64,000 nt of DNA, taken from positions 32,001 to 96,000 of the forward strand of contig CAVUQO010000003.1 of assembly GCA_963743635.1 (NCBI GenBank). The letters are read 5' to 3'. The notes beneath the pieces are model-generated. The model had not been told where the DNA came from, searched no databases, and saw nothing but the letters and a program-made list of their open reading frames with translations. The stretch is from Candidatus Babeliales bacterium. GTDB taxonomy: Bacteria; Babelota; Babeliae; Babelales; Vermiphilaceae. Shown here one piece after another: positions 1 to 64,000 of the stretch. Position numbers and translations under genes: made by a program. The stretch's first letter is position 1. Each line of letters opens with the position of its first letter.

Positions 1-18
1 AACAAAGGATGAATCGCA

Positions 19-747
19 ATGCTACGCGTTCATAATCTCAAAAAATTATTTGGCTCAAAACAGATTATTGCTGACATATCATTCACCGTCAATCACGGCG
101 ATATTGCAATATTTTTGGGCAGCTCCGGAGTCGGTAAATCAACCTTGCTCCGTATATTCAATAATCTTGAATCGCTTGATGGCGGCACTATCACCCTTGA
201 TGATAAACCGCTCGACATCAAACGCGTGAATCAAAACCATACCGTCGGCATGGTGTTTCAACACAGCAATCTCTTCGATCATTTAACAATTGAAGAAAAC
301 ATCACGCTTGCATTGATACAGGTGATGAAACAATCACCAGCGCAAGCACGCACCATTGCCCACGCCTTGCTCGCAAAATACAATCTCCTAGACCAGGCTC
401 AGAAATATCCTGCCCAGCTCTCTGGAGGGCAAAAACAACGCGTTGCAATCATTCGTACACTCGCGATGAAGCCAAAAATCATCTGCTTTGACGAACCGAC
501 CTCTGCACTCGATCCATTACTCACTAATTATGTTGCGCAAAACATCCAGGAACTTGCGCGTGAAGGGTACATCATTTTAATCGCAACGCATGACACTGCA
601 TTACTTGATAAACTTGATGCAACGATTTACCTCATGCAAGATGGCGCTATTATCGAAACAGCAGACACAAAACAGTTCAGCAAAACGCCTCACGCATACC
701 CATTAATTCAGCAATTTGTATCGGGCGAAAAAAAGCAAAATTCATAA
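19..747 (+). CDS. Polar amino acid ABC transporter ATP-binding protein (GlnQ family)
   Basis: Walker A GSSGVGKST, MVFQ Q-loop, signature LSGGQKQRVAI, Walker B/D-loop CFDEPTSALDP, H-loop ATHD. Confidence 0.9.
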   Translation: MLRVHNLKKLFGSKQIIADISFTVNHGDIAIFLGSSGVGKSTLLRIFNNLESLDGGTITLDDKPLDIKRVNQNHTVGMVFQHSNLFDHLTIEENITLALIQVMKQSPAQARTIAHALLAKYNLLDQAQKYPAQLSGGQKQRVAIIRTLAMKPKIICFDEPTSALDPLLTNYVAQNIQELAREGYIILIATHDTALLDKLDATIYLMQDGAIIETADTKQFSKTPHAYPLIQQFVSGEKKQNS

Positions 748-753
748 GCAGAC

Positions 754-799
754 CCGCCTACGTTTATCCATGTCCTCAAATTTGGCAAACTGCGGCATG
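754..799. repeat. Dispersed REP-like palindromic element (GCCTWCG...CTRCGGC family), copy A
   Basis: gcctacgtttatcca...ttggcaaactgcggc aligns by eye with 60152-60197; both lie just after a stop codon. Confidence 0.65.
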
Positions 800-907
800 G
801 TTTTATCGGTCTGCGAAACATGTTAGAAATGCTGGTTTCGCAAAACAAAATAAATGCTTATTTAAAAGGCCTATCTGCTCCTAAGAAAAAAACATAGGAA
901 AAAAATC

Positions 908-936
908 TTGACATAGCATAGACGGGCTGTTAGGAT
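908..936 (+). promoter_or_regulatory. Sigma70-type promoter with no downstream + strand ORF
   Basis: TTGACA (908-913), 17-nt spacer ending TGt, TAGGAT (931-936). Confidence 0.5.
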
Positions 937-942
937 TCGTTA

Positions 943-1054
943 GCAATATCAAAAAATTAAAAAAACGTCCCTAAATGAACAATACTTTTATGTATTGTTC
1001 ACCCCCCTAACCCTTCAGCTTTTTTTCATAAAAAAGTTGAAGGGCTTTCTTTTT
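943..1054 (+). ncRNA. Candidate small RNA (two hairpins, C-rich linker, intrinsic terminator)
   Basis: Follows orphan promoter; hairpin TGAACAATAC/GTATTGTTCA 976-1001; CCCCCC linker; hairpin CCCTTCAGCT.../...AGTTGAAGGG 1011-1044 then CTTTCTTTTT. Confidence 0.35.
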
Positions 1055-1113
1055 AGACCATTCGCTATTTTTCTACGAAAAATCCTCAGGGCGACCGGGG
1101 AAAGGTGATCAAT

Positions 1114-1233
1114 GAAGAACCAAAAAAAACTCTCGATCGTCTTTGCGAGGACGATCGAGAGTCTTACATTAAGTCCACATTGATTAAAAATTGTTAGTTT
1201 TTCAGGGTTCTCTAAATTTGGTTCATAGTACCT
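1114..1233 (-). repeat. Inverted copy of the 11.52-12.01 kb locus flanks with the internal GIY-YIG cassette collapsed to a short palindrome
   Basis: Reverse complement of 1163-1233 matches 11522-11591; palindrome CTCTCGATCGTC-tttgcgag-GACGATCGAGAG; aagaaccaaa flank matches the reverse complement of ~12003-12012. Confidence 0.75.
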
Positions 1234-1837
1234 AATCAAGATTCGAAATTAATTGCCATATGTGCGCCCTGCCATCACTAGATGCAGTCACCACTCTATT
1301 ACCATCCGGTGAGAATGATGCTGACGTAACATCTCGATCATCACCCTCCAAGGTATGCAATAATGCCCCACTATTTGCATCCCATATCTTTGCCGTTGCA
1401 TCTTTACATGCAGTCACCACTCTATTACCATCCGATGAGAATGATGCTGAATTAACCACAGTAGTATCCCACAATGTATGTACTAGCTTCCCATTATTTG
1501 CATTCCATATCTTTGCCCTTCCATCACTAGGTGCCGTCACTACTCTATTACCATCCGGCGAGAATGATGCTGACTTAACATTTCCATCATCACCCTCCAA
1601 GCTATGCAATAATCCCCCACTCTTTACATCCCATATTTTTGTCGTTCCATCTTTAGACGCAGTCACTACCCTATTACCATCCGATGAGAATGATACTGAA
1701 TTAATCACATTACTATGCCACAATGTATGCTGATCCTTCCATGCATTCTTTACAACTGGTCGCTGCATCGCCCCCATGCGCCACACAACAATGCCCATCA
1801 CAACTACCACTGCTGCTATAACATTTTTTCTTTCCAT
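1232..1837 (-). CDS. Secreted WD40-repeat protein (4 near-identical repeats)
   Basis: Repeats VxSASFSPDGNRVVTASxDGxAKIW; N-terminal hydrophobic signal segment. Confidence 0.9.
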   Translation of the reverse strand: MERKNVIAAVVVVMGIVVWRMGAMQRPVVKNAWKDQHTLWHSNVINSVSFSSDGNRVVTASKDGTTKIWDVKSGGLLHSLEGDDGNVKSASFSPDGNRVVTAPSDGRAKIWNANNGKLVHTLWDTTVVNSASFSSDGNRVVTACKDATAKIWDANSGALLHTLEGDDRDVTSASFSPDGNRVVTASSDGRAHIWQLISNLD

Positions 1838-1986
1838 GTTTCCATTCCCCTTTTAGGATTATCTTGCCCGAGACCCTTATCCCAGCCGGCATTTTAGATG
1901 AGTATGGCATACTCAATGGCATAAAAACAAGGGTTTATGACCCACAGCCCCGCCCATAGGGGCCTTAGATCAAGTTTCGCATCAGA

Positions 1987-2505
1987 TTACGAAGCTGCTA
2001 CGACGAGCGAAAGGGAAAAGAGATTATCGATGCCCCGCGTAATGCGTACATCACGGGGGAGTATATGATGCGGCGATACCGCAAGGTGATCAAAGAATGC
2101 CAAGCACTGATTATAAGTGCCCGCTGCCTGCACATATAACGCCTTGTCTTGCACAGAACAATTTTCTAATACCATGCCCGCATGATCGAGAGAACTAAGC
2201 ACTGTGTTGATTTGATCATCACTAGAAAGCGAAGATGATTGTGTTGATACTTCATCGCGCAAAGCAGCAATCGCTTCAACAATGTTTTCTGCTGATGCCG
2301 TGCGCGAAAGTGCTGCGTGTTGTTGCTCTAATGCATCGATACGATTCGTAAGCGGCCAATATATGTAATGAAACCATATGCAGGTGCATACCGTCATAAA
2401 AAAGAACGTTACCAAATAGCGTCGTGTTGGTGATAACGACATACTCATGCGGTATAACCAACTCGATCGTGGTGGCAAAATGAACACAGTTACTACTCTC
2501 CTCAC
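1987..2505 (-). CDS. PilO/GspM-like bitopic membrane protein
   Basis: N-terminal TM, short coiled coil, C-terminal GTYNQCLAFFDHL resembling the PilO 'G.Y..l..Fl..l' pattern; start uncertain. Confidence 0.5.
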   Translation of the reverse strand: MRRVVTVFILPPRSSWLYRMSMSLSPTRRYLVTFFFMTVCTCIWFHYIYWPLTNRIDALEQQHAALSRTASAENIVEAIAALRDEVSTQSSSLSSDDQINTVLSSLDHAGMVLENCSVQDKALYVQAAGTYNQCLAFFDHLAVSPHHILPRDVRITRGIDNLFSLSLVVAAS

Positions 2506-2572
2506 AACGGGTTATCCGTTGTTATTGTTTTAGTTATTTTATTCGCTTACACCATGCTGAAATATGAAGATA

Positions 2573-3760
2573 TTAAAATATTTGCTTTGTCCATTGCATA
2601 GGATCTACCGCAATATTATTGATGCGCATCTCCCAATGCAAGTGATAGCCGGTTGCATATCCTGTTTTGCCGATAGTTCCAATAGGATTGCCTTTGGCAA
2701 CTTTTTGCCCTACTTCAACTTTTGAGAAATCTTCAAGATGGTAAAAGAGAGAGAGAAGACCAAAACCATGATCGATCACAATGGTGTTACCAGCATCTGC
2801 ATAACGATCTTTCAATACAACAACCCCATCCTGCGGTGCCCATACAACGCTGCGTGGCGCGTTATAGACATCGAGTGCTTTGTGCATGTAACGCCCTTTT
2901 TCTTGGGTCGTGCGCACGGCGCCAAACTCACAGGTAATCTGCTGAATATCAATCGGCGCGCAGAATGCTCCGCGCCACAATTTTTCTCGTTGCGATTCTG
3001 CTGCTAACTGCGCCAACTTCATTTCACGTTCACTTGAATCAATGCCCACCTCATGTTCATGTTTCACTTTTTCTGGATCAAGTTTTAGGTTTTGTTTTTT
3101 GAAAGGAAAGGCAACAATCTGAAATCTATTATCAAGATTAAGTGTGTTACCCACGCGATCAGTTATCGCAACATTAAATAGATATTCATTAGGCGTTTCT
3201 TCACAAGGAACTGGTACGTAACATTCATAAATCAATGAATTTTTAGTCTCTGGGAAACATGGATACGATTTAGAAAGAATTTGCACTTGCGCATCTTTCA
3301 ATTCCTTATTCGCCTGGAATTGCACGTGTAACGTACGACCTTGAAAGACTTTGTGATCAGAATCCGCTTTTACAAATGCTGCCTGTAATGGCACGTTATC
3401 CACTACGAAGTTAATCTCTTGCGAAGCTTTATTTCTGTTAAACCTAGAATCTAAAAATTCGATCTTGAGTACATGGGATCCATTTGGCAATGGACGAGTC
3501 GGGATTGGGAAGAATTGCTCTTGCCTGCCCACACTTATTTTAAATAATGATTGATTATCTAATTTCACCGACAATTCACCCGATTTTGAAGAAAGAACCG
3601 CGCACTGCACGTCTCCGCAATAATGCCCTCCATTTTCCAATCCTGAAATCATCACAACCGGTACCGTTTTATCAAAGAAATAAAGATACACTTTGTATCC
3701 AATCCAAGCAGTAAAAGCAAGAATAAGGGTAAGGATCAAATAACGAATATAGCGAATCAT
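2573..3760 (-). CDS. M23 family metallopeptidase (peptidoglycan endopeptidase)
   Basis: HKALD (HxxxD), IDHG, YHL, TGYATGYHLHWE (HxH); N-terminal TM. Confidence 0.9.
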   Translation of the reverse strand: MIRYIRYLILTLILAFTAWIGYKVYLYFFDKTVPVVMISGLENGGHYCGDVQCAVLSSKSGELSVKLDNQSLFKISVGRQEQFFPIPTRPLPNGSHVLKIEFLDSRFNRNKASQEINFVVDNVPLQAAFVKADSDHKVFQGRTLHVQFQANKELKDAQVQILSKSYPCFPETKNSLIYECYVPVPCEETPNEYLFNVAITDRVGNTLNLDNRFQIVAFPFKKQNLKLDPEKVKHEHEVGIDSSEREMKLAQLAAESQREKLWRGAFCAPIDIQQITCEFGAVRTTQEKGRYMHKALDVYNAPRSVVWAPQDGVVVLKDRYADAGNTIVIDHGFGLLSLFYHLEDFSKVEVGQKVAKGNPIGTIGKTGYATGYHLHWEMRINNIAVDPMQWTKQIF

Positions 3761-3897
3761 GGCAGGCCTTTATAAATGATAGAGAGATAAATACGTGAAT
3801 ACATATGATGCCCAATACTATACTGCTTTTTATCAAGAACGTAAATTGATCTCTGCGCTCTCAATTCGATTTTCACCCATTTCTTAAAATTAAAATC

Positions 3898-3927
3898 TTG
3901 CTCCCCTTCTTGCCCCTATGTTACGCT
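3898..3927 (+). promoter_or_regulatory. Shared promoter module, copy 1
   Basis: TTGCTC-18nt(ending TGt)-TACGCT; cctatgttacg..cagaa.aatc recurs upstream of 6968 and 8540. Confidence 0.55.
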
Positions 3928-3959
3928 GCAGAAGAATCAATACTAAAAAGGAGTAATGT

Positions 3960-5156
3960 ATGAAGACCATGCAAAAAATAACCCTTCTGGTGCTCATAAA
4001 CCTGAGCCTCCACAATCAGCCGATATTTGCGATGAACCAGGAAAAGTTACAAGAGCTTAAGCAACAAGAACAAGAAAAGAGAAAAAGGGAAGCAGCAGAG
4101 GCTGCCACAGCCGCTTCTAAGGCTGAGCGAGAAACCGAAGCCTCCAGGCAACAAATTAAAGAAATGGAGCAGCTCCGAGAAAATATTGTCAAAAAAAAAG
4201 AACGTATTGCCAAAATGGAAGAAAAAGAAGCCGAATCTTCTGAATCCGAAGAAGAAGAAGAGAAACCAAGGAAACCGGCAATCCCTAAAGGAAAAGGGAA
4301 AGCCAAACAACCAATAAGAAAAGAAGAAAGTGAATCTGAATCCGAAGAAGAAGAAGAGAAACCAAGGAAACCGGCAACTCCTAAAGTAAAACAAGAAGGA
4401 GAGTCTTCGCGGGCTGGGGAGCTTAGAGGTAGACAACAAGAAATAGCGAGAGAAGTTCTTGAATTAATTACAACAATGCCAGAGTTTTGTGCACAAAAAA
4501 TACATGCTATTAAACAACATGAAAAAGGAAGTCCGGAATACGAAAGATTAGTAGCAAAATACCGACCACAAGAAAAAAAATTGAATGATAAATTAGCACG
4601 CCTACAAGCATCATATACAAAAGAATTAGTCGAAAACTTGCAGGATGATCCTACTGTTCAAAAAATTACCAACATTCTTAAAAAGGGCGTCTTTCTCATA
4701 GATTACGGGAAAGAAGAAGCCGTAAAAAAGATAGAGCCACTGATAGCAAGAGATGAAAAACAGAAACAAATGATCAGAAAGAAAATAGAGCAAGACATAG
4801 TAGCAGCTCAAAAAAATCCAGCACTCAAAGCTGAGGTTAAGAAGAAAAGGGAAATAATTAAAAAGGAAATACCCGGACTTTATATAAATGAAGCAGAAGC
4901 AGATGGGAAGCTACTATGGACCAAAGTAAAGGTGTTAAAAAAACAAGCGAAACTGGCAGAGACAGAGAGAGAGCGGAAAGCCATCGAAGATGAGATTGAC
5001 ATGCTCTATCGAATGTATCCCCATATTATTGTAGCGACTGAATTGATGGAGGAACGCAAGCTAAAGATTTACACAGAAATAGACATCTCCCGTTACGTTG
5101 ATGCAAAAATAGATGAACTTGTAGAAGAGTATAAGAAAAACAAGAAAAATCAGTAA
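3960..5156 (+). CDS. Secreted charged coiled-coil protein, putative effector
   Basis: AAGGAG RBS; signal peptide MKTMQKITLL...PIFA|M shared with 8540; E/K-rich; duplicated SESEEEEEKPRKPA. Confidence 0.75.
   Translation: MKTMQKITLLVLINLSLHNQPIFAMNQEKLQELKQQEQEKRKREAAEAATAASKAERETEASRQQIKEMEQLRENIVKKKERIAKMEEKEAESSESEEEEEKPRKPAIPKGKGKAKQPIRKEESESESEEEEEKPRKPATPKVKQEGESSRAGELRGRQQEIAREVLELITTMPEFCAQKIHAIKQHEKGSPEYERLVAKYRPQEKKLNDKLARLQASYTKELVENLQDDPTVQKITNILKKGVFLIDYGKEEAVKKIEPLIARDEKQKQMIRKKIEQDIVAAQKNPALKAEVKKKREIIKKEIPGLYINEAEADGKLLWTKVKVLKKQAKLAETERERKAIEDEIDMLYRMYPHIIVATELMEERKLKIYTEIDISRYVDAKIDELVEEYKKNKKNQ
4239..4386 (+). repeat. Intragenic direct repeat (two ~50-bp copies)
   Basis: tctgaatccgaagaagaagaagagaaaccaaggaaaccggcaa at 4239 and 4335. 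Confidence 0.85.
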
Positions 5157-5327
5157 TCATACAATTTCCTCTTATATCACTATAATAAGGCGAACTCGAT
5201 CTAAGAAAAAAGGAGACGAACGGGAATAGAGAAAGACTTTTTTAACTATGTATGAATTAAGTATCGATCAGCCTAAATTGTTCAAAAAAAAGAAATCTTA
5301 TTAACTATATTGATAAAGGATATAGGT

Positions 5328-6836
5328 ATGAATACTCATCAATCTAAGGGCATTGTATTATTGCTCCTCATATTAATCGGCGCTCCCATGTATCTTCATG
5401 GTATCACTATAACCCCCGTAACAGGCTCTCCCTTTACGGACCTGCCAAACTACTTCGGCGCAGGACTTTGTTATTCCCCTAATGGCCAATGGCTTGCATG
5501 CGCTAATAGTGATGAACCTGGTAGTGTCTCCATTTATGCGGTTGCCTCAAATGGTGTAATAACGCAGATCACAGGATCACCCTTTGTAACGCATGGCCTT
5601 GAGCCAGACTGTGTTGCCTACTCACCTGATGGGCAGTTTTTGGTTGTGGGTAATTATTTGAGTAATAATTCTGGAGGTCTTCTAAGTACGATATCGCTCT
5701 TTTCTGTAAATCAAAGTACAGGCGCATTGACGCAACTTGATCCTAGTACAGGCTCGTCATCGCCTGCGACACTGGAAACGGCAGGCTATGATTTAGAAAC
5801 AATCTACTATTCGCCCAATGGCAAATTTATTGCTGCCGCACTTTCTAACAATACAAATTACGGGGAAGTTGGCATGTATACGGTAAATTCCAGCACCGGC
5901 GCATTAACACTTGCTGGAACATTCCCTACAACCCATCCCCTCGATGATGATGTTTCCGATGAAATTGCTTTTTCTCCCGATAGCAACTATATCGCGCAAG
6001 CAAATAGTGATGGCACAAATACGATAACTATTTTTACTGTTGATCAGAGTACCGGAGTATTAGGGCCAAATAATGAGGGGGTTTATGGCACTGATTATAC
6101 GGTGACAGAAGGAGCAGGTTTTTTTTCGGGCATAGCCTATTCACCCAATGGCAAACTACTCGTAGTAAGCGATACACATGATAATCTTTTTACCTTCACG
6201 CTGAATAACGGGGTACCCACCTATGCTGCAACGATCGCTCCAGCATCGTACATATCTGGGGACACCTCTGTTGTTTTCTCTCCTGATTCTCAGCTGATAG
6301 CATTAGCAAACGATCAGGATACTTATATTTATGTATTTAGCGTTACTGAAAACGGCGCTATGACGCAAGTGGCGCAGTTGAGTGCTATAGAGAACATAAC
6401 AGATGTAGTGTTTTCCCCAACTCTTAATGATCCAATATCCTTTCTTTCTGCTTGCGGATCTACAGCTTCCCCGAGCACTAGAGGACGATTCCCCCTTACC
6501 GGCGGCGCTATAGCAAGCTACATCGTGCCAGTTGCATCATCTTCACCATCTTCACCAACCAACGTGACCGCAACGCGCACGCGCAATATATTTCTCTTGC
6601 AAACTGATCTGATTAACTTGATCACCTGGGGTGCACCAACGAGTGGAAGTCCCGTTACTTATAACATCTATCGCGATCCGGCGCTCACGCAACTAATTGG
6701 CATTGTGCCTGCAACAAGCCCGCTTCAATTTTATGATCATGATCGCCAACCAAATGTTACCTATACCTATTACATCACCGCTGTTGATGGAAGTGGCAAC
6801 AATTCACTCCCAAGCATCGTGAGCATCGTAGGGTAA
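5328..6836 (+). CDS. Secreted lactonase-like beta-propeller protein with C-terminal FN3-like domain, paralog 1
   Basis: Seven (Y/F)SP(D/N)G-type blade motifs; tail with ITW, YNIYR, YTYYITAVD; ATG 5328 chosen by identity with paralog 6968. Confidence 0.85.
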   Translation: MNTHQSKGIVLLLLILIGAPMYLHGITITPVTGSPFTDLPNYFGAGLCYSPNGQWLACANSDEPGSVSIYAVASNGVITQITGSPFVTHGLEPDCVAYSPDGQFLVVGNYLSNNSGGLLSTISLFSVNQSTGALTQLDPSTGSSSPATLETAGYDLETIYYSPNGKFIAAALSNNTNYGEVGMYTVNSSTGALTLAGTFPTTHPLDDDVSDEIAFSPDSNYIAQANSDGTNTITIFTVDQSTGVLGPNNEGVYGTDYTVTEGAGFFSGIAYSPNGKLLVVSDTHDNLFTFTLNNGVPTYAATIAPASYISGDTSVVFSPDSQLIALANDQDTYIYVFSVTENGAMTQVAQLSAIENITDVVFSPTLNDPISFLSACGSTASPSTRGRFPLTGGAIASYIVPVASSSPSSPTNVTATRTRNIFLLQTDLINLITWGAPTSGSPVTYNIYRDPALTQLIGIVPATSPLQFYDHDRQPNVTYTYYITAVDGSGNNSLPSIVSIVG

Positions 6837-6857
6837 AGAGGTCACACCATATTCACC

Positions 6858-6890
6858 TGCCCAACCGAGGAGCAATTCCCTGGTTGGGCA
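6858..6890. repeat. Repeated intergenic hairpin, copy 1
   Basis: TGCCCAACCGAGGA-GCAA-TTCCCTGGTTGGGCA, also at 8438 and 10623; no U-tract. Confidence 0.85.
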
Positions 6891-6967
6891 TAATTCTTGC
6901 TTCCTATTTTACGCCTATGTTACGCTCCAGAAAAATCTTATAAACTATATTAATAAAGGATATAGGT

Positions 6968-8416
6968 ATGAATACTCATCAATCTAAGGGCATTGTATTA
7001 TTGCTCCTCATATTAATCGGCGCTCCCATGTATCTTCATGGTATCACTATAACCCCCGTAACGGGCTCTCCCTTTACAGGCCTGCCCAACAGCGAGCTCT
7101 CAGGGCTCTGTTATTCTCCCAATGGCAAATGGCTCGCATGCGCTAATTCTGGGCTTGGTCCTGGCACGGTCTCGATTTATGCGGTTGCCTTAAATGGTGT
7201 AATAACGCAGATCTACGAATCACCCTTTGCAACGAATGGCTATACTCCAACATGTGTTGCTTACTCACCTGATGGTAATTTTTTAGTTGCGGGTAATACT
7301 GAAGATTCTCCAAGCACGATATCGCTTTTTTCTGTAAATCAAAGTACAGGCGCGTTGACGCAACTTGATCCTACAGGCGGCTATCCATCGACTGACACAC
7401 TGGAAACGGAAGGCTATTTTTTAAAAATAATCTACTATTCGCCCAATGGCAAATTTATTGCTGCGGCACTTAATAGCTATGGATCCTACAGCGCAATTGG
7501 CATGTATACGGTAAATTCCAGCACCGGCGCATTAACACTTGCTGGAACATTCCCTACAAACCACTCTCTCGATAATGATGTTTCCGATGAAATTGCTTTT
7601 TCTCCCGATAGCAACTATATCGCGCAAGCAAATGATGATGACACAAATACGATAACTATTTTTACTGTTGATCAGAGTACCGGAGCATTAGGGCCAAAAA
7701 ATGGGGAGGTTTATGGCACTGATTATACGGTGACAGGAGGATCAGGTTATTTTTCGAGCATAGCCTATTCACCCAATGGCAAACTGCTCGTAGTAAGCGA
7801 TACAAATGATAATCTTTTTACCTTCACGCTGAATAATGGGGTACCCACCTATGCTGCAACGATCGCTCCAACATTGCCTGTGAGAGATGCAGAGACCTCT
7901 GTTGTTTTCTCTCCTGATTCTCAGCTGATAGCGCTAGCAAATGATCATGATACTTATATTTATGTATTTAGCGTTACTGAAACCGGCGCTATGGCTCAAG
8001 TGGCGCAGTTGAGTTCTCCAACTGAGATATCAGATTTAGTGTTTTCCCCAACTCTTAATGATCCAATATCCTTTCTTTCTGCTTGCCGCAATCTCACTAT
8101 AGCAAGCTACATCGTGCCAATTTCATCATCTTCACCAACCAACGTGACCGCAACGCGCACGCGCAATATATTTCTCTTGCAAACTGATCTGATTAACTTG
8201 ATCACCTGGGGTGCACCAACAAGTGGAAGTCCCGTTACTTATAACATCTATCGCGATCCGGCGCTCACGCAACTAATTGGCATTGTGCCTGCAACAAGCC
8301 CGCTTCAATTTTATGATCATGATCGTCAACCAAATGTTACCTATACCTATTACATCACCGCTGTTGATGGAAGTGGCAATGCTTCGCTCCCAAGCATAGT
8401 GAGCATCGTAGGGTAA
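6968..8416 (+). CDS. Secreted lactonase-like beta-propeller protein with C-terminal FN3-like domain, paralog 2 (tandem duplicate)
   Basis: Near-identical N- and C-terminal DNA to 5328-6836 with divergent loops. Confidence 0.85.
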   Translation: MNTHQSKGIVLLLLILIGAPMYLHGITITPVTGSPFTGLPNSELSGLCYSPNGKWLACANSGLGPGTVSIYAVALNGVITQIYESPFATNGYTPTCVAYSPDGNFLVAGNTEDSPSTISLFSVNQSTGALTQLDPTGGYPSTDTLETEGYFLKIIYYSPNGKFIAAALNSYGSYSAIGMYTVNSSTGALTLAGTFPTNHSLDNDVSDEIAFSPDSNYIAQANDDDTNTITIFTVDQSTGALGPKNGEVYGTDYTVTGGSGYFSSIAYSPNGKLLVVSDTNDNLFTFTLNNGVPTYAATIAPTLPVRDAETSVVFSPDSQLIALANDHDTYIYVFSVTETGAMAQVAQLSSPTEISDLVFSPTLNDPISFLSACRNLTIASYIVPISSSSPTNVTATRTRNIFLLQTDLINLITWGAPTSGSPVTYNIYRDPALTQLIGIVPATSPLQFYDHDRQPNVTYTYYITAVDGSGNASLPSIVSIVG

Positions 8417-8437
8417 AGAGGTTACACCATATTCACC

Positions 8438-8470
8438 TGCCCAACCGAGGAGCAATTCCCTGGTTGGGCA
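8438..8470. repeat. Repeated intergenic hairpin, copy 2
   Basis: Identical to 6858-6890 and followed by the same promoter module. Confidence 0.85.
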
Positions 8471-8539
8471 TAATTCTTGCTTCTCTTTTTACCCCTATGT
8501 TACGATCCAGAAAAATCTTATTACTAAGGAAGCAATCGT

Positions 8540-10615
8540 ATGAAGATGATGCAAAAAATAACCCTTATGGCGCTCGTAGCTAGCCTCTACAATCAGCCGA
8601 TTTTTGCGATGAGCGAGGAAGCCTTAGAAGAATGGAAAAAAGCAGCAGGAGAAGCGAAAGCCGCAGCAGCCCAACAATTTCCCATTGCAAGCGCATCATC
8701 ATCGAGTAGTTCAACGAAGGAAAACATTCAACTATTGAGTAAGTTGGGCATTCGAAGGCTCATTATTATTTTTGATCCAGAGAATAATGAATGGTCAATA
8801 CAATGCTCTAATCCGCGAGCACTTCAAGGCACTCTCAAGCAGGCTTTAGTAGAGTGTAGCGCTCCCATAATAACGACTCCCTTCTTATATGAATATGCTA
8901 AAAAATGCGTATTCACTGACTCCACTATTAATCAACAATGGAAAAAATATAGAACTCGAGGCGACGATAAATACCTTGTTGTACTGATTCCAAATAGAGA
9001 GCCCTATAATGTATGGCTCAGCAATATTGATTCCTCGCCAAGGCCTCTAACGGAAAGCGAGCTCATGCTCGGCATAAAAATAAGGCAACTACAAGAGATG
9101 CCTAACAACTTTAATACGTCAGCCGTTAAAATGAACTTAAAAGAAGAACTCCAAAAAATCCTAATAACCTATAATGATTTAAAAAAAGCTGGATTGCCTG
9201 ATGACCATAGTAATATGTGGGACATTTACCTTACGGGGCACGGCAATCTAGAGAGTAAAAACAAAAGGGCTCCTCAGGAAGCCACTATAGCGAGCATTCC
9301 GATACCAAGTTTTAAACAATTTCTTAATTTTTTAAATTATGGCATCAGCACAAGAAGTTTTTATTACGACACATGTTTTGGAGGCGGTACACATTTAAAA
9401 GAGCCGTACCAATATGAAATAGAAAAGGATGCCAAGCATGCAAATGCTCAAGTGGAAAAAGAAGCACGCGACCAAAATCTTAAATTTTTGATAATTTCTG
9501 CAACTACATACGCAAAAACCACACAAGCGGACATCCAAACGGCACCTTCAGGGCAAACCATTGTCGCAACCATTAATTTTAATGCTTATTTCACAACACT
9601 GAATAATTACTTTCAGGACTCTAAGGAACACACCAAGGAAGAATTATCGAAAGCGATTAATTATCTCTCTACATGGGAGAAATCATTTGATCCCGCAAGA
9701 CCGGAATGGCTACAGCTTCCCGCAGTGCGTTTTCCCAATACCGAGAAATTTGTTAATCCTGACATGGATAAAATTTTTCAGTTAACTGATCGCGCCATAG
9801 AACATGCAATACAGCATGGCAAAAAAGAGCTCAAAATTCCCAAAGAAACTAAAATTATCTTACTCCAGTCGCACTATGTTCCGATAAAAATTACCATTGA
9901 AGGAGATAGTATGCCACTGTTACTACCGTCAACAAATACCGTCAATTCTTCATACTTTTTTAAGGAAATTGAGGCGCCAAACGTTTATTTATTTTCAGAA
10001 AATAAGGGCCTTGTGACTTTTTCAAAAATGATTGAAAACATCAAAGAACGATTTTATGAAACGGGTAGAGTAAAAAGGGCACTTAATATACCAGATGCTA
10101 AGGTTGTTTTTTTGGTTGCAACATTAATCTTAAAAAGGAATGATCAATCAAAGTCAACCCTCAAAGACTCATTGGTGAATCTATCAGGGTGGGGATTGCC
10201 TACAATAAAAATAACTACAGATAAAGCTGAAAATTTTGATTTTCGTACATTGCCACAACCCCCAGGGGAATACGATCCTAAATTTTTCCTCGAAGAAAAG
10301 AGTAGCGATGCATCGTTCATTAATTTAATAAATCGGGCAAAAAAAAGAGCCCTCATGGAACAATACTTAACATTCAAAGATAAGCCGGCGCTTCTTGATA
10401 CTTGGAAAAAAATAATTCCCCAAGCAGATCTCCAAACGTTTAATGATTATCAAAAACTGGTAGACAAAGCATTTTCATTCAAGGGTAATCAAGGCGCATT
10501 TGATGAATGGTTAAATGCCATGCCTCGTCCTAGTGGCGGATATACCTATAGTGATGAATATCACTTTATACGTGATTTCTTCAAAGATGACCATCCCGAA
10601 CTTCAAATTCCATAA
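8540..10615 (+). CDS. Secreted protein with putative clan CD (caspase/legumain-like) cysteine protease motifs
   Basis: Signal peptide like that of 3960; DIYLTGHG and FYYDTCFGG motifs ~45 aa apart. Confidence 0.6.
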   Translation: MKMMQKITLMALVASLYNQPIFAMSEEALEEWKKAAGEAKAAAAQQFPIASASSSSSSTKENIQLLSKLGIRRLIIIFDPENNEWSIQCSNPRALQGTLKQALVECSAPIITTPFLYEYAKKCVFTDSTINQQWKKYRTRGDDKYLVVLIPNREPYNVWLSNIDSSPRPLTESELMLGIKIRQLQEMPNNFNTSAVKMNLKEELQKILITYNDLKKAGLPDDHSNMWDIYLTGHGNLESKNKRAPQEATIASIPIPSFKQFLNFLNYGISTRSFYYDTCFGGGTHLKEPYQYEIEKDAKHANAQVEKEARDQNLKFLIISATTYAKTTQADIQTAPSGQTIVATINFNAYFTTLNNYFQDSKEHTKEELSKAINYLSTWEKSFDPARPEWLQLPAVRFPNTEKFVNPDMDKIFQLTDRAIEHAIQHGKKELKIPKETKIILLQSHYVPIKITIEGDSMPLLLPSTNTVNSSYFFKEIEAPNVYLFSENKGLVTFSKMIENIKERFYETGRVKRALNIPDAKVVFLVATLILKRNDQSKSTLKDSLVNLSGWGLPTIKITTDKAENFDFRTLPQPPGEYDPKFFLEEKSSDASFINLINRAKKRALMEQYLTFKDKPALLDTWKKIIPQADLQTFNDYQKLVDKAFSFKGNQGAFDEWLNAMPRPSGGYTYSDEYHFIRDFFKDDHPELQIP

Positions 10616-10622
10616 ATACGCA

Positions 10623-10655
10623 TGCCCAACCGAGGAGCAATTCCCCGGTTGGGCA
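10623..10655. repeat. Repeated intergenic hairpin, copy 3
   Basis: TGCCCAACCGAGGAGCAATTCCCCGGTTGGGCA, one change from copies 1 and 2. Confidence 0.85.
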
Positions 10656-10668
10656 TAATTCCAAAAAA

Positions 10669-11262
10669 TCATCCAAATAACTGTGTACATATTATATGCG
10701 TTGGAATACAGACAAGAAGCGGATAACCAATCAGCAATAGTATAAACCAGACCGTAACTGAGATTTTTTTCCAATGATACAGAGCGGGCATAAAAACCCA
10801 ATTGATATTCAACTCATGATCAGTGCACAAATACGTAGCAATAAATATAAGCCATACAAGCGGCACTGCGTAGAACAATGCGCGCGCATCATAACCCCAT
10901 AAGAGCGTTAACCAAAACCAGACAACCGGCATAATGACGTGAAAAAGCGAAAGCGATCTCAAAAATAGCGTATGCCGCGGCTGAAACATATAATGCGCAA
11001 GTCCAAACATACTTCTGCGGGTAACAAGCTCTACCAAGAAATCGATATTCCACGCCAGCTCTACTAATACAAATGCACAGATACACACGCTAATTATTAA
11101 TGGGGATTCAAACCAAACTGCAGCAAGCGTCAGAAACAAACCAATGTCTGACATCCATAAAAAATTCTGTGGGCCATAATATTTCCAGTACACCCATACC
11201 AAAACGGCAACAAAGAGGGTAAATATGCTCTTCATCAACAGGATTGCTTCCATCATTTTCAT
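10669..11262 (-). CDS. Integral membrane protein of unknown function
   Basis: About six hydrophobic segments; NFLWMSDI, LSLFH and NINW motifs; AAGGA RBS. Confidence 0.75.
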   Translation of the reverse strand: MKMMEAILLMKSIFTLFVAVLVWVYWKYYGPQNFLWMSDIGLFLTLAAVWFESPLIISVCICAFVLVELAWNIDFLVELVTRRSMFGLAHYMFQPRHTLFLRSLSLFHVIMPVVWFWLTLLWGYDARALFYAVPLVWLIFIATYLCTDHELNINWVFMPALYHWKKISVTVWFILLLIGYPLLVCIPTHIICTQLFG

Positions 11263-11394
11263 ATTCCTTTATTTTTGGTCAGATAAGGATCTATTGCCAA
11301 CCTAGAACAATGAACCCCTCAGATGCCAGCAATTTGATGTCCATTGACTTTTTTTTCTGTGCCTCAGATATATACCTGCTCTAATTATTGCTTT

Positions 11395-11522
11395 ATAAAT
11401 AAGTAAAATCCCCTCCCCCCGTTCATCCTGAGTGATTCTATCCTGATCCCGATCCTGAGCTTAGCGAAGGAATGAAGGATGAAGGAGAGAATTGTGCGAA
11501 GGATTTTAAATTAGATAATTCA
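11395..11522. repeat. Composite REP-like element (CCGTTCATCCTGAG...CGAAGGA type)
   Basis: Reverse complement aligns with 37624-37842 (tgaattatct.atttaaaatccttcgcaca ... gattttacttattt). Confidence 0.7.
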
Positions 11523-11596
11523 GGTTCTGTGAACCACATTTAGAGAACCCTGAAAATCTAACAATTTTAATCAATGCGGACTAAATGTAGGTCACT

Positions 11597-11994
11597 GATC
11601 GTCTTTGCGAGGACGAAATACGACATCCGCTGCAAAGCGGTGTTGTATGAGGACGTGGCAATCCAGGGTAATTAAATAAAGAAGTCATTAGAAAAGTTAT
11701 TATGAAAACACCAGCAGTATATATCCTTAGTAATAGAAAAAATCGGGCACTCTATGCTGGGTGTTACCTTCGATTTGGTACGATCCTTCGCCCCATTCGC
11801 CTCTTCGCATTCTTTATCCGGATGAGCGGCTTTAGCGCCTCTAGTTCTGAGCTAGTCGAAGAATCAGGGTCAGGACTACGAACATAAAAATCATCTTATT
11901 GTAGGACTTTTTTATGACATATTCCTGGATTGCCACCTCCTTATACAACACCGCTTTACAGCGGATGTCGTATTTCGTCGTCGCAAAGACGATC
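11597..11994. mobile_element. GIY-YIG cassette bounded by 71-bp inverted repeats (REPIN/MITE-like)
   Basis: 11597-11667 is the reverse complement of 11924-11994 with 4 mismatches; each arm has an internal hairpin. Confidence 0.75.
11702..11923 (+). pseudogene. Small GIY-YIG endonuclease remnant
   Basis: MKTPAVYILSNRKNRALYAG, frameshift to GVTFDLVR, ~90-bp repeat insertion, then YEHKNHLIVG; matches the small GIY-YIG pattern vYIl...lYiGvT.dL.rR.yeHk; C-terminus missing. Confidence 0.75.
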
Positions 11995-12360
11995 GAGAGA
12001 TCTTTGGTTCTTCGTTAGGCTCCCGGCCTTCACTACCGTTCCCTACTACGCTAAAGCTTCGAAGGGCAGGCAGGACGATCAGAAAATGAATGCCTTTTTT
12101 ACACAAATTACCTAATGTCCCTATTGTACAATAAAAGATGTGGGTAAAGCATAGAACCTGACGAAGGATGCGAAGAGTCGAATGGGTGATGAAAAACATC
12201 ACTTAATATGAGCTCCCTAGACCGAGTTCGCGTTCGAGTAACCGAGGGGGCCGATTGAGGAATTTGGCCATTTGCGCTATACTATAGATATGCCTGGAAA
12301 CAGGCCTCATCCCTGCAAAACCCTAAAAAACTGCTCCAAAAATCTAAAAAATGGTGAAAA

Positions 12361-13674
12361 ATGGCACACATTAAACCAGATCATTTACCTGCTTTGCCAG
12401 GTATATATACGTTTAAGGCTCCTGATGGAACCGTGCTTTACGTCGGTAAAGCCAATTCCATTAAAGACCGTGTGGGCTCCTATTTTCAAAATTATAAGAA
12501 AGATTGGAAAATCAGCGCCCTGCTCGATGAGCATGCCCGGGTGGATTTCATTCTAACCAAGAATGAGACTGAAGCCCTCCTTTTAGAAGCCAAGCTGATC
12601 CAAGAGCATAAGCCGAAATTTAACGTCCTTCTGAAGGAAGGCCAGCCATTTTTATACATTCTCTTTACCCAAGGCACCGGGAAGAATCCACTCCCTATCA
12701 TTAAGATCGTCCGGACCAAGAAAGAAAAAGGAACCTATTTTGGACCTTTTTTACAAAAAACCCAAGTCCGCAGCGTTCATCGGTTCTTGATCAAAACCTT
12801 CAAACTAACTCTCTGTAATAAGAAATTAGAAAACGGATGCCTCGATTATCATATTGGTCTCTGCGCGGGTAACTGCCGTTCAGATTTTAATGAGAGCGAT
12901 TATCGCTTTCGCATGACGCTCGCTCACAAAGTTTTACACAACGAACAAACAAGTTTTATCGCTCATATCAAAGAGGCGATTGCGGTGAGCAATGCGAACC
13001 TGGAATTTGAAAAATCAAAGTATTTGCATGAATATTTGGAGAGCGTCGATACAATCTTCGGGACTATTCGACTTCGTTTCTCTGAGGCCAAATTTGCAAC
13101 CGATATTTTTGCAGTGACTACCCCAACTGGCAATCTCGAAGAACAGCATGCTTCGATCGGTATTGAGATCCAAAAATTCCTTGGATTGCCCGCTCCTGTT
13201 TCGAGCATCGACTGCTTTGATATCTCCCATTTTCAGAGTCAGTCAATCGTCGGCTCCTGCGTCCGTTTTACCAACGGAATTCCCGCTAAAGATTTTTTTA
13301 GAAAATTTAATATCAAGACACTCAAGGTTCAGAACGATTATGCTGCTCTACAAGAGATTGTAGGCCGCCGCTATAAAGATCAAGAAATGATGCCCGACCT
13401 TATTCTCATTGATGGGGGTAAGGGACAACTGAGCGCAGTGCGCGCGATATTGCCAAACGCCCAGATTGTCAGCCTTGCAAAACGAGAAGAACGATTATAT
13501 TCCACGAACCATCCAGAAGGTGTTACTCTTGATGTTGAAACGCCAGTTGGTAAAATATTTATAGCACTCAGAGATTATGCACACCACTTTGCGATTAGCC
13601 ATCATCGCACGCGTCAACGAAAAAATATAGGAGCATCAAATGACCCCGGAACAATTCACGAACGCAAGTTATGA
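12361..13674 (+). CDS. uvrC: Excinuclease ABC subunit C (short form)
   Basis: PGIY...LYVGKA GIY-YIG domain, YFGPF, Cys-rich CLDYHIGLCAGNC, DCFDISH, LIDGGKGQL, LRDYAHHFA. Confidence 0.93.
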   Translation: MAHIKPDHLPALPGIYTFKAPDGTVLYVGKANSIKDRVGSYFQNYKKDWKISALLDEHARVDFILTKNETEALLLEAKLIQEHKPKFNVLLKEGQPFLYILFTQGTGKNPLPIIKIVRTKKEKGTYFGPFLQKTQVRSVHRFLIKTFKLTLCNKKLENGCLDYHIGLCAGNCRSDFNESDYRFRMTLAHKVLHNEQTSFIAHIKEAIAVSNANLEFEKSKYLHEYLESVDTIFGTIRLRFSEAKFATDIFAVTTPTGNLEEQHASIGIEIQKFLGLPAPVSSIDCFDISHFQSQSIVGSCVRFTNGIPAKDFFRKFNIKTLKVQNDYAALQEIVGRRYKDQEMMPDLILIDGGKGQLSAVRAILPNAQIVSLAKREERLYSTNHPEGVTLDVETPVGKIFIALRDYAHHFAISHHRTRQRKNIGASNDPGTIHERKL

Positions 13675-16198
13675 ACTCATTTCACGCAGTGCGCAGCTCG
13701 CGACGCAGCGCCATAACCCCGCACTACTTCCTCTTCATACGCTCATGGTTGGTCTTGATGATCAATTTTGTGCCAGTTATTTTACTGCACTCAATGTGCC
13801 GGTTACAGCCTTACGCTCACTGACCGAAGAAGAACTCAATAAACTTCCTACCGTTACGGGTGCACAGCTCGTCATGGATCTCAGCATGCAAACATTCATT
13901 GATAACTGCAAAAAAGAAGCTGATGCAATGGGCGATAAATATATCAGCCTTGAACACTTCTTGCTTCAATGGGCCGTAACGCCCGCATTACCCGAATCGA
14001 TAAAAACATTTTTGCGCAATCACACTTTTACTTATGATGCAGTAAGCGCCCTCATGCGCCAAATACGAAAAGGAAAAACCGTGAACGATAAAAATGCAGA
14101 AAACCAATACCAAGTATTGGAAAAATATTGCCAAAATATCACCGATCTCGCACGCCAAGGGAAATTAGATCCCGTCATTGGACGCCACGAAGAAATTCGA
14201 CGCGTGATTCAAATTTTATCCCGCCGCACCAAAAACAATCCAGTACTCATCGGCGAACCCGGCGTCGGTAAAACGGCAATCGTTGAGGGAATAGCACAAC
14301 GCATTATTAATAATGATGTTCCTGAGAGTCTTAAAAATAAACGTATCTATTCGCTCGATCTTGGCCTTCTTATTGCGGGCGCAAAATACCAAGGTGAATT
14401 TGAAGATCGCTTAAAAGGCGTACTCAAAGAAGTTGAAAGCGGCGAAGACAACATCATTTTATTCATCGACGAGCTGCACATGCTGGTTGGTGCGGGCGCA
14501 TCAGGCGGCGGCATGGATGCTTCCAATCTTTTAAAGCCGGCACTCGCGCGCGGCACACTGCACTGCATTGGCGCAACAACGCTCGCCGAATATAAAAAAT
14601 ATATCGAAAAAGATGCGGCGCTCGAACGCCGATTCCAGCCAGTACTCGTTCCTGAGCCATCGGTAGAAGATGCCATTTCAATCTTGCGCGGCCTTAAAGA
14701 GCGCTATGAAATGCATCATGGTATTCGCATTACCGATCAAGCACTCGTGAGTGCAGTTCGCTTAGCCGCCACCTACATACCTGATCGTTTTCTGCCCGAT
14801 AAAGCAATTGACTTGATCGACGAGGCAGCGGCAAAAGTAAAAATGTCGATCGATTCGCAACCAGAAGCAATTGATAAGCTCGATCGTAAGATGCGGCAGC
14901 TTGAGATTGAAAAAGTAGCGCTTACCAAAGAGAAGGATGAAGCAGCAAAAAGTCGCTTAGCCACTCTTGAAAAAGAACTCGCTGATATCAAAGAGCAACA
15001 TCAAAAGCTGCTCAATCAATGGCGCGCCGAAAAAGCTCCGCTTGAAAAGGTCAATAAACTCAAAGAAGAAATCGATCGCGCTACGTATGCATTCCAAGCA
15101 GCCGAACGAAACGGCGATTATGCAAAAGCGTCTGAAATCAAATATGGCAAATTGGCGCAGCTTGAAAAACAACTCGAAACTGAACAAGAAAAGCTCGCAA
15201 AAACCACAACCGGGTTGGTGAAGCAAGAAGTTGATGAGGATGATATTGCGGCCGTGGTTGCCCGATGGACAAAAATTCCGGTCGAAAAATTGAAAGCGAG
15301 CGAATCTGAAAAATTGCTCAGGATGGAAGAGATCCTCAAGAAACGTATCATTGGCCAGGATGAAGCAATCAAGACGGTGACGCACGCAATTCAGGTGCAC
15401 CGCGCGGGACTTACTTCACCCACTAAACCGATTGGTTCATTCCTATTTCTCGGGCCGACGGGCGTTGGTAAAACGGAAGTTGCTAAAACACTCGCCGACT
15501 TTTTATTCAATGATCCGCACAAAATGATTCGCATCGACATGTCTGAATACATGGAAAAACATGCCGTTGCACGCCTTATCGGCGCACCTCCGGGATACGT
15601 TGGCTATGAAGAGGGCGGACAACTCACTGAACAAGTTCGCCGCAATCCCTATAGTGTTATTCTGTTTGATGAAGTTGAAAAAGCGCATCCGGATGTTTTT
15701 AACATCTTTCTGCAAATCCTTGATGAAGGCAGATTGACCGATAGCCAAGGACGCACGGTATCATTCAAAAATTGCATCATCATCATGAGTTCCAATATCG
15801 GATCTGATATTATTCTCGCCGCAAAAGAAATCGCTGAGAGCGTCAAAAAAGAGGTCGAGAAAATACTCCATAAGAGTTTCCGCCCTGAATTTTTAAATCG
15901 TATCGATGCGATTGTATTCTTCAAACGGCTCAATGAGCAAGATATCGAAAAGATCGCACGCATTCATATTAAAGATCTTGAAAAACGCCTTGCGGAACAA
16001 CATATTACCGTTACCATCGATGATGCGGTTATTAAGGAAGTTGCGGAACAAGGGTACGTGGAAGAATTTGGCGCGCGTCCATTAAAGCGAACCGTCCATA
16101 ACCTCATTACCGTTCCGATTTCACAACACCTGCTGCAACACCCTGCAGTAAAGACGCTGCATGTTTCGGTGAAGAAGGGCGTGATTACAATCGAGTAA
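13640..16198 (+). CDS. clpB: ATP-dependent chaperone ClpB
   Basis: Two AAA+ modules ([16 protein letters not shown]), long coiled-coil middle domain, [18 protein letters not shown]. Confidence 0.96.
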
Positions 16199-16201
16199 CG
16201 C

Positions 16202-16242
16202 ACGAACAGGCTCGAGTTTTTATCGAGCCCGTTCGTTTTTTT
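16202..16242 (+). terminator. Intrinsic terminator after clpB
   Basis: CGAACAGGCTCGA/TCGAGCCCGTTCG stem followed by a T run. Confidence 0.75.
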
Positions 16243-16393
16243 CGCACAAAAAATTCAGTTCCTTGCTTTTATGTCAAAAATATAAGTACCCTAGCCTTGC
16301 ATTCAGAGTTGGAGCAGGAGAGAAATTGTTGTTGACCCTGTATTAAATACCGATAGACTACCACTCGACTGAATAACTCTTTTCTAAGGAGAG

Positions 16394-17377
16394 ATGGTTA
16401 TGAAAATAATCCGCCATTCTCGAAAAATGTTCGTCTATTCACTTTCTCTTCTATTATCTGCGCAGCAGATTTGCTGCATGCAACCAGAACACCGCCCATT
16501 AAAGGTTGATGCGCGAAATCAAATAGCAATCGCAGATACCATAAAAAGCTTATCTACCACGAATGCCCGCCTCGATAAGATGCAAGTCTTTCTTGGATCT
16601 GTGATCAACAACACTGAGTTACGGAGGGCCGATCTAACAACAGCTGATTTTGAAAATATACCACTTGATGACATAACTATTAACGGTAAAAATCTAGAAC
16701 AAACCCAACAACTAATCATCACGATGCAAAAAGAGGTTGCACGTAATAATGCACGCAGATTTCCATCATGGGCGGCATACACTAATGCGCGCCAAAATGA
16801 AACGCGTTCAAAGACCTTAAGTACTGCCGTTGCAGGCTTTGTACTCAAAAAGATGCGCTTCGAGCCTGATCTGAGTATTATTACCGGCGGCGGACGAAGT
16901 CTCCCTGAAAATCCGCATGATCTTGATGCAGTCGACATCATTAACGCCTTAAGAATAGCGCTGGGGCCCGTCAAGGAGACCGCCATATTTCTTGGTAAAA
17001 CTATAGAAGACTACAAGAAAGAACTTGAAGCACAACATACATTTTTTATAGACACCCCATGTTGCTACACTCCTCTTGGTAGAAGCAGACAAGCTTTAAG
17101 CCATAAAATAGATTTGCGAGCTCTTGCGATTCCGCTTGTTTGTTTTGCTCAAAAACAAGAATTCTTGAAACAAACGAATGAAGCCTATCCACCTTCATAC
17201 CAAAATCCTGGCGCAGGCGTGGGAGCTTCAATCCCCGCACAACCATCGGATCCTAATCAGACACAACAACCTCCTACATATACAGAAAAGCCTTTTCCGG
17301 AAGCGCAATTTGCCAGTCCTTTTGTGGCAGGCAGTGCGAATACAGGCTCAATTAATAATAATGGAAACGGCAAGTAA
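16394..17377 (+). CDS. Secreted hypothetical protein with Pro/Gln-rich tail
   Basis: AAGGAG RBS, signal peptide ...QQICC|MQ, tail with PPSY and PPTY. Confidence 0.75.
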   Translation: MVMKIIRHSRKMFVYSLSLLLSAQQICCMQPEHRPLKVDARNQIAIADTIKSLSTTNARLDKMQVFLGSVINNTELRRADLTTADFENIPLDDITINGKNLEQTQQLIITMQKEVARNNARRFPSWAAYTNARQNETRSKTLSTAVAGFVLKKMRFEPDLSIITGGGRSLPENPHDLDAVDIINALRIALGPVKETAIFLGKTIEDYKKELEAQHTFFIDTPCCYTPLGRSRQALSHKIDLRALAIPLVCFAQKQEFLKQTNEAYPPSYQNPGAGVGASIPAQPSDPNQTQQPPTYTEKPFPEAQFASPFVAGSANTGSINNNGNGK

Positions 17378-17398
17378 CATTCTGCCGTTTTAAAACCA

Positions 17399-17433
17399 GG
17401 GGGCGGATTATATTTTCTCCATAGTCCGCCCCC
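17399..17433. terminator. Hairpin between convergent genes
   Basis: GGGGGCGGA.TAT/ATAGTCCGCCCCC. Confidence 0.6.
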
Positions 17434-17464
17434 GAGTTATTTTTATTGGATATCGTATTTAGGA

Positions 17465-17671
17465 TTACTCCTTCTTCGCTGGATAAGCCCACTCGCGCAA
17501 CAATCCAAACACGAGGTGCACAAACATGCCAAGAATAACAATAAAGAGGAGTGGATGCTCCCTACCCGCAAAATATAAGCTCACAACAGAATTTGGTCTT
17601 TTGTATATAAAAAGCCAAAGAATTGCCGCAACAAAATAAGGAATTATCCACAATACCGTTCTTCTATTCAT
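17465..17671 (-). CDS. Small two-TM membrane protein
   Basis: AAGGAG RBS before ATG 17671; two hydrophobic helices. Confidence 0.6.
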   Translation of the reverse strand: MNRRTVLWIIPYFVAAILWLFIYKRPNSVVSLYFAGREHPLLFIVILGMFVHLVFGLLREWAYPAKKE

Positions 17672-17793
17672 TACATACTCCTTTAACGTTTTTATTAGGA
17701 AAATTATCGCCGATGACTTCACATACCACTTGATTGAATGTCTAGAAATTAGTAAGTATTAATCATCAAGACAGACTCATTAAGGAGAGTAAC

Positions 17794-19194
17794 ATGTTAT
17801 TCAAACAGAAGGCCAGTCTATATTGCCTATGCGCAGCATTATTGATGAGCAAGGGCATTCACAGCTCGGCACCAAATACGATAACAAGCGCAATAGGCAG
17901 TCCTAATTTCAATGCGCCCACGAGTATCGCAATCACGCCCGATGGAAGTACCGCATACGTTGTAAACTCAGGAACCACTAATCACGATCACGCCATCAGT
18001 ATCATCGATGTCAGCACCAATACCGTGACTGGTTATGTGCAAGATCCTAACAATTTATTAGATCATCCAACCTATATATCGATTATTCCTAATGGCAGCA
18101 TTGCGTACGTAATCAATGGGACCTATCCATCGAGCTCGGATTCACTGTGTTATATTGATCTTAATCCATCAGACACTACATACAACACGGTTATAGGAAC
18201 CGTTCCTCAAACTTATCCTTTTACTAATCTTACCGCCGTTGGATATACATTGGATAGCTCTACCGCGTATGTGGCAGATGCAGCCTCCCAGTATATAACA
18301 CTTGTTGCCACGCCAGCTGATCCCTATAACCAAATACATACCCGCATTTATGGTGCTAATATGGCAGTCTCGCCCGACGGATCAACACTGTATACCACCG
18401 ATGGTGTATCGAGCCTTGTCATTAATAGTACAGGCTCTTATCACGTACTTGCTACACTTTCTATTCCTGGCGCTGGCGCTATTGCATTTGGTGATAACAC
18501 CGACAAAGCATACATAGCATGCTCAACGGGGGTGGCAATTATAAATGTTCCAACTAACGCACTCGCAAGTCCATCAAGTGTTTCTGGTGCCTCGACTCCT
18601 CCCTCGTATATTGCATTCACGCCCGATGGCAGCACTGCATATTTAGTCTACGCCGAATATAACATGATCAGCGTTGTTGACGTTGCAACTGATACGGTGA
18701 TAGACACCTTAACGAATGACACCGCAACGCCACTAAATGCACCCTATGCAGTCGCGATCACACCAGGTGGCTCTAAAGGATATATTACAGATCAGGGCGC
18801 CACCGCCCCAGGCACAGTGAGTATTATGACGTATGTAAATCCATATGGTTACGATTATCCATACATTTATCCCATACCTCCAGACATGCCAACCCCGCTC
18901 CCGCCAAGCAAAATCAATGGATGCAAAACGCAAAATGTATTCTTCACGCAAACTGATTTTATAAACAATATTACGTGGACGGCTCCAACAGTAGGCACAA
19001 TTCCAGCCGCATATAGCATTTATCGCGATCCATATCTGACCGATTTAGTTGCCACCGTTCCTGCAAGCGGTGCACTCCAATATTACGATCACAACCGAAA
19101 TCCAAATGTTACGTACAGTTATTACATTGTTTCTGTTGATGCATTTGGTAATATGTCAGAACCAAACAGCGTAATGGTAGTAAATCTATGCTAG
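17794..19194 (+). CDS. Secreted YncE/YVTN-type beta-propeller protein with C-terminal FN3-like domain
   Basis: AITPDGSTAYV-type repeats, ISVVDVATDTV; tail homologous to tails of 5328 and 6968. Confidence 0.85.
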   Translation: MLFKQKASLYCLCAALLMSKGIHSSAPNTITSAIGSPNFNAPTSIAITPDGSTAYVVNSGTTNHDHAISIIDVSTNTVTGYVQDPNNLLDHPTYISIIPNGSIAYVINGTYPSSSDSLCYIDLNPSDTTYNTVIGTVPQTYPFTNLTAVGYTLDSSTAYVADAASQYITLVATPADPYNQIHTRIYGANMAVSPDGSTLYTTDGVSSLVINSTGSYHVLATLSIPGAGAIAFGDNTDKAYIACSTGVAIINVPTNALASPSSVSGASTPPSYIAFTPDGSTAYLVYAEYNMISVVDVATDTVIDTLTNDTATPLNAPYAVAITPGGSKGYITDQGATAPGTVSIMTYVNPYGYDYPYIYPIPPDMPTPLPPSKINGCKTQNVFFTQTDFINNITWTAPTVGTIPAAYSIYRDPYLTDLVATVPASGALQYYDHNRNPNVTYSYYIVSVDAFGNMSEPNSVMVVNLC

Positions 19195-19245
19195 CTCTTA
19201 TGCATTAAAAATCGGATACCGATTCAACGAGTTCCTTTCTAAAAA

Positions 19246-19284
19246 AGCGCACGTGTAAGAACAATCCCTTACACGTGCGCTTTT
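19246..19284 (+). terminator. Intrinsic terminator
   Basis: AAGCGCACGTGTAAG/CTTACACGTGCGCTT followed by T run. Confidence 0.75.
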
Positions 19285-19362
19285 ACTTTTACTCCCATAA
19301 AAAATAAGATATTCTTTCTTTCGATATTTAATAGAAACGTTAGTTCTAATCATGGGAGTATC

Positions 19363-19833
19363 ATGAAATTCATTCAATCTCTCATATTTATATCTGCTCT
19401 CATTCTAGTATCAGACACATTCCCCATGGGCTCATCGCGTCCTGAACGCGAACTGCAACGGCGATCAAGTAGGCGGTTCCTTTTTCAATTAAAAAGTCCA
19501 CGCATCGAAACGCCAACGCCGCTGCCATTTAATCAAGAAGACTTTAAAGATCATGAATCTTTTATAAAAACTGCATATACATCACTGCGAGAAGATCCTC
19601 AAGGAATCGTCACTGAGGCAAAAGCAAATCTGCTCCACGATTATCTCATAACAGTCGATCCTACTTCTCAAGCGCTCCTGCAAGATAAGATCAATTATAT
19701 TGAAGAGCGCATATGGAAACAGACCTCCGGTAATCGCTATAAAGAGTACAAAGAAACAAGTAACCTGCATGAGGCAGTATCGGCAATGATACGAAACACC
19801 AAACCTCCATCCCTTACTGCACACTGTAATTAA
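19363..19833 (+). CDS. Secreted hypothetical protein
   Basis: GGGAG RBS; signal peptide ...SDTFP|MG. Confidence 0.65.
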   Translation: MKFIQSLIFISALILVSDTFPMGSSRPERELQRRSSRRFLFQLKSPRIETPTPLPFNQEDFKDHESFIKTAYTSLREDPQGIVTEAKANLLHDYLITVDPTSQALLQDKINYIEERIWKQTSGNRYKEYKETSNLHEAVSAMIRNTKPPSLTAHCN

Positions 19834-19965
19834 CTTCAGTAATGCCTAACGTTCTTCTATAGACATCCCCTTGAAATAGATATCCCTTCCACTTACGGTA
19901 AAAATCGTATATCCTTTCCGATCGTATAAATCCATACAGATATTCAATCAAAAAGGATATTATCC

Positions 19966-21429
19966 ATGCAAACAATGAAATCACTTTCACTATTCTTACT
20001 GCTCGCCGCACCACATGCATGCGCAATGAACATGCAAGAGATAATAATCAGCAGCACCATTGATGATGTCAGAAATATTGTACATAAAGAAAAACCGGTT
20101 GAGGAAGCAAGGCTTTTGCTCGAGGTTGCCAGCAGTCACGGGAAAAAACCTCTTTACACGCACACCGCAATTCTAGCAGGCGAAATCAAGGCTTTGGATA
20201 TCTTCCTTAAAGCAGGCGCTCCCAAAGAACAAGATGCAAAAAAAAGAACCCCGCTCCACTGCGCGCTCGATAAAGATAACACTGAGGCAATTACAGTGCT
20301 TTTTCAATATCCAGAGATGCGAGAATACGATCTGACAAGCAAGGTCAAATCAAAAGAAATGCTTCGACACTATTGCCAAGAGGTGGAGAAAGTATCTCCA
20401 CGCGAGCAAAATCCCAGCACCTGGATAGCAATGACCACCGCAATTACGCCTCCATACATTGAAGATAAACACGGAAAGCTGCCCCCTTTCTCGATCCCTT
20501 CGCACATGCGTGAGATAACGCAAGAGTTTATTGATAAGGGTTATGTGTATATACCAATGTTTTCAGAAAAAGATTCCGCAAAATATGACGCACCCTATAT
20601 AAACTCACTCAGAATGCTCCTCGGTGCAAAGGAAGTCTCTTTACCAGAGGATCTACGTCTTAAGGCACAACAATGCGTAATCTCTCATCATATAAGGTTT
20701 GGCACCATATCTGAGCTGGTCTACATAAAACAAGAATTTAACGATCAAGCCAATAATCCTTTGATCTCGCCATTATTAAAACAGATTCAATATAAAATGG
20801 CCGATCATTATGCAGAGCAATATTTAGAGGCAAAATCAAACATGTCAAATACATATTACCGAAGTTGCAAAAACTGCATACTTCTTAGTCTCACCCCCGA
20901 TGTTCAAGAACATTTTAATCAAAACAATCTCCTGACCTGGCATCTTTATAGAAAAGCACTCTTAAATAATGATCGTGATGTAATCAACAAAATCAAACAA
21001 ATTACCTCTATTGCGGATAATCAAACTACGGAATGGAATAACGCATTGGCAATGTGTGGCGAACTAAACGCTGCCCCGCATGTCACGGATGAAATGCGTC
21101 TTTGTGCAGCGAAAATTACTGCTATTGCGGACTTAGACCCTGCTTTTTTCAGACGCTCCATGAATAGAAAAACCGCAAATTTGATTCATGATTTTGGAAT
21201 CCAAGGTGGTTTCGACGATTTAGCATCACGCGTATATGATTACGTTTCAGATGATCGCATTCCATTGCGCCAATGTAATCCATTCTATCAATATCGCAAA
21301 TGCAGAGACCCTCACTTAGCAACTTATATAGCATATCTCGATCAAGATGATGCGCCTGCTGCAAGCGCAAGCACGAATCCTAACACTTCCAACAATGTTA
21401 ACGCGACAGATGAGAAGAAAGATCAATAA
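19966..21429 (+). CDS. Secreted ankyrin-repeat-containing protein
   Basis: HTAILAGEIKALDIFLKAGA and KRTPLHCAL ankyrin-like repeats; signal peptide ...HACA|MN. Confidence 0.75.
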   Translation: MQTMKSLSLFLLLAAPHACAMNMQEIIISSTIDDVRNIVHKEKPVEEARLLLEVASSHGKKPLYTHTAILAGEIKALDIFLKAGAPKEQDAKKRTPLHCALDKDNTEAITVLFQYPEMREYDLTSKVKSKEMLRHYCQEVEKVSPREQNPSTWIAMTTAITPPYIEDKHGKLPPFSIPSHMREITQEFIDKGYVYIPMFSEKDSAKYDAPYINSLRMLLGAKEVSLPEDLRLKAQQCVISHHIRFGTISELVYIKQEFNDQANNPLISPLLKQIQYKMADHYAEQYLEAKSNMSNTYYRSCKNCILLSLTPDVQEHFNQNNLLTWHLYRKALLNNDRDVINKIKQITSIADNQTTEWNNALAMCGELNAAPHVTDEMRLCAAKITAIADLDPAFFRRSMNRKTANLIHDFGIQGGFDDLASRVYDYVSDDRIPLRQCNPFYQYRKCRDPHLATYIAYLDQDDAPAASASTNPNTSNNVNATDEKKDQ

Positions 21430-21448
21430 CGCATTTTAATCTTTAGTA

Positions 21449-21485
21449 AAACGGGGATGCGGTTTTTATGCCTACATCCCCGTTT
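21449..21485 (+). terminator. Intrinsic terminator-like hairpin
   Basis: AAACGGGGATG/CATCCCCGTTT. Confidence 0.6.
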
Positions 21486-21588
21486 ATATTTAAAAAAATC
21501 ACATACTCTTTCGCCGCGCTCCAAAATTATATAGACTTTCCGATCGTACCAATTAATGCATGGATATCTAACCAAAAAGGAAAAGTTT

Positions 21589-22794
21589 ATGAAATTGATG
21601 AAATCAGGTCTATTGATAACAAGCATCATACTATGCCAGCATCTTGTTGCGATGCAGCAAGCTTCTATGGAACCAGAAAATTATCCTCACAGAGCGACCG
21701 ATTCATTGGATGTACGCGCACTGAAAGCGTTGCAATCAAAAAAAGAAAAGGATGAACGAAGCATTCTCGCAGCAGCCCTCTTTGGAGAATATACATATTA
21801 TATGGCGGCAAAAAATGTGGCTTACACCCATAAAAATGCACCTCGCTCCAAGGATGCAGCTCGACGCAAAGACCTATATGATAGTTCAGTATCTGCTCAT
21901 GAAAGAAATCTCGAAAAAGACCGAGAAACTATACGTCACATAATTAAGCATAAAAAAATAAAGTTCGAGGGAACTACCCGCGATCTTGAACTCGCATTTT
22001 TCACCTATAACTCACTGTTTCGAGAGCCTTACGAAGATAAGGAGGAACTCTTGAAAGATTTGCAATCCGTCACTCATGACTTCCTTAATAACTCCAATGG
22101 ACCAACCGTTCTGCTTCGTTTAGCGCTCTATCTCCAAGACGAACAAAAGATCGTCAAATGGTGTATTGATCATGGAGCATCTGTTAATGGCATGATGAAA
22201 CCATTACCGGCAGGTATCCTCTCACCTTTCTACCAAAACGCGTATAATGAACGTATCGCTACTCATCCTCTGGAAGTAGTAATTAAGCTGGTCGATGAAA
22301 ATACTGATTACCCACAATCGCCTGTTTTAAAATATGCTGAAGAAATGTTTACTTTACTAAAAAATCGCGGCGCGACTATGAATAGCGCGCAATACGCAGC
22401 TATTTTGCGCGAATCAACGCCTGAAAGTAGACTCGCCGAGGCTTATCTTATTTTAACTCGTGATAAAAATCTAAAACTCGAACCAGAACTTGCCGACCTT
22501 GCATGCAGTGCGGCTAAAAGATGGAGACAAGACTGCTATAACCCAAAACGCACGGCACAAATGAACCAGAATTTATCAAATCATTACCAACAGATGGCCA
22601 ATATAGTTGAAGATATCGCATGGCAATACACGTCAGGCACTTACTATCCACTAAAAAAAGCAATGGCTGCGGTCAATAAATTTTTCCATCGTGAAGAGGC
22701 TCCTCAGGCAGCACCTTCAAATACGCAAAGGATAAATCCAAATCAGCCAATCAAAGGGATGGATAATCGACCTTTAATCGAAAACGAACAGTAA
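21589..22794 (+). CDS. Secreted hypothetical protein with degenerate ankyrin-like repeats
   Basis: IVKWCIDHGASVN, LLKNRGA; AAGGA RBS before ATG 21589; signal peptide ...HLVA|MQ. Confidence 0.7.
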   Translation: MKLMKSGLLITSIILCQHLVAMQQASMEPENYPHRATDSLDVRALKALQSKKEKDERSILAAALFGEYTYYMAAKNVAYTHKNAPRSKDAARRKDLYDSSVSAHERNLEKDRETIRHIIKHKKIKFEGTTRDLELAFFTYNSLFREPYEDKEELLKDLQSVTHDFLNNSNGPTVLLRLALYLQDEQKIVKWCIDHGASVNGMMKPLPAGILSPFYQNAYNERIATHPLEVVIKLVDENTDYPQSPVLKYAEEMFTLLKNRGATMNSAQYAAILRESTPESRLAEAYLILTRDKNLKLEPELADLACSAAKRWRQDCYNPKRTAQMNQNLSNHYQQMANIVEDIAWQYTSGTYYPLKKAMAAVNKFFHREEAPQAAPSNTQRINPNQPIKGMDNRPLIENEQ

Positions 22795-22852
22795 TAATAG
22801 CGCATCATTCAACATACTCCTGATGATTTATGATTAAAAAAAGAGACCACCG

Positions 22853-23617
22853 GTGAATCAAAAAACATACTTCATAGCAAACTGGAAAATGGCATGCGCT
22901 TTTAAAGGCGCATGCCATCTTGCCAAAACCTATCAAGAACAAGCACATACGCTCAATTTCGAGCGAAGCGAAATCATTATCTGCCCCTCATTTGACGCGC
23001 TTGCTTCGTGCGCGCAGATCATCGCCCAATCGCCGATTCAGCTCGCCGCTCAAACCGTATCGCCCTTTCCACTCGGCGCGCATACCGGGCAAGTAGCTGC
23101 GCAATCACTTTCAGAAATTGGCTGCAGTCACGCCATTATTGGGCACAGTGAACGGCGCCTAGAATGCCATGACACCAATGAACTCATTGCCAATCAGGCC
23201 AGAGAACTGATCGCGCACGGCATCACTCCTATTATATGTATCGGCGAAACTGAGGTGGAATTTAAGGCGGGTCTAGCAACTGCAGTATTTGAAATGCAGC
23301 TTGAGCCGGTGCTCGCGGTGATCCAAGCCGCCTCAAAATCGCTCATGCCAATAATTGCCTACGAACCTATATTTGCCATTGGTACCGGCATTATTCCTGA
23401 CCCTGGATATCTGAAAAAGATGTTTAGCTGGCTCGATGCCCACCTTAAAAACACCCTTCCAAACCAAGAATTTATCCTACTTTATGGGGGTAGCGTTTCG
23501 GATACAACCATCGATTCACTCAAGGGGATCAGCGAAATTCAAGGATTTTTAATCGGAAGTGCAAGTCTTGATTTTCAAAAGTTTCAGAAAATAGTATCCT
23601 TATGGTATACAAAGTAA
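22853..23617 (+). CDS. tpiA: Triosephosphate isomerase
   Basis: ANWKM, IGHSERR, AYEPIFAIGTG, LYGGSV. Confidence 0.96.
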   Translation: MNQKTYFIANWKMACAFKGACHLAKTYQEQAHTLNFERSEIIICPSFDALASCAQIIAQSPIQLAAQTVSPFPLGAHTGQVAAQSLSEIGCSHAIIGHSERRLECHDTNELIANQARELIAHGITPIICIGETEVEFKAGLATAVFEMQLEPVLAVIQAASKSLMPIIAYEPIFAIGTGIIPDPGYLKKMFSWLDAHLKNTLPNQEFILLYGGSVSDTTIDSLKGISEIQGFLIGSASLDFQKFQKIVSLWYTK

Positions 23618-23647
23618 TATAGATTTACCAAATCAACGGAGCTCTCA

Positions 23648-24028
23648 ATGCTATTCGGTTTTTTACTCACCCTATTTGTCATCAACTGTTTCTTACTAAT
23701 CCTGCTTATTTTGATCCAACAAGGCAAAAGCAGCATGGGCCTTGGCGCTATGGGCGGCGGCACTCAAATGCTTTTCGGGGGATCAGGCGGCCAGGATATT
23801 TTTCAGAAAACAACCTGGATTCTTGGTGCAATTTTCATGTTTGGTTCGTTTGGCCTTGCGCTTCATAAGAATAGCGCCACTTCACGTTACCTTACTCCAA
23901 ACAGTTCCCGTTCTGTAACTCAACAACAAATCCCAATGCCACAAGCAGCACAAACTGCAGCACCAATGGAATACCCAGCACCTGCAGCGCAAGAAGCAGC
24001 TCCTGAAACAACAGAAGAAGCGGCTTAA
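23648..24028 (+). CDS. secG: Preprotein translocase subunit SecG
   Basis: Two TMs around ILIQQGK...GGG..LFG; follows tpiA as is common. Confidence 0.92.
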   Translation: MLFGFLLTLFVINCFLLILLILIQQGKSSMGLGAMGGGTQMLFGGSGGQDIFQKTTWILGAIFMFGSFGLALHKNSATSRYLTPNSSRSVTQQQIPMPQAAQTAAPMEYPAPAAQEAAPETTEEAA

Positions 24029-24054
24029 CAAAAAGCGCGTAAAAAGGGACGTGA

Positions 24055-24834
24055 GTGTTTATTGCGTTTATCAATTCCATCGGTCGATTTACGCTCAATG
24101 TCTGCGAAAACGTAGGCGCGTTCTGCCTCTTTTTTGCACAGATCTTAAAGACCCTCATAACTACACGACTCGATGTGCATAAAGTATTCGTGCAGATGGA
24201 ACGCATCGGCGTCGAATCACTCACCATCACTGTGCTCACCGGATCATTCACGGGCATGGTTCTCGCACTGCAAAGTTATATCGGTTTTCAACGCGTGGGC
24301 GGCGAACAATTTATCGGGTCTATCGTCGCACTGGGCATGATTCGTGAATTGGGCCCCGTACTGACCGGACTCATGGTAATGGGACGCGCAGGATCCGCAA
24401 TCACCGCCGAAATCGGCACCATGCGTATCACCGAACAAATCGATGCACTACGCACACTTCGTATTAATGTTTTTCAATATTTAATCGTGCCCCGCGTTTT
24501 AGGCGGCACCATTATTATGCCCTTCCTCACCGTATTTTCCATGATATGCGGTATCATTGGCGGCTATTTTGTTTGCGTGAGTGTATTAGGACTCAGCGCT
24601 GAAGATTATCTTAATAATATCAGACGGTACGTCGAAGTATCTGATATACGCGGCGGTCTTATCAAATCAGGTTTCTTTGGCTTAATTTTAACATGGGTTG
24701 GCACATATAAAGGATATTACACGTCGGGCGGCGCCCGCGGCGTTGGCCTTTCAACAACACAGTCTGTGGTGCTTGGTTCCATGATGATTTTGATTTCAAA
24801 CTATTTCCTCACCAAATTACTTGAACAGTTATAG
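24055..24834 (+). CDS. mlaE: MlaE family lipid ABC transporter permease
   Basis: RELGPVLTGL, GSAITAEIGTMRITEQIDAL, GGARGVG..TT.SVV. Confidence 0.92.
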   Translation: MFIAFINSIGRFTLNVCENVGAFCLFFAQILKTLITTRLDVHKVFVQMERIGVESLTITVLTGSFTGMVLALQSYIGFQRVGGEQFIGSIVALGMIRELGPVLTGLMVMGRAGSAITAEIGTMRITEQIDALRTLRINVFQYLIVPRVLGGTIIMPFLTVFSMICGIIGGYFVCVSVLGLSAEDYLNNIRRYVEVSDIRGGLIKSGFFGLILTWVGTYKGYYTSGGARGVGLSTTQSVVLGSMMILISNYFLTKLLEQL

Positions 24835-24843
24835 AGGAAATAG

Positions 24844-25614
24844 ATGATACAAATTGTAGATTTAAAGAAAAAATTCGGAGATAAATTCGTCACCAATGGC
24901 GTCAATCTTGAAATTCCCGATGGGAAGATGACGGTTATCATTGGACGCTCAGGGGAAGGTAAATCGGTACTCCTGAAACAAGTGATTGGTCTTATCAAAC
25001 CAACATCAGGCAGCGTACTCTTTAATGGCGTTGATATTACCAAACTCTCGGGCAAAGAACTTGATGATGTACTCATAAATATCGGCTACGTATTCCAATT
25101 TGCAGCGCTCCTTGATTCACTCACCGTGTTTGAAAATGTTGGCATCACGCTACTTGAACACGGCATGTCGCACGACGCCGTATTGCCGCTGGTAAAAGAA
25201 AAACTGGCGCTCGTTAATCTTTCAGAAGATACACTTAATGTGTATCCATCGGAACTTTCAGGCGGTATGAGAAAGCGAGTGGGCTTGGCGCGCACGCTCA
25301 TCACTAATCCAAAAACGATTCTCTACGATGAACCTACAACGGGTCTCGATCCTATTACATCGCGCGTGATTCACGAACTGATGTACGATATGCAAAAGCG
25401 CCTGAAGCTCACTTCAGTTATCATTTCACACGATATTGAGATATTTAAGTACGCGGATTATATCGCACTGCTCCACGAGGGACAGATTAAATTCTTCGGA
25501 CCAGCCGCAACGATATGGGAATCCGATAATCCGTACATCTATCAATTTATCCGCGGCCTGCCTGAGGGACCGATCCAAACTGACCACTCGCTACACGCTA
25601 AAGATAAGTTTTAG
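24844..25614 (+). CDS. mlaF: MlaF family ABC transporter ATP-binding protein
   Basis: GRSGEGKS, FQFAALLDSLTV, ELSGGMRKRVGLAR, YDEPTTGLDP; follows mlaE. Confidence 0.9.
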   Translation: MIQIVDLKKKFGDKFVTNGVNLEIPDGKMTVIIGRSGEGKSVLLKQVIGLIKPTSGSVLFNGVDITKLSGKELDDVLINIGYVFQFAALLDSLTVFENVGITLLEHGMSHDAVLPLVKEKLALVNLSEDTLNVYPSELSGGMRKRVGLARTLITNPKTILYDEPTTGLDPITSRVIHELMYDMQKRLKLTSVIISHDIEIFKYADYIALLHEGQIKFFGPAATIWESDNPYIYQFIRGLPEGPIQTDHSLHAKDKF

Positions 25615-25893
25615 CTCATTCGACTGAAATAATTGCTTGCCATTCTACTCCGCATCCTTCCATCTTCGCCCTGCAGTCGTCACATTTTTACAGGGATCCA
25701 CAGGGGCCCAACCTGCAAGCAAAGCCCGCCCCAGATGAATTTCGAGCATTTCGATATTCGGATACAAGCCCTGAATGCCACTTTCTTATCAAAAAAAGCC
25801 ACAAAGACCCCTAAACCATTGATTTTCAGACTACTTTTTCTCTATGCTAGTAATTGATAATAATATTGATCTTCATAAAAAAGGAGAAAAACT

Positions 25894-26373
25894 ATGAAGA
25901 CACTCAAAGTAATGGCTATTATTGCCCTTGCAGGTTACGGATCGTTAGCATCCGCAGGAGACATGCAATTGGAAGCTCTTAGAGCATTAAAAATGACTAA
26001 TCCACAGGTTTACGCTGCTCTTACTGATACTATATATAACACCGGCGAGGGGCAACAGGCGCAGTTATCCAGTTATTTATTCAATAGTCTTCCTTCCCAA
26101 ATCCGAAGGTCGCTTGGACTAATCACGCCCTATAATGGTAACTATCAACTCATAGGGCATGCTACAGACAGAATCAAATTTATATTACACAATAACCTTC
26201 TTAATATGGATGCAAACGATGCAGCCGCATTCTTAGAATTAAGGGAACTCGGACGAGACAATCCCGATGCTTTAGAGAGACTAATCTCTGATGCGTTTAA
26301 TGCCTCAAATTGCAATAGAGCTTGCCATATAGTGAGACAGTACGCGAGAAATGCCGGCATTTTACTTTACTAA
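25894..26373 (+). CDS. Secreted hypothetical protein
   Basis: AAGGAG RBS; signal peptide ending ASA. Confidence 0.7.
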   Translation: MKTLKVMAIIALAGYGSLASAGDMQLEALRALKMTNPQVYAALTDTIYNTGEGQQAQLSSYLFNSLPSQIRRSLGLITPYNGNYQLIGHATDRIKFILHNNLLNMDANDAAAFLELRELGRDNPDALERLISDAFNASNCNRACHIVRQYARNAGILLY

Positions 26374-26400
26374 TCTTTGCGTGCAATACAGCTTTAATTA

Positions 26401-26433
26401 AAAGAGGCGCCCTATAACTGGGTGCCTCTTTTT
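26401..26433. terminator. Bidirectional terminator
   Basis: AAAGAGGCGCCC/GGGTGCCTCTTT with flanking A/T runs between convergent genes. Confidence 0.7.
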
Positions 26434-26455
26434 GTTTTAAATATATGGGCAATAA

Positions 26456-26926
26456 TTATAATTTTGCCTTAGGAAGATCAAGAATGATTAATCCTAAGGT
26501 TACCGGACAACCTTCTTTTTTATCGCCCTTCAATAGCTTCATATCGCTTAGATAGTGCAATTTCATGACGTTTTGCTCATTTACCGGAATTACTTTTTCA
26601 TCTATTTTTAAAGTTTCTGTAAGGCACTGCGTAGAATTATTCTCTCTAAAGAATTGCGCCCTTGATACATAGCCCTCAATAGTTGGATGCTTGTTTTTTA
26701 GTTTAAACAGCGAGAGCGCGACGGTATATTCATACTTGCTTTTTAGATCGCAACTGAACATAGGAAATGTTGTTTTCACTTCTTTGCCATTTGGAGAAAA
26801 TAAAACCACCTTTTTTTCTCCGTCGCCATCTCGCGTTAGCGATATTACGGCAGTGTATTCATCTTTGTTCTCCATTGCAAAGCCAGAAAGAGGTAACAAC
26901 AGCAATGTTGCCAATATACGTTTCAT
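26456..26926 (-). CDS. Secreted hypothetical protein
   Basis: AAGGA RBS before MKRILATLLLLPLSGFA|MENK. Confidence 0.7.
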   Translation of the reverse strand: MKRILATLLLLPLSGFAMENKDEYTAVISLTRDGDGEKKVVLFSPNGKEVKTTFPMFSCDLKSKYEYTVALSLFKLKNKHPTIEGYVSRAQFFRENNSTQCLTETLKIDEKVIPVNEQNVMKLHYLSDMKLLKGDKKEGCPVTLGLIILDLPKAKL

Positions 26927-27006
26927 AAGGATCCTTTCATCATTGTGAGAAGAAGATATTTGGATGGTCCCACATCCCATCCGTTTTTAATACGGGCAAG
27001 AGTATA

Positions 27007-27540
27007 TCAGAGTACATCTGGCTTGCTAAAATCCTTATATAGCATGCTTGGTTGTACGCCCTTATTATGCTGATATTTATTACTGTGATAGCGTACAAAA
27101 TCGCCTTCAATAGTGTGATAAAAAATTTGGCATACTTCGACGTTTGCATAGATCCGCACCGGTTGGATGCATGAAATTTCAAGCGTCCAATAACCGCTAA
27201 AGCCGACATCACCAAACCCTGCGGTAACGTGAATGAACATACCAAGACGACCAATTGAAGAACGGCCTTCGAGCATTGGAACGCAATTTTCGGTACGGGT
27301 ATGTTCTACGGTGCGGCCAAGATACAGCACGCCCGGCTCCAATAATAATCCTTCTTCAGGAATAACGATCTTTTTTGTTTTATGATTGCGTTTCATATCA
27401 AGTTCAGGTTCATCATACACTACCAATTCTTCATGAAGGCGCAGGTTATAACTGTTGGGCCCTAATTGAGATGGATTGAAGGGAGTAATGATAATGTCTT
27501 TATCTAAACGTCTTTGGATTTCTTTTCCTGATAAAATCAT
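27007..27540 (-). CDS. dcd: dCTP deaminase
   Basis: MILS, PNSYNLRL, EGRSSIGRLG, AGFGDVGFSGYWTLEI, KYQ. Confidence 0.93.
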   Translation of the reverse strand: MILSGKEIQRRLDKDIIITPFNPSQLGPNSYNLRLHEELVVYDEPELDMKRNHKTKKIVIPEEGLLLEPGVLYLGRTVEHTRTENCVPMLEGRSSIGRLGMFIHVTAGFGDVGFSGYWTLEISCIQPVRIYANVEVCQIFYHTIEGDFVRYHSNKYQHNKGVQPSMLYKDFSKPDVL

Positions 27541-27664
27541 ATTATTCCTTTATATCATTATATGCGCGTCATTTGTTGTAAGATTAACACATTATTGATA
27601 AAATTTATCCTATATTTACACTAATTGAAGAAATTAGATATAACGTCAGTGGTTACGCTAATCC

Positions 27665-28669
27665 ATGAAAGGTACCATCATGATAGAGACCCCCACACAC
27701 AATGCCCCCCTTGAAGCAATTCGTGAAGAAAGCGCTCGCTTTCAAGGGCTATACAAAGAAGTAAGCAAGGTCATTGTTGGCCAAGAAGAAATTGTTCGTT
27801 TTATCACCATTGCCATTTTATGTAATGGCCATATTCTTCTTGAGGGTGTTCCTGGCGTTGCAAAAACAAGTATGATCAAGGCGATCACGAAAGCACTCGG
27901 TCTTGCATTCAATCGCATTCAATTCACTCCCGATCTCTTGCCGGCTGACGTAATCGGAACACTGATATACAATCCTAAGACACATGAATTTGAAACAAAA
28001 AAAGGTCCAATTTTTGCAAATCTAATTCTTGCGGATGAAATCAACCGCGCTCCAGCAAAGGTGCAAGCAGCGCTTCTTGAAGCGATGCAAGAGCAGCAAG
28101 TAACTATCGGTTCTGAAACATTCAAACTCGATGAACCATTTTTGGTATTTGCAACACAAAATCCTCTTGAGCAAGAAGGTACCTATCGTTTGCCTGAGGC
28201 ACAGGTGGATCGATTTATGTTTAAATTATTGGTTGGGTATCCAAACATTAAAGATGAAGAGCAGATTATCAAAAAATCACTCACCACACATACGCTCTTT
28301 AATGTATTGACCAAGGAAGATATTCTCAACGCCCAACAACTCATTCAACAGATGTATGTTGATGACAAAATCAGCCAATATATCGTTAATATTGTATTCG
28401 CAACACGAAGCCCGATATCATACGGTTTGAAAGACTTAGCTCCTTTGATTCAGTATGGTGTTTCACCACGCGCAACCCTTGCACTGTATCACGCTGCACG
28501 CGCCTATGCATTTTTAAAACAGCGCAATTTTGTAACACCTGATGACGTCAAAGCAGTGTGTCCTGCAATTTTAAGACACCGTATTTTATTAACCTACCAA
28601 GCCGAGGCTGAAAACATTCAAACTGATTACATTATTCAAAAAATATTGAGTGCAGTTGAGGCGCCATAA
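27665..28669 (+). CDS. MoxR family AAA+ ATPase
   Basis: LLEGVPGVAKT, RIQFTPDLLPAD, LADEINRAPAKVQAALLEAMQE, ATQNPLEQEGTY. Confidence 0.93.
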   Translation: MKGTIMIETPTHNAPLEAIREESARFQGLYKEVSKVIVGQEEIVRFITIAILCNGHILLEGVPGVAKTSMIKAITKALGLAFNRIQFTPDLLPADVIGTLIYNPKTHEFETKKGPIFANLILADEINRAPAKVQAALLEAMQEQQVTIGSETFKLDEPFLVFATQNPLEQEGTYRLPEAQVDRFMFKLLVGYPNIKDEEQIIKKSLTTHTLFNVLTKEDILNAQQLIQQMYVDDKISQYIVNIVFATRSPISYGLKDLAPLIQYGVSPRATLALYHAARAYAFLKQRNFVTPDDVKAVCPAILRHRILLTYQAEAENIQTDYIIQKILSAVEAP

Positions 28670-28779
28670 ACATTGATAGAACTTTGTATATCTTGCATAC
28701 TATAACCAGGTCTTGGGCTTGACAAAATCAAGGCAAGGAGAGTATTGTGAAATAACAATGTAACATAAAGGAACTCTGA

Positions 28780-29920
28780 ATGAGACATCCTCTTTGGATT
28801 TTAAACAGCGCTCTCCTGTTGCTCCTTATTATTGCTGCAGGATTCACGTTTGTTGCTCAGGTTGAAGTTCCTGAACGAGAAAAAATTACGCCATCTGATG
28901 GCAAAAAAAACATACTCAAGCCTACAAAAAAAATCAATATCGCGGATATTTACACCAATGATCCCTTTGGCATAACTGTCGAAAAACCAAAAGAAGCTAC
29001 TCAGCCTCCCGCACCAATCGAACCGCCACCAGCCCCAGAACCAGCGCAAATACATATTCCGCCTCAACCGGAGCCTACCTTTAAAGATCCATTAAATATT
29101 ACCCTTAAAGGTATTATTATGGTCACGAATGATGATCGCAAAAATCGTGCCATAATTTCAGATAATACCACCAGCAAAGAATCGCTCTATAAAGTGGAAG
29201 ACGTTGTTGAAGATGCGCGTTTGATTAAAATATTAAATAATAAAGTGATATTCTTGCGCGCTAATGGACAACAAGAAGTGCTCTATTTACGTCATAAAGA
29301 TGCCGAGCTTGATCCAGTTTATACGCCACTCAGCAGTTGGAATGAGATTATTGAACAAGTAAATAACACAACATACCTTGTACATATGTATCTTTTCACT
29401 GATCGCGTTAAAAATCTTGCACAATGTATCGACTTACTTGATTTAATTACGGTATACCAAAAAGGTAAAAGTGTTGGATGCCGTGTTGGTCTCGTTGGTG
29501 AACATAGCCTTGGTAAAGCACTTGGCTTTGAAGCAGGCGATATTATCATGAGCGTCGATGGCATTCCTGCAACGGATACCGAACAGCGCCTGAAGATTTA
29601 CAAAAAAATTATAAGTTTGAAAGCAAAAGAATCATTTCGTTATCGCACTCAAGCGCGATGACCAAGATATGAATATCACATTTATACTCAGCGATACGAA
29701 AAAAGCAAAACCGCACCTAACGGCAGCTGAACAAGCACAAGCAGAATCAAAACCAGCGCCACCTCCATCTGAAGAAGTAACACAAGAACAATTAAAAAAC
29801 CTCGAAGAAAGACACACCTTCGCACCAACATTAAAAGATATTCGAGAACGAGAACGTCAAAATATGTTGGATAAAGGAAGAGCTCCACAAAAATCATCAC
29901 CTTCATCAATTACTGAGTAA
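28780..29920 (+). CDS. gspC: Type II secretion protein GspC-like with PDZ domain (one frameshift near 29650)
   Basis: N-terminal TM, Pro-rich linker, LKGI..AII HR-like domain, GFEAGDIIMSVDG PDZ; continues in ORF 29669-29920; precedes a secretin. Confidence 0.7.
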
Positions 29921-29924
29921 TACT

Positions 29925-32534
29925 ATGACAATACTTCATACACGTATTTTCCGAAGACTCATCATCATGCTCTGTGTGTGTACATGCATCCGGGCTGCGC
30001 TCAACTTTACTGATAATAAAACTATCGATAATGGGCAAGAAGTTGCTCAGCCAAATACTGCCAAGGCTCCCGCACCCGCACCACAATCGATTGCTACACA
30101 GGTGGATACGAGCGTTCGCATTGATACGCCGCCCAACCTCATTCCGGTCGATGATACGAAACTAACGCGCCCAGAAGTGCCGAGCGTATATCCAGCAGTG
30201 AACCGAAAATGCTGATGAGGATGAAACCATAGAATTTCACTTTGAAGATGCTGGCCTTGATGTGCTCGTCAATCAAATGGCATCGCTCTATAAAGTTACA
30301 TTCATCACTGATGATATGATCACCCCCCCAACTCCTGCTGATAAAAAACTGATCAAAGGTAACAAAATATCATTCAAAACTAATAAACCACTCACGCGCA
30401 AAGCGGCATGGAATATCTTTTTAACATTCCTAGAACTTGCTGGTTTCACACTTACTAAAGAATCAAAACCAAATATATATCGCGTGGTATCAATTTTTGA
30501 TAAAAAAATAGTAAATCTACCAACGTTCATCGGCACCAAGCCGAGTTGTTGCCCAAAAATGATCAAATGATTCGCTATGTTTATTTCTTGCAAAATGCAA
30601 GTTTGGCTACTATCGAGGAGATTATCAAGGCTCTCAAAAGCACTGCTGCCCCACAACATGTACTACTTACCGATTTTCAAGGATTTATTTTGACCGACAA
30701 GGCATATAACATTGTCAGCCTCATGCAGATCGTCACCGAACTTGATAGAGTGACTATGCCTCAATCAATGTCTGTTATGAAGTTGCGTCGTGCAAATGCA
30801 AAAGAGGTAAAAGACCTGTATGAACAACTCATAGGAAAAGAAAAACATGAAGGCGTTGCTTCACGCTTATTTCCTGCGCGCAAACAATCAACCGCTGTTT
30901 ATTTCCCTGAAAACTTACGCATCATCGCCGATGAACGAGCCAATGCTCTCATCTTGCTCGGTTCAGAAGATGCGATTAAAAAAATCGAAGAATTTGTAAC
31001 AAAGCATGTTGACGTTGATATTACCGCTCCTTATCCTCCTATTCGCGTGCATAAGCTCAAGTATGCGGATGCAGAAACCGTTGCTGGAATTATGAATGAC
31101 ATGTCTGGGTTTGGTAAAGATACTCCCGCAGGTATATATGGTGGCGTTCGTGGCGATGATAAATATATTAAGAAAATGAACTTCACTGCTGAACAAGGTT
31201 CAAATCGCCTGATCATCCAAGGGGATGAAGAAGACTATGTTATGGTCAAAGAAATACTCGCAAAATTGGATGAACCGCAACCGCAAGTTGCTATCGAAGT
31301 GCTCATTTTAGCAGTGTCGGTCGCTGAGTCTAAACAGCTTGGTGTACAGTTGCGTAGCAAAACGCCTGGCGGCGTTGATGGCCTCGTTGGACCTAACGTA
31401 AAATTCCAAACATCGGGCATGTATGGCACATCAGGGATACAAACATCCTCGGCTGGAGGCGGCGCTAATTTACTCCTTGGTAATCTTATTAATCTTGCAG
31501 TAGGCGCATCTCCTGGCAATACACTCGTATCACTCGGGCAAGATCTTTATGGAGTATGGGGCTTACTTCAAGCACTTCAATCCGTTACGAATACACAGGT
31601 AGTGGCAAATCCATTCTTGGTTGCTACTAATAAAACTCCGGCATCAGTCCAAATTGGTCAAACGCGCCGTGTCGTTGTCGCTAACGTTGTCGCTACTTCA
31701 TCTCAAGCTTCACAAGATGATAAGCCGGCAAATCTTATGGTTAAATTTACGCCGCAAATAAATTCTGACGGCATGATTAAAATGGATCTTGAAATTCAAG
31801 TAAACTCATTTGCTGATCCTACAGATTTTACGAGTGCAACTGTGAACGTTAAATATCTTAAAACGAGTACCATAGTTTCAAGTGGTGAAGTATTAGCACT
31901 TGGTGGATTGATTCAAAATACTGCTACTGAAAACAGAAGCCAAACCCCTGTTTTAGGAAATATTCCTATTCTTGGTTGGCTGTTTAAAAATAGGCAGGAC
32001 TCTGTCAGTAAGGACAATCTTCTTATTTTGATTTGCCCGCGCATTTTACCCGCTGAGTCTTCCAAGGATGCGGACAAGTTTACCAATAATCACATCATTG
32101 GTTATCGTACTACGCTTGCTGATATGATGGCACCGAATGATCCGCGCGATCCAATTAATAGATTCTTCTTTGAAAGAAAAGATGGTTCAGCTGACCAGGT
32201 AGTAGAAGAATTCTTGTTTACGCGATCGGATAACACCAAGAAAAATACAAAGCCTCAAAAAAAGAACCTCCAAAAGAATCAACAAGCGCGAAAACGTTCA
32301 AACCGAAACTCTTTTACGCAAGATCCAAAAGGGCCCAATCTAGAAAATGAAATGGTCGATAGCCAAGCAACTGCGGCCATGAAACAAAATGAGATTGCCG
32401 TTGCACACGCAGCGCCTCCAGAATCGGAACCCGCTGCACCGACTTCTAAAAAGTTATCCGTGCGTTCGCCGCAACGAGGTCGCCGCTCTCTTTCCACGCT
32501 CATTGAAGACACGCAAACTGAAGGGGTAAGCTGA
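29925..32534 (+). CDS. gspD: Type II secretion secretin GspD, copy 1 (frameshifts near 30200 and 30540)
   Basis: Three ORF pieces: signal peptide, N0 domain (EFHFEDA), N-domains and secretin core QVAIEVLI, LGGLI, PVLGNIPILGWLFK. Confidence 0.85.
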
Positions 32535-34156
32535 TGATAAGAGAACTATTTCTTCCAAGCTCACTCGCAGGCCGCTACATTATTTCGCAACGAGTTGTCG
32601 GCATTGATGTTGCACGCACGTATGTCAGCGCCAGTCAGGTATATCTGCACGATAAATCAATCACCATTGAAAAATGCATTAATGAGCCACTTGAAATTGG
32701 TAACACTACAAACTATGAAGAGCGCGTGATCACCGCGCTGAAAGCAATTAAACCTCAATTAGATAAATACAACACGATTCGCACCACTATCCCCAGCTCG
32801 ACTGCGATCATCAAAGAAATTACCCTGCCATTTACGCAGCCTGAGAAAATAAAAATGGTACTCGAATATGAAATCGAACCACTGCTGCCGTTTTCTCTCA
32901 ACGATGCAATTGTAGATGGCATCATTACCAAAATTATTCCTGAAGAGAACAAGGCACTCGTATTAGTAGCAGCGGTACCAAAAGAACATATTGCGCACCA
33001 TTTAGAGTTATTGCGGGCCGCAGATCTCGACCCAGATATCATTTCCATAGATTTTTTTGATCTCTATGAATTATGCCGCATGATACCGGCTTATGCAGCA
33101 GACAATCAATCAGTCGTGATTATTGATCTTGAATCTCATAGCACACGCATCGGATATTTGTATAATGGCGCACTGCGCATTGTGCGAACTCTTCCAAAAG
33201 GTCTTGTTAATCAAGTGAAATCAATTAGCGAAACGCTCGGCATGCAACCAAGTGCGGTTATGGAACAAGTAATTCGGCATGGCTTCGATCATACCGACAA
33301 ATCATTTACCGATGCACTCAAGGAATCTTTGGATGCCTTTTGGAATGATATTGCATTCACCCTCACTTCATTTACCGCGCAATCAGATAAAAAAATTGAT
33401 ACTATTCTGCTTTTAGGATCTGGCGCTGACATTCAGGGCTTTCCTGGTTTTATTACGGAAAAAACGGGCGTTGCCTGCCAAAAATTAGAGATCAATCAAA
33501 TCACACTCCAAAAAAATATTATCTTTAAGCAAAATGGTACTATCTCACAAGCATGCATGCTCAGCCTTGCTGCCGCATTAAATCCGGCTAATGCTGAATC
33601 ATTTAATTTGCGCAGAAAAGAATTTGCTTCAAAAAAGATACCGCTCTTTATGAAACAGCTGATTACTGCGGGAATTTTGAGCTGCTTACTGGTTTTTGGA
33701 TTTGTTGGTTACATCGTCTATGAGTTAGCATCACTCCATAGTGAACTGGGTTCATCCACTGAAGAACTTTCTAATGATATCAAGGAAAAACTGCAGATCA
33801 CTGCTGAAGGCGATCGGGACCTGAAAGGTTTGATTAGCGATGCAGAAACAAAAGTGAATGGACGCAAACAACTCGTAGAAGCATTTTCAGGCGGCCAGCG
33901 CGCATCATTTTTACAATGTCTTGATGAATTAGCTACCGTAACGCTCAAAGATAGAAATGATCTTGGTTTTAATTTAAAAAGATTAACAATTGCGGATCAC
34001 GAGTTAACGCTTACGGGCAGTGTGCAAAACGATTCTCAACTCAACATATTTCAACGGCGATTACAAACTTCCAAGTTCTTCGATTATAAAGGTAAGATTC
34101 AACTTCCTGAATTCGACAATTTAAAAATTCCTCTCAACACTCGAGGGAACCTATAA
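32534..34156 (+). CDS. gspL: GspL / PilM-PilN-like assembly protein
   Basis: Actin-like VGID, IIDL, LLLGSGA; TM followed by a PilN-like periplasmic region. Confidence 0.7.
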   Translation: MIRELFLPSSLAGRYIISQRVVGIDVARTYVSASQVYLHDKSITIEKCINEPLEIGNTTNYEERVITALKAIKPQLDKYNTIRTTIPSSTAIIKEITLPFTQPEKIKMVLEYEIEPLLPFSLNDAIVDGIITKIIPEENKALVLVAAVPKEHIAHHLELLRAADLDPDIISIDFFDLYELCRMIPAYAADNQSVVIIDLESHSTRIGYLYNGALRIVRTLPKGLVNQVKSISETLGMQPSAVMEQVIRHGFDHTDKSFTDALKESLDAFWNDIAFTLTSFTAQSDKKIDTILLLGSGADIQGFPGFITEKTGVACQKLEINQITLQKNIIFKQNGTISQACMLSLAAALNPANAESFNLRRKEFASKKIPLFMKQLITAGILSCLLVFGFVGYIVYELASLHSELGSSTEELSNDIKEKLQITAEGDRDLKGLISDAETKVNGRKQLVEAFSGGQRASFLQCLDELATVTLKDRNDLGFNLKRLTIADHELTLTGSVQNDSQLNIFQRRLQTSKFFDYKGKIQLPEFDNLKIPLNTRGNL

Positions 34157-34713
34157 TGCAACTACTCGATACTATCAAGCACCATATTTTACAATTGGAT
34201 GAAAAGACGTTTTTTGCCTATATTGGTGGGTTTATTCTTGGACTACTGCTCGTATTGGGCGGTCTCTTTTATTATTACTCGCAAGCCTCTGAAGAGCTGG
34301 TAACTGAAATTCAAGAACTCAATACAGAGCGAACAAAAATGCGTAAACTGTTTGAAACATATGCTCAGGTAAGAAAGCAAGAAGTTACCGTTGATAAACT
34401 GCTCAAAGAAAATGAAAATTTTAGAATTTATGACCAATTCACCAAAATTTTAGAGAAGGTAATACCCAACGGCAGCGCCATTAGAGAAAAACCAACATCG
34501 GAGCTCAAGGGAAAATATCTTGAATGGACACTCACCACAAATATTAGCATGGTCGATATGAAACAAATATGTGAGTTGCTACAGGCCATTGAAGAAAATC
34601 CGCGCCTTTACACCAAAGAGCTCGATATTACACGATCAGCAACAGCCGCAAACAAGCTTGACGTAAGGCTTGCCATAGGCACACTAGACTTAAACACAAC
34701 CCCTGGTACCTAA
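34156..34713 (+). CDS. gspM: GspM/PilO-like protein
   Basis: N-terminal TM, coiled coil, ELLQAIE ferredoxin-like region; follows gspL. Confidence 0.6.
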   Translation: MQLLDTIKHHILQLDEKTFFAYIGGFILGLLLVLGGLFYYYSQASEELVTEIQELNTERTKMRKLFETYAQVRKQEVTVDKLLKENENFRIYDQFTKILEKVIPNGSAIREKPTSELKGKYLEWTLTTNISMVDMKQICELLQAIEENPRLYTKELDITRSATAANKLDVRLAIGTLDLNTTPGT

Positions 34714-37350
34714 ATGGAGTTGGCCATGAAAAAAATTATTTATAGTTTACTGATACTGTGGTTAACAACCCCCGGTATTTATGCCAGAACCATCGAAGCT
34801 AAAGAAGAACCTTTTTATTTTCAGTTCAATAATGAAGAATTGGTTGACGTAGTCAATCGTCTTGCGGCAAAAAAAGAAATTAATATTGTATTTCCAGTAA
34901 AATCTCCACTTACTGCTCGTATCACCATGGCTATTGATGATCCATTTACCATAGATCAGGCGTGGGAAAAACTGTATACCATTCTTGATCTCGCAGGTTA
35001 TTCTCTTATTAATAAAGGTGCACAATACACTATTGTAAAGACAGAGGCAGGAAAAGATGGCGTTATTCGAGAGCCAGTTCCTATTTATATCGGCGTATCC
35101 CCAGAAAAACTGCCCGACTCTGATGAACGCATTCGCTATATTTATTATCTGACCAATTTTAAAATTGGTGATAACTTTGATAAAAGCGAATTATTCCCAA
35201 TCTTACAAAATATATTTCCTGATACAGCAAGTTATTTAGGCGATCCACAAACGAATGGCATCATACTAACTGACAAGTCCAGCAATATTAAATCGGCAAT
35301 GGATATCATTGCTAAGCTCGATAATATGACCCTCCAAGAAACCTTCGAAGTCATCCCGCTGCATAACACCAGTGCACAAATGATAAAGGATATTTTTTAT
35401 GGAAAAGATGGAAAACAAGGAATCTTGGGCGATGACAATAAAAATCAATATGGCTTTGAGGCAAAAAAACAACAGTCAGAAACTAACTATTTCCCTAAAA
35501 ATGTACGTATCATTCCGATAACTCGCACCAATTCAATACTTGTTCTTGGCACCAAGACCGCCATCCAACGCATTCGCGATTTCTTAACCAAATATATTGA
35601 TGTGGAGCTTGAATCTGGAAAATCAATTCTCCATATTTACAAGCTGCAGTATATGGATGCTAATGATATTAAGAAGGTTTTAGAGGATATCGTTAAACCA
35701 ATGAAAAAAGGCTCTACCGGACAATCCGCAGGCGGCGACAAGGCTAGTGCAGGCGTAAATCCAAGCACTCAAGAACGTGTGTTTGATGAAATCATTATTC
35801 AAACCGACGTTCCCGCCAATAAGGACGATAAAAACAAACAATATTTTGGTAATAATAATCTCATTGTTGCTTGCCGCAATGATGATTGGGTGAAAATAAA
35901 AGGGCTCATTGAGCAACTTGATCAGCCTCAATCGCAAGTAATCATCGAAATTTTAGTCGCAGATTTAACACTCCAAGATACTCGCGATTTAGGAGCGATC
36001 ACACGCAACCCTCTTGAGCTCGGCTTTCCGCCCGGAGTAAATATTCAGGCTGCTCAAATTGGTCTTGCTGCTGCAGTGGTTCCCAATAGCCCAATAAGTA
36101 ATGCTTCATCGCTTGCCTGCGATCTTGCAAGTACTAGCAACTTAGTTCCTAATCCAAATTCAACGACTACCCCACCTGGTCTTATTCAGCAATCTGTTCT
36201 TGCATCAGTACCCGTAGGGGCGACGGCGATTGCCATTAATGATGGCGGCACCAATTCTGCATGGTCTGTATTTCAAATGCTTGATCTTTTTACCTATAAC
36301 AAAGTAATATCCAATCCACACTTGATCGCAACGAATGGCACACCAGCCAAAGTTGTAATCGGGCAGACACGCCTCATTCAAGATCAGACTGCTGGTAGTG
36401 GTGGTGGTACTGCGGTAGTTAACTTGAAAGATATCGGGGCATTGTTGCAAATTAATCTAACCCCTCGCATCTATACGTCTGATGCGGCTGGCGGCAAAGA
36501 TGATACGGTTAGCTTAAGCGTTACTGTTGAAATTTCTAATTTTATAGCCGGAACTAACACCAATAATGCGCGCCAAACGCGTACGGTTGAGACATGCGCG
36601 ATGCTTAAAAATGGCCAAATTTTAGCACTCGGCGGTCTCATTAATCATGAAATAGATGACGCAGTGAATGAAACGCCTATCCTGGCTAAAATACCTATTC
36701 TTGGTTGGTTCGCAAAACAACGTAACAATAACTACATTGATAATAATTTAACGATATTTATTGCGCCTACCATTATCGAACCTCGATTACGCGGCGGTAC
36801 CGGCCAATATACTGAAGATTATTCGGGAGTTATTAGACAATATTGCAAAGAAAGCGAAGCATTTGATTCCTTGCAAGATCCAATAACGCGTTGGTTCTTC
36901 AAGAATGACTATGATCCACAAAAAGAGCTCAAGGAATTCATGGACTTGGACGAATTTAAACGCCATCCGGATCCAAAACAATATAAGAGCCTTGTTGATA
37001 CAGAACAAGCTGCATCAGTTGAAGAAGCTAATGCACCAGACAAGAAGAATAAGGATAAGAAATCAAAACGCATCGTGTTAACCAACGTTGACAAAAAAGA
37101 AGATGTTACGACTGTCATCCAAGCGCCACATGATATGCATACGGCTACACCTACACCTGATACCAGCACAAAAGTAGCAGCCGCAGAAAAACCTACTGCG
37201 TTGGCTGACGTTGTATCATCATTCGAGCCATTGCCTGAACAATCAACGTCGATGACGGTGGCATCTGCGCCGGCTCCTCAACGCGATATGAATGCGTTGA
37301 GAAGTCAGTTACAAAAGATACTTGAAGCGGAAGAAAATCCGCTATTGTAA
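34714..37350 (+). CDS. gspD: Type II secretion secretin GspD, copy 2
   Basis: Signal peptide, FQFNNEEL N0, LDQPQSQVIIEILV, LGGLI, PILAKIPILGWF; start may be 34726. Confidence 0.88.
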   Translation: MELAMKKIIYSLLILWLTTPGIYARTIEAKEEPFYFQFNNEELVDVVNRLAAKKEINIVFPVKSPLTARITMAIDDPFTIDQAWEKLYTILDLAGYSLINKGAQYTIVKTEAGKDGVIREPVPIYIGVSPEKLPDSDERIRYIYYLTNFKIGDNFDKSELFPILQNIFPDTASYLGDPQTNGIILTDKSSNIKSAMDIIAKLDNMTLQETFEVIPLHNTSAQMIKDIFYGKDGKQGILGDDNKNQYGFEAKKQQSETNYFPKNVRIIPITRTNSILVLGTKTAIQRIRDFLTKYIDVELESGKSILHIYKLQYMDANDIKKVLEDIVKPMKKGSTGQSAGGDKASAGVNPSTQERVFDEIIIQTDVPANKDDKNKQYFGNNNLIVACRNDDWVKIKGLIEQLDQPQSQVIIEILVADLTLQDTRDLGAITRNPLELGFPPGVNIQAAQIGLAAAVVPNSPISNASSLACDLASTSNLVPNPNSTTTPPGLIQQSVLASVPVGATAIAINDGGTNSAWSVFQMLDLFTYNKVISNPHLIATNGTPAKVVIGQTRLIQDQTAGSGGGTAVVNLKDIGALLQINLTPRIYTSDAAGGKDDTVSLSVTVEISNFIAGTNTNNARQTRTVETCAMLKNGQILALGGLINHEIDDAVNETPILAKIPILGWFAKQRNNNYIDNNLTIFIAPTIIEPRLRGGTGQYTEDYSGVIRQYCKESEAFDSLQDPITRWFFKNDYDPQKELKEFMDLDEFKRHPDPKQYKSLVDTEQAASVEEANAPDKKNKDKKSKRIVLTNVDKKEDVTTVIQAPHDMHTATPTPDTSTKVAAAEKPTALADVVSSFEPLPEQSTSMTVASAPAPQRDMNALRSQLQKILEAEENPLL

Positions 37351-37410
37351 GATGAACTCAACTTAAAGAGTTCATTTTATAGCAAGACTTGCTAAGTGAT
37401 GCACATTTAT

Positions 37411-37595
37411 CCCTTATGTCCCGCGTTACGCCCCTCCGGGCTACTAGGGACGAACGGGAGTGGATATTTGTTTCAAGAATTAGGTTTTTTATATGAATTT
37501 ATTTATGTTTTTTCCGTTAATAAATGCTTAATTTAACGGGAGACTCTCCATCCCCGTTCGTCCCTAGTAGCGGAGCGTAACGCGGGACATAAGGG
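37411..37595. repeat. REPIN-like doublet: ~45-bp GC-rich inverted repeats around an AT-rich spacer
   Basis: CCCTTATGTCCCGCGTTACGC..GCTACTAGGGACGAACGGG at 37411-37458 and its reverse complement at ~37553-37595. Confidence 0.85.
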
Positions 37596-37623
37596 GGCGC
37601 AAATTTGTGCACTGTTTAAAATA

Positions 37624-37842
37624 TGAATTATCTGATTTAAAATCCTTCGCACATTTTTCTCCTACCCCTTCGATCCTTCGCTATACTCAGGCCTCAGGAG
37701 CAGGAATAAAAACACTTCCAGCCTTCGCATAAAGCTACGGCGGACAGGCAGGACGAAACGGGCGCAGTCCGGCGAAGCAAAACACTTCCTGAGGTATAAC
37801 TTCGAAGTATTAGCGTAGACGGAGGAGGAGATTTTACTTATT
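37624..37842. repeat. Nested composite REP-like element
   Basis: Backbone is the reverse complement of 11395-11522, interrupted by gccttcgcataaagctacggcggacagg and by a unit homologous to 43306-43365. Confidence 0.7.
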
Positions 37843-37909
37843 TTTTTATGATGGGATCGCGGTTTAATATTAACTTGCTTATATAAAGTTCGCGGTATAA
37901 TGTAATGAA

Positions 37910-39171
37910 TTATGATCCAAACACACCGAGTACAAGATTATCTTCAATGCGAAGCATTTCATTGTATTTAGCCATGCATTCGCCGCGCGAACATCCGCCC
38001 GCTTTGATCTGACCCGCACTGGTTCCCACTGCAAGATCAACAATAAACGTATCGTTCGTTTCACCCGATCTATGAGATACGATGGTATTAAATCCATGTT
38101 CTTTGCATAATTTAATTGCTTGCAACGTTTCTATAACGGTACCGATTTGATTTGGTTTGATAATTGCCGCATTTGCAAGGCCTTTTTCCATAGCATCAGC
38201 AATACGCTGCGCATGCGTTGCAAAAATATCATCACCAACGATTTGAAGTTTTTCGCCAAGTGTTTCGGTCAATATATGCCATGCTTCATAATCATCATAC
38301 CCAAGACCATCTTCAATAGAATACAGCGGATAATGAGTTGCGAGAGAAACATATTCTTGGATCAATTCTTGTGAAGTAATACGGAGCATTGTGCCAGTTA
38401 TATAGTTTTGTTTTTGGATCATAAAATTGTGATGCGGCAACATCAAGCGCTAATACAAAATCGCCTTCACGATCAACACCGGAAAAATTAATCGCTTCCA
38501 TAATCAAATCAAGCGCTTCGCGTTCATGCGCAAATGATACAGCATATCCCCCTTCATCACCAATACCAATCAATTTTCCCTGCTTTTTAAGCAAATCGCC
38601 AAGCGTGTGAAATACTATCGTTGCTAATTCAAGAGATGTCCTAAAGCTGGACGCGCCGGTCGGCACAATCATAAATTCTTGTATTTGCAAACCGTATTAG
38701 CATGCGCTCCACCATTTATAATGTTAAACATCGGAAAGGGCAAACTGACTGATTCAAAATCGCATAACTGAGCAATGAGTTCATAAACGTGCATGTTATT
38801 GGCATATGCTTGCGCTTTGCATAATGCAATACTTACCGCAATCATGGTATTTCCACCAAGACGCGATTTATTCGGCGTACCATCCATCTCAATCATTTTT
38901 AAATCAAATTCAACAACGTCCGGAGTCTTGCCGAGCAATTCAGGCGCGAGTATCAGTTTCCAATAATATTGATAGCTTTTCCTAACACCATGCCCCATCA
39001 AGCGACTGTTATCCTTATCACGCAAATCAAATGCCTCAAATGGTCCACACGATTTGCCAGTCGGAACAGATGCGACTACAGGAACACTATCATCTAGCAC
39101 AATTTCACATTCAATGTTGGAAATCCACGCGAATCAAAAATTTCTCTGGCAGATACGCCGGTTATTTTCAT
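37910..39171 (-). CDS. eno: Enolase (several frameshifts, probably sequencing errors)
   Basis: MKITGVSAREIFDSRG, NIINGGAHA, QEFMIVP, GDEGG, LDVAASQF, SIEDG, IKPNQIGT, SHRSGET spread over different frames. Confidence 0.92.
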
Positions 39172-39252
39172 ATACTTCCTTTTTTTGCTCGATTCAATTA
39201 TTTATGTACAAAGTTACAGCTTACCCAAAATTCTAATCAAGTTTAAAAATAA

Positions 39253-39288
39253 AAAAGCGCACAATGAGTTTAACCCATTGTGCGCTTT
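39253..39288 (-). terminator. Intrinsic terminator after aspS
   Basis: AAAGCGCACAATG/CATTGTGCGCTTT with an A run on its left (U-tract on the minus strand). Confidence 0.7.
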
Positions 39289-39307
39289 ATTTTTCTTATA
39301 AAAGGAA

Positions 39308-41082
<1,775 letters not shown>

Positions 41083-41185
41083 GTATTCTTCCTACCAAGA
41101 TATTAAAGTCATATTATTCTTTATATAACCGATCCATTGTAGCACAAATATCAGAACTTAATAATGCCTGATCTATGCTCATATT

Positions 41186-43177
41186 CTAGAATTTGAATTC
41201 AAGACCAAGGTTGACCGTAAAGGCAATATCATCACTAATATTTGGCACTCTATCAAGCGAATGGCCCTTCTCATTAAAGTTCTCAAGCGCTCTTAACTGA
41301 TCTTTGCTCGTTGGTTTACCTTTAATATCAGTGAAATGCTTACCTGGTACAAATGCAGACCATACCACATAGAATTTTAACGGTTCAGATAAGTAGAAAT
41401 CGAAGAACGTGTTAAATTCTGTTCCTAAATAGGTACTTGCTGGTTTATCAATATCCACACGAGATGGAATATCAAATCTGCGCGTTGGGCTTTCTTGCCA
41501 GTATGCAATGATATTTGGATGAACTTTAAATCTTCTGGTCACATTCATCGGTTCCCACTTCATACTGGTACCGACAAATATAATGTTGGTAAATCCAGAA
41601 ATGGTGGTTGAGAATTTGCCGGGAGCTAATTTTGAAGCATTTATGTCAGAGAAGAAACGTTTTATTTTTCCTGCACCACCCAGCAAGAACGCACTCAATA
41701 CGCGATCACCAGTATAGATTTCTTGTAACCCAATAAACCCGCGATAATTACTATCTTTAGTTTCACTGTTAGGGTTATCATCACCAGACGCTACGCCGGC
41801 CATTGCCGCAAATCGAAGATCTTTATTATGCGCCCATGTCGCGAGATCACAAATAAACATCCAACCTTCATAAGTATTATTGTATGGATTTCTAAAGCGA
41901 TCTTTAGAGTTGTAAAGTTCTACTGGTGCTGTTAATCCGGCAAAATTCTTTTCAACAGTACCGATGAGATCGCCATTATTCAATTCATTTGGATCAGCAC
42001 TATCGATAAATGCTTGCGCTTCTTTGCCTGGAGCAGTGCTGCTATCATGCGGAACCTTAGGGGTTTTCTTTCCAGTTGCATCAATTGCATAAGCCTGACT
42101 ATTCACTTCCGTTAATGCGGCATTAACGTTCGTAATTTCGATTTGGTTACGATCCCAACCTTTTACTTTTTGTCGGCCCATATTTTTCGCATATTCAAAG
42201 CCAAATTCAAAACGATCGCCCTTATATTCAGTCGCTAAACCGAAGGTTGCTAGCTTACTGTTTGAGTCCCCACGGAACTCTACCATTTGTTCAGGAGCAT
42301 TATTATAGAGCATGTATGGTTCGATGACGCATGAACCAAGATTGTTGTCAAAAGCGGTCCAGAAGAATCGCGCAGCGGTTAGGAAGTTGATAACCCCAAA
42401 TCCACGCTCAGGACACGATCGTACGCCATTATCAAATGCCTGTTGTTGTATTTTAGCGCCGGTTTCTCCAAGGCCATTTGCATAATTTTCTATGATTGAA
42501 ACATAGAAGTCATACGTCAATACATCAGGGATAAAGTCACCAGTGATTTCCGCACCTGGAGCAAACTGGTCAATAACCGCTTCGCTATAGAAACCAAGAA
42601 AGCTTGGCCCGACGGCATAAGCCTCACCCAGCGAGATACCGCGTCCGAGTTTGAACGGGAAGAACCCAATCTTAAAGGTGTGAGTGTTTTTCATGGTTAA
42701 GCCAAGGGTTTTGGCCATATTGAATGATAACCATAACTCACGCAATGTAATCTTTAAACGAGTATCAGTGTGTCGGTGTGCGCCAAATGTAGTATCGCCG
42801 AGCCGAACGTTTGATTCTGTGGTAACACCATTTGCACTGGTGCTGCCAAAGTTGGCCCTGTTACGCAAAGTTACGGTCGAATTGATGATTTCTTCACTAT
42901 AAATGCGCTTACCATACCCTATCTTGAGCGTTTCATCCCAAATATGTCGAAAGTAAATTGTTTTATCAGTAGCCAATTCATTTCGGTTTAAGTACGTATT
43001 GCCTCTTGCATAGAACGATTCTTCTTTTAGCTTACCTGCGAGGCTCAAGCTAACGTCGCTCTTTTCATCATAAACAGAGAATTTTGCCTCCAGAGCTTGG
43101 ACGCAAAAAAATAAAACAATATATATAAATAGGGGTAAGGATTGAATCCTAATTTTCATGCTATCCTCGGCAGACAA
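41186..43177 (-). CDS. Outer-membrane beta-barrel protein (possibly alginate-export-like)
   Basis: Signal peptide, alternating aromatic strands, ASGDDNP, YLGTEFN, C-terminal LGLEFKF beta-signal. Confidence 0.65.
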   Translation of the reverse strand: MSAEDSMKIRIQSLPLFIYIVLFFCVQALEAKFSVYDEKSDVSLSLAGKLKEESFYARGNTYLNRNELATDKTIYFRHIWDETLKIGYGKRIYSEEIINSTVTLRNRANFGSTSANGVTTESNVRLGDTTFGAHRHTDTRLKITLRELWLSFNMAKTLGLTMKNTHTFKIGFFPFKLGRGISLGEAYAVGPSFLGFYSEAVIDQFAPGAEITGDFIPDVLTYDFYVSIIENYANGLGETGAKIQQQAFDNGVRSCPERGFGVINFLTAARFFWTAFDNNLGSCVIEPYMLYNNAPEQMVEFRGDSNSKLATFGLATEYKGDRFEFGFEYAKNMGRQKVKGWDRNQIEITNVNAALTEVNSQAYAIDATGKKTPKVPHDSSTAPGKEAQAFIDSADPNELNNGDLIGTVEKNFAGLTAPVELYNSKDRFRNPYNNTYEGWMFICDLATWAHNKDLRFAAMAGVASGDDNPNSETKDSNYRGFIGLQEIYTGDRVLSAFLLGGAGKIKRFFSDINASKLAPGKFSTTISGFTNIIFVGTSMKWEPMNVTRRFKVHPNIIAYWQESPTRRFDIPSRVDIDKPASTYLGTEFNTFFDFYLSEPLKFYVVWSAFVPGKHFTDIKGKPTSKDQLRALENFNEKGHSLDRVPNISDDIAFTVNLGLEFKF

Positions 43178-43305
43178 TAGGCAAATAAGCGTGATATATA
43201 CGCATTAACGAACAGGCCCCTGAATGGGTCCTTACTGACATGATTAAGCAATTTATATTGAAGCGATCAACGGGTTAAACCCCATTATATCGCCCGAATT
43301 ATAAC

Positions 43306-43365
43306 CCAGGCTTCGCTTTTACTTCGAAGTTTTTACTCCACGAGGTGTTTTGCTTCGTTGGGTTA
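43306..43365. repeat. REP-like palindromic element
   Basis: Reverse complement (cgaagcaaaacacctcgtggagtaaaaacttcgaagtaaaagcgaag) aligns with 37773-37819. Confidence 0.65.
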
Positions 43366-43552
43366 TTCTATTCGCTTTCAACCATGAATTAAAACTCATG
43401 ACTTCCGCGAAGTAGAATAAAATATACTGCGCATGCAGGGTGAATAATGCTTATAAAATAGTAATAATATTGGAGAAATTGTCAAGTTGTATCGTTATAC
43501 TATATGCTTAAAATCACCTATTTTTAGTCCCTAAAACACGAGATTGTGAATT

Positions 43553-44464
43553 ATGGTATCCCACAAAAAATCGCGCCTTCTTTTGGGCGCACATATGTCT
43601 ATTTCTGGTGGATTTGAAAAGGCTATCGAACGAGGCATCTCTATCGGCTGCACCACGATTCAGATATTCACCAAAAGCAATCGTCAATGGAATGCGAACC
43701 CTATCACCGATGAGCAAGCAGAGCTGTTTCGATCGGCTGTAAAGGAATCTAATATAGATCCTATCGTCACCCATGCCACCTATTTAATTAATCTCGGAGC
43801 CTCCGACAAGACGATTGCAGAAAAATCTACTAAAGCTCTTATCAAGGAACTGGAGCGCTGCGCGTTGCTGGGGATTCCTTACTTAGTCCTTCATCCAGGA
43901 TCATATGGCAGGGGCGATGAAGAAGCATGCCTCGAGCGCATCGCTCAAAATCTTGATACGGCGCTTGAAACCGATACCGGTCGCACCAAAATATTGCTCG
44001 AAATTATGGCAGGCCAGGGAAGCTCCGTTTGCTACACGTTCGAACAACTTGCAACTATACGCAGACTATCGCACCATAAACAACGGCTAGGGGTCTGCAT
44101 TGATACGTGCCATGCCTTTGCGGCCGGCTACGATTTTACTACTCCGCACGGATATAAGGCCATGTGGGATGAATTTGATAAGCTTATTGGGCTTAATCAC
44201 CTTTATGCTATTCATATCAATGACTCCAAGAAAGAATTGGGCTCACGCGTTGATAGACATGAGGATATCGGCAAGGGAAAGATCGGGCTTGAAGCCTTTG
44301 AGTTGCTCTTTAATGATCCTCGTTTTTTCGATGTTCCAAAGATTCTGGAAACGCCCGAAAATAAGCAAGAAAAGGATATTATGAAAGATTACGTCCGCAA
44401 TATGCGAACTATTGGAAAGCTCTTGAGCGAGGCTACAAAGAAGAAATTGAGTATAGATGGGTAG
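43553..44464 (+). CDS. nfo: Endonuclease IV (AP endonuclease)
   Basis: LGAHMSISGG, HATYLINL, LHPG, LLEIMAGQG, CIDTCHAFAAG, HINDSK..SRVDRHE. Confidence 0.95.
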   Translation: MVSHKKSRLLLGAHMSISGGFEKAIERGISIGCTTIQIFTKSNRQWNANPITDEQAELFRSAVKESNIDPIVTHATYLINLGASDKTIAEKSTKALIKELERCALLGIPYLVLHPGSYGRGDEEACLERIAQNLDTALETDTGRTKILLEIMAGQGSSVCYTFEQLATIRRLSHHKQRLGVCIDTCHAFAAGYDFTTPHGYKAMWDEFDKLIGLNHLYAIHINDSKKELGSRVDRHEDIGKGKIGLEAFELLFNDPRFFDVPKILETPENKQEKDIMKDYVRNMRTIGKLLSEATKKKLSIDG

Positions 44465-45138
44465 AAATAGAAATGAGAAAAGTAACGAACTGAAATCTAA
44501 AAATGAGCTAAGAAGGAATTGTAGCCTAAATCTTTTGATCTCAATCTGTTACTTTTCTCAGTAAGCAGTGCATCTAACCATACTTCCCTAAGCATTTCTA
44601 CTAGGAGGAGTAAAAGACACTATACATTTTCTTATATCTGGCATAAAAGACAATGAAACCAATATACCAAAAAACGCAACAACAATAAATGCCTTATTTA
44701 AGCACTTATTTCATCCTTTTTTATTGTTTTGCGCAAAATGCAACGCAAAAGCAACATCAATTTTTTATCGATTTTTCATGCATTAGGTTACAGCATGTAA
44801 CATATGTGCAACAAATCAATCTTGTACTCATTACAATATGAATCCTTTTGAACGCTGCATCTCTCCATCATCGATAGATATTTGGCTTACGATCTTCAAA
44901 TTCTCACCCCTTGTTGCTCTCGAATCATTAGCCGCAACAAAGCGTCTTGCTTTAAGGTTGTGTCTCTATCGGGTGGATTTTGTTGCTCTAACGGCTGATT
45001 TTGCCTGTTAGGCAAGATATATGGGCCGGCGAGTAGGATATATCCAGACCTAGTGGGGCTGGTTATAGCTCTAATGTGGTCGATTTTAGGGGACAGTTAA
45101 TAGATGCTATATCGACACCTAAACAGCTTATCAAGCAA

Positions 45139-45170
45139 AAGCGGGCGACTCTTTGGGGAATCGCCCGCTT
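45139..45170. terminator. Terminator after infB (bidirectional shape)
   Basis: AAGCGGGCGA/TCGCCCGCTT with A and T flanks. Confidence 0.7.
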
Positions 45171-45214
45171 ATTTTTTCAGAATAATTCTTTGGTTTTTAT
45201 CAACCTAAAGAAAT

Positions 45215-47299
45215 CTATTTAGCTGCTTTTTTCTTTTCTGTAGATGGTTTATCGATAAAGCATTCAGCACGATCGCCTTCTTGCCATGAATCGATATCCT
45301 GCACGATAAAGCCGCACTCGTAGCCCGCATGGACTTCTTTGACGGTCTTTTTATCGCGCTGCAAGCTGCGGATTTTGCCTTCGCCTATCTTTTGTCTTCC
45401 ACGCCATGCTACCACATATCCATCTCGAGAGAAAATACCGTCTTTGATGTAACAACCGGCAATAACACCAATGTTTTTAACATCAAATACTTTGCGTACT
45501 TCAGCTTCACCAATCTTAGTGCGAACCATTTCAACTTCTTGTTTTGATTCTACTAAGGCTTCTAAAGCTTCTAATAACTTGTAAATAATATCGAACTGAT
45601 ACAACGGAACTCGATACTTGCGCACTAATTCCTTAGCTTGCGCATTTACCTTTGCATGGAATGCAATCAATGACGAACCGGTGTTTGTTGCGAGCATTAC
45701 ATCACTTTCTGTAATATCGCCCACACCCGCATAAATCACGTTAAATTCATGTTTTATTTTTTTACTTAACTTATGCAATGAACCAAGTAACGCTTCCTTA
45801 GAAGAGTCTGTATCGGTTTTAATAATGCATGTTAATACATGTTTTCCTGAGCCTGAAAACGCGAGCTGTTTATTCTTGCGTTCATCACGCAATGCTGCAC
45901 GTGCTCTGACATATTGTTCTTTTGATATAACTTCAAAATAACTACCTGCCTCAGGTAAATCATCAAAACCAACTACCTGCACCGGCATTTTTGCATCTGC
46001 ACGTTTTACTGATTTGCCGAAAGAATCGAACATCGCAGTTACTTTACCTACGGTAGTACCGCACGTGAAGTAATCGCCGACATCTACATGCCCATGACGA
46101 CACAATAATGTTGCAACAGTACCGCGACCACGTTCAAGCTTTGACTCAAGGATATATCCTTTGCCTTCTTGCGTGAAATCGGCTTTTAATTCTTGCATTT
46201 GCGATTGCAAAATAATCATATCAAGAAGTTGGTCTACACCAGTTCCTTCTTTTGCAGAAACAGGAACAACAACGGTCTGACCGCCCCATTCTTCAGGAAG
46301 CAAATCATGTTTTGAAAGATCGCGCTTAACCACTTCAAGCTGGGCCTTATCGACCTTATCAATTTTATTGATCGCAACGATAATAGGTACGCCCATTTCT
46401 TTGATATGCTTTAATGCTTCGATGGTTTGCGGCATAACGCTATCATCTGCAGCTACTACAAGTACCGCGATATCAGCAGCGCGAACGCCGCGAACTCGCA
46501 TTTTTGAGAAAGCTTCGTGTCCAGGAGTATCGATAAAAATAACGTCGCCATGCGATGTGTGTGCAGCATAAGCACCCAAATGCTGGGTAATTCCACCTTT
46601 TTCACGGCTCGCAACGCGCGTTTTACGGATATAATCGAGTAATGTTGTTTTGCCATGATCGACGTGGCCAACGACCACCACAACGGGCGGACGCTCTTTT
46701 AACGTGCCACCAGTAAGCGATTGAAGCGCAGCTTTAGTTTTATCTTCTACCAGCTTTGGCTTTTCGATAGGAATTTCATAATGAGCAGCCAACTTTTCAA
46801 CTGCTTCTTCGGGAATGAATTGATTTTTTGTCGCCACAACACCCATACGCAATAATGTCATAATGACATCGGTAACTGGCTGATGCATGCGCTCTGCGAC
46901 ATCGCCCACACTCATCGATTCGAGCGTTAAAAGCAATGGCTCTTGAACTTTCTTTTCAAGAAGATCAACACGTTGCTCTCTTCTTGAAAAGAACACTTTT
47001 TTGGTATTTTTTTTGGGTTTTTTTTCTAGGATTTCGACATTATCTTTTTCAGCAACCCCTGATCGAGCTGCTTTTTTAACGATAATTTTTCCTTTTCGGG
47101 CTGCTCGAGGCTGAGACTCCTCTTGCTCTTCTTTTTCAAAGGTTTCACCTAAAAACTCAATTTGTTCTGGCGTAAGAATAGCCATATGACTTTCTACTTC
47201 AAACCCCACGTCCTGCAGGGCCTGCAATACTTCTTTATTGGAAATATTATATTCTTTGGAAAACTCGTATACCCGCATCGGCTCTATCATCTCGCACAC
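45215..47299 (-). CDS. infB: Translation initiation factor IF-2
   Basis: MRVYE N-terminus (true start possibly 47278), GHVDHGKTT, GGITQH, DTPGHEAF, NKID, GYECG. Confidence 0.96.
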   Translation of the reverse strand: MCEMIEPMRVYEFSKEYNISNKEVLQALQDVGFEVESHMAILTPEQIEFLGETFEKEEQEESQPRAARKGKIIVKKAARSGVAEKDNVEILEKKPKKNTKKVFFSRREQRVDLLEKKVQEPLLLTLESMSVGDVAERMHQPVTDVIMTLLRMGVVATKNQFIPEEAVEKLAAHYEIPIEKPKLVEDKTKAALQSLTGGTLKERPPVVVVVGHVDHGKTTLLDYIRKTRVASREKGGITQHLGAYAAHTSHGDVIFIDTPGHEAFSKMRVRGVRAADIAVLVVAADDSVMPQTIEALKHIKEMGVPIIVAINKIDKVDKAQLEVVKRDLSKHDLLPEEWGGQTVVVPVSAKEGTGVDQLLDMIILQSQMQELKADFTQEGKGYILESKLERGRGTVATLLCRHGHVDVGDYFTCGTTVGKVTAMFDSFGKSVKRADAKMPVQVVGFDDLPEAGSYFEVISKEQYVRARAALRDERKNKQLAFSGSGKHVLTCIIKTDTDSSKEALLGSLHKLSKKIKHEFNVIYAGVGDITESDVMLATNTGSSLIAFHAKVNAQAKELVRKYRVPLYQFDIIYKLLEALEALVESKQEVEMVRTKIGEAEVRKVFDVKNIGVIAGCYIKDGIFSRDGYVVAWRGRQKIGEGKIRSLQRDKKTVKEVHAGYECGFIVQDIDSWQEGDRAECFIDKPSTEKKKAAK

Positions 47300-47339
47300 G
47301 TATTGTATTATTCAAATAATTTTGCGCGCTACACAACAT

Positions 47340-48398
47340 TTAATCACGGTCTAGCGCATCATCCATTTCCTGGTTTCTCTCTTCTTTTTTGCCTTGAACT
47401 ATGTGTAAGTTCATATCAACTAAACGAGAAGCAAGAGATATATTTTGACCCATTTTTCCAATAGCAAGTGATCGCTGATCTTCTTCGAGCCAAATATTTG
47501 CATTTTCATCATCCACCAATTCAACTCTATTGACGACCGCTGGCTTGAGAGAACTCTTCACCATGTCTTCAACAGAATCAACCCACGCGATAACGTCGAT
47601 TTTTTCGCCCTCAAGCTCTTTAAGTATCGGCTTGATACGTACACCGCCCACACCAACACAAGTACCAACAGGGTCGATATTTGGGTCATGTGAAATAACC
47701 ACAACCTTTGACTTGTACCCAGGAGCGCGTACGGCTTTTTTGATTTCAACCAGTTTTTCAAAAACTTCTGGAATTTCTAATTCAAACAACTTGATCAGAA
47801 ACGCCTCAGAAGCACGATCCAATATTAACTGATTTTCATTGCGTGGCTCAGGCAACACTTCTTTAAGGAGCGCGCGAATGGGATATCCAACAATAAATTT
47901 ATCGGTTGGAATAGTCAGAGACTTAGGCAAAAACGCAAGAGCGTCTTGAACCTTAATTGAAATACCGCTGCGTTCGATTTTATGGATAACGCCGTGGATA
48001 ATGGTGCCTTCTTTGGGCTTAAATTCATCGTAAACGGCTGCAGCTTCGATGGCACGTATGCGACTTGCTATAATTTGCTTTGCACGCAAAATCTCAATAC
48101 GGCCAATTTTACCCTCAAAGGGTAACCAGACAGTGGTCCCAGCTTCTAGATCTTTATCTATGTGCCGAGCTTTGCGAACGCTGATTTGAGTATCCTCATC
48201 AACAGCAGTCGCTACCACTTCTTTTTGAACGCTAATTTTAATTTCGTCTGTTTGCTTGTCGTATTCAGCTTTAAGTATAAGATCCGGAAACTTGCGCATA
48301 TATGCAGCAAGCATTCCTTCGCTGATGATGTCCCTTAAGACATCTTTGTCTAAACCACGCTCTTCTACAAGCTCGTCTATAACTCCGGAAAGTTTCAC
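47340..48398 (-). CDS. nusA: Transcription termination/antitermination factor NusA
   Basis: S1 and KH domains, ELEIPEV, DPVGTCVG, EKIDVI, AIGKMGQNI; upstream of infB. Confidence 0.95.
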   Translation of the reverse strand: MKLSGVIDELVEERGLDKDVLRDIISEGMLAAYMRKFPDLILKAEYDKQTDEIKISVQKEVVATAVDEDTQISVRKARHIDKDLEAGTTVWLPFEGKIGRIEILRAKQIIASRIRAIEAAAVYDEFKPKEGTIIHGVIHKIERSGISIKVQDALAFLPKSLTIPTDKFIVGYPIRALLKEVLPEPRNENQLILDRASEAFLIKLFELEIPEVFEKLVEIKKAVRAPGYKSKVVVISHDPNIDPVGTCVGVGGVRIKPILKELEGEKIDVIAWVDSVEDMVKSSLKPAVVNRVELVDDENANIWLEEDQRSLAIGKMGQNISLASRLVDMNLHIVQGKKEERNQEMDDALDRD

Positions 48399-48549
48399 GG
48401 CTTCCTTTGTGCTAAATTGAAAAAATTGTTTTTATCTTAGACTGCTAATGCTTTCTGAAAGAGACCTAAAAGAAAGGTATAGCGTGATACATTGCTACCT
48501 AACTTCTCTTTATAGATATAAATTATATATTAATTTACCAGATCGATCA

Positions 48550-48895
48550 AATTTCTTACATACGTTCGATCTGCTTATTAATAATAATATATATATATAT
48601 AGTTATATATAATAATAATAGGCTAAGCCAAAAGTGGTGGATAACTCAATTTTGACACCATCAATATATCGATCTAATCGCGATATCCGCAAATCCCGCG
48701 GGTGGTGGATAAGTGGTGGATAACTGGTGGACAAAATGTGGATAACTTTTAGACATGCGCTCTGAATCGTGATTCCGGAGATATTTATTTCTAAATCAGC
48801 GATCTGATCGAACTATTTAAAAATAGGCCATTTTTTTACTCCACCACTTATCCACCAGTTATCCACCACTTATCCACCACTTATCCACCAGCACA
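48550..48895. other. Probable chromosomal replication origin (oriC)
   Basis: About ten DnaA-box-like 9-mers (TTATCCACC, one TTATCCACA), AT-rich unwinding element ~48575-48620, DnaA-trio-like CTATTATTATTA next to a GC-rich spacer and a box; + strand looks C-rich to the left and G-rich to the right. Confidence 0.85.
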
Positions 48896-49037
48896 TTAGA
48901 AACTATTGATCTATTTCGCGAATCAGAGCGATTCTGCTTGTAATTATTGGCGTTGGTAACGACGGGATTGGTTAAATATCGTTGATTGCGATATCGGGGT
49001 CGTTTTGAAGGTTTTACATAGAATCTGGTAAAAACGA

Positions 49038-49068
49038 TACGCCGACAGGGGTGTATCCTGCCGGCGTA
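49038..49068 (-). terminator. Hairpin after the clostripain-like gene
   Basis: TACGCCGACAGG/CCTGCCGGCGTA. Confidence 0.55.
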
Positions 49069-49105
49069 GACGATTTATAGGTTGATTTGCTGAGTTATGG
49101 CCTTT

Positions 49106-50518
49106 TTATGCCATAAGGTATTGCGTTAAGAATGTTACCCATTCATTTGACGCTGCAAAGTTCGTTTTTCGATACGATGGATGAATACGCCGCTCTGGGA
49201 AGTAGACCGAAATGCCCCGTGAGTTGCTTAAATTCTTACCGCAGACGTATGCTATGACATTTTTGTCTATGAGCGCTAAGCCTTCAGTAATTGCAGTATG
49301 TAGGGCTGTGGTAAGAGTATTGCCTTCATTAGCATTGGAGAATGTAAAGTATTTCAAGTTGATTTGCAGGTTTGAGAGAAAGTGGTGAAGATCTATGTAG
49401 CTCGGCTCGTCGAAATGGGTGCAGAGTAGTTTGTTTGAGCTGGCGTAAATAGCGTTTTTAACACTATTATTGCTTTGTTTTTTCAAGCATTCGATAAGAA
49501 GGCGCGCAATGGCATTTACATTTCTTTCAACGGCGGTAATTGTATCGAGATTCATTGCTGATTGGGTGAAATCGTCAGTCACCATATCGTATGCTTGGGC
49601 GTACATTTTTACAATGTGCTTAGCAAATGTTTGTTGGTGAGGCGCGTGCGTCAAGAAAGGGCTCAGGGCTTTGGAGTAGTCCCAGCCCGTTGCAAGTTCA
49701 ACTTCTTGCGACCCAACCATGATATGCGCATATGGCTTTACGATATTAGCAACTTCAAGCATAGACATTAAACATGCATCAAAGGCGATAATGCTGAATT
49801 TCTTTCCGCCCAGATAGTTTTTCGTGATGTGCGCAAGAGATTCTTCAAGCTTTTGGTTGGTGAGATAATGGCCGGTTGAGTCATCCCAGCAAATGCCACG
49901 TTGTTCCTTTTCAAGGATGGTCATAATATCAAGAAAACCGATTGATCTATCAAGTTCGAGTTTGTGCGTTGCGTTATTAAACGTAAATAAATCAACAGAG
50001 TTGATAATTTTTCCTGTTGCAGGATCAATAATCCCCGTGCCATGGTTCCAAAAAACGAGCATATAATTATCCGCTGGATATTCATCTACAGCCCATTTAC
50101 AGCATGAAATGAGAGTATTTGAATCGCCACTATCCATTTGTTGCGTATTAGGGTCGTCAGCGTTCATACAAAGGATAGTGTCTTTTTGTATGAAGTAACG
50201 GCGAGTGATCTTTTTGTTGCCATTTATACGAATATCTAAGTGTGCAACGATATTACAGTGATCATTTGAACCTATTGTGGACATCTGTTTGAGGTTGCGG
50301 GCAGCAAATCCACGCAGATCGTTGTCCGCTGCGAGATACACAATAATGGTCCATGGTTTTTTCGATTGCCTGTGATTTGCTGGTAATTTTTTGAGCGTAA
50401 GAGATTCGAGTGGCGTGCCAAGAAATTCTAAGTCCGTATGCGCTTGTGCTGGTGTTATGAGTAGTAAGAGTAGCGTGTATAAGCATGCTTGGTATGTGTA
50501 TGTGTTATAACCCTTCAT
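49106..50518 (-). CDS. Clostripain-like cysteine peptidase (C11)
   Basis: WTIIVYLAADNDL, YPADNYMLVFWNHGTG, IAFDACLMSMLEV, VGSQE; AAGGAG RBS before ATG 50518; signal peptide. Confidence 0.9.
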   Translation of the reverse strand: MKGYNTYTYQACLYTLLLLLITPAQAHTDLEFLGTPLESLTLKKLPANHRQSKKPWTIIVYLAADNDLRGFAARNLKQMSTIGSNDHCNIVAHLDIRINGNKKITRRYFIQKDTILCMNADDPNTQQMDSGDSNTLISCCKWAVDEYPADNYMLVFWNHGTGIIDPATGKIINSVDLFTFNNATHKLELDRSIGFLDIMTILEKEQRGICWDDSTGHYLTNQKLEESLAHITKNYLGGKKFSIIAFDACLMSMLEVANIVKPYAHIMVGSQEVELATGWDYSKALSPFLTHAPHQQTFAKHIVKMYAQAYDMVTDDFTQSAMNLDTITAVERNVNAIARLLIECLKKQSNNSVKNAIYASSNKLLCTHFDEPSYIDLHHFLSNLQINLKYFTFSNANEGNTLTTALHTAITEGLALIDKNVIAYVCGKNLSNSRGISVYFPERRIHPSYRKTNFAASNEWVTFLTQYLMA

Positions 50519-50568
50519 AGCGTTCTCCTTTGTAACGGGCATAATTTTACACATAATACTTTATTTTT

Positions 50569-51690
50569 TTATGCAGAAGCAATTGTATGTTTTTCTATCT
50601 TAGTTTGATAGGTTTTCAAGAGGTGTAACCATGCGAGAGCAAAGGTAATTCCAAAGCTTAATTGGAAATCAAGATAAAATATATGCAGTGGATTTTGGAT
50701 CAAAAGATAAAATGCGGTGATGGTTAAAAGATGAAGGTTGTTGTAGTAGTGATACCAGATGCAAGAGCAGGCCTTGCAGAGAAAAAAGGTGCTGAGCGCG
50801 CGTACAAACGAAATACTAGACCAACTAAGTAATGCATAGATCATGACAAGAAGGGCGATGCAAAGTTGTTTATACAAAAAAGGAATTGCGATGATTCTGA
50901 AAAACCAAACCCAAAGAGCGACAATTAATACCAAGTGCAGGCCCGAGCGGGCAAGGTAATGGGAAAGGCCCCAGCGCCTAAATTGCTCTTTTATTGATTC
51001 ATAACAAGAGCTTGTATACGTTTTGTTCCCGAGAAATAATGATGCATAGAGGGATTTTGCAACTGGTATCAGCGATTGCGTGGCCCGTTTGGTGACCAAA
51101 ATCTTGGTATTATATATCCATCTTTTATATGAGAAGGTTGGTTTTGAGTGATATGACGGCACGATCTTGGGGGTGAATATGGTTGCAATTGTTTGCTCGC
51201 GCATAAGGTGCCCTCTGTATGAGGACTGAGGCGGTTTCTTGCATTGCACATTTTCAAGGGTGATGACGTCATCTACCTCCACAGAAGGATATGAGCTTAC
51301 ATATATATGTATCTTATGGTGGGGATTGAACCAAGAGGTTGAGGTGCCATTAATAGAATTAAGAGAAAGCACTACCAAATTTTTAAAAATACGATGATTT
51401 GTTTTTTGAATGTCGGTGACTACGCCTGTTATCATTATAGGAGTGGTAGGAATTTGGGCTGCTGCCTTTTCGTAGAGCAAGGCGTAACCGTTATGCGCAA
51501 CGCATCCAAAAGCAACCATGCCACACACCCATATAATAAGGTGTATGCGGTATTTAAAAAAAGTGAGTAACCCGATTGCCATGCACAGGGGAATAAGCAA
51601 TAAAGAGTGATTATGAAATGATATGCCCAGGATAAAACCGCATAGATAGTATATAATGGGTGGCACGTGGGTAATGAAAAAGGATCCCAT
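50569..51690 (-). CDS. comEC: ComEC/Rec2 family competence membrane protein (no beta-lactamase-like domain)
   Basis: GLSHYLARSGLHL, SFVRA, DFQLSF; multiple TMs. Confidence 0.85.
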   Translation of the reverse strand: MGSFFITHVPPIIYYLCGFILGISFHNHSLLLIPLCMAIGLLTFFKYRIHLIIWVCGMVAFGCVAHNGYALLYEKAAAQIPTTPIMITGVVTDIQKTNHRIFKNLVVLSLNSINGTSTSWFNPHHKIHIYVSSYPSVEVDDVITLENVQCKKPPQSSYRGHLMREQTIATIFTPKIVPSYHSKPTFSYKRWIYNTKILVTKRATQSLIPVAKSLYASLFLGNKTYTSSCYESIKEQFRRWGLSHYLARSGLHLVLIVALWVWFFRIIAIPFLYKQLCIALLVMIYALLSWSSISFVRALSTFFLCKACSCIWYHYYNNLHLLTITAFYLLIQNPLHIFYLDFQLSFGITFALAWLHLLKTYQTKIEKHTIASA

Positions 51691-51790
51691 TGATAGTATT
51701 CTATTGATATGTGAGTTGATGAATTGTCATTATTACTTTATCACATTTTTGCCATTATTAAAAAATATTACGTAGTATAGCGGGTTTTTA

Positions 51791-54424
51791 ATGAATATAG
51801 TCCCTCAAAATCGTGTTGTAAAACGGGTATTATCGAACGGATTGACCGTTTTGGTGTATCGATCTACCAGAATACCAAAAGTGTCCTCTCAGATCTGGTA
51901 TAACGTTGGTTCTAAAAATGAATCAAGTGGTGAGCGAGGACTTGCTCACTTTTTAGAACATCTTGTTTTTAAAGGCACTGAGAAACTTTCCGAGTTAGAT
52001 CTTACTATGATCGCGTACAAATTATCCGGATATTCTAATGCCTTCACTTCATATGATTACACGGGGTATCTCTTTGATTTCCCACGGCAACATTGGGAAA
52101 CGTCGCTCGATCTTTTTGCGGATTGCATGCGTAACTGCACATTTAAAGAAGAATACATTAATTCAGAATTGAAGGCGGTCATTCAAGAGCTAAAGCTTTA
52201 TAAGGACGACTACGTTAGCTCATTAATGGAAGATATGATTTCTATGATCTTTGCCGATCATCCCTATCATTATCCGGTCATTGGGTATAAGCAGGATTTG
52301 TGGTCTATCACGCGTGAATCGGTGATGGCTTTTTATAAAAAGTATTATATTCCTGCGAATGCAACGATTATGATCTTGGGTGATGTAGACCCGGAAGAAG
52401 CATTTGCTGCAGTAGCAAAACGATTTGATGCTATTCCTAGAATAGAACCAGTGCCGCAAATACAAAGTTATTGTAAACAGGATATAACTTCTCGCTCTTT
52501 AACCTTATATCGAGATATAGATCAACCAGTGAGTATGATGGCATTCGTCATTCCAGGCATAAAAGACACAAAAAATGATCTCGCTCTGCTTGCTTCTTGG
52601 ATCATAGCCAATGGAAAAGGTTCTCGCTTATATCGCAAGCTGGTAGATGAGGAAAAATTAGTTTCACATGTAGAGGTAGTACTTGAAAACTTTTTTGAGT
52701 ATGGCGTCTTTTTTATAGGGTTTTACCCTTACAAGCAGGCGGATAATGAGCGCATTATTGCATTGATTAAAAAGGAGCTCGACATTCTCATACGCGACGG
52801 GTTCACCGATGCGGAAATGGCTCGGGCATCAAAAAGAGTGCAAATTAGTTATTTAGCATTGTGCGAAAACAACCAAGAATTTGCGTATGCGATAGCCGAA
52901 ACGTTTTTGGCGACCGGTGATGAGAATTATATCATTGATTATATGAGCTTATTATCAAGAGAGCGTAAAGAGAATGTGCATGCATTTATCAAAGAATATA
53001 TGCGTCCTATTCGTGCGAACACAGGTTTTGTATTGCCTCTTTCTGAATCAGAAGAGAAGGTATGGCTCGCTTTACAAGAAGAGTCAGACAAATTAGATGA
53101 AGAATTTTTATCGAAAAAGATTCGCACGCAACTGGTAGAGCAAAGTGGTGCGGTTGAAAAAGTGCAGATACAAAAAGCGCCTAAATTTAAATTTCCTCAT
53201 CCAGAGCGCATAGATTTGGATAATGGTTTGGGTGTCATTTATCATCAAACTGATCACGCTCAAAAGATAGATCTCATTCTTGATGTAAAGGCATACAATG
53301 CCTATGATCCGCATGATTTGCAGGGATTGCTCTATTTTACGAGTCGTATGGTGCTTGAGGGTACAAAAAATTATTCAGGTCGAGCTCTTGCAGATGAACT
53401 TGAATCGCATGGTATTTTCTTTGATATCAAACCGGGCTTATTTGTGATGAGCATGCTGAGCAGTGATTTTGAAAAGGGGCTTTCATTATTAACCGAAATG
53501 GTCACTAATGCACTCATGGAAGAATCAGCGATTCAAAATGTACGTGCGCAAATAGAAGTGGCATTGAAGAATTATTGGGATGATCCATCACAATTTATCG
53601 ATCAATTAGCGCGGGATATTGTGTATGCAGAGCATCCACATTCCTATAATAGACTCGGCACTATGGAAAGTGTTTTCCGTATTTCGCGTGAAAATATTAT
53701 GGACTGTTATACAAGGATGATGACGCCGCAAGAGGCACGCCTCGTTATAGTTGGTGACATGTCAGGCTATGATGTCAGCGCAATAGTTAAAAAAACAATT
53801 GGCAAATGGCAAGGCCCTCATCTTGAGACGCTCCTCTATCCGATTTTAAGACCGCCTGTTGCTGCGGTAAAAAATTATCCGTTAAATAGAGACCAAGTTA
53901 CTCTTGGTTTTGCAGGACTATCAGTTTCGCGCCTTGATCCTCTTTTTGATCCGCTTCTTTTATTTGATCAAATTTTTGCCGGTGGCGAACTAGGATCTAT
54001 GACTTCTCGTCTTTTTATGTTGCGGGAGCGATCGGGCTTGTTTTATTCAATTGGTGGTTCGCTGCTTAACCAGGCGGGGATTGTGCCAGGTATGATATTT
54101 ATCAATACTCAAGTTTCGCGCGATAGACTGAAAGAGGCGGAAGATGCAATCATAAACCTCTTTAAGCAAGGTACGGCGAATTTGAGTTATGAAGAATTGA
54201 CTCAAGCAAAAAGTGCGGTAATTAATAGCCTAATCGATCATTTTGGATCTAATCTACAAATAGCTATGACATTCTTGCTGATGGATCGATACAATATGCC
54301 GCCTGATTATTTGGATCAACGTGCAGACCTTATTGCACAGGTTACCTGTGATGATGTGATAGAAAGGGTGCAGCCTCTTTTGGATACCAATCATATCGTG
54401 ACGATCCGCATTGGGCGTGTCTAA
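51791..54424 (+). CDS. M16 family zinc peptidase (PqqL-like), no signal peptide
   Basis: LSNGLTV, GLAHFLEHLVFKGT (HxxEH), NAFTSYDYTGY, SRLF.LRERSGLFYS. Confidence 0.92.
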   Translation: MNIVPQNRVVKRVLSNGLTVLVYRSTRIPKVSSQIWYNVGSKNESSGERGLAHFLEHLVFKGTEKLSELDLTMIAYKLSGYSNAFTSYDYTGYLFDFPRQHWETSLDLFADCMRNCTFKEEYINSELKAVIQELKLYKDDYVSSLMEDMISMIFADHPYHYPVIGYKQDLWSITRESVMAFYKKYYIPANATIMILGDVDPEEAFAAVAKRFDAIPRIEPVPQIQSYCKQDITSRSLTLYRDIDQPVSMMAFVIPGIKDTKNDLALLASWIIANGKGSRLYRKLVDEEKLVSHVEVVLENFFEYGVFFIGFYPYKQADNERIIALIKKELDILIRDGFTDAEMARASKRVQISYLALCENNQEFAYAIAETFLATGDENYIIDYMSLLSRERKENVHAFIKEYMRPIRANTGFVLPLSESEEKVWLALQEESDKLDEEFLSKKIRTQLVEQSGAVEKVQIQKAPKFKFPHPERIDLDNGLGVIYHQTDHAQKIDLILDVKAYNAYDPHDLQGLLYFTSRMVLEGTKNYSGRALADELESHGIFFDIKPGLFVMSMLSSDFEKGLSLLTEMVTNALMEESAIQNVRAQIEVALKNYWDDPSQFIDQLARDIVYAEHPHSYNRLGTMESVFRISRENIMDCYTRMMTPQEARLVIVGDMSGYDVSAIVKKTIGKWQGPHLETLLYPILRPPVAAVKNYPLNRDQVTLGFAGLSVSRLDPLFDPLLLFDQIFAGGELGSMTSRLFMLRERSGLFYSIGGSLLNQAGIVPGMIFINTQVSRDRLKEAEDAIINLFKQGTANLSYEELTQAKSAVINSLIDHFGSNLQIAMTFLLMDRYNMPPDYLDQRADLIAQVTCDDVIERVQPLLDTNHIVTIRIGRV

Positions 54425-54494
54425 TATTGTTTTATGGCTGAGCTTTGTTACACTATTTACGCAATAACTTCCAATTTTAAAAGGGATATCTGTA

Positions 54495-57272
54495 ATGAAA
54501 AAAAGGAACATATTTATCGCGTGTGCACTTATGATTTCTGTGATGATGCATGTAAAAACCAACGAAGATGACATTTTTTGTTTAGAACCAGAGGAAGCAA
54601 TGACGAAATCAGTACATAAATATGTTTTAGATAATGGTATGACGATTCTTGTGCGTGTTGTGCGGACATTGCCAAAAGTCTCGATTCAGCTCTTTTATCA
54701 TGTTGGTTCTAAAGATGAAGGTACCGGCGAACGTGGCATTGCTCACTTTATTGAACATTTAATATTTAAGGGTACGAGTGGTAAGAAATCACTCAATCTT
54801 TCTGAATCTGATATTAACGTGCTCTCGCAAATTTTAGCGGCATATACCAATGCATTCACTTCTTATGATTACACCGGATATCTCTTTAACGTGCCAACCC
54901 ATAATTGGACTCAAGTGCTGCCTATTATGGCCGACTGTATGACCAACTGTGCATTCAAAGATGATCATATTAATTCAGAGATGAAAGCGGTCATTCAAGA
55001 ACTTAAGATGGGTAGAGATAATTATACGCGCGATCTGATGTTTGAAATGGTTGGTACCATTTTCGCAGATCATCCATATCATCATCCGGTTATTGGGTAT
55101 AAGCAAGATTTGTGGAGCATTGATAGCGAAGGATTGCGGGAGTTCTATAAGAAACACTATTTACCAAATAATGCTTTTCTTGTGGTAGTTGGCGACGTTG
55201 ATCCTGAAGCTGTGCGAGATGAAGCGAATAAGGCATTTGGTCACATTAAACCCGATCATAATTATAAAAAACAAACATTCTTCCATAGTAAAAATATCGC
55301 TTCAAAATCAATCACTCTTTATCGTGATATTCAGCAACCAGAAGTGCTTTTGGCATACGTAGTTCCCGGTGAAAATGCTAAGAAAAATGCAATTTTAGAT
55401 GTTATAAACTACGTGCTCTTTGCAGGCAAGAGTTCTCGATTGTATAAAAAATTAATCGATGATTCACAACTGGTGACGGGGCTTTCAGCGGGGAATTGGG
55501 CCCTTTTTGAGCATGGACTTTTCTTTGTTCAGTTTGATCCTAAAAATGTGGCTGATATCGATAAAATTACCAAAATCATTAATGATGAAATAGCATCAAT
55601 CATTAAAAATGGTATCACCGCTAAAGAATTAGAGAGCGCGACCAAAAAGGCTCGTATGAAATATTACGGACTTCTGGAGAACATACAGACTCAAGCATAC
55701 GATATCGGCAAATCATTCCTAGCAACGGGTGATGAAGAATACGTATTAAATTATCTTCAAGAACCATCTGAAGAGCTTGCGCAGGAAGTGCGTGAAATGT
55801 TGGCGCAATACTTTAGACCATCAGTGGTTCATAAAGGAGTGATATTGCCATTACCAGATGAAGAGCGCCAAGCCTGGACGCATATTCAGGAGTCATCAGA
55901 TATGGAAGATAAACGGATTCTGAGCGCGCGCGAGCGTACGTCTCCGGTTGAAGAACCGTCTTTTGCTAAAAAAATAGTGCCTGCTGAGCAAAAAGAATTC
56001 AATTATCCTAAACCTGAAACGTTTATGCTCAGCAATGGGGCAAAAGTTCTTTATCATCACACTGATACTACGCCTAAAATTAATCTGATTATCGATCTCA
56101 AAGCTGCCGATTATTATGATCCGGAAGATAAGCAGGGCCTCTTTGGGTTTGTATCACGCATGCTTACTGAGGGCACTAAGAAATATACTGGCGCAGAACT
56201 CGCGGAAGAGTTGGAATCGCGCGGAATGTCATTCTCGGCGCATCCTGGCGGAGTTATGATGAGCATGCTCTCAGAAGATCTTGAAAAAGGCTTAGAGTTG
56301 CTTGAAGAAATTTTGAATAACGCAACTTTCGATAAAGATGCGATTGAAAAAATTAGAGCGCAATTGCTTGCGGATGTGAAAAGCTTCTGGGATGATCCTA
56401 AAATGTTCGCAAAGCAATTAGTGCGCGAGCAGATCTATAAAGGTCATCCATATGCAAAAAATAGCCTTGGAACAAAAGAGTCTATTGAAAGCATTACGCG
56501 CGAAGATCTCGTTAATTTTTACAAGAAATACGTTCGCCCAGATGGTGCAAAAATTGCCATAGTTGGTGACATAAAAGGATATAATCTTAAAGATGTATTC
56601 AAACATACACTCGGCAAATGGCGCGGTGAGCCGGTGGAAGAAATGAAGTTCCCAGCGTTAAAGCCATGCGAACTTTCAGATTATAATTATCCGATTAACC
56701 GTGATCAGGTTGTACTCTCATTTGTGGGACTTTCAATTGATCGCAAGCATCCTGATTATGATAAGTGCGTACTCTTTGATCAGATCTTTAGCGGAAGATC
56801 ATTGATGTCTATGCATTCGCGTCTATTCCAGCTGCGTGAACAATCAGGTTTATTCTATTCAATTGGTGGTAGCGTCGTGGCTAATGCAAATGAGCAGCCG
56901 GGCATGGTGCAGATAACCACAATGGTATCTCTCGATCGACTCGCTGAAGCTGAAAAAGTGATTAAAGAAACGCTTGATACGGTGCTTGATACTATTCAAC
57001 CGTATGAACTGGATCAGGCGCGTAATGCGATTATCACTTCAATTATCAACAATTTTGAGTCTAACTTTAGCATTGCAAACACGTTCCTATTCTTGGAACG
57101 CTATGGATTTGATTACGATTATTTCGATAAACGTAACGCGCAATATAAAGCAATTAGCCTTGAAGAGATGAAGAAAGCAGTACAATCCATTTTGGATAAA
57201 GCTCCGCTTACCACCTTCCGCATCGGCCGTGTTGAGCAACTGAAGAAACAAAGAGTCCAAGAACAAGATTAA
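54495..57272 (+). CDS. M16 family zinc peptidase (PqqL-like), possible signal peptide
   Basis: GIAHFIEHLIFKGT (HxxEH); full-length paralog of 51791. Confidence 0.92.
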   Translation: MKKRNIFIACALMISVMMHVKTNEDDIFCLEPEEAMTKSVHKYVLDNGMTILVRVVRTLPKVSIQLFYHVGSKDEGTGERGIAHFIEHLIFKGTSGKKSLNLSESDINVLSQILAAYTNAFTSYDYTGYLFNVPTHNWTQVLPIMADCMTNCAFKDDHINSEMKAVIQELKMGRDNYTRDLMFEMVGTIFADHPYHHPVIGYKQDLWSIDSEGLREFYKKHYLPNNAFLVVVGDVDPEAVRDEANKAFGHIKPDHNYKKQTFFHSKNIASKSITLYRDIQQPEVLLAYVVPGENAKKNAILDVINYVLFAGKSSRLYKKLIDDSQLVTGLSAGNWALFEHGLFFVQFDPKNVADIDKITKIINDEIASIIKNGITAKELESATKKARMKYYGLLENIQTQAYDIGKSFLATGDEEYVLNYLQEPSEELAQEVREMLAQYFRPSVVHKGVILPLPDEERQAWTHIQESSDMEDKRILSARERTSPVEEPSFAKKIVPAEQKEFNYPKPETFMLSNGAKVLYHHTDTTPKINLIIDLKAADYYDPEDKQGLFGFVSRMLTEGTKKYTGAELAEELESRGMSFSAHPGGVMMSMLSEDLEKGLELLEEILNNATFDKDAIEKIRAQLLADVKSFWDDPKMFAKQLVREQIYKGHPYAKNSLGTKESIESITREDLVNFYKKYVRPDGAKIAIVGDIKGYNLKDVFKHTLGKWRGEPVEEMKFPALKPCELSDYNYPINRDQVVLSFVGLSIDRKHPDYDKCVLFDQIFSGRSLMSMHSRLFQLREQSGLFYSIGGSVVANANEQPGMVQITTMVSLDRLAEAEKVIKETLDTVLDTIQPYELDQARNAIITSIINNFESNFSIANTFLFLERYGFDYDYFDKRNAQYKAISLEEMKKAVQSILDKAPLTTFRIGRVEQLKKQRVQEQD

Positions 57273-57300
57273 ATAGCCTCCTTACTACAAAGAACAAACA

Positions 57301-58005
57301 ATGATGAAATATGGATTAATGTTGAGCTTGATCGTGAGTACAAGTTTATCAGCGATGGAAGTACGTAAAGATCTTCAGGGTTTAACGTATGAACAACTCA
57401 AACAGCGAGAACGAGAGAACGAAGGGCGAGAAAGAGTGTTTCAGCGAAAATATGCTCATGATGCATGGCGTTATGATGATAATATTAAGAAAGAAAGAGA
57501 TGCTATTTATAATGAGGGGCGTGCATTAAGAACTGCAATTATGATGGGCGGAGTTATACCCCGAGAGCTCATTAAACCACATAGTGCTGCCAAGAATCAA
57601 CCGGTTGTGAATGATTTTGATGGCGATGATGAGGATATTATATTTACTCAAAAACCTCCATTAAAGCGATCTCCTAGTTTTCTTGAGGACAATGATAAGG
57701 CAGCTGATAAAACAGTAGAATCCAACTCAAAGACGGTGGCTAAGGCATTAACTTTTGAAGAGATTTTTAACGCCAACAGTGTACAAAAACCAAAAAAAAT
57801 AAAAATTGCAGATCAGGATGAAGATAGTTTGAAATCGAAAGTAGCTGCTTTGCAGGCCAAGCAAGATGAACTTCTTTCTTTAAGCACTCAAGACAAGAAT
57901 GAGTTAGCGCAAATGGCAGATCGATTAGATGCAATTGGAGATGAGTTATACGCGCTTCAAGAGCAATTAAAAGCATTGCGTAACAATGTAAATTCAAGAT
58001 TATAA
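57301..58005 (+). CDS. Secreted coiled-coil hypothetical protein
   Basis: Signal peptide ...TSLSA|ME; C-terminal heptads. Confidence 0.7.
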   Translation: MMKYGLMLSLIVSTSLSAMEVRKDLQGLTYEQLKQRERENEGRERVFQRKYAHDAWRYDDNIKKERDAIYNEGRALRTAIMMGGVIPRELIKPHSAAKNQPVVNDFDGDDEDIIFTQKPPLKRSPSFLEDNDKAADKTVESNSKTVAKALTFEEIFNANSVQKPKKIKIADQDEDSLKSKVAALQAKQDELLSLSTQDKNELAQMADRLDAIGDELYALQEQLKALRNNVNSRL

Positions 58006-58016
58006 AGGGACGTAAA

Positions 58017-58307
58017 ATGGTTAAATATGGGATGATACTGGGCTTGATTATAAGCTCAGTGCTTTGTTTTGCCGCTGATAAACCAAAATGCGATACTTGC
58101 AAATTACATAGAACAGGGACAAATGAGAACGATAATTCTAAGAGGGAAGAGGCTCTATTCTCAGCTCTATCAGATGTTAAAACCAAGCTAAGCAATACTA
58201 CGGATGCGAATGAGCAGAAAAAACTTAAACAGGGGCAAGAAAAGCTTAAGATTCAGCTGGGCCAACTGCTATTGCAATCTTTAGATGAACATGAGGACGC
58301 AAAATAA
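58017..58307 (+). CDS. Small secreted hypothetical protein (CxxC, coiled coil)
   Basis: Signal peptide MVKYGMILGLIISSVLCFA resembles that of 57301. Confidence 0.65.
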   Translation: MVKYGMILGLIISSVLCFAADKPKCDTCKLHRTGTNENDNSKREEALFSALSDVKTKLSNTTDANEQKKLKQGQEKLKIQLGQLLLQSLDEHEDAK

Positions 58308-58864
58308 TGATGAAATATCTAGTAACTGCAAGCATAATGAGCTCAAGCATATTAGTTGCAGGCATACCCAATAATCTTTTATCTATGGCGTCAGCATTGC
58401 GTGCAGTTGCGGCATCTCGGAACTCAGTTCGAGCGTACAGCGCCAATCCAGAAAGAACTATAGATAGTCTCTTGCAGCAAGAAAACATGATTGTGCATGA
58501 AATAAATAAGCTTGAAAAAATGATGGGATATTGGATGGATCGGGAGATCGGGGAGCAATGCCTTAACCCTGGTAAATCATACTCCTATGAAATAAAAGTT
58601 TGTGCAGAAAAGAGAGAAAATCTACGTAAAAAACATGATTCAGTGACAAAAAAAATCTCCAAGAAAATTGAAGAAATGTATGACCAAAAAGATGAAGAAA
58701 GCCATTTACTGAAAAATCTTGGAGTATTAGATAGTCAATATCAGGTTGCTTGTCGAGAAGAGGATGACGGGTTTGATTTTACAAGATTTGACATTGAACG
58801 CAGAATTTTGTGTGAGAAAATCGATGCGTTAAAAAAAGAAAGATATTCAAACCCTCGTGGTTAA
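58307..58864 (+). CDS. Hypothetical coiled-coil protein
   Basis: Translationally coupled to 58017; MMKY N-terminus with a hydrophobic stretch. Confidence 0.65.
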   Translation: MMKYLVTASIMSSSILVAGIPNNLLSMASALRAVAASRNSVRAYSANPERTIDSLLQQENMIVHEINKLEKMMGYWMDREIGEQCLNPGKSYSYEIKVCAEKRENLRKKHDSVTKKISKKIEEMYDQKDEESHLLKNLGVLDSQYQVACREEDDGFDFTRFDIERRILCEKIDALKKERYSNPRG

Positions 58865-59766
58865 ATCAACTGCTTTAACGAATTCGCTGATTTTTCCAAT
58901 AACTTCTTTTCCTCATCATTCAATTTAATATCAATGCGACGTTCGACGCCACGCCTTCCCAACACCACCGGCATATTCAGGCATAGTTTGAATTCTTCGA
59001 TGTAGGTCGAGACCGGCACAATCAAATGCTGATTAAATAACACACACTCGCAGAGAGCCGCTACGCAGGCAGCAACGCCAAAGAACGTAGCGCCTTTGCA
59101 TTTAATGATCTCATATGCTTTGTTTTTGGTTTGTTCTGCCATGTCATCAAGATCTTTTTTATTGATCCCTGGATATTCAAGGAGTGGCACGCAACCAACA
59201 TAGGCGCACGACCATGCAGGAAATTGCGTATCGCCATGCTCGCCCAAGATATATGTGCTGATCGATCGTTCTGAGATGGTTAGCTTGTTTGCGAGAGTTA
59301 CATTTATGCGTTGCGAATCGAGCATGGTGCCAGAGCCTATGATTTGGGTGCGCGGAATATTTGCAATGTTTTGCGCAAGAAGGGTCATGATATCAACGGG
59401 ATTGGTAACCATGATGATAATGGTTTCAGGATTGAGAGGCGTAATCGATTTCATAACCGAGCTAATAATCCCGCGATTTTTGGCAACCAATTCGGTGCGC
59501 GTTTGATCCGGTTTTTGTGCGACGCCCGCTGCGATAATAATAATATCTGCATCTTTGGTATCATCCACTGAACCAATACGAATATCTGAAGAACTATGAA
59601 ATGAGAGTGCATCTGAAAGATCGAGCACCTCTCCCGAGCAACGCACTTCATCGATATCGATTAACACAATTTCGGCTGCAATATTTTTAAGTAAGATAGC
59701 ATAGGCTGTTGTTGCTCCAACGGAACCGGCGCCAATAATAGCTATTTTTGAAGATTTCATAATCAT
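58861..59766 (-). CDS. ldh: L-lactate dehydrogenase
   Basis: IIGAGSVG, specificity loop GVAQKPDQTR (Gln, LDH type), VTNPVD, GSGTMLDSQR, LGEHGD. Confidence 0.88.
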   Translation of the reverse strand: MIMKSSKIAIIGAGSVGATTAYAILLKNIAAEIVLIDIDEVRCSGEVLDLSDALSFHSSSDIRIGSVDDTKDADIIIIAAGVAQKPDQTRTELVAKNRGIISSVMKSITPLNPETIIIMVTNPVDIMTLLAQNIANIPRTQIIGSGTMLDSQRINVTLANKLTISERSISTYILGEHGDTQFPAWSCAYVGCVPLLEYPGINKKDLDDMAEQTKNKAYEIIKCKGATFFGVAACVAALCECVLFNQHLIVPVSTYIEEFKLCLNMPVVLGRRGVERRIDIKLNDEEKKLLEKSANSLKQLI

Positions 59767-59964
59767 CCTTTTTTGACTTTATTCAACATTTAATAGTTTT
59801 TAACAATTTTTTATAAATTTTTAATACAATTCTATTGTTATCACAAAAAAATACCTTACAATAATCATATTATTGAGATCAAATGCTAATCTTTGAAAAT
59901 TCTTAATAAAAGCAGATTTATAAAAGAGATATAGAAACTATTAATCCTAATAAGGAGGCTACCC

Positions 59965-60039
59965 ATGGCAGATAAAAAGAAAAAACCAGCAGCTAAACCA
60001 GCAGCTAAAAAAGATGACAAAAACAAGAAGAAGAAATAG
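59965..60039 (+). CDS. 24-aa Lys-rich microprotein MADKKKKPAAKPAAKKDDKNKKKK, copy 1 (histone-H1-like)
   Basis: TAAGGAGG RBS; same peptide as copy 2 with only synonymous differences; too short for the ORF track. Confidence 0.85.
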   Translation: MADKKKKPAAKPAAKKDDKNKKKK

Positions 60040-60073
60040 TCAGACATAACCAATTATTGCTAGGAGGATTCCC

Positions 60074-60148
60074 ATGGCAGATAAGAAGAAAAAGCCAGCA
60101 GCTAAACCAGCGGCTAAAAAAGACGACAAAAACAAAAAGAAGAAGTAA
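60074..60148 (+). CDS. 24-aa Lys-rich microprotein, copy 2
   Basis: AGGAGG RBS; same peptide as copy 1. Confidence 0.85.
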   Translation: MADKKKKPAAKPAAKKDDKNKKKK

Positions 60149-60151
60149 ATT

Positions 60152-60197
60152 CAGCCTTCGTTTATCCAGGCCTTCTGGCTTGGCAAACTACGGCGTG
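60152..60197. repeat. Dispersed REP-like palindromic element, copy B
   Basis: Aligns with 754-799. Confidence 0.65.
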
Positions 60198-60210
60198 ACT
60201 TAATTTTTTT

Positions 60211-60247
60211 AAAATACGGGCGGCATAAAAACTGCCCGTATTTTTTT
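60211..60247 (+). terminator. Intrinsic terminator after the microprotein pair
   Basis: AAAATACGGGCGG/CTGCCCGTATTTT plus further Ts. Confidence 0.75.
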
Positions 60248-60264
60248 AACCATTAAAAATCTAT

Positions 60265-61086
60265 ATGAACATCACCAAGCAAAAATTATTATCATTCCGA
60301 GATTTTATCTGGGCCTTCTATGAAAAAGAAGGAAGAAGATTTGAGTGGCGCAATGTAGATAATCCATACTACGTTCTAGTATCGGAAATCATGCTCCAAC
60401 AAACCCAGACCTATCGGGTTGAGCCCAAATATCAGGCATTTATAGCAGAGTTTCCTAATTTTGAAGCACTTGCGCAGGCATCATTGCGCGATGTGCTCGG
60501 CATGTGGCAGGGGTTGGGGTATAATCGACGTGGAAAATTTCTACATCAAACCGCTCAACGCGTGGTGCAAGAGTATGCGGGAAATCTACCCGATGACCCT
60601 GAACTGCTTGTCACTTTCCCCGGCATTGGAAAAAACACCGCCGGATCTGTTACCGCATTTGCATTCAATAAGCCGACCGTTTTTATTGAGACCAATATTC
60701 GCACGGTTTTTATTCATTCATTTTTTAAAAATCAAGAATCGGTCCACGATAATCTCATCTTACCGCTTGTAGAGCAAACGGTTGATCAGGATAATCCGCG
60801 CGAATGGTATTACGCGCTCATGGATTATGGCGTGCATCTTAAAAAATCGATGCCCAACCCAAGCCGCCGCAGCAAGCATCACGTTATACAATCTAAATTT
60901 GAAGGCTCAGATCGACAAATTCGCGGCGCAATCATTCGTGCGCTCGTCGAGCGTCCCTCGCTCTCTGAATCAGAATTGAGCATTATCTGCAAGAATGATG
61001 CACGGGTATCCAACATCATCCAGGAACTGGAGCAAGAGCAATTGATCGAACGTAAAAATGATATGTTTTGCATTCGCAATGCATGA
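60265..61086 (+). CDS. mutY: A/G-specific adenine glycosylase (short MutY-like, no Fe-S Cys motif)
   Basis: PYYVLVSEIMLQQTQ, WQGLGYNRR, HhH FPGIGKNTA, ETNIR, ALMDYG. Confidence 0.85.
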   Translation: MNITKQKLLSFRDFIWAFYEKEGRRFEWRNVDNPYYVLVSEIMLQQTQTYRVEPKYQAFIAEFPNFEALAQASLRDVLGMWQGLGYNRRGKFLHQTAQRVVQEYAGNLPDDPELLVTFPGIGKNTAGSVTAFAFNKPTVFIETNIRTVFIHSFFKNQESVHDNLILPLVEQTVDQDNPREWYYALMDYGVHLKKSMPNPSRRSKHHVIQSKFEGSDRQIRGAIIRALVERPSLSESELSIICKNDARVSNIIQELEQEQLIERKNDMFCIRNA

Positions 61087-61151
61087 AAAAATGCGCCGAT
61101 TTTACTCAGCGCATTTTCATTTTCTTAGATATAAAACAAGAGCTTCTTGTT

Positions 61152-62018
61152 TTACACGCCCCGATAAAGGGTCATTCTATAATTGTGATTCAGTTGGTCT
61201 AACAATGTTTTGTTTTTGGTGTTGCGGTATTGAACGCATGCTTGGTATAAAAGGTAAGTAGACATTTGGCTAGCGGTTGAGGGATCAAGATGTGAGAATC
61301 TTTGTGCTATTAATGTTGCTATATTTGCGCGTGTACATTGCAATTGGGCGCTTTTTAATCGTGCCAATTGCGCATCTAGCCGCGCATCGGATATTGGCCC
61401 TGAAGAAGAAAAGACTATATTTTTTTTAGCGTATTTTCTGTAGGCATCGATAAATTCAGATCTAATTTCATCAGGTGTACTACTATCACGGTGAGAGGCT
61501 GCAACAACAGTTTGTACCAAAAGAACATCCACAGCTCTCCCTTTTAGGTCGGACACTTCTTCTATACGATTAGGCCAATTCCCCTTTGCTCGTTCTTGTA
61601 TATAAAAATCCCGCGTTTCGATTTTTTTACGGTCTTTATCATCTATGTCAAAGTGTCCAGATATTCCTTCGCAAGGATCACTGCAATGATATATCATAGG
61701 CATTGTATATACCGTTTTACCGATTTTATAAACCCTTAATTTGCCGAAATCATCCGTATAATTTACATCCGCCAAGCTACCTACAATCTGTTGCATATCG
61801 CCTTCAAATGCTGCTTGTACTTGTTGAGTTAAATCGGCTTTATTTTGCGCGATTTGGGCGGCTAGCTGGGCTGCATGTGTCTCAAAAGGCGACGACTCGG
61901 CATGGGGCGATCGCACGACGGAACAATCTTCCTCGTCAGTTCTAAATGCACTCATGGCCTGCGTGTTGACTGCACCAGCTAAGAGATATGCTATCGCAAA
62001 GTATTTGATAGATTTCAT
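61152..62018 (-). CDS. Secreted hypothetical protein
   Basis: AAGGA RBS; signal peptide ...VNTQA|MS. Confidence 0.7.
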   Translation of the reverse strand: MKSIKYFAIAYLLAGAVNTQAMSAFRTDEEDCSVVRSPHAESSPFETHAAQLAAQIAQNKADLTQQVQAAFEGDMQQIVGSLADVNYTDDFGKLRVYKIGKTVYTMPMIYHCSDPCEGISGHFDIDDKDRKKIETRDFYIQERAKGNWPNRIEEVSDLKGRAVDVLLVQTVVAASHRDSSTPDEIRSEFIDAYRKYAKKNIVFSSSGPISDARLDAQLARLKSAQLQCTRANIATLIAQRFSHLDPSTASQMSTYLLYQACVQYRNTKNKTLLDQLNHNYRMTLYRGV

Positions 62019-62235
62019 CTGAAATCCTTTCGTAATAATTGGTTATATGTACTTACTGTGTTATGCATACACGGTTATCTATTATACCAAAGCGCATAAA
62101 AAACTATAGTTAAAAGTAAGTTTTATACAAATGATCACTGTAAGCAAAATGCAAAGCGATCGTTTTGTTTTGTTATTTCAAGCGGGTGGTATAATTTGAT
62201 TCATTTGAATACGTATATTATTAGAAGGACATTCA

Positions 62236-63058
62236 ATGAATATAATACGGCCGGCTATCTTTTGCGTGATAATGAGTATCTCTTTTTTCTGCGCACGCCA
62301 TTTCTTTAAAAGTAGCATCTTCTCTGACTTTAGTGAGTGCTGCCATTTCGGCTTCTACATCATATGCCGCTATTCAAAAATGTGGCGTCTACATTAGTCC
62401 TGAGATGACGGAAACGATGCACGTAGCTCTTGCCGCGGGATCGACGAGTGCTAACGCTGCAGGAACTTTTTGGTGGTTATATAAAAAGACGCCGCAAGGG
62501 CGTATGCGTGATGCAGGCAAAGAGCTTGATCGCATAAGCTCAGTTCTCTCATTAGATTCGATCAAAAAGGCTGATATGCCAGTAGCTGATTTTGAAGCTG
62601 AGGTATTGAAGCGCGCAGAGCGCGCAAATGCGCGAGATCCATTTCCTGTAGTGAAAACAGCGAGGGATTTAGAAGAATATGATAAACGTGTGATGAAGGT
62701 AGGAGTGCTCTTGCAAAAAGCCCATGCAGATATTTGGCCCCTCGATGATGTATTATTGGAGCGCCATGCACAGGTAAGTGGGCGAGCGGATGAAGTAGGA
62801 AATATTGTTAAAGATATGTTGGTGAAGATTAAAAGTACGCCAGAATATGCCAAGCATTTGAAATATCATAATGAAAAGCATGCTCAGGATAATCAGGCAG
62901 ACGCGCAGCATCAACAAGCAACTGCCCAAAAACGGATGGTATGGGTGGGTGTAGCGAACGCTGCCGTTAATGCAGTGTCTGCTACCGCGCAGGGGGCTAT
63001 TGCCGTTGCAAAATTGGCTAAATCGGCGATTGATCCATTCAATCCTTTTAAGAGATAA
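62236..63058 (+). CDS. Hypothetical secreted/membrane protein (probable homopolymer frameshift near 62285)
   Basis: AAGGA RBS and ATG 62236 (MNIIRPAIFCVIMSIS) join ...FSAHAISLKVASS in the frame of ORF 62333-63058 if the T6 run is corrected. Confidence 0.6.
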
Positions 63059-63100
63059 ATCCCTTTAAACAGGCGTTTTCTCTCCTAAAAATACCCTTTC

Positions 63101-63129
63101 TTGCTATTTGTAATTCCTTACGGTAAGAT
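63101..63129 (+). promoter_or_regulatory. Sigma70-type promoter
   Basis: TTGCTA-17nt-TAAGAT; expected +1 near 63136. Confidence 0.6.
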
Positions 63130-63135
63130 GAAAGT

Positions 63136-63294
63136 ATGAATATTAAAAAAAATACCACTCAAAACTCAGTAGCGGGCATCGATTTCGGTGCTATGGTTAT
63201 TACCTCTAACCCGGTAAATAGCCAGAGTTGCGCTCTTTCTTATGTAAACTTTTCTTACTTTTACTTTATCTGCCGAGGGTCGCAGTATGCCTAA
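63136..63294 (+). CDS. Putative Phe/Tyr attenuation leader peptide (52 aa)
   Basis: MNIKKNTTQNSVAGIDFGAMVITSNPVNSQSCALSYVNFSYFYFICRGSQYA; aromatic cluster YVNFSYFYF near the end. Confidence 0.65.
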   Translation: MNIKKNTTQNSVAGIDFGAMVITSNPVNSQSCALSYVNFSYFYFICRGSQYA

Positions 63295-63364
63295 GCTATA
63301 AAGTAAAAATTATAGGCAAAAATTGCGAAAACCTCAGTTCTAAAAAACTGGGGTTTTTTGTTTT
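63259..63364 (+). promoter_or_regulatory. Transcription attenuator (alternative hairpins and terminator)
   Basis: TTTTACTTTAT/ATAAAGTAAAA; GAGGgTCGCA/TGCGAaaaCCTC; terminator AAAACCTCAGTT/AACTGGGGTTTT with T tract. Confidence 0.7.
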
Positions 63365-63440
63365 ATATCATCAAGTGTCAGTGTATTATGATCTATGAAT
63401 ATAATCGAAGCTAAAATCACATATTAATAAAGGAATTTAT

Positions 63441-64000
63441 ATGAAGAAACAATTAATAATTATCGGGATGTTGGGTATATGTGCCGTTGGATTCGTGGCG
63501 CTCAAGCGAATGCAAACACCAGCAATTGCAGCTACCTACACCATCGGCATACTCCAAACTGCTTCGCATCCGGCGCTTGATGCAACGCGTGAAGGGTTTA
63601 TGGAGGAGCTTAAAAGTAAAATGGGAGACGACGTTGCGTTTGTGGAGCAAAATGCGCAGGGCTCAATTACGAGCGTGCATACCATAGCGCAACAATTTCA
63701 TGCGAAAAAACAATATGCTGCATTCTTTGCCATTGCGAGTCCTGCAGCCCAGGCGCTGCACGCGATCGAAAAAGAACGGCCAATAATTATCGCCGCAGTC
63801 AGTGATCCTAATGCTATAGGATTGGTGTATCCAAGAAACAATGTGTGCGGTACGAAAGATATGATTGATGTAAGGGCTGGTGTCGAGCTCTTGACGCAGT
63901 TAGTGCCTAAAGCAAAAACAATTGGTCTTTTATATGCATCAGGTGAAACGAATTCAATAGTTTTGATTAAGGATATGCATAAAGAACTTGAGGCCCGTGG
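63441..64000 (+). CDS. ABC transporter substrate-binding protein, ABC_sub_bind (Tyr/Trp-binding, TrpX-like) family; runs off the window
   Basis: Own translation: MKKQLIIIG...IGILQTASHPALDATREGF...QNAQG...PIIIAAVSDP..GLV...KTIGLLY..GETNS; AAGGA RBS. Confidence 0.88.
   Translation, partial: MKKQLIIIGMLGICAVGFVALKRMQTPAIAATYTIGILQTASHPALDATREGFMEELKSKMGDDVAFVEQNAQGSITSVHTIAQQFHAKKQYAAFFAIASPAAQALHAIEKERPIIIAAVSDPNAIGLVYPRNNVCGTKDMIDVRAGVELLTQLVPKAKTIGLLYASGETNSIVLIKDMHKELEAR

Follow-up and report, generated by a model that had tools for sequence, protein, structure and literature searches.

Domains built of KPAA repeats, such as those of AlgP and PhaF in Pseudomonas, are reported to bind DNA, polyphosphate granules (AlgP) or RNA (PhaF), in each case via their lysines (PMC9239181, PMC12818456). 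DNA binding is described both for KPAA-repeat peptides and for the C-terminal domain of AlgP (PMC9239181). In Coxiella, ScvA and Hq1, basic proteins of small size that bind DNA, are reported to be enriched in the small-cell variant (PMC4766238). The Chlamydia protein Hc2 is described as 165-237 residues of lysine-rich pentamers (PMC2848022). Condensation of the nucleoid in the infectious form is attributed to both Hc1 and Hc2. Very small basic proteins also occur in ribosomes: bTHX, bS22, bL37 and eL41 are highly basic, highly expressed proteins of 24-33 residues that are missed by automatic annotation. Arginine is abundant in them, aromatic residues are frequent, and their conservation spans whole phyla.

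At 24 codons, a gene is too short for gene callers and for most tools that search for homology or model structure; as a consequence, abundant polycations this small are systematically absent from annotation. The present work concerns two such genes, arranged in tandem within a window of 64,000 nucleotides (the whole stretch of DNA that was analysed) from a 1.45-Mb metagenome-assembled genome of Dependentiae/Babeliales, 85% complete (G000). Dependentiae are widespread parasites of protists, a phylum with almost no cultured members. Their nucleoid is condensed in the free particles, which survive for years; those of Chromulinavorax are reported to have kept their infectivity for four years at 4 °C (PMC6561590).

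Structure of the locus

The locus is a small transcription unit: a predicted promoter is followed by an AU-rich leader without structure, then by two genes of 24 codons that are translated independently, and finally by a terminator, with MADKKKKPAAKPAAKKDDKNKKKK as its sole product (Table 1). The same twin genes, with the identical peptide, lie in synteny on a metagenome contig of a related species (L104).

Table 1. Features of the twin-gene unit and its neighbours; positions are those of the window.
Feature	Position	Strand	Details
Lactate/malate dehydrogenase gene (ldh), divergent neighbour	58861..59766	-	Pfam Ldh_1_N 6.3e-38, Ldh_1_C 1.1e-31
Near-palindrome AATACAATTCTATTGTTAT	59823..59841	+	Core ACAAT-TCT-ATTGT; overlaps the -35 hexamer
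Predicted sigma-70-like promoter	59835..59862	+	TTGTTA-16 nt-TACAAT; consensus scan; predicted transcription start near 59869
Shine-Dalgarno (SD) site of ORF1	59952..59958	+	AAGGAGG; ends 6 nt 5' of ATG; GGAG retained in 4/4 copies
Micro-gene 1 (ORF1)	59965..60039	+	24 codons + TAG; encodes MADKKKKPAAKPAAKKDDKNKKKK
Spacer ORF1-ORF2	60040..60073	+	34 nt; contains SD2
SD2, Shine-Dalgarno site of ORF2	60062-60067	+	AGGAGG; 6 nt 5' of ATG
Micro-gene 2 (ORF2)	60074..60148	+	24 codons + TAA; encodes MADKKKKPAAKPAAKKDDKNKKKK
REP-like dispersed repeat	60152..60195	+	Hairpin in 3' UTR; alignment and fold
Intrinsic terminator	60211..60247	+	13-bp stem, ~8-nt loop, T7 run; fold
HhH-GPD DNA glycosylase gene, downstream neighbour	60265..61086	+	Pfam HhH-GPD 6.5e-15

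The encoded peptide has a mass of 2.6-2.7 kDa (2696.3 Da, or 2565.1 Da once the initiator methionine is cleaved off) and a calculated net charge of about +9. Lysine accounts for 12 of its 24 residues, arginine and aromatic residues are absent, and three residues are aspartate (D3, D17, D18). Two KPAA units (KPAAKPAA, residues 7-14) lie between blocks of four lysines, and this tandem motif is present in all four copies from the two species. The hydrophobic residues are limited to the initiator methionine, alanine and proline; no signal peptide or hydrophobic segment was seen in the translation, and the chain is predicted to be disordered.

The sequence-only reading had proposed twin frames, each behind an AGGAGG ribosome-binding site and encoding one and the same peptide, with seven silent third-position differences and dissimilar flanks. 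All of this was confirmed. Over 75 bases, the frames differ at 7 (positions 12, 21, 39, 51, 63, 72 and 75), each time by a third-position transition; six are synonymous changes in sense codons and one exchanges TAG for TAA. The flanks are unrelated except for the block from the SD site to CCCATG. The same block, up to CCC, contributes most of the 23 bases that the spacer has in common with the 39-nt spacer of L104. In the window the two ORFs lie in different frames, and in L104 the second is in frame with the first behind a second stop codon; this implies that both are translated independently. Folds of the 5' leader and of the spacer were no better than those of shuffled sequence (leader z = -0.05).

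Upstream, both promoter hexamers are kept in L104, and the intergenic DNA around them has diverged or carries insertions. The near-palindrome lies within a conserved upstream block and is identical in L104. A search of the genome for the palindrome/promoter block as a shared operator found it nowhere else, and AATACAATTCTATTGTTAT is unique at up to three mismatches. It is a possible operator, which may have a regulatory role.

Downstream, the terminator that had been proposed to close the unit is confirmed by folding and kept in L104 with one compensatory pair, G-C to A-U. The region 60140-60262, with the REP hairpin and the terminator, folds with -41 kcal/mol (z = -5.8). A simple terminator scan missed the terminator hairpin because of its loop size. 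The REP-like repeat has 13 genomic copies at no more than 4/30 substitutions, against none for five shuffled cores; it is missing from L104, and is thus not essential to the unit. Rfam gave just two matches, both rejected: SurA at 14.5 bits, and L20_leader at 60131-60253, which covers the REP hairpin together with the terminator and scores 33.1 bits, below the gathering score of 58.7. The glycosylase gene starts 17 nt past the T run of the terminator. Its product and that of ldh have 89% and 79% amino-acid identity, respectively, to their L104 orthologues.

Selection and age of the duplication

Both micro-genes are almost certainly real, selected coding genes. The peptide is under strong purifying selection, and the + strand codes. 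Selection had already been suggested on the basis of the twin copies, and the comparison of four copies from two species supports this: 9 of 25 third positions are variable, as against 0 of 50 first and second positions (Fisher p = 1.6e-5). ORF1 differs from its L104 orthologue by four synonymous changes, including the stop codon, and ORF2 by two. None of 48 orthologous peptide residues has changed, compared with 30/272 and 64/299 in the flanking enzymes (P = 0.004 and 1e-5). The invariant residues include D3, D17, D18 and N20, and this full invariance mildly favours a specific binding site. Even four-fold sites are constrained: 14/14 are the same between orthologous micro-genes, versus 84/205 in the neighbours (P = 4e-6).

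The synonymous pattern by itself does not identify the coding strand, since third positions of the + frame are also third positions of the matching antisense frame. What assigns the genes to the + strand is their start codons, their SD sites and the extent of conservation, a block that runs from the + strand SD site to exactly the + strand stop codon.

Sites 21, 39 and 72 read A/G/A/G across W1/W2/R1/R2 (the window and L104 copies). The duplication is therefore older than the species split, and both copies have been retained since before the two species diverged; the twin genes of L104 support the earlier suggestion of a retained duplication.

Distribution and homology

The known range of MADKKKKPAAKPAAKKDDKNKKKK comprises one of 261 Dependentiae genomes, one metagenome contig (L104) and one RNA run (X19). 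Conservation in relatives thus holds for L104 and X19; it does not extend to the 260 other Dependentiae genomes, in which pattern scans at near-identity found no similar peptide. The N-terminal and C-terminal patterns, both of which need near-identity, each matched 2/261 genomes: G000 itself, together with an unrelated 59-aa ORF in the first case and a match without a stop codon in the second. A protein search of 40 relatives gave a sole match outside G000 (E = 0.385), which lies inside a 335-aa open frame and was taken as chance. At 80-81 loci around HhH-GPD homologues, no SD-preceded lysine-rich small ORF was found, and tblastn gave nothing better than E = 0.64 there besides L092, which had entered via the pattern scan. 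A 995-kb contig from a neighbouring genus (G261; 995,100/995,664 bases scanned) yielded no ATG-started candidates; three TTG-started rows resemble pieces of larger frames. Metagenome and viral pattern matches other than L104 were either N-termini of longer unrelated proteins or lone small ORFs whose surroundings are unrelated, such as L097 (37 aa, GC 63%), L099 and L107 (31 aa, GC 22%); none was counted as a homologue.

Database searches with MADKKKKPAAKPAAKKDDKNKKKK returned no Pfam family at E<=1, no NCBIfam family at E<=10 and no PDB sequence at E<=10. Literature searches on Dependentiae histones or lysine-rich proteins gave nothing relevant by title or abstract, and those on protamine-like bacterial nucleoid microproteins or lysine-rich ribosome-associated small proteins gave nothing on such a peptide. 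The description of the peptide as histone-H1-like, made in the sequence-only reading, stands as regards composition. It does not stand as regards descent: the H1-like profiles Hc1 (PF07432), Hc2 (PF07382) and NF038053 do not match, the KPAA units number two, and the Hc2-like ORF of this genome is a separate one. To judge from these profiles, MADKKKKPAAKPAAKKDDKNKKKK is not a homologous member of the H1, Hc1 or Hc2 families, and the likeness is one of composition alone.

Expression

The micro-genes use GCA/GCT, CCA, GAC and AAC, with AAG for 20 of 48 lysines. This codon choice is shifted from the genome average in the same direction as that of the ribosomal-protein cluster, and fits the high expression that had been proposed. 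Further hints of expression are the SD sites 6 nt from each ATG, the unfolded leader, the conservation of promoter and terminator in L104, and the identity of all four-fold sites between orthologues. We infer that the peptide is made in large amounts. A sludge metatranscriptome run (X19), from another relative, has contigs that cover both ORFs; being contigs, these carry neither strand, ends, level nor stage, and the RNA library may contain DNA. Record 2 of this run covers 59973-60150. Its three itemised coding differences are all synonymous or stop-to-stop, whereas the 34-nt spacer has acquired eight substitutions and lost 2 nt (Fisher p = 1e-4). A third junction occurs in X19, and this relative may carry three tandem copies. 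X19 gives no cover over ldh or the glycosylase gene, where this relative may be under the 80% likeness limit.

Possible functions

The explanation preferred here is that MADKKKKPAAKPAAKKDDKNKKKK is an abundant, free, trans-acting polycation that binds nucleic acid, its target being chromosomal DNA and its effect the compaction of the dormant-particle nucleoid; the probability of this statement as a whole is put at roughly 0.4. The peptide would act in trans and bind by charge and through its KPAA/Lys motifs, most likely to chromosomal DNA. Together with an Hc2-like protein and two HU-family proteins, it may compact and protect the nucleoid of a dormant extracellular particle, a role that would parallel the supposed one of ScvA in Coxiella small-cell variants. 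For this phylum, nucleoid compaction in an infectious stage is plausible, given the condensed nucleoid reported for free Chromulinavorax particles (PMC6561590). The mechanism is argued by analogy with KPAA-repeat peptides, the C-terminal domain of AlgP, ScvA and Hq1.

This proposal is complicated by several observations. DNA condensers that act by charge alone, H1 tails and protamines among them, tend to evolve rapidly, whereas every residue of MADKKKKPAAKPAAKKDDKNKKKK is invariant, which suggests a specific binding site and counts against a DNA condenser. The need for a further condenser is not obvious either, since the genome already carries two HU-family genes and a separate 125-aa Hc2-like ORF, the latter a weak PF07382 match at 19.5 bits, under the 40-bit cut-off. 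The narrow lineage of the peptide also counts against the preferred explanation. Finally, KPAA repeats can bind RNA too, as reported for PhaF, which argues against a reading in terms of DNA only (PMC12818456).

The main rival is a ribosome- or RNA-associated micro-protein, which would occupy a defined rRNA site in the manner of bTHX, bS22, bL37 and eL41 or, like PhaF, bind mRNA leaders through its KPAA motifs; ribosome association was also the alternative named in the sequence-only reading. The invariance of 24/24 residues, set against changes of 11-21% in the neighbours, is better explained by a specific structural site than by a generic counter-ion; the extra constraint at synonymous sites and the codon shift resembling that of the ribosomal-protein cluster point the same way, and tiny genes of such size are routinely missed by annotation. 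PhaF is moreover described as binding specific mRNAs via KPAA motifs in a disordered region, thereby activating their translation (PMC12818456). Against this, the locus lies between ldh and a DNA glycosylase gene, outside translation gene clusters, NCBIfam has no matching model, and occurrence in 1/261 Dependentiae genomes, with none in the G261 contig, is far narrower than is usual for ribosomal components. Three acidic residues with neither arginine nor an aromatic residue are also unlike the tiny ribosomal proteins known. On balance, a ribosomal or RNA target is a tentative possibility. A polycation with some other target is improbable, whether the peptide were directed at the host, served to pair with or neutralise an acidic protein, or bound polyphosphate in the way of AlgP. 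A host target is suggested by the lysine blocks, which look like a bipartite nuclear localisation signal. To judge from the record titles of the nearest homologues and from PMC6561590, the bacterium is an obligate protist parasite. AlgP, itself a KPAA-repeat protein, is reported to associate with polyphosphate granules (PMC9239181). Against these readings, the peptide has no signal peptide or hydrophobic segment, no secretion or modification gene adjoins the unit, and an adjacent acidic micro-ORF was not found. A search of the genome (85% complete) detected neither PPK1 (PF02503) nor PPK2 (PF03976), and this makes polyphosphate a less likely target.

Two further alternatives were considered. 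If the ORFs were cis-acting leaders, sensing of the Lys-tRNA supply or ribosome stalling during their translation would govern whether transcription passes the terminator and reaches the HhH-GPD gene. Lysine makes up 12 of the 24 codons, a strong terminator follows the ORFs, and the stretch from there to the HhH-GPD start holds no promoter-like site, so the glycosylase may depend on read-through. Yet conservation is lacking in the RNA from ORF2 to the terminator (33 bases identical, of 62 vs 46), with the REP insertion in the window only, and this makes a conserved antiterminator alternative impossible. Conservation encompasses the whole peptide and not just the lysine codons, the ORFs are duplicated, each with a strong SD site, and the distance from terminator to start is 17 nt in the window as opposed to about 72 nt in L104. 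As the glycosylase is, in addition, unrelated to lysine and no matching biosynthetic operon is present, a leader function is very improbable. Genes on the opposite strand are scarcely credible, even though the antisense frame has a hydrophobic core (..FLSSFLAAGLAAGFFFLSAMG..) reminiscent of a type I toxin or small membrane protein. This core of 22-25 residues is kept in 4/4 copies, all 9/9 variable sites are synonymous in that frame too, and the terminator hairpin is flanked by A-rich and T-rich runs on both sides. However, the frame has no conserved start, with an ATG in W1 only and internal TTG codons without an SD site in the others, and its C-termini are wholly different among the copies, each ending in an unrelated tail 6 to 24 residues long; the conserved block, by contrast, has the limits of the + strand gene.

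The support for this pair is unusually strong for a micro-gene that lacks annotation: four identical peptide copies next to enzymes that differ by 11-21%, and an old duplication. If MADKKKKPAAKPAAKKDDKNKKKK binds the nucleoid or the ribosome, it would be a new component of the chromatin or the translation apparatus of Dependentiae. In that case, the peptide would also provide a minimal natural model of the binding chemistry of KPAA repeats and H1 tails, with two repeats in an easily synthesised 2.6 kDa. A much bolder version, which we consider rather unlikely, is that this is the smallest free-standing bacterial chromatin protein: a protamine-sized KPAA polycation from a micro-operon doubled (perhaps tripled in some relatives) for dosage, which helps to keep a protist parasite's genome locked in its long-lived dormant particle. 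It would then also belong to a class of tandem polycation micro-genes that extends across phyla and is unseen by standard gene callers and homology tools.

Comparison with known systems

With the KPAA domains of AlgP and PhaF, MADKKKKPAAKPAAKKDDKNKKKK shares the tandem KPAA motif, a composition dominated by lysine, alanine and proline, and predicted disorder. In those proteins, 9 to about 30 repeats are described as being fused to a folded N-terminal domain (PMC12818456, PMC9239181). In contrast, MADKKKKPAAKPAAKKDDKNKKKK is a free chain of 24 residues with its own SD site and stop codon, two KPAA units, Lys4 blocks and three aspartates. No homology to AlgP or PhaF is detectable.

Hc1 (HctA) and Hc2 (HctB, PF07382) of Chlamydia are, like MADKKKKPAAKPAAKKDDKNKKKK, lysine- and alanine-rich polycations of an obligate intracellular bacterium. 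Compared with Hc2, the 24 residues described here hold only two KPAA units and no long repeat array. Attenuation leader peptides share a run of codons for the sensed amino acid, which here would be lysine (12 of 24), but their conserved terminator/antiterminator alternative and matching operon are absent from this locus. The tiny ribosomal proteins are approached in size; unlike them, MADKKKKPAAKPAAKKDDKNKKKK lacks arginine, contains three aspartates, is encoded outside translation operons and is confined to one narrow lineage, and none of the Pfam or NCBIfam models of tiny basic ribosomal proteins matches it.

ScvA, which we take to be a single-copy peptide of about 30 residues, rich in arginine and glutamine and not in lysine, alanine and proline, belongs to a different phylum. 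As an unusually small, basic, DNA-binding peptide of a dormant variant, described for Coxiella burnetii, it is nevertheless the nearest precedent in size and proposed role, by functional analogy alone (PMC4766238).

The gene pair and its transcription unit

The 1.45-Mb genome (three contigs, 85% complete, 42% G+C), of which the window is C3:32001-96000, contains just two copies of a gene for the 24-residue peptide MADKKKKPAAKPAAKKDDKNKKKK, arranged in tandem as ORF1 and ORF2. Seven of 75 bases distinguish them, each by a third-position transition; six of these changes are synonymous and one exchanges TAG for TAA. An AGGAGG ends 6 nt 5' of both ATGs, with a conserved ..CCC coming next; outside this SD..CCC block, the flanks are unrelated. 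The sequence-only reading had reported twin ORFs with an identical peptide, AGGAGG sites, synonymous-only differences, unlike flanks and a terminator, and the sequence confirms every detail. Once mature, the peptide is 23-24 residues long (2565-2696 Da), with a charge calculated at about +9; two KPAA units are flanked by Lys4 blocks, and there is no hydrophobic core. The gene is well evidenced; its function is what we infer below. It comes from a little-known phylum, the Dependentiae (TM6), in which the organisms brought into culture are obligate protist parasites.

Features of the micro-gene locus (window coordinates unless stated)
Feature	Position	Strand	Remarks
Lactate/malate dehydrogenase gene (ldh)	58861..59766	-	divergent upstream neighbour of the micro-genes
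Sigma-70-like promoter, TTGTTA-16-TACAAT	59835-59862	+	predicted, consensus scan
ORF1	59965..60039	+	24 codons, product MADKKKKPAAKPAAKKDDKNKKKK
ORF2	60074..60148	+	24 codons, same product as ORF1
Repeat element (REP-like), 44 nt	60152-60195		3' of ORF2
Terminator hairpin, 13 pairs, T7 run	60211-60247		fold prediction
HhH-GPD DNA glycosylase gene	60265..61086	+	downstream neighbour of the micro-genes
REP-like element, other copies (examples)	C1:17254, C2:415052, C2:444212, C3:401862, C3:582624		genome coordinates

The terminator was overlooked by the consensus scan solely because its loop exceeds 8 nt. Folded together, the repeat element and the terminator hairpin reach -41 kcal/mol (z = -5.8); the predicted 95-nt leader and the ORF1-ORF2 spacer fold no better than shuffles. 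Since the consensus scan found no promoter-like site between the terminator and the HhH-GPD start codon, transcription of the glycosylase gene may depend on terminator read-through. Upstream, an intergenic block common to ldh and the micro-genes (59823-59905) is conserved between species far above its surroundings. Within it, a near-palindrome over the -35 hexamer occurs only once in the genome, and may be a regulator site for ldh, the micro-genes or both. The glycosylase gene is adjoined by an orphan ORF of 288 aa (61152-62018, minus strand) that belongs to no Pfam family (best E 0.34).

The repeat behind ORF2 is one copy of a dispersed, hairpin-forming REP-like element of about 40 nt with the core TATCCGGGCCTTCCGGCTCGGCAAACTACG. 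Thirteen copies occur in the genome at up to 4/30 substitutions, against none for shuffled cores. Its absence from L104, a metagenome contig of a related species carrying the orthologous locus, indicates that the element is mobile or recently inserted. The copy at C3:582624 sits just behind the gene for a uS2 homologue (C3:581535-582497, plus strand), flagged for a Lys/Ala-rich stretch; at 320 aa, this protein is longer than the usual 240-270 aa or so.

Conservation and selection

A degenerate DNA pattern for MADKKKKPA retrieved 12 metagenome loci, including L104. There, the gene order ldh, twin ORFs, glycosylase is kept, and both ORFs encode a peptide identical to that of the window. The flanking enzymes share 79% (Ldh) and 89% (HhH-GPD) protein identity between the two species. 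Across the four micro-gene copies, nine sites vary, every one a third position and either synonymous or stop-to-stop (9/25 third positions vs 0/50 others; Fisher p = 1.6e-5). None of the 48 orthologous residues has changed; had the peptide evolved like its neighbours, such constancy would have a probability of 0.004 (slower neighbour's rate) or 1e-5 (faster neighbour's rate). The purifying selection on the peptide that had been proposed from the window is thus upheld. In either species, the two copies can be told apart at sites 21, 39 and 72, indicating that the duplication predates the species split and that gene conversion has not erased the copy differences.

Constraint extends to synonymous sites. 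Four-fold sites are identical between orthologues in 14/14 cases, vs 84/205 in the neighbours (27/105 in Ldh, 57/100 in HhH-GPD; P = 4e-6), and two-fold sites in 27/32 vs 125/179 (p = 0.049). The preferred codons are GCA/GCT, CCA, GAC and AAC, with AAG used for 20 of 48 lysines, and the ribosomal-protein cluster departs from the genome average towards the same codons; this choice, judged from few codons, is consistent with high expression. The promoter hexamers, the -35 near-palindrome and the terminator are also kept in L104, the last with one compensatory change from a G-C to an A-U pair, while the remaining leader, spacer and 3' UTR have diverged or carry insertions.

Two other readings of the ORFs can be considered. 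One antisense frame has its third positions in common with the plus-strand frame, and its translation contains a conserved hydrophobic core. None of the observed changes alters a residue in this frame either, so that the synonymous pattern alone cannot name the strand. That this frame is the real gene is nevertheless very improbable: on the plus strand, an ATG lies 6 nt behind a GGAG-containing SD in all four copies, and the conserved block begins at this SD and ends exactly at the plus-strand stop codon. The antisense frame lacks a conserved start, with an ATG in one of four copies and only an internal TTG and no SD in the others, and its C-terminal tails are unrelated. It is also unlikely that the ORFs serve as a cis-acting attenuation leader; conservation extends over the entire peptide, beyond its Lys codons, the downstream gene encodes a DNA glycosylase, and the RNA from ORF2 to the terminator lacks conservation, the window having the mobile REP-like element there.

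Sequencing runs

Contigs from three DNA runs of three other studies (soil, rhizosphere and freshwater sediment) match parts of 59795-60418 without a difference; the assembly there is therefore reproducible, and on selection these runs are uninformative. Extra contigs from the soil run stack on 60152-60195 because the REP-like element is dispersed. Seven contigs of a sludge metatranscriptome align to the window; as contigs they carry no strand, ends or level, and DNA is possible in an RNA library. One, of 224 nt, covers 59973-60150, from ORF1 codon 4 through the end of ORF2, with 13 differences, two of them not itemised. Three of the 11 itemised are coding: two synonymous changes, at 60036 and 60088, and an exchange of TAG for TAA at 60039. 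The remaining eight fall within the 34-nt spacer, from which 2 nt are deleted as well (Fisher p = 1e-4, or 6e-4 with the two unitemised ones taken as coding). A second sludge contig joins 60149 to 60061, so that the end of a micro-gene copy is linked to another copy's SD via 18 bases unlike the window spacer. This may reflect a third tandem copy in a relative, or a second related organism.

Distribution

The gene pair appears, as far as seen, to be confined to one narrow lineage. The scans detect near-identity or a strong compositional signal, and absence means not found in the genomes searched. The N-terminal pattern (up to 2 mismatches) and the C-terminal pattern (up to 3) each matched 2 of 261 Dependentiae genomes: the present one and, respectively, one with an unrelated ORF and one whose match lacks a stop codon. 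Protein searches gave only a chance match in 40 relatives and none in five further genomes. No comparable small ORF was found in eighty loci around HhH-GPD homologues, nor any with an ATG start in 995,100 fully scanned bases of a neighbouring genus.

The unrelated ORF (L092:1347-1526, minus strand, C8 of the Babeliales genome G135) encodes 59 Lys/Ala/Arg-rich residues beginning MAVKKKKAAAKKTARK, directly 3' of the threonyl-tRNA synthetase gene thrS; it has only weak H1-like matches (NF038053, E 0.2) and no clear kinship to the 24-aa peptide. Single SD-preceded ORFs occur at two further metagenome loci, one of 37 aa, Lys/Pro/Ala-rich, on a 63% G+C contig (L097:1501-1614, plus strand), the other a 31-aa polycation on a 22% G+C contig (L099:1431-1526, minus strand; identical to L107) that is also a 272-kb IMG/VR record. 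Their likeness to the peptide is limited to the searched N-terminus, and they may be further unannotated polycation micro-genes.

Proposed function and comparison with known systems

The peptide has no match in Pfam, NCBIfam or PDB sequences. It is not related by homology to the Hc1/Hc2/H1-like families, and the earlier label 'histone-H1-like' does not hold as family membership. Its charge and KPAA units, together with precedents among KPAA and small basic proteins, tentatively suggest an abundant polycation that would act in trans on nucleic acids, with nucleoid DNA as its most likely target (probability roughly 0.4). KPAA-repeat peptides and the AlgP tail are reported to bind DNA, and AlgP to be located on polyphosphate granules (PMC9239181). 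The disordered KPAA-rich domain of PhaF is described as binding specific mRNAs and activating their translation (PMC12818456), and ScvA and Hq1 as small basic DNA-binding proteins of dormant Coxiella (PMC4766238). In the Dependentiae isolate Chromulinavorax, free particles are reported to have a condensed nucleoid and to keep their infectivity for four years in the cold (PMC6561590). The present genome has two HU-family genes. It also encodes a 125-aa Lys/Arg/Ala/Thr-repeat ORF (..AKKAAPKRKTAAKK..; C3:767324-767701, minus strand; L112:1325-1702, minus strand), which matches Pfam HC2 weakly (19.5 bits, E 0.0011, below cut-off) and resembles the H1-like nucleoid proteins of chlamydiae.

The main competing explanation, possible though less probable, is that the peptide occupies a defined ribosomal or RNA site. 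Charge-only condensers usually drift, and a sequence in which no residue varies, not even the acidic ones, therefore speaks for such a site; the narrow distribution and non-translational gene context count against it. Some other target, be it the host, an acidic partner or polyphosphate, is more doubtful still; neither PPK1 nor PPK2 was found in the 85% complete genome.

Among known systems, lysine-rich proteins resembling H1 tails are a familiar kind, and so are very small basic peptides. What the literature searched does not describe is a free-standing KPAA peptide of 24 residues and two units, encoded by tandem twin genes and invariant across species.
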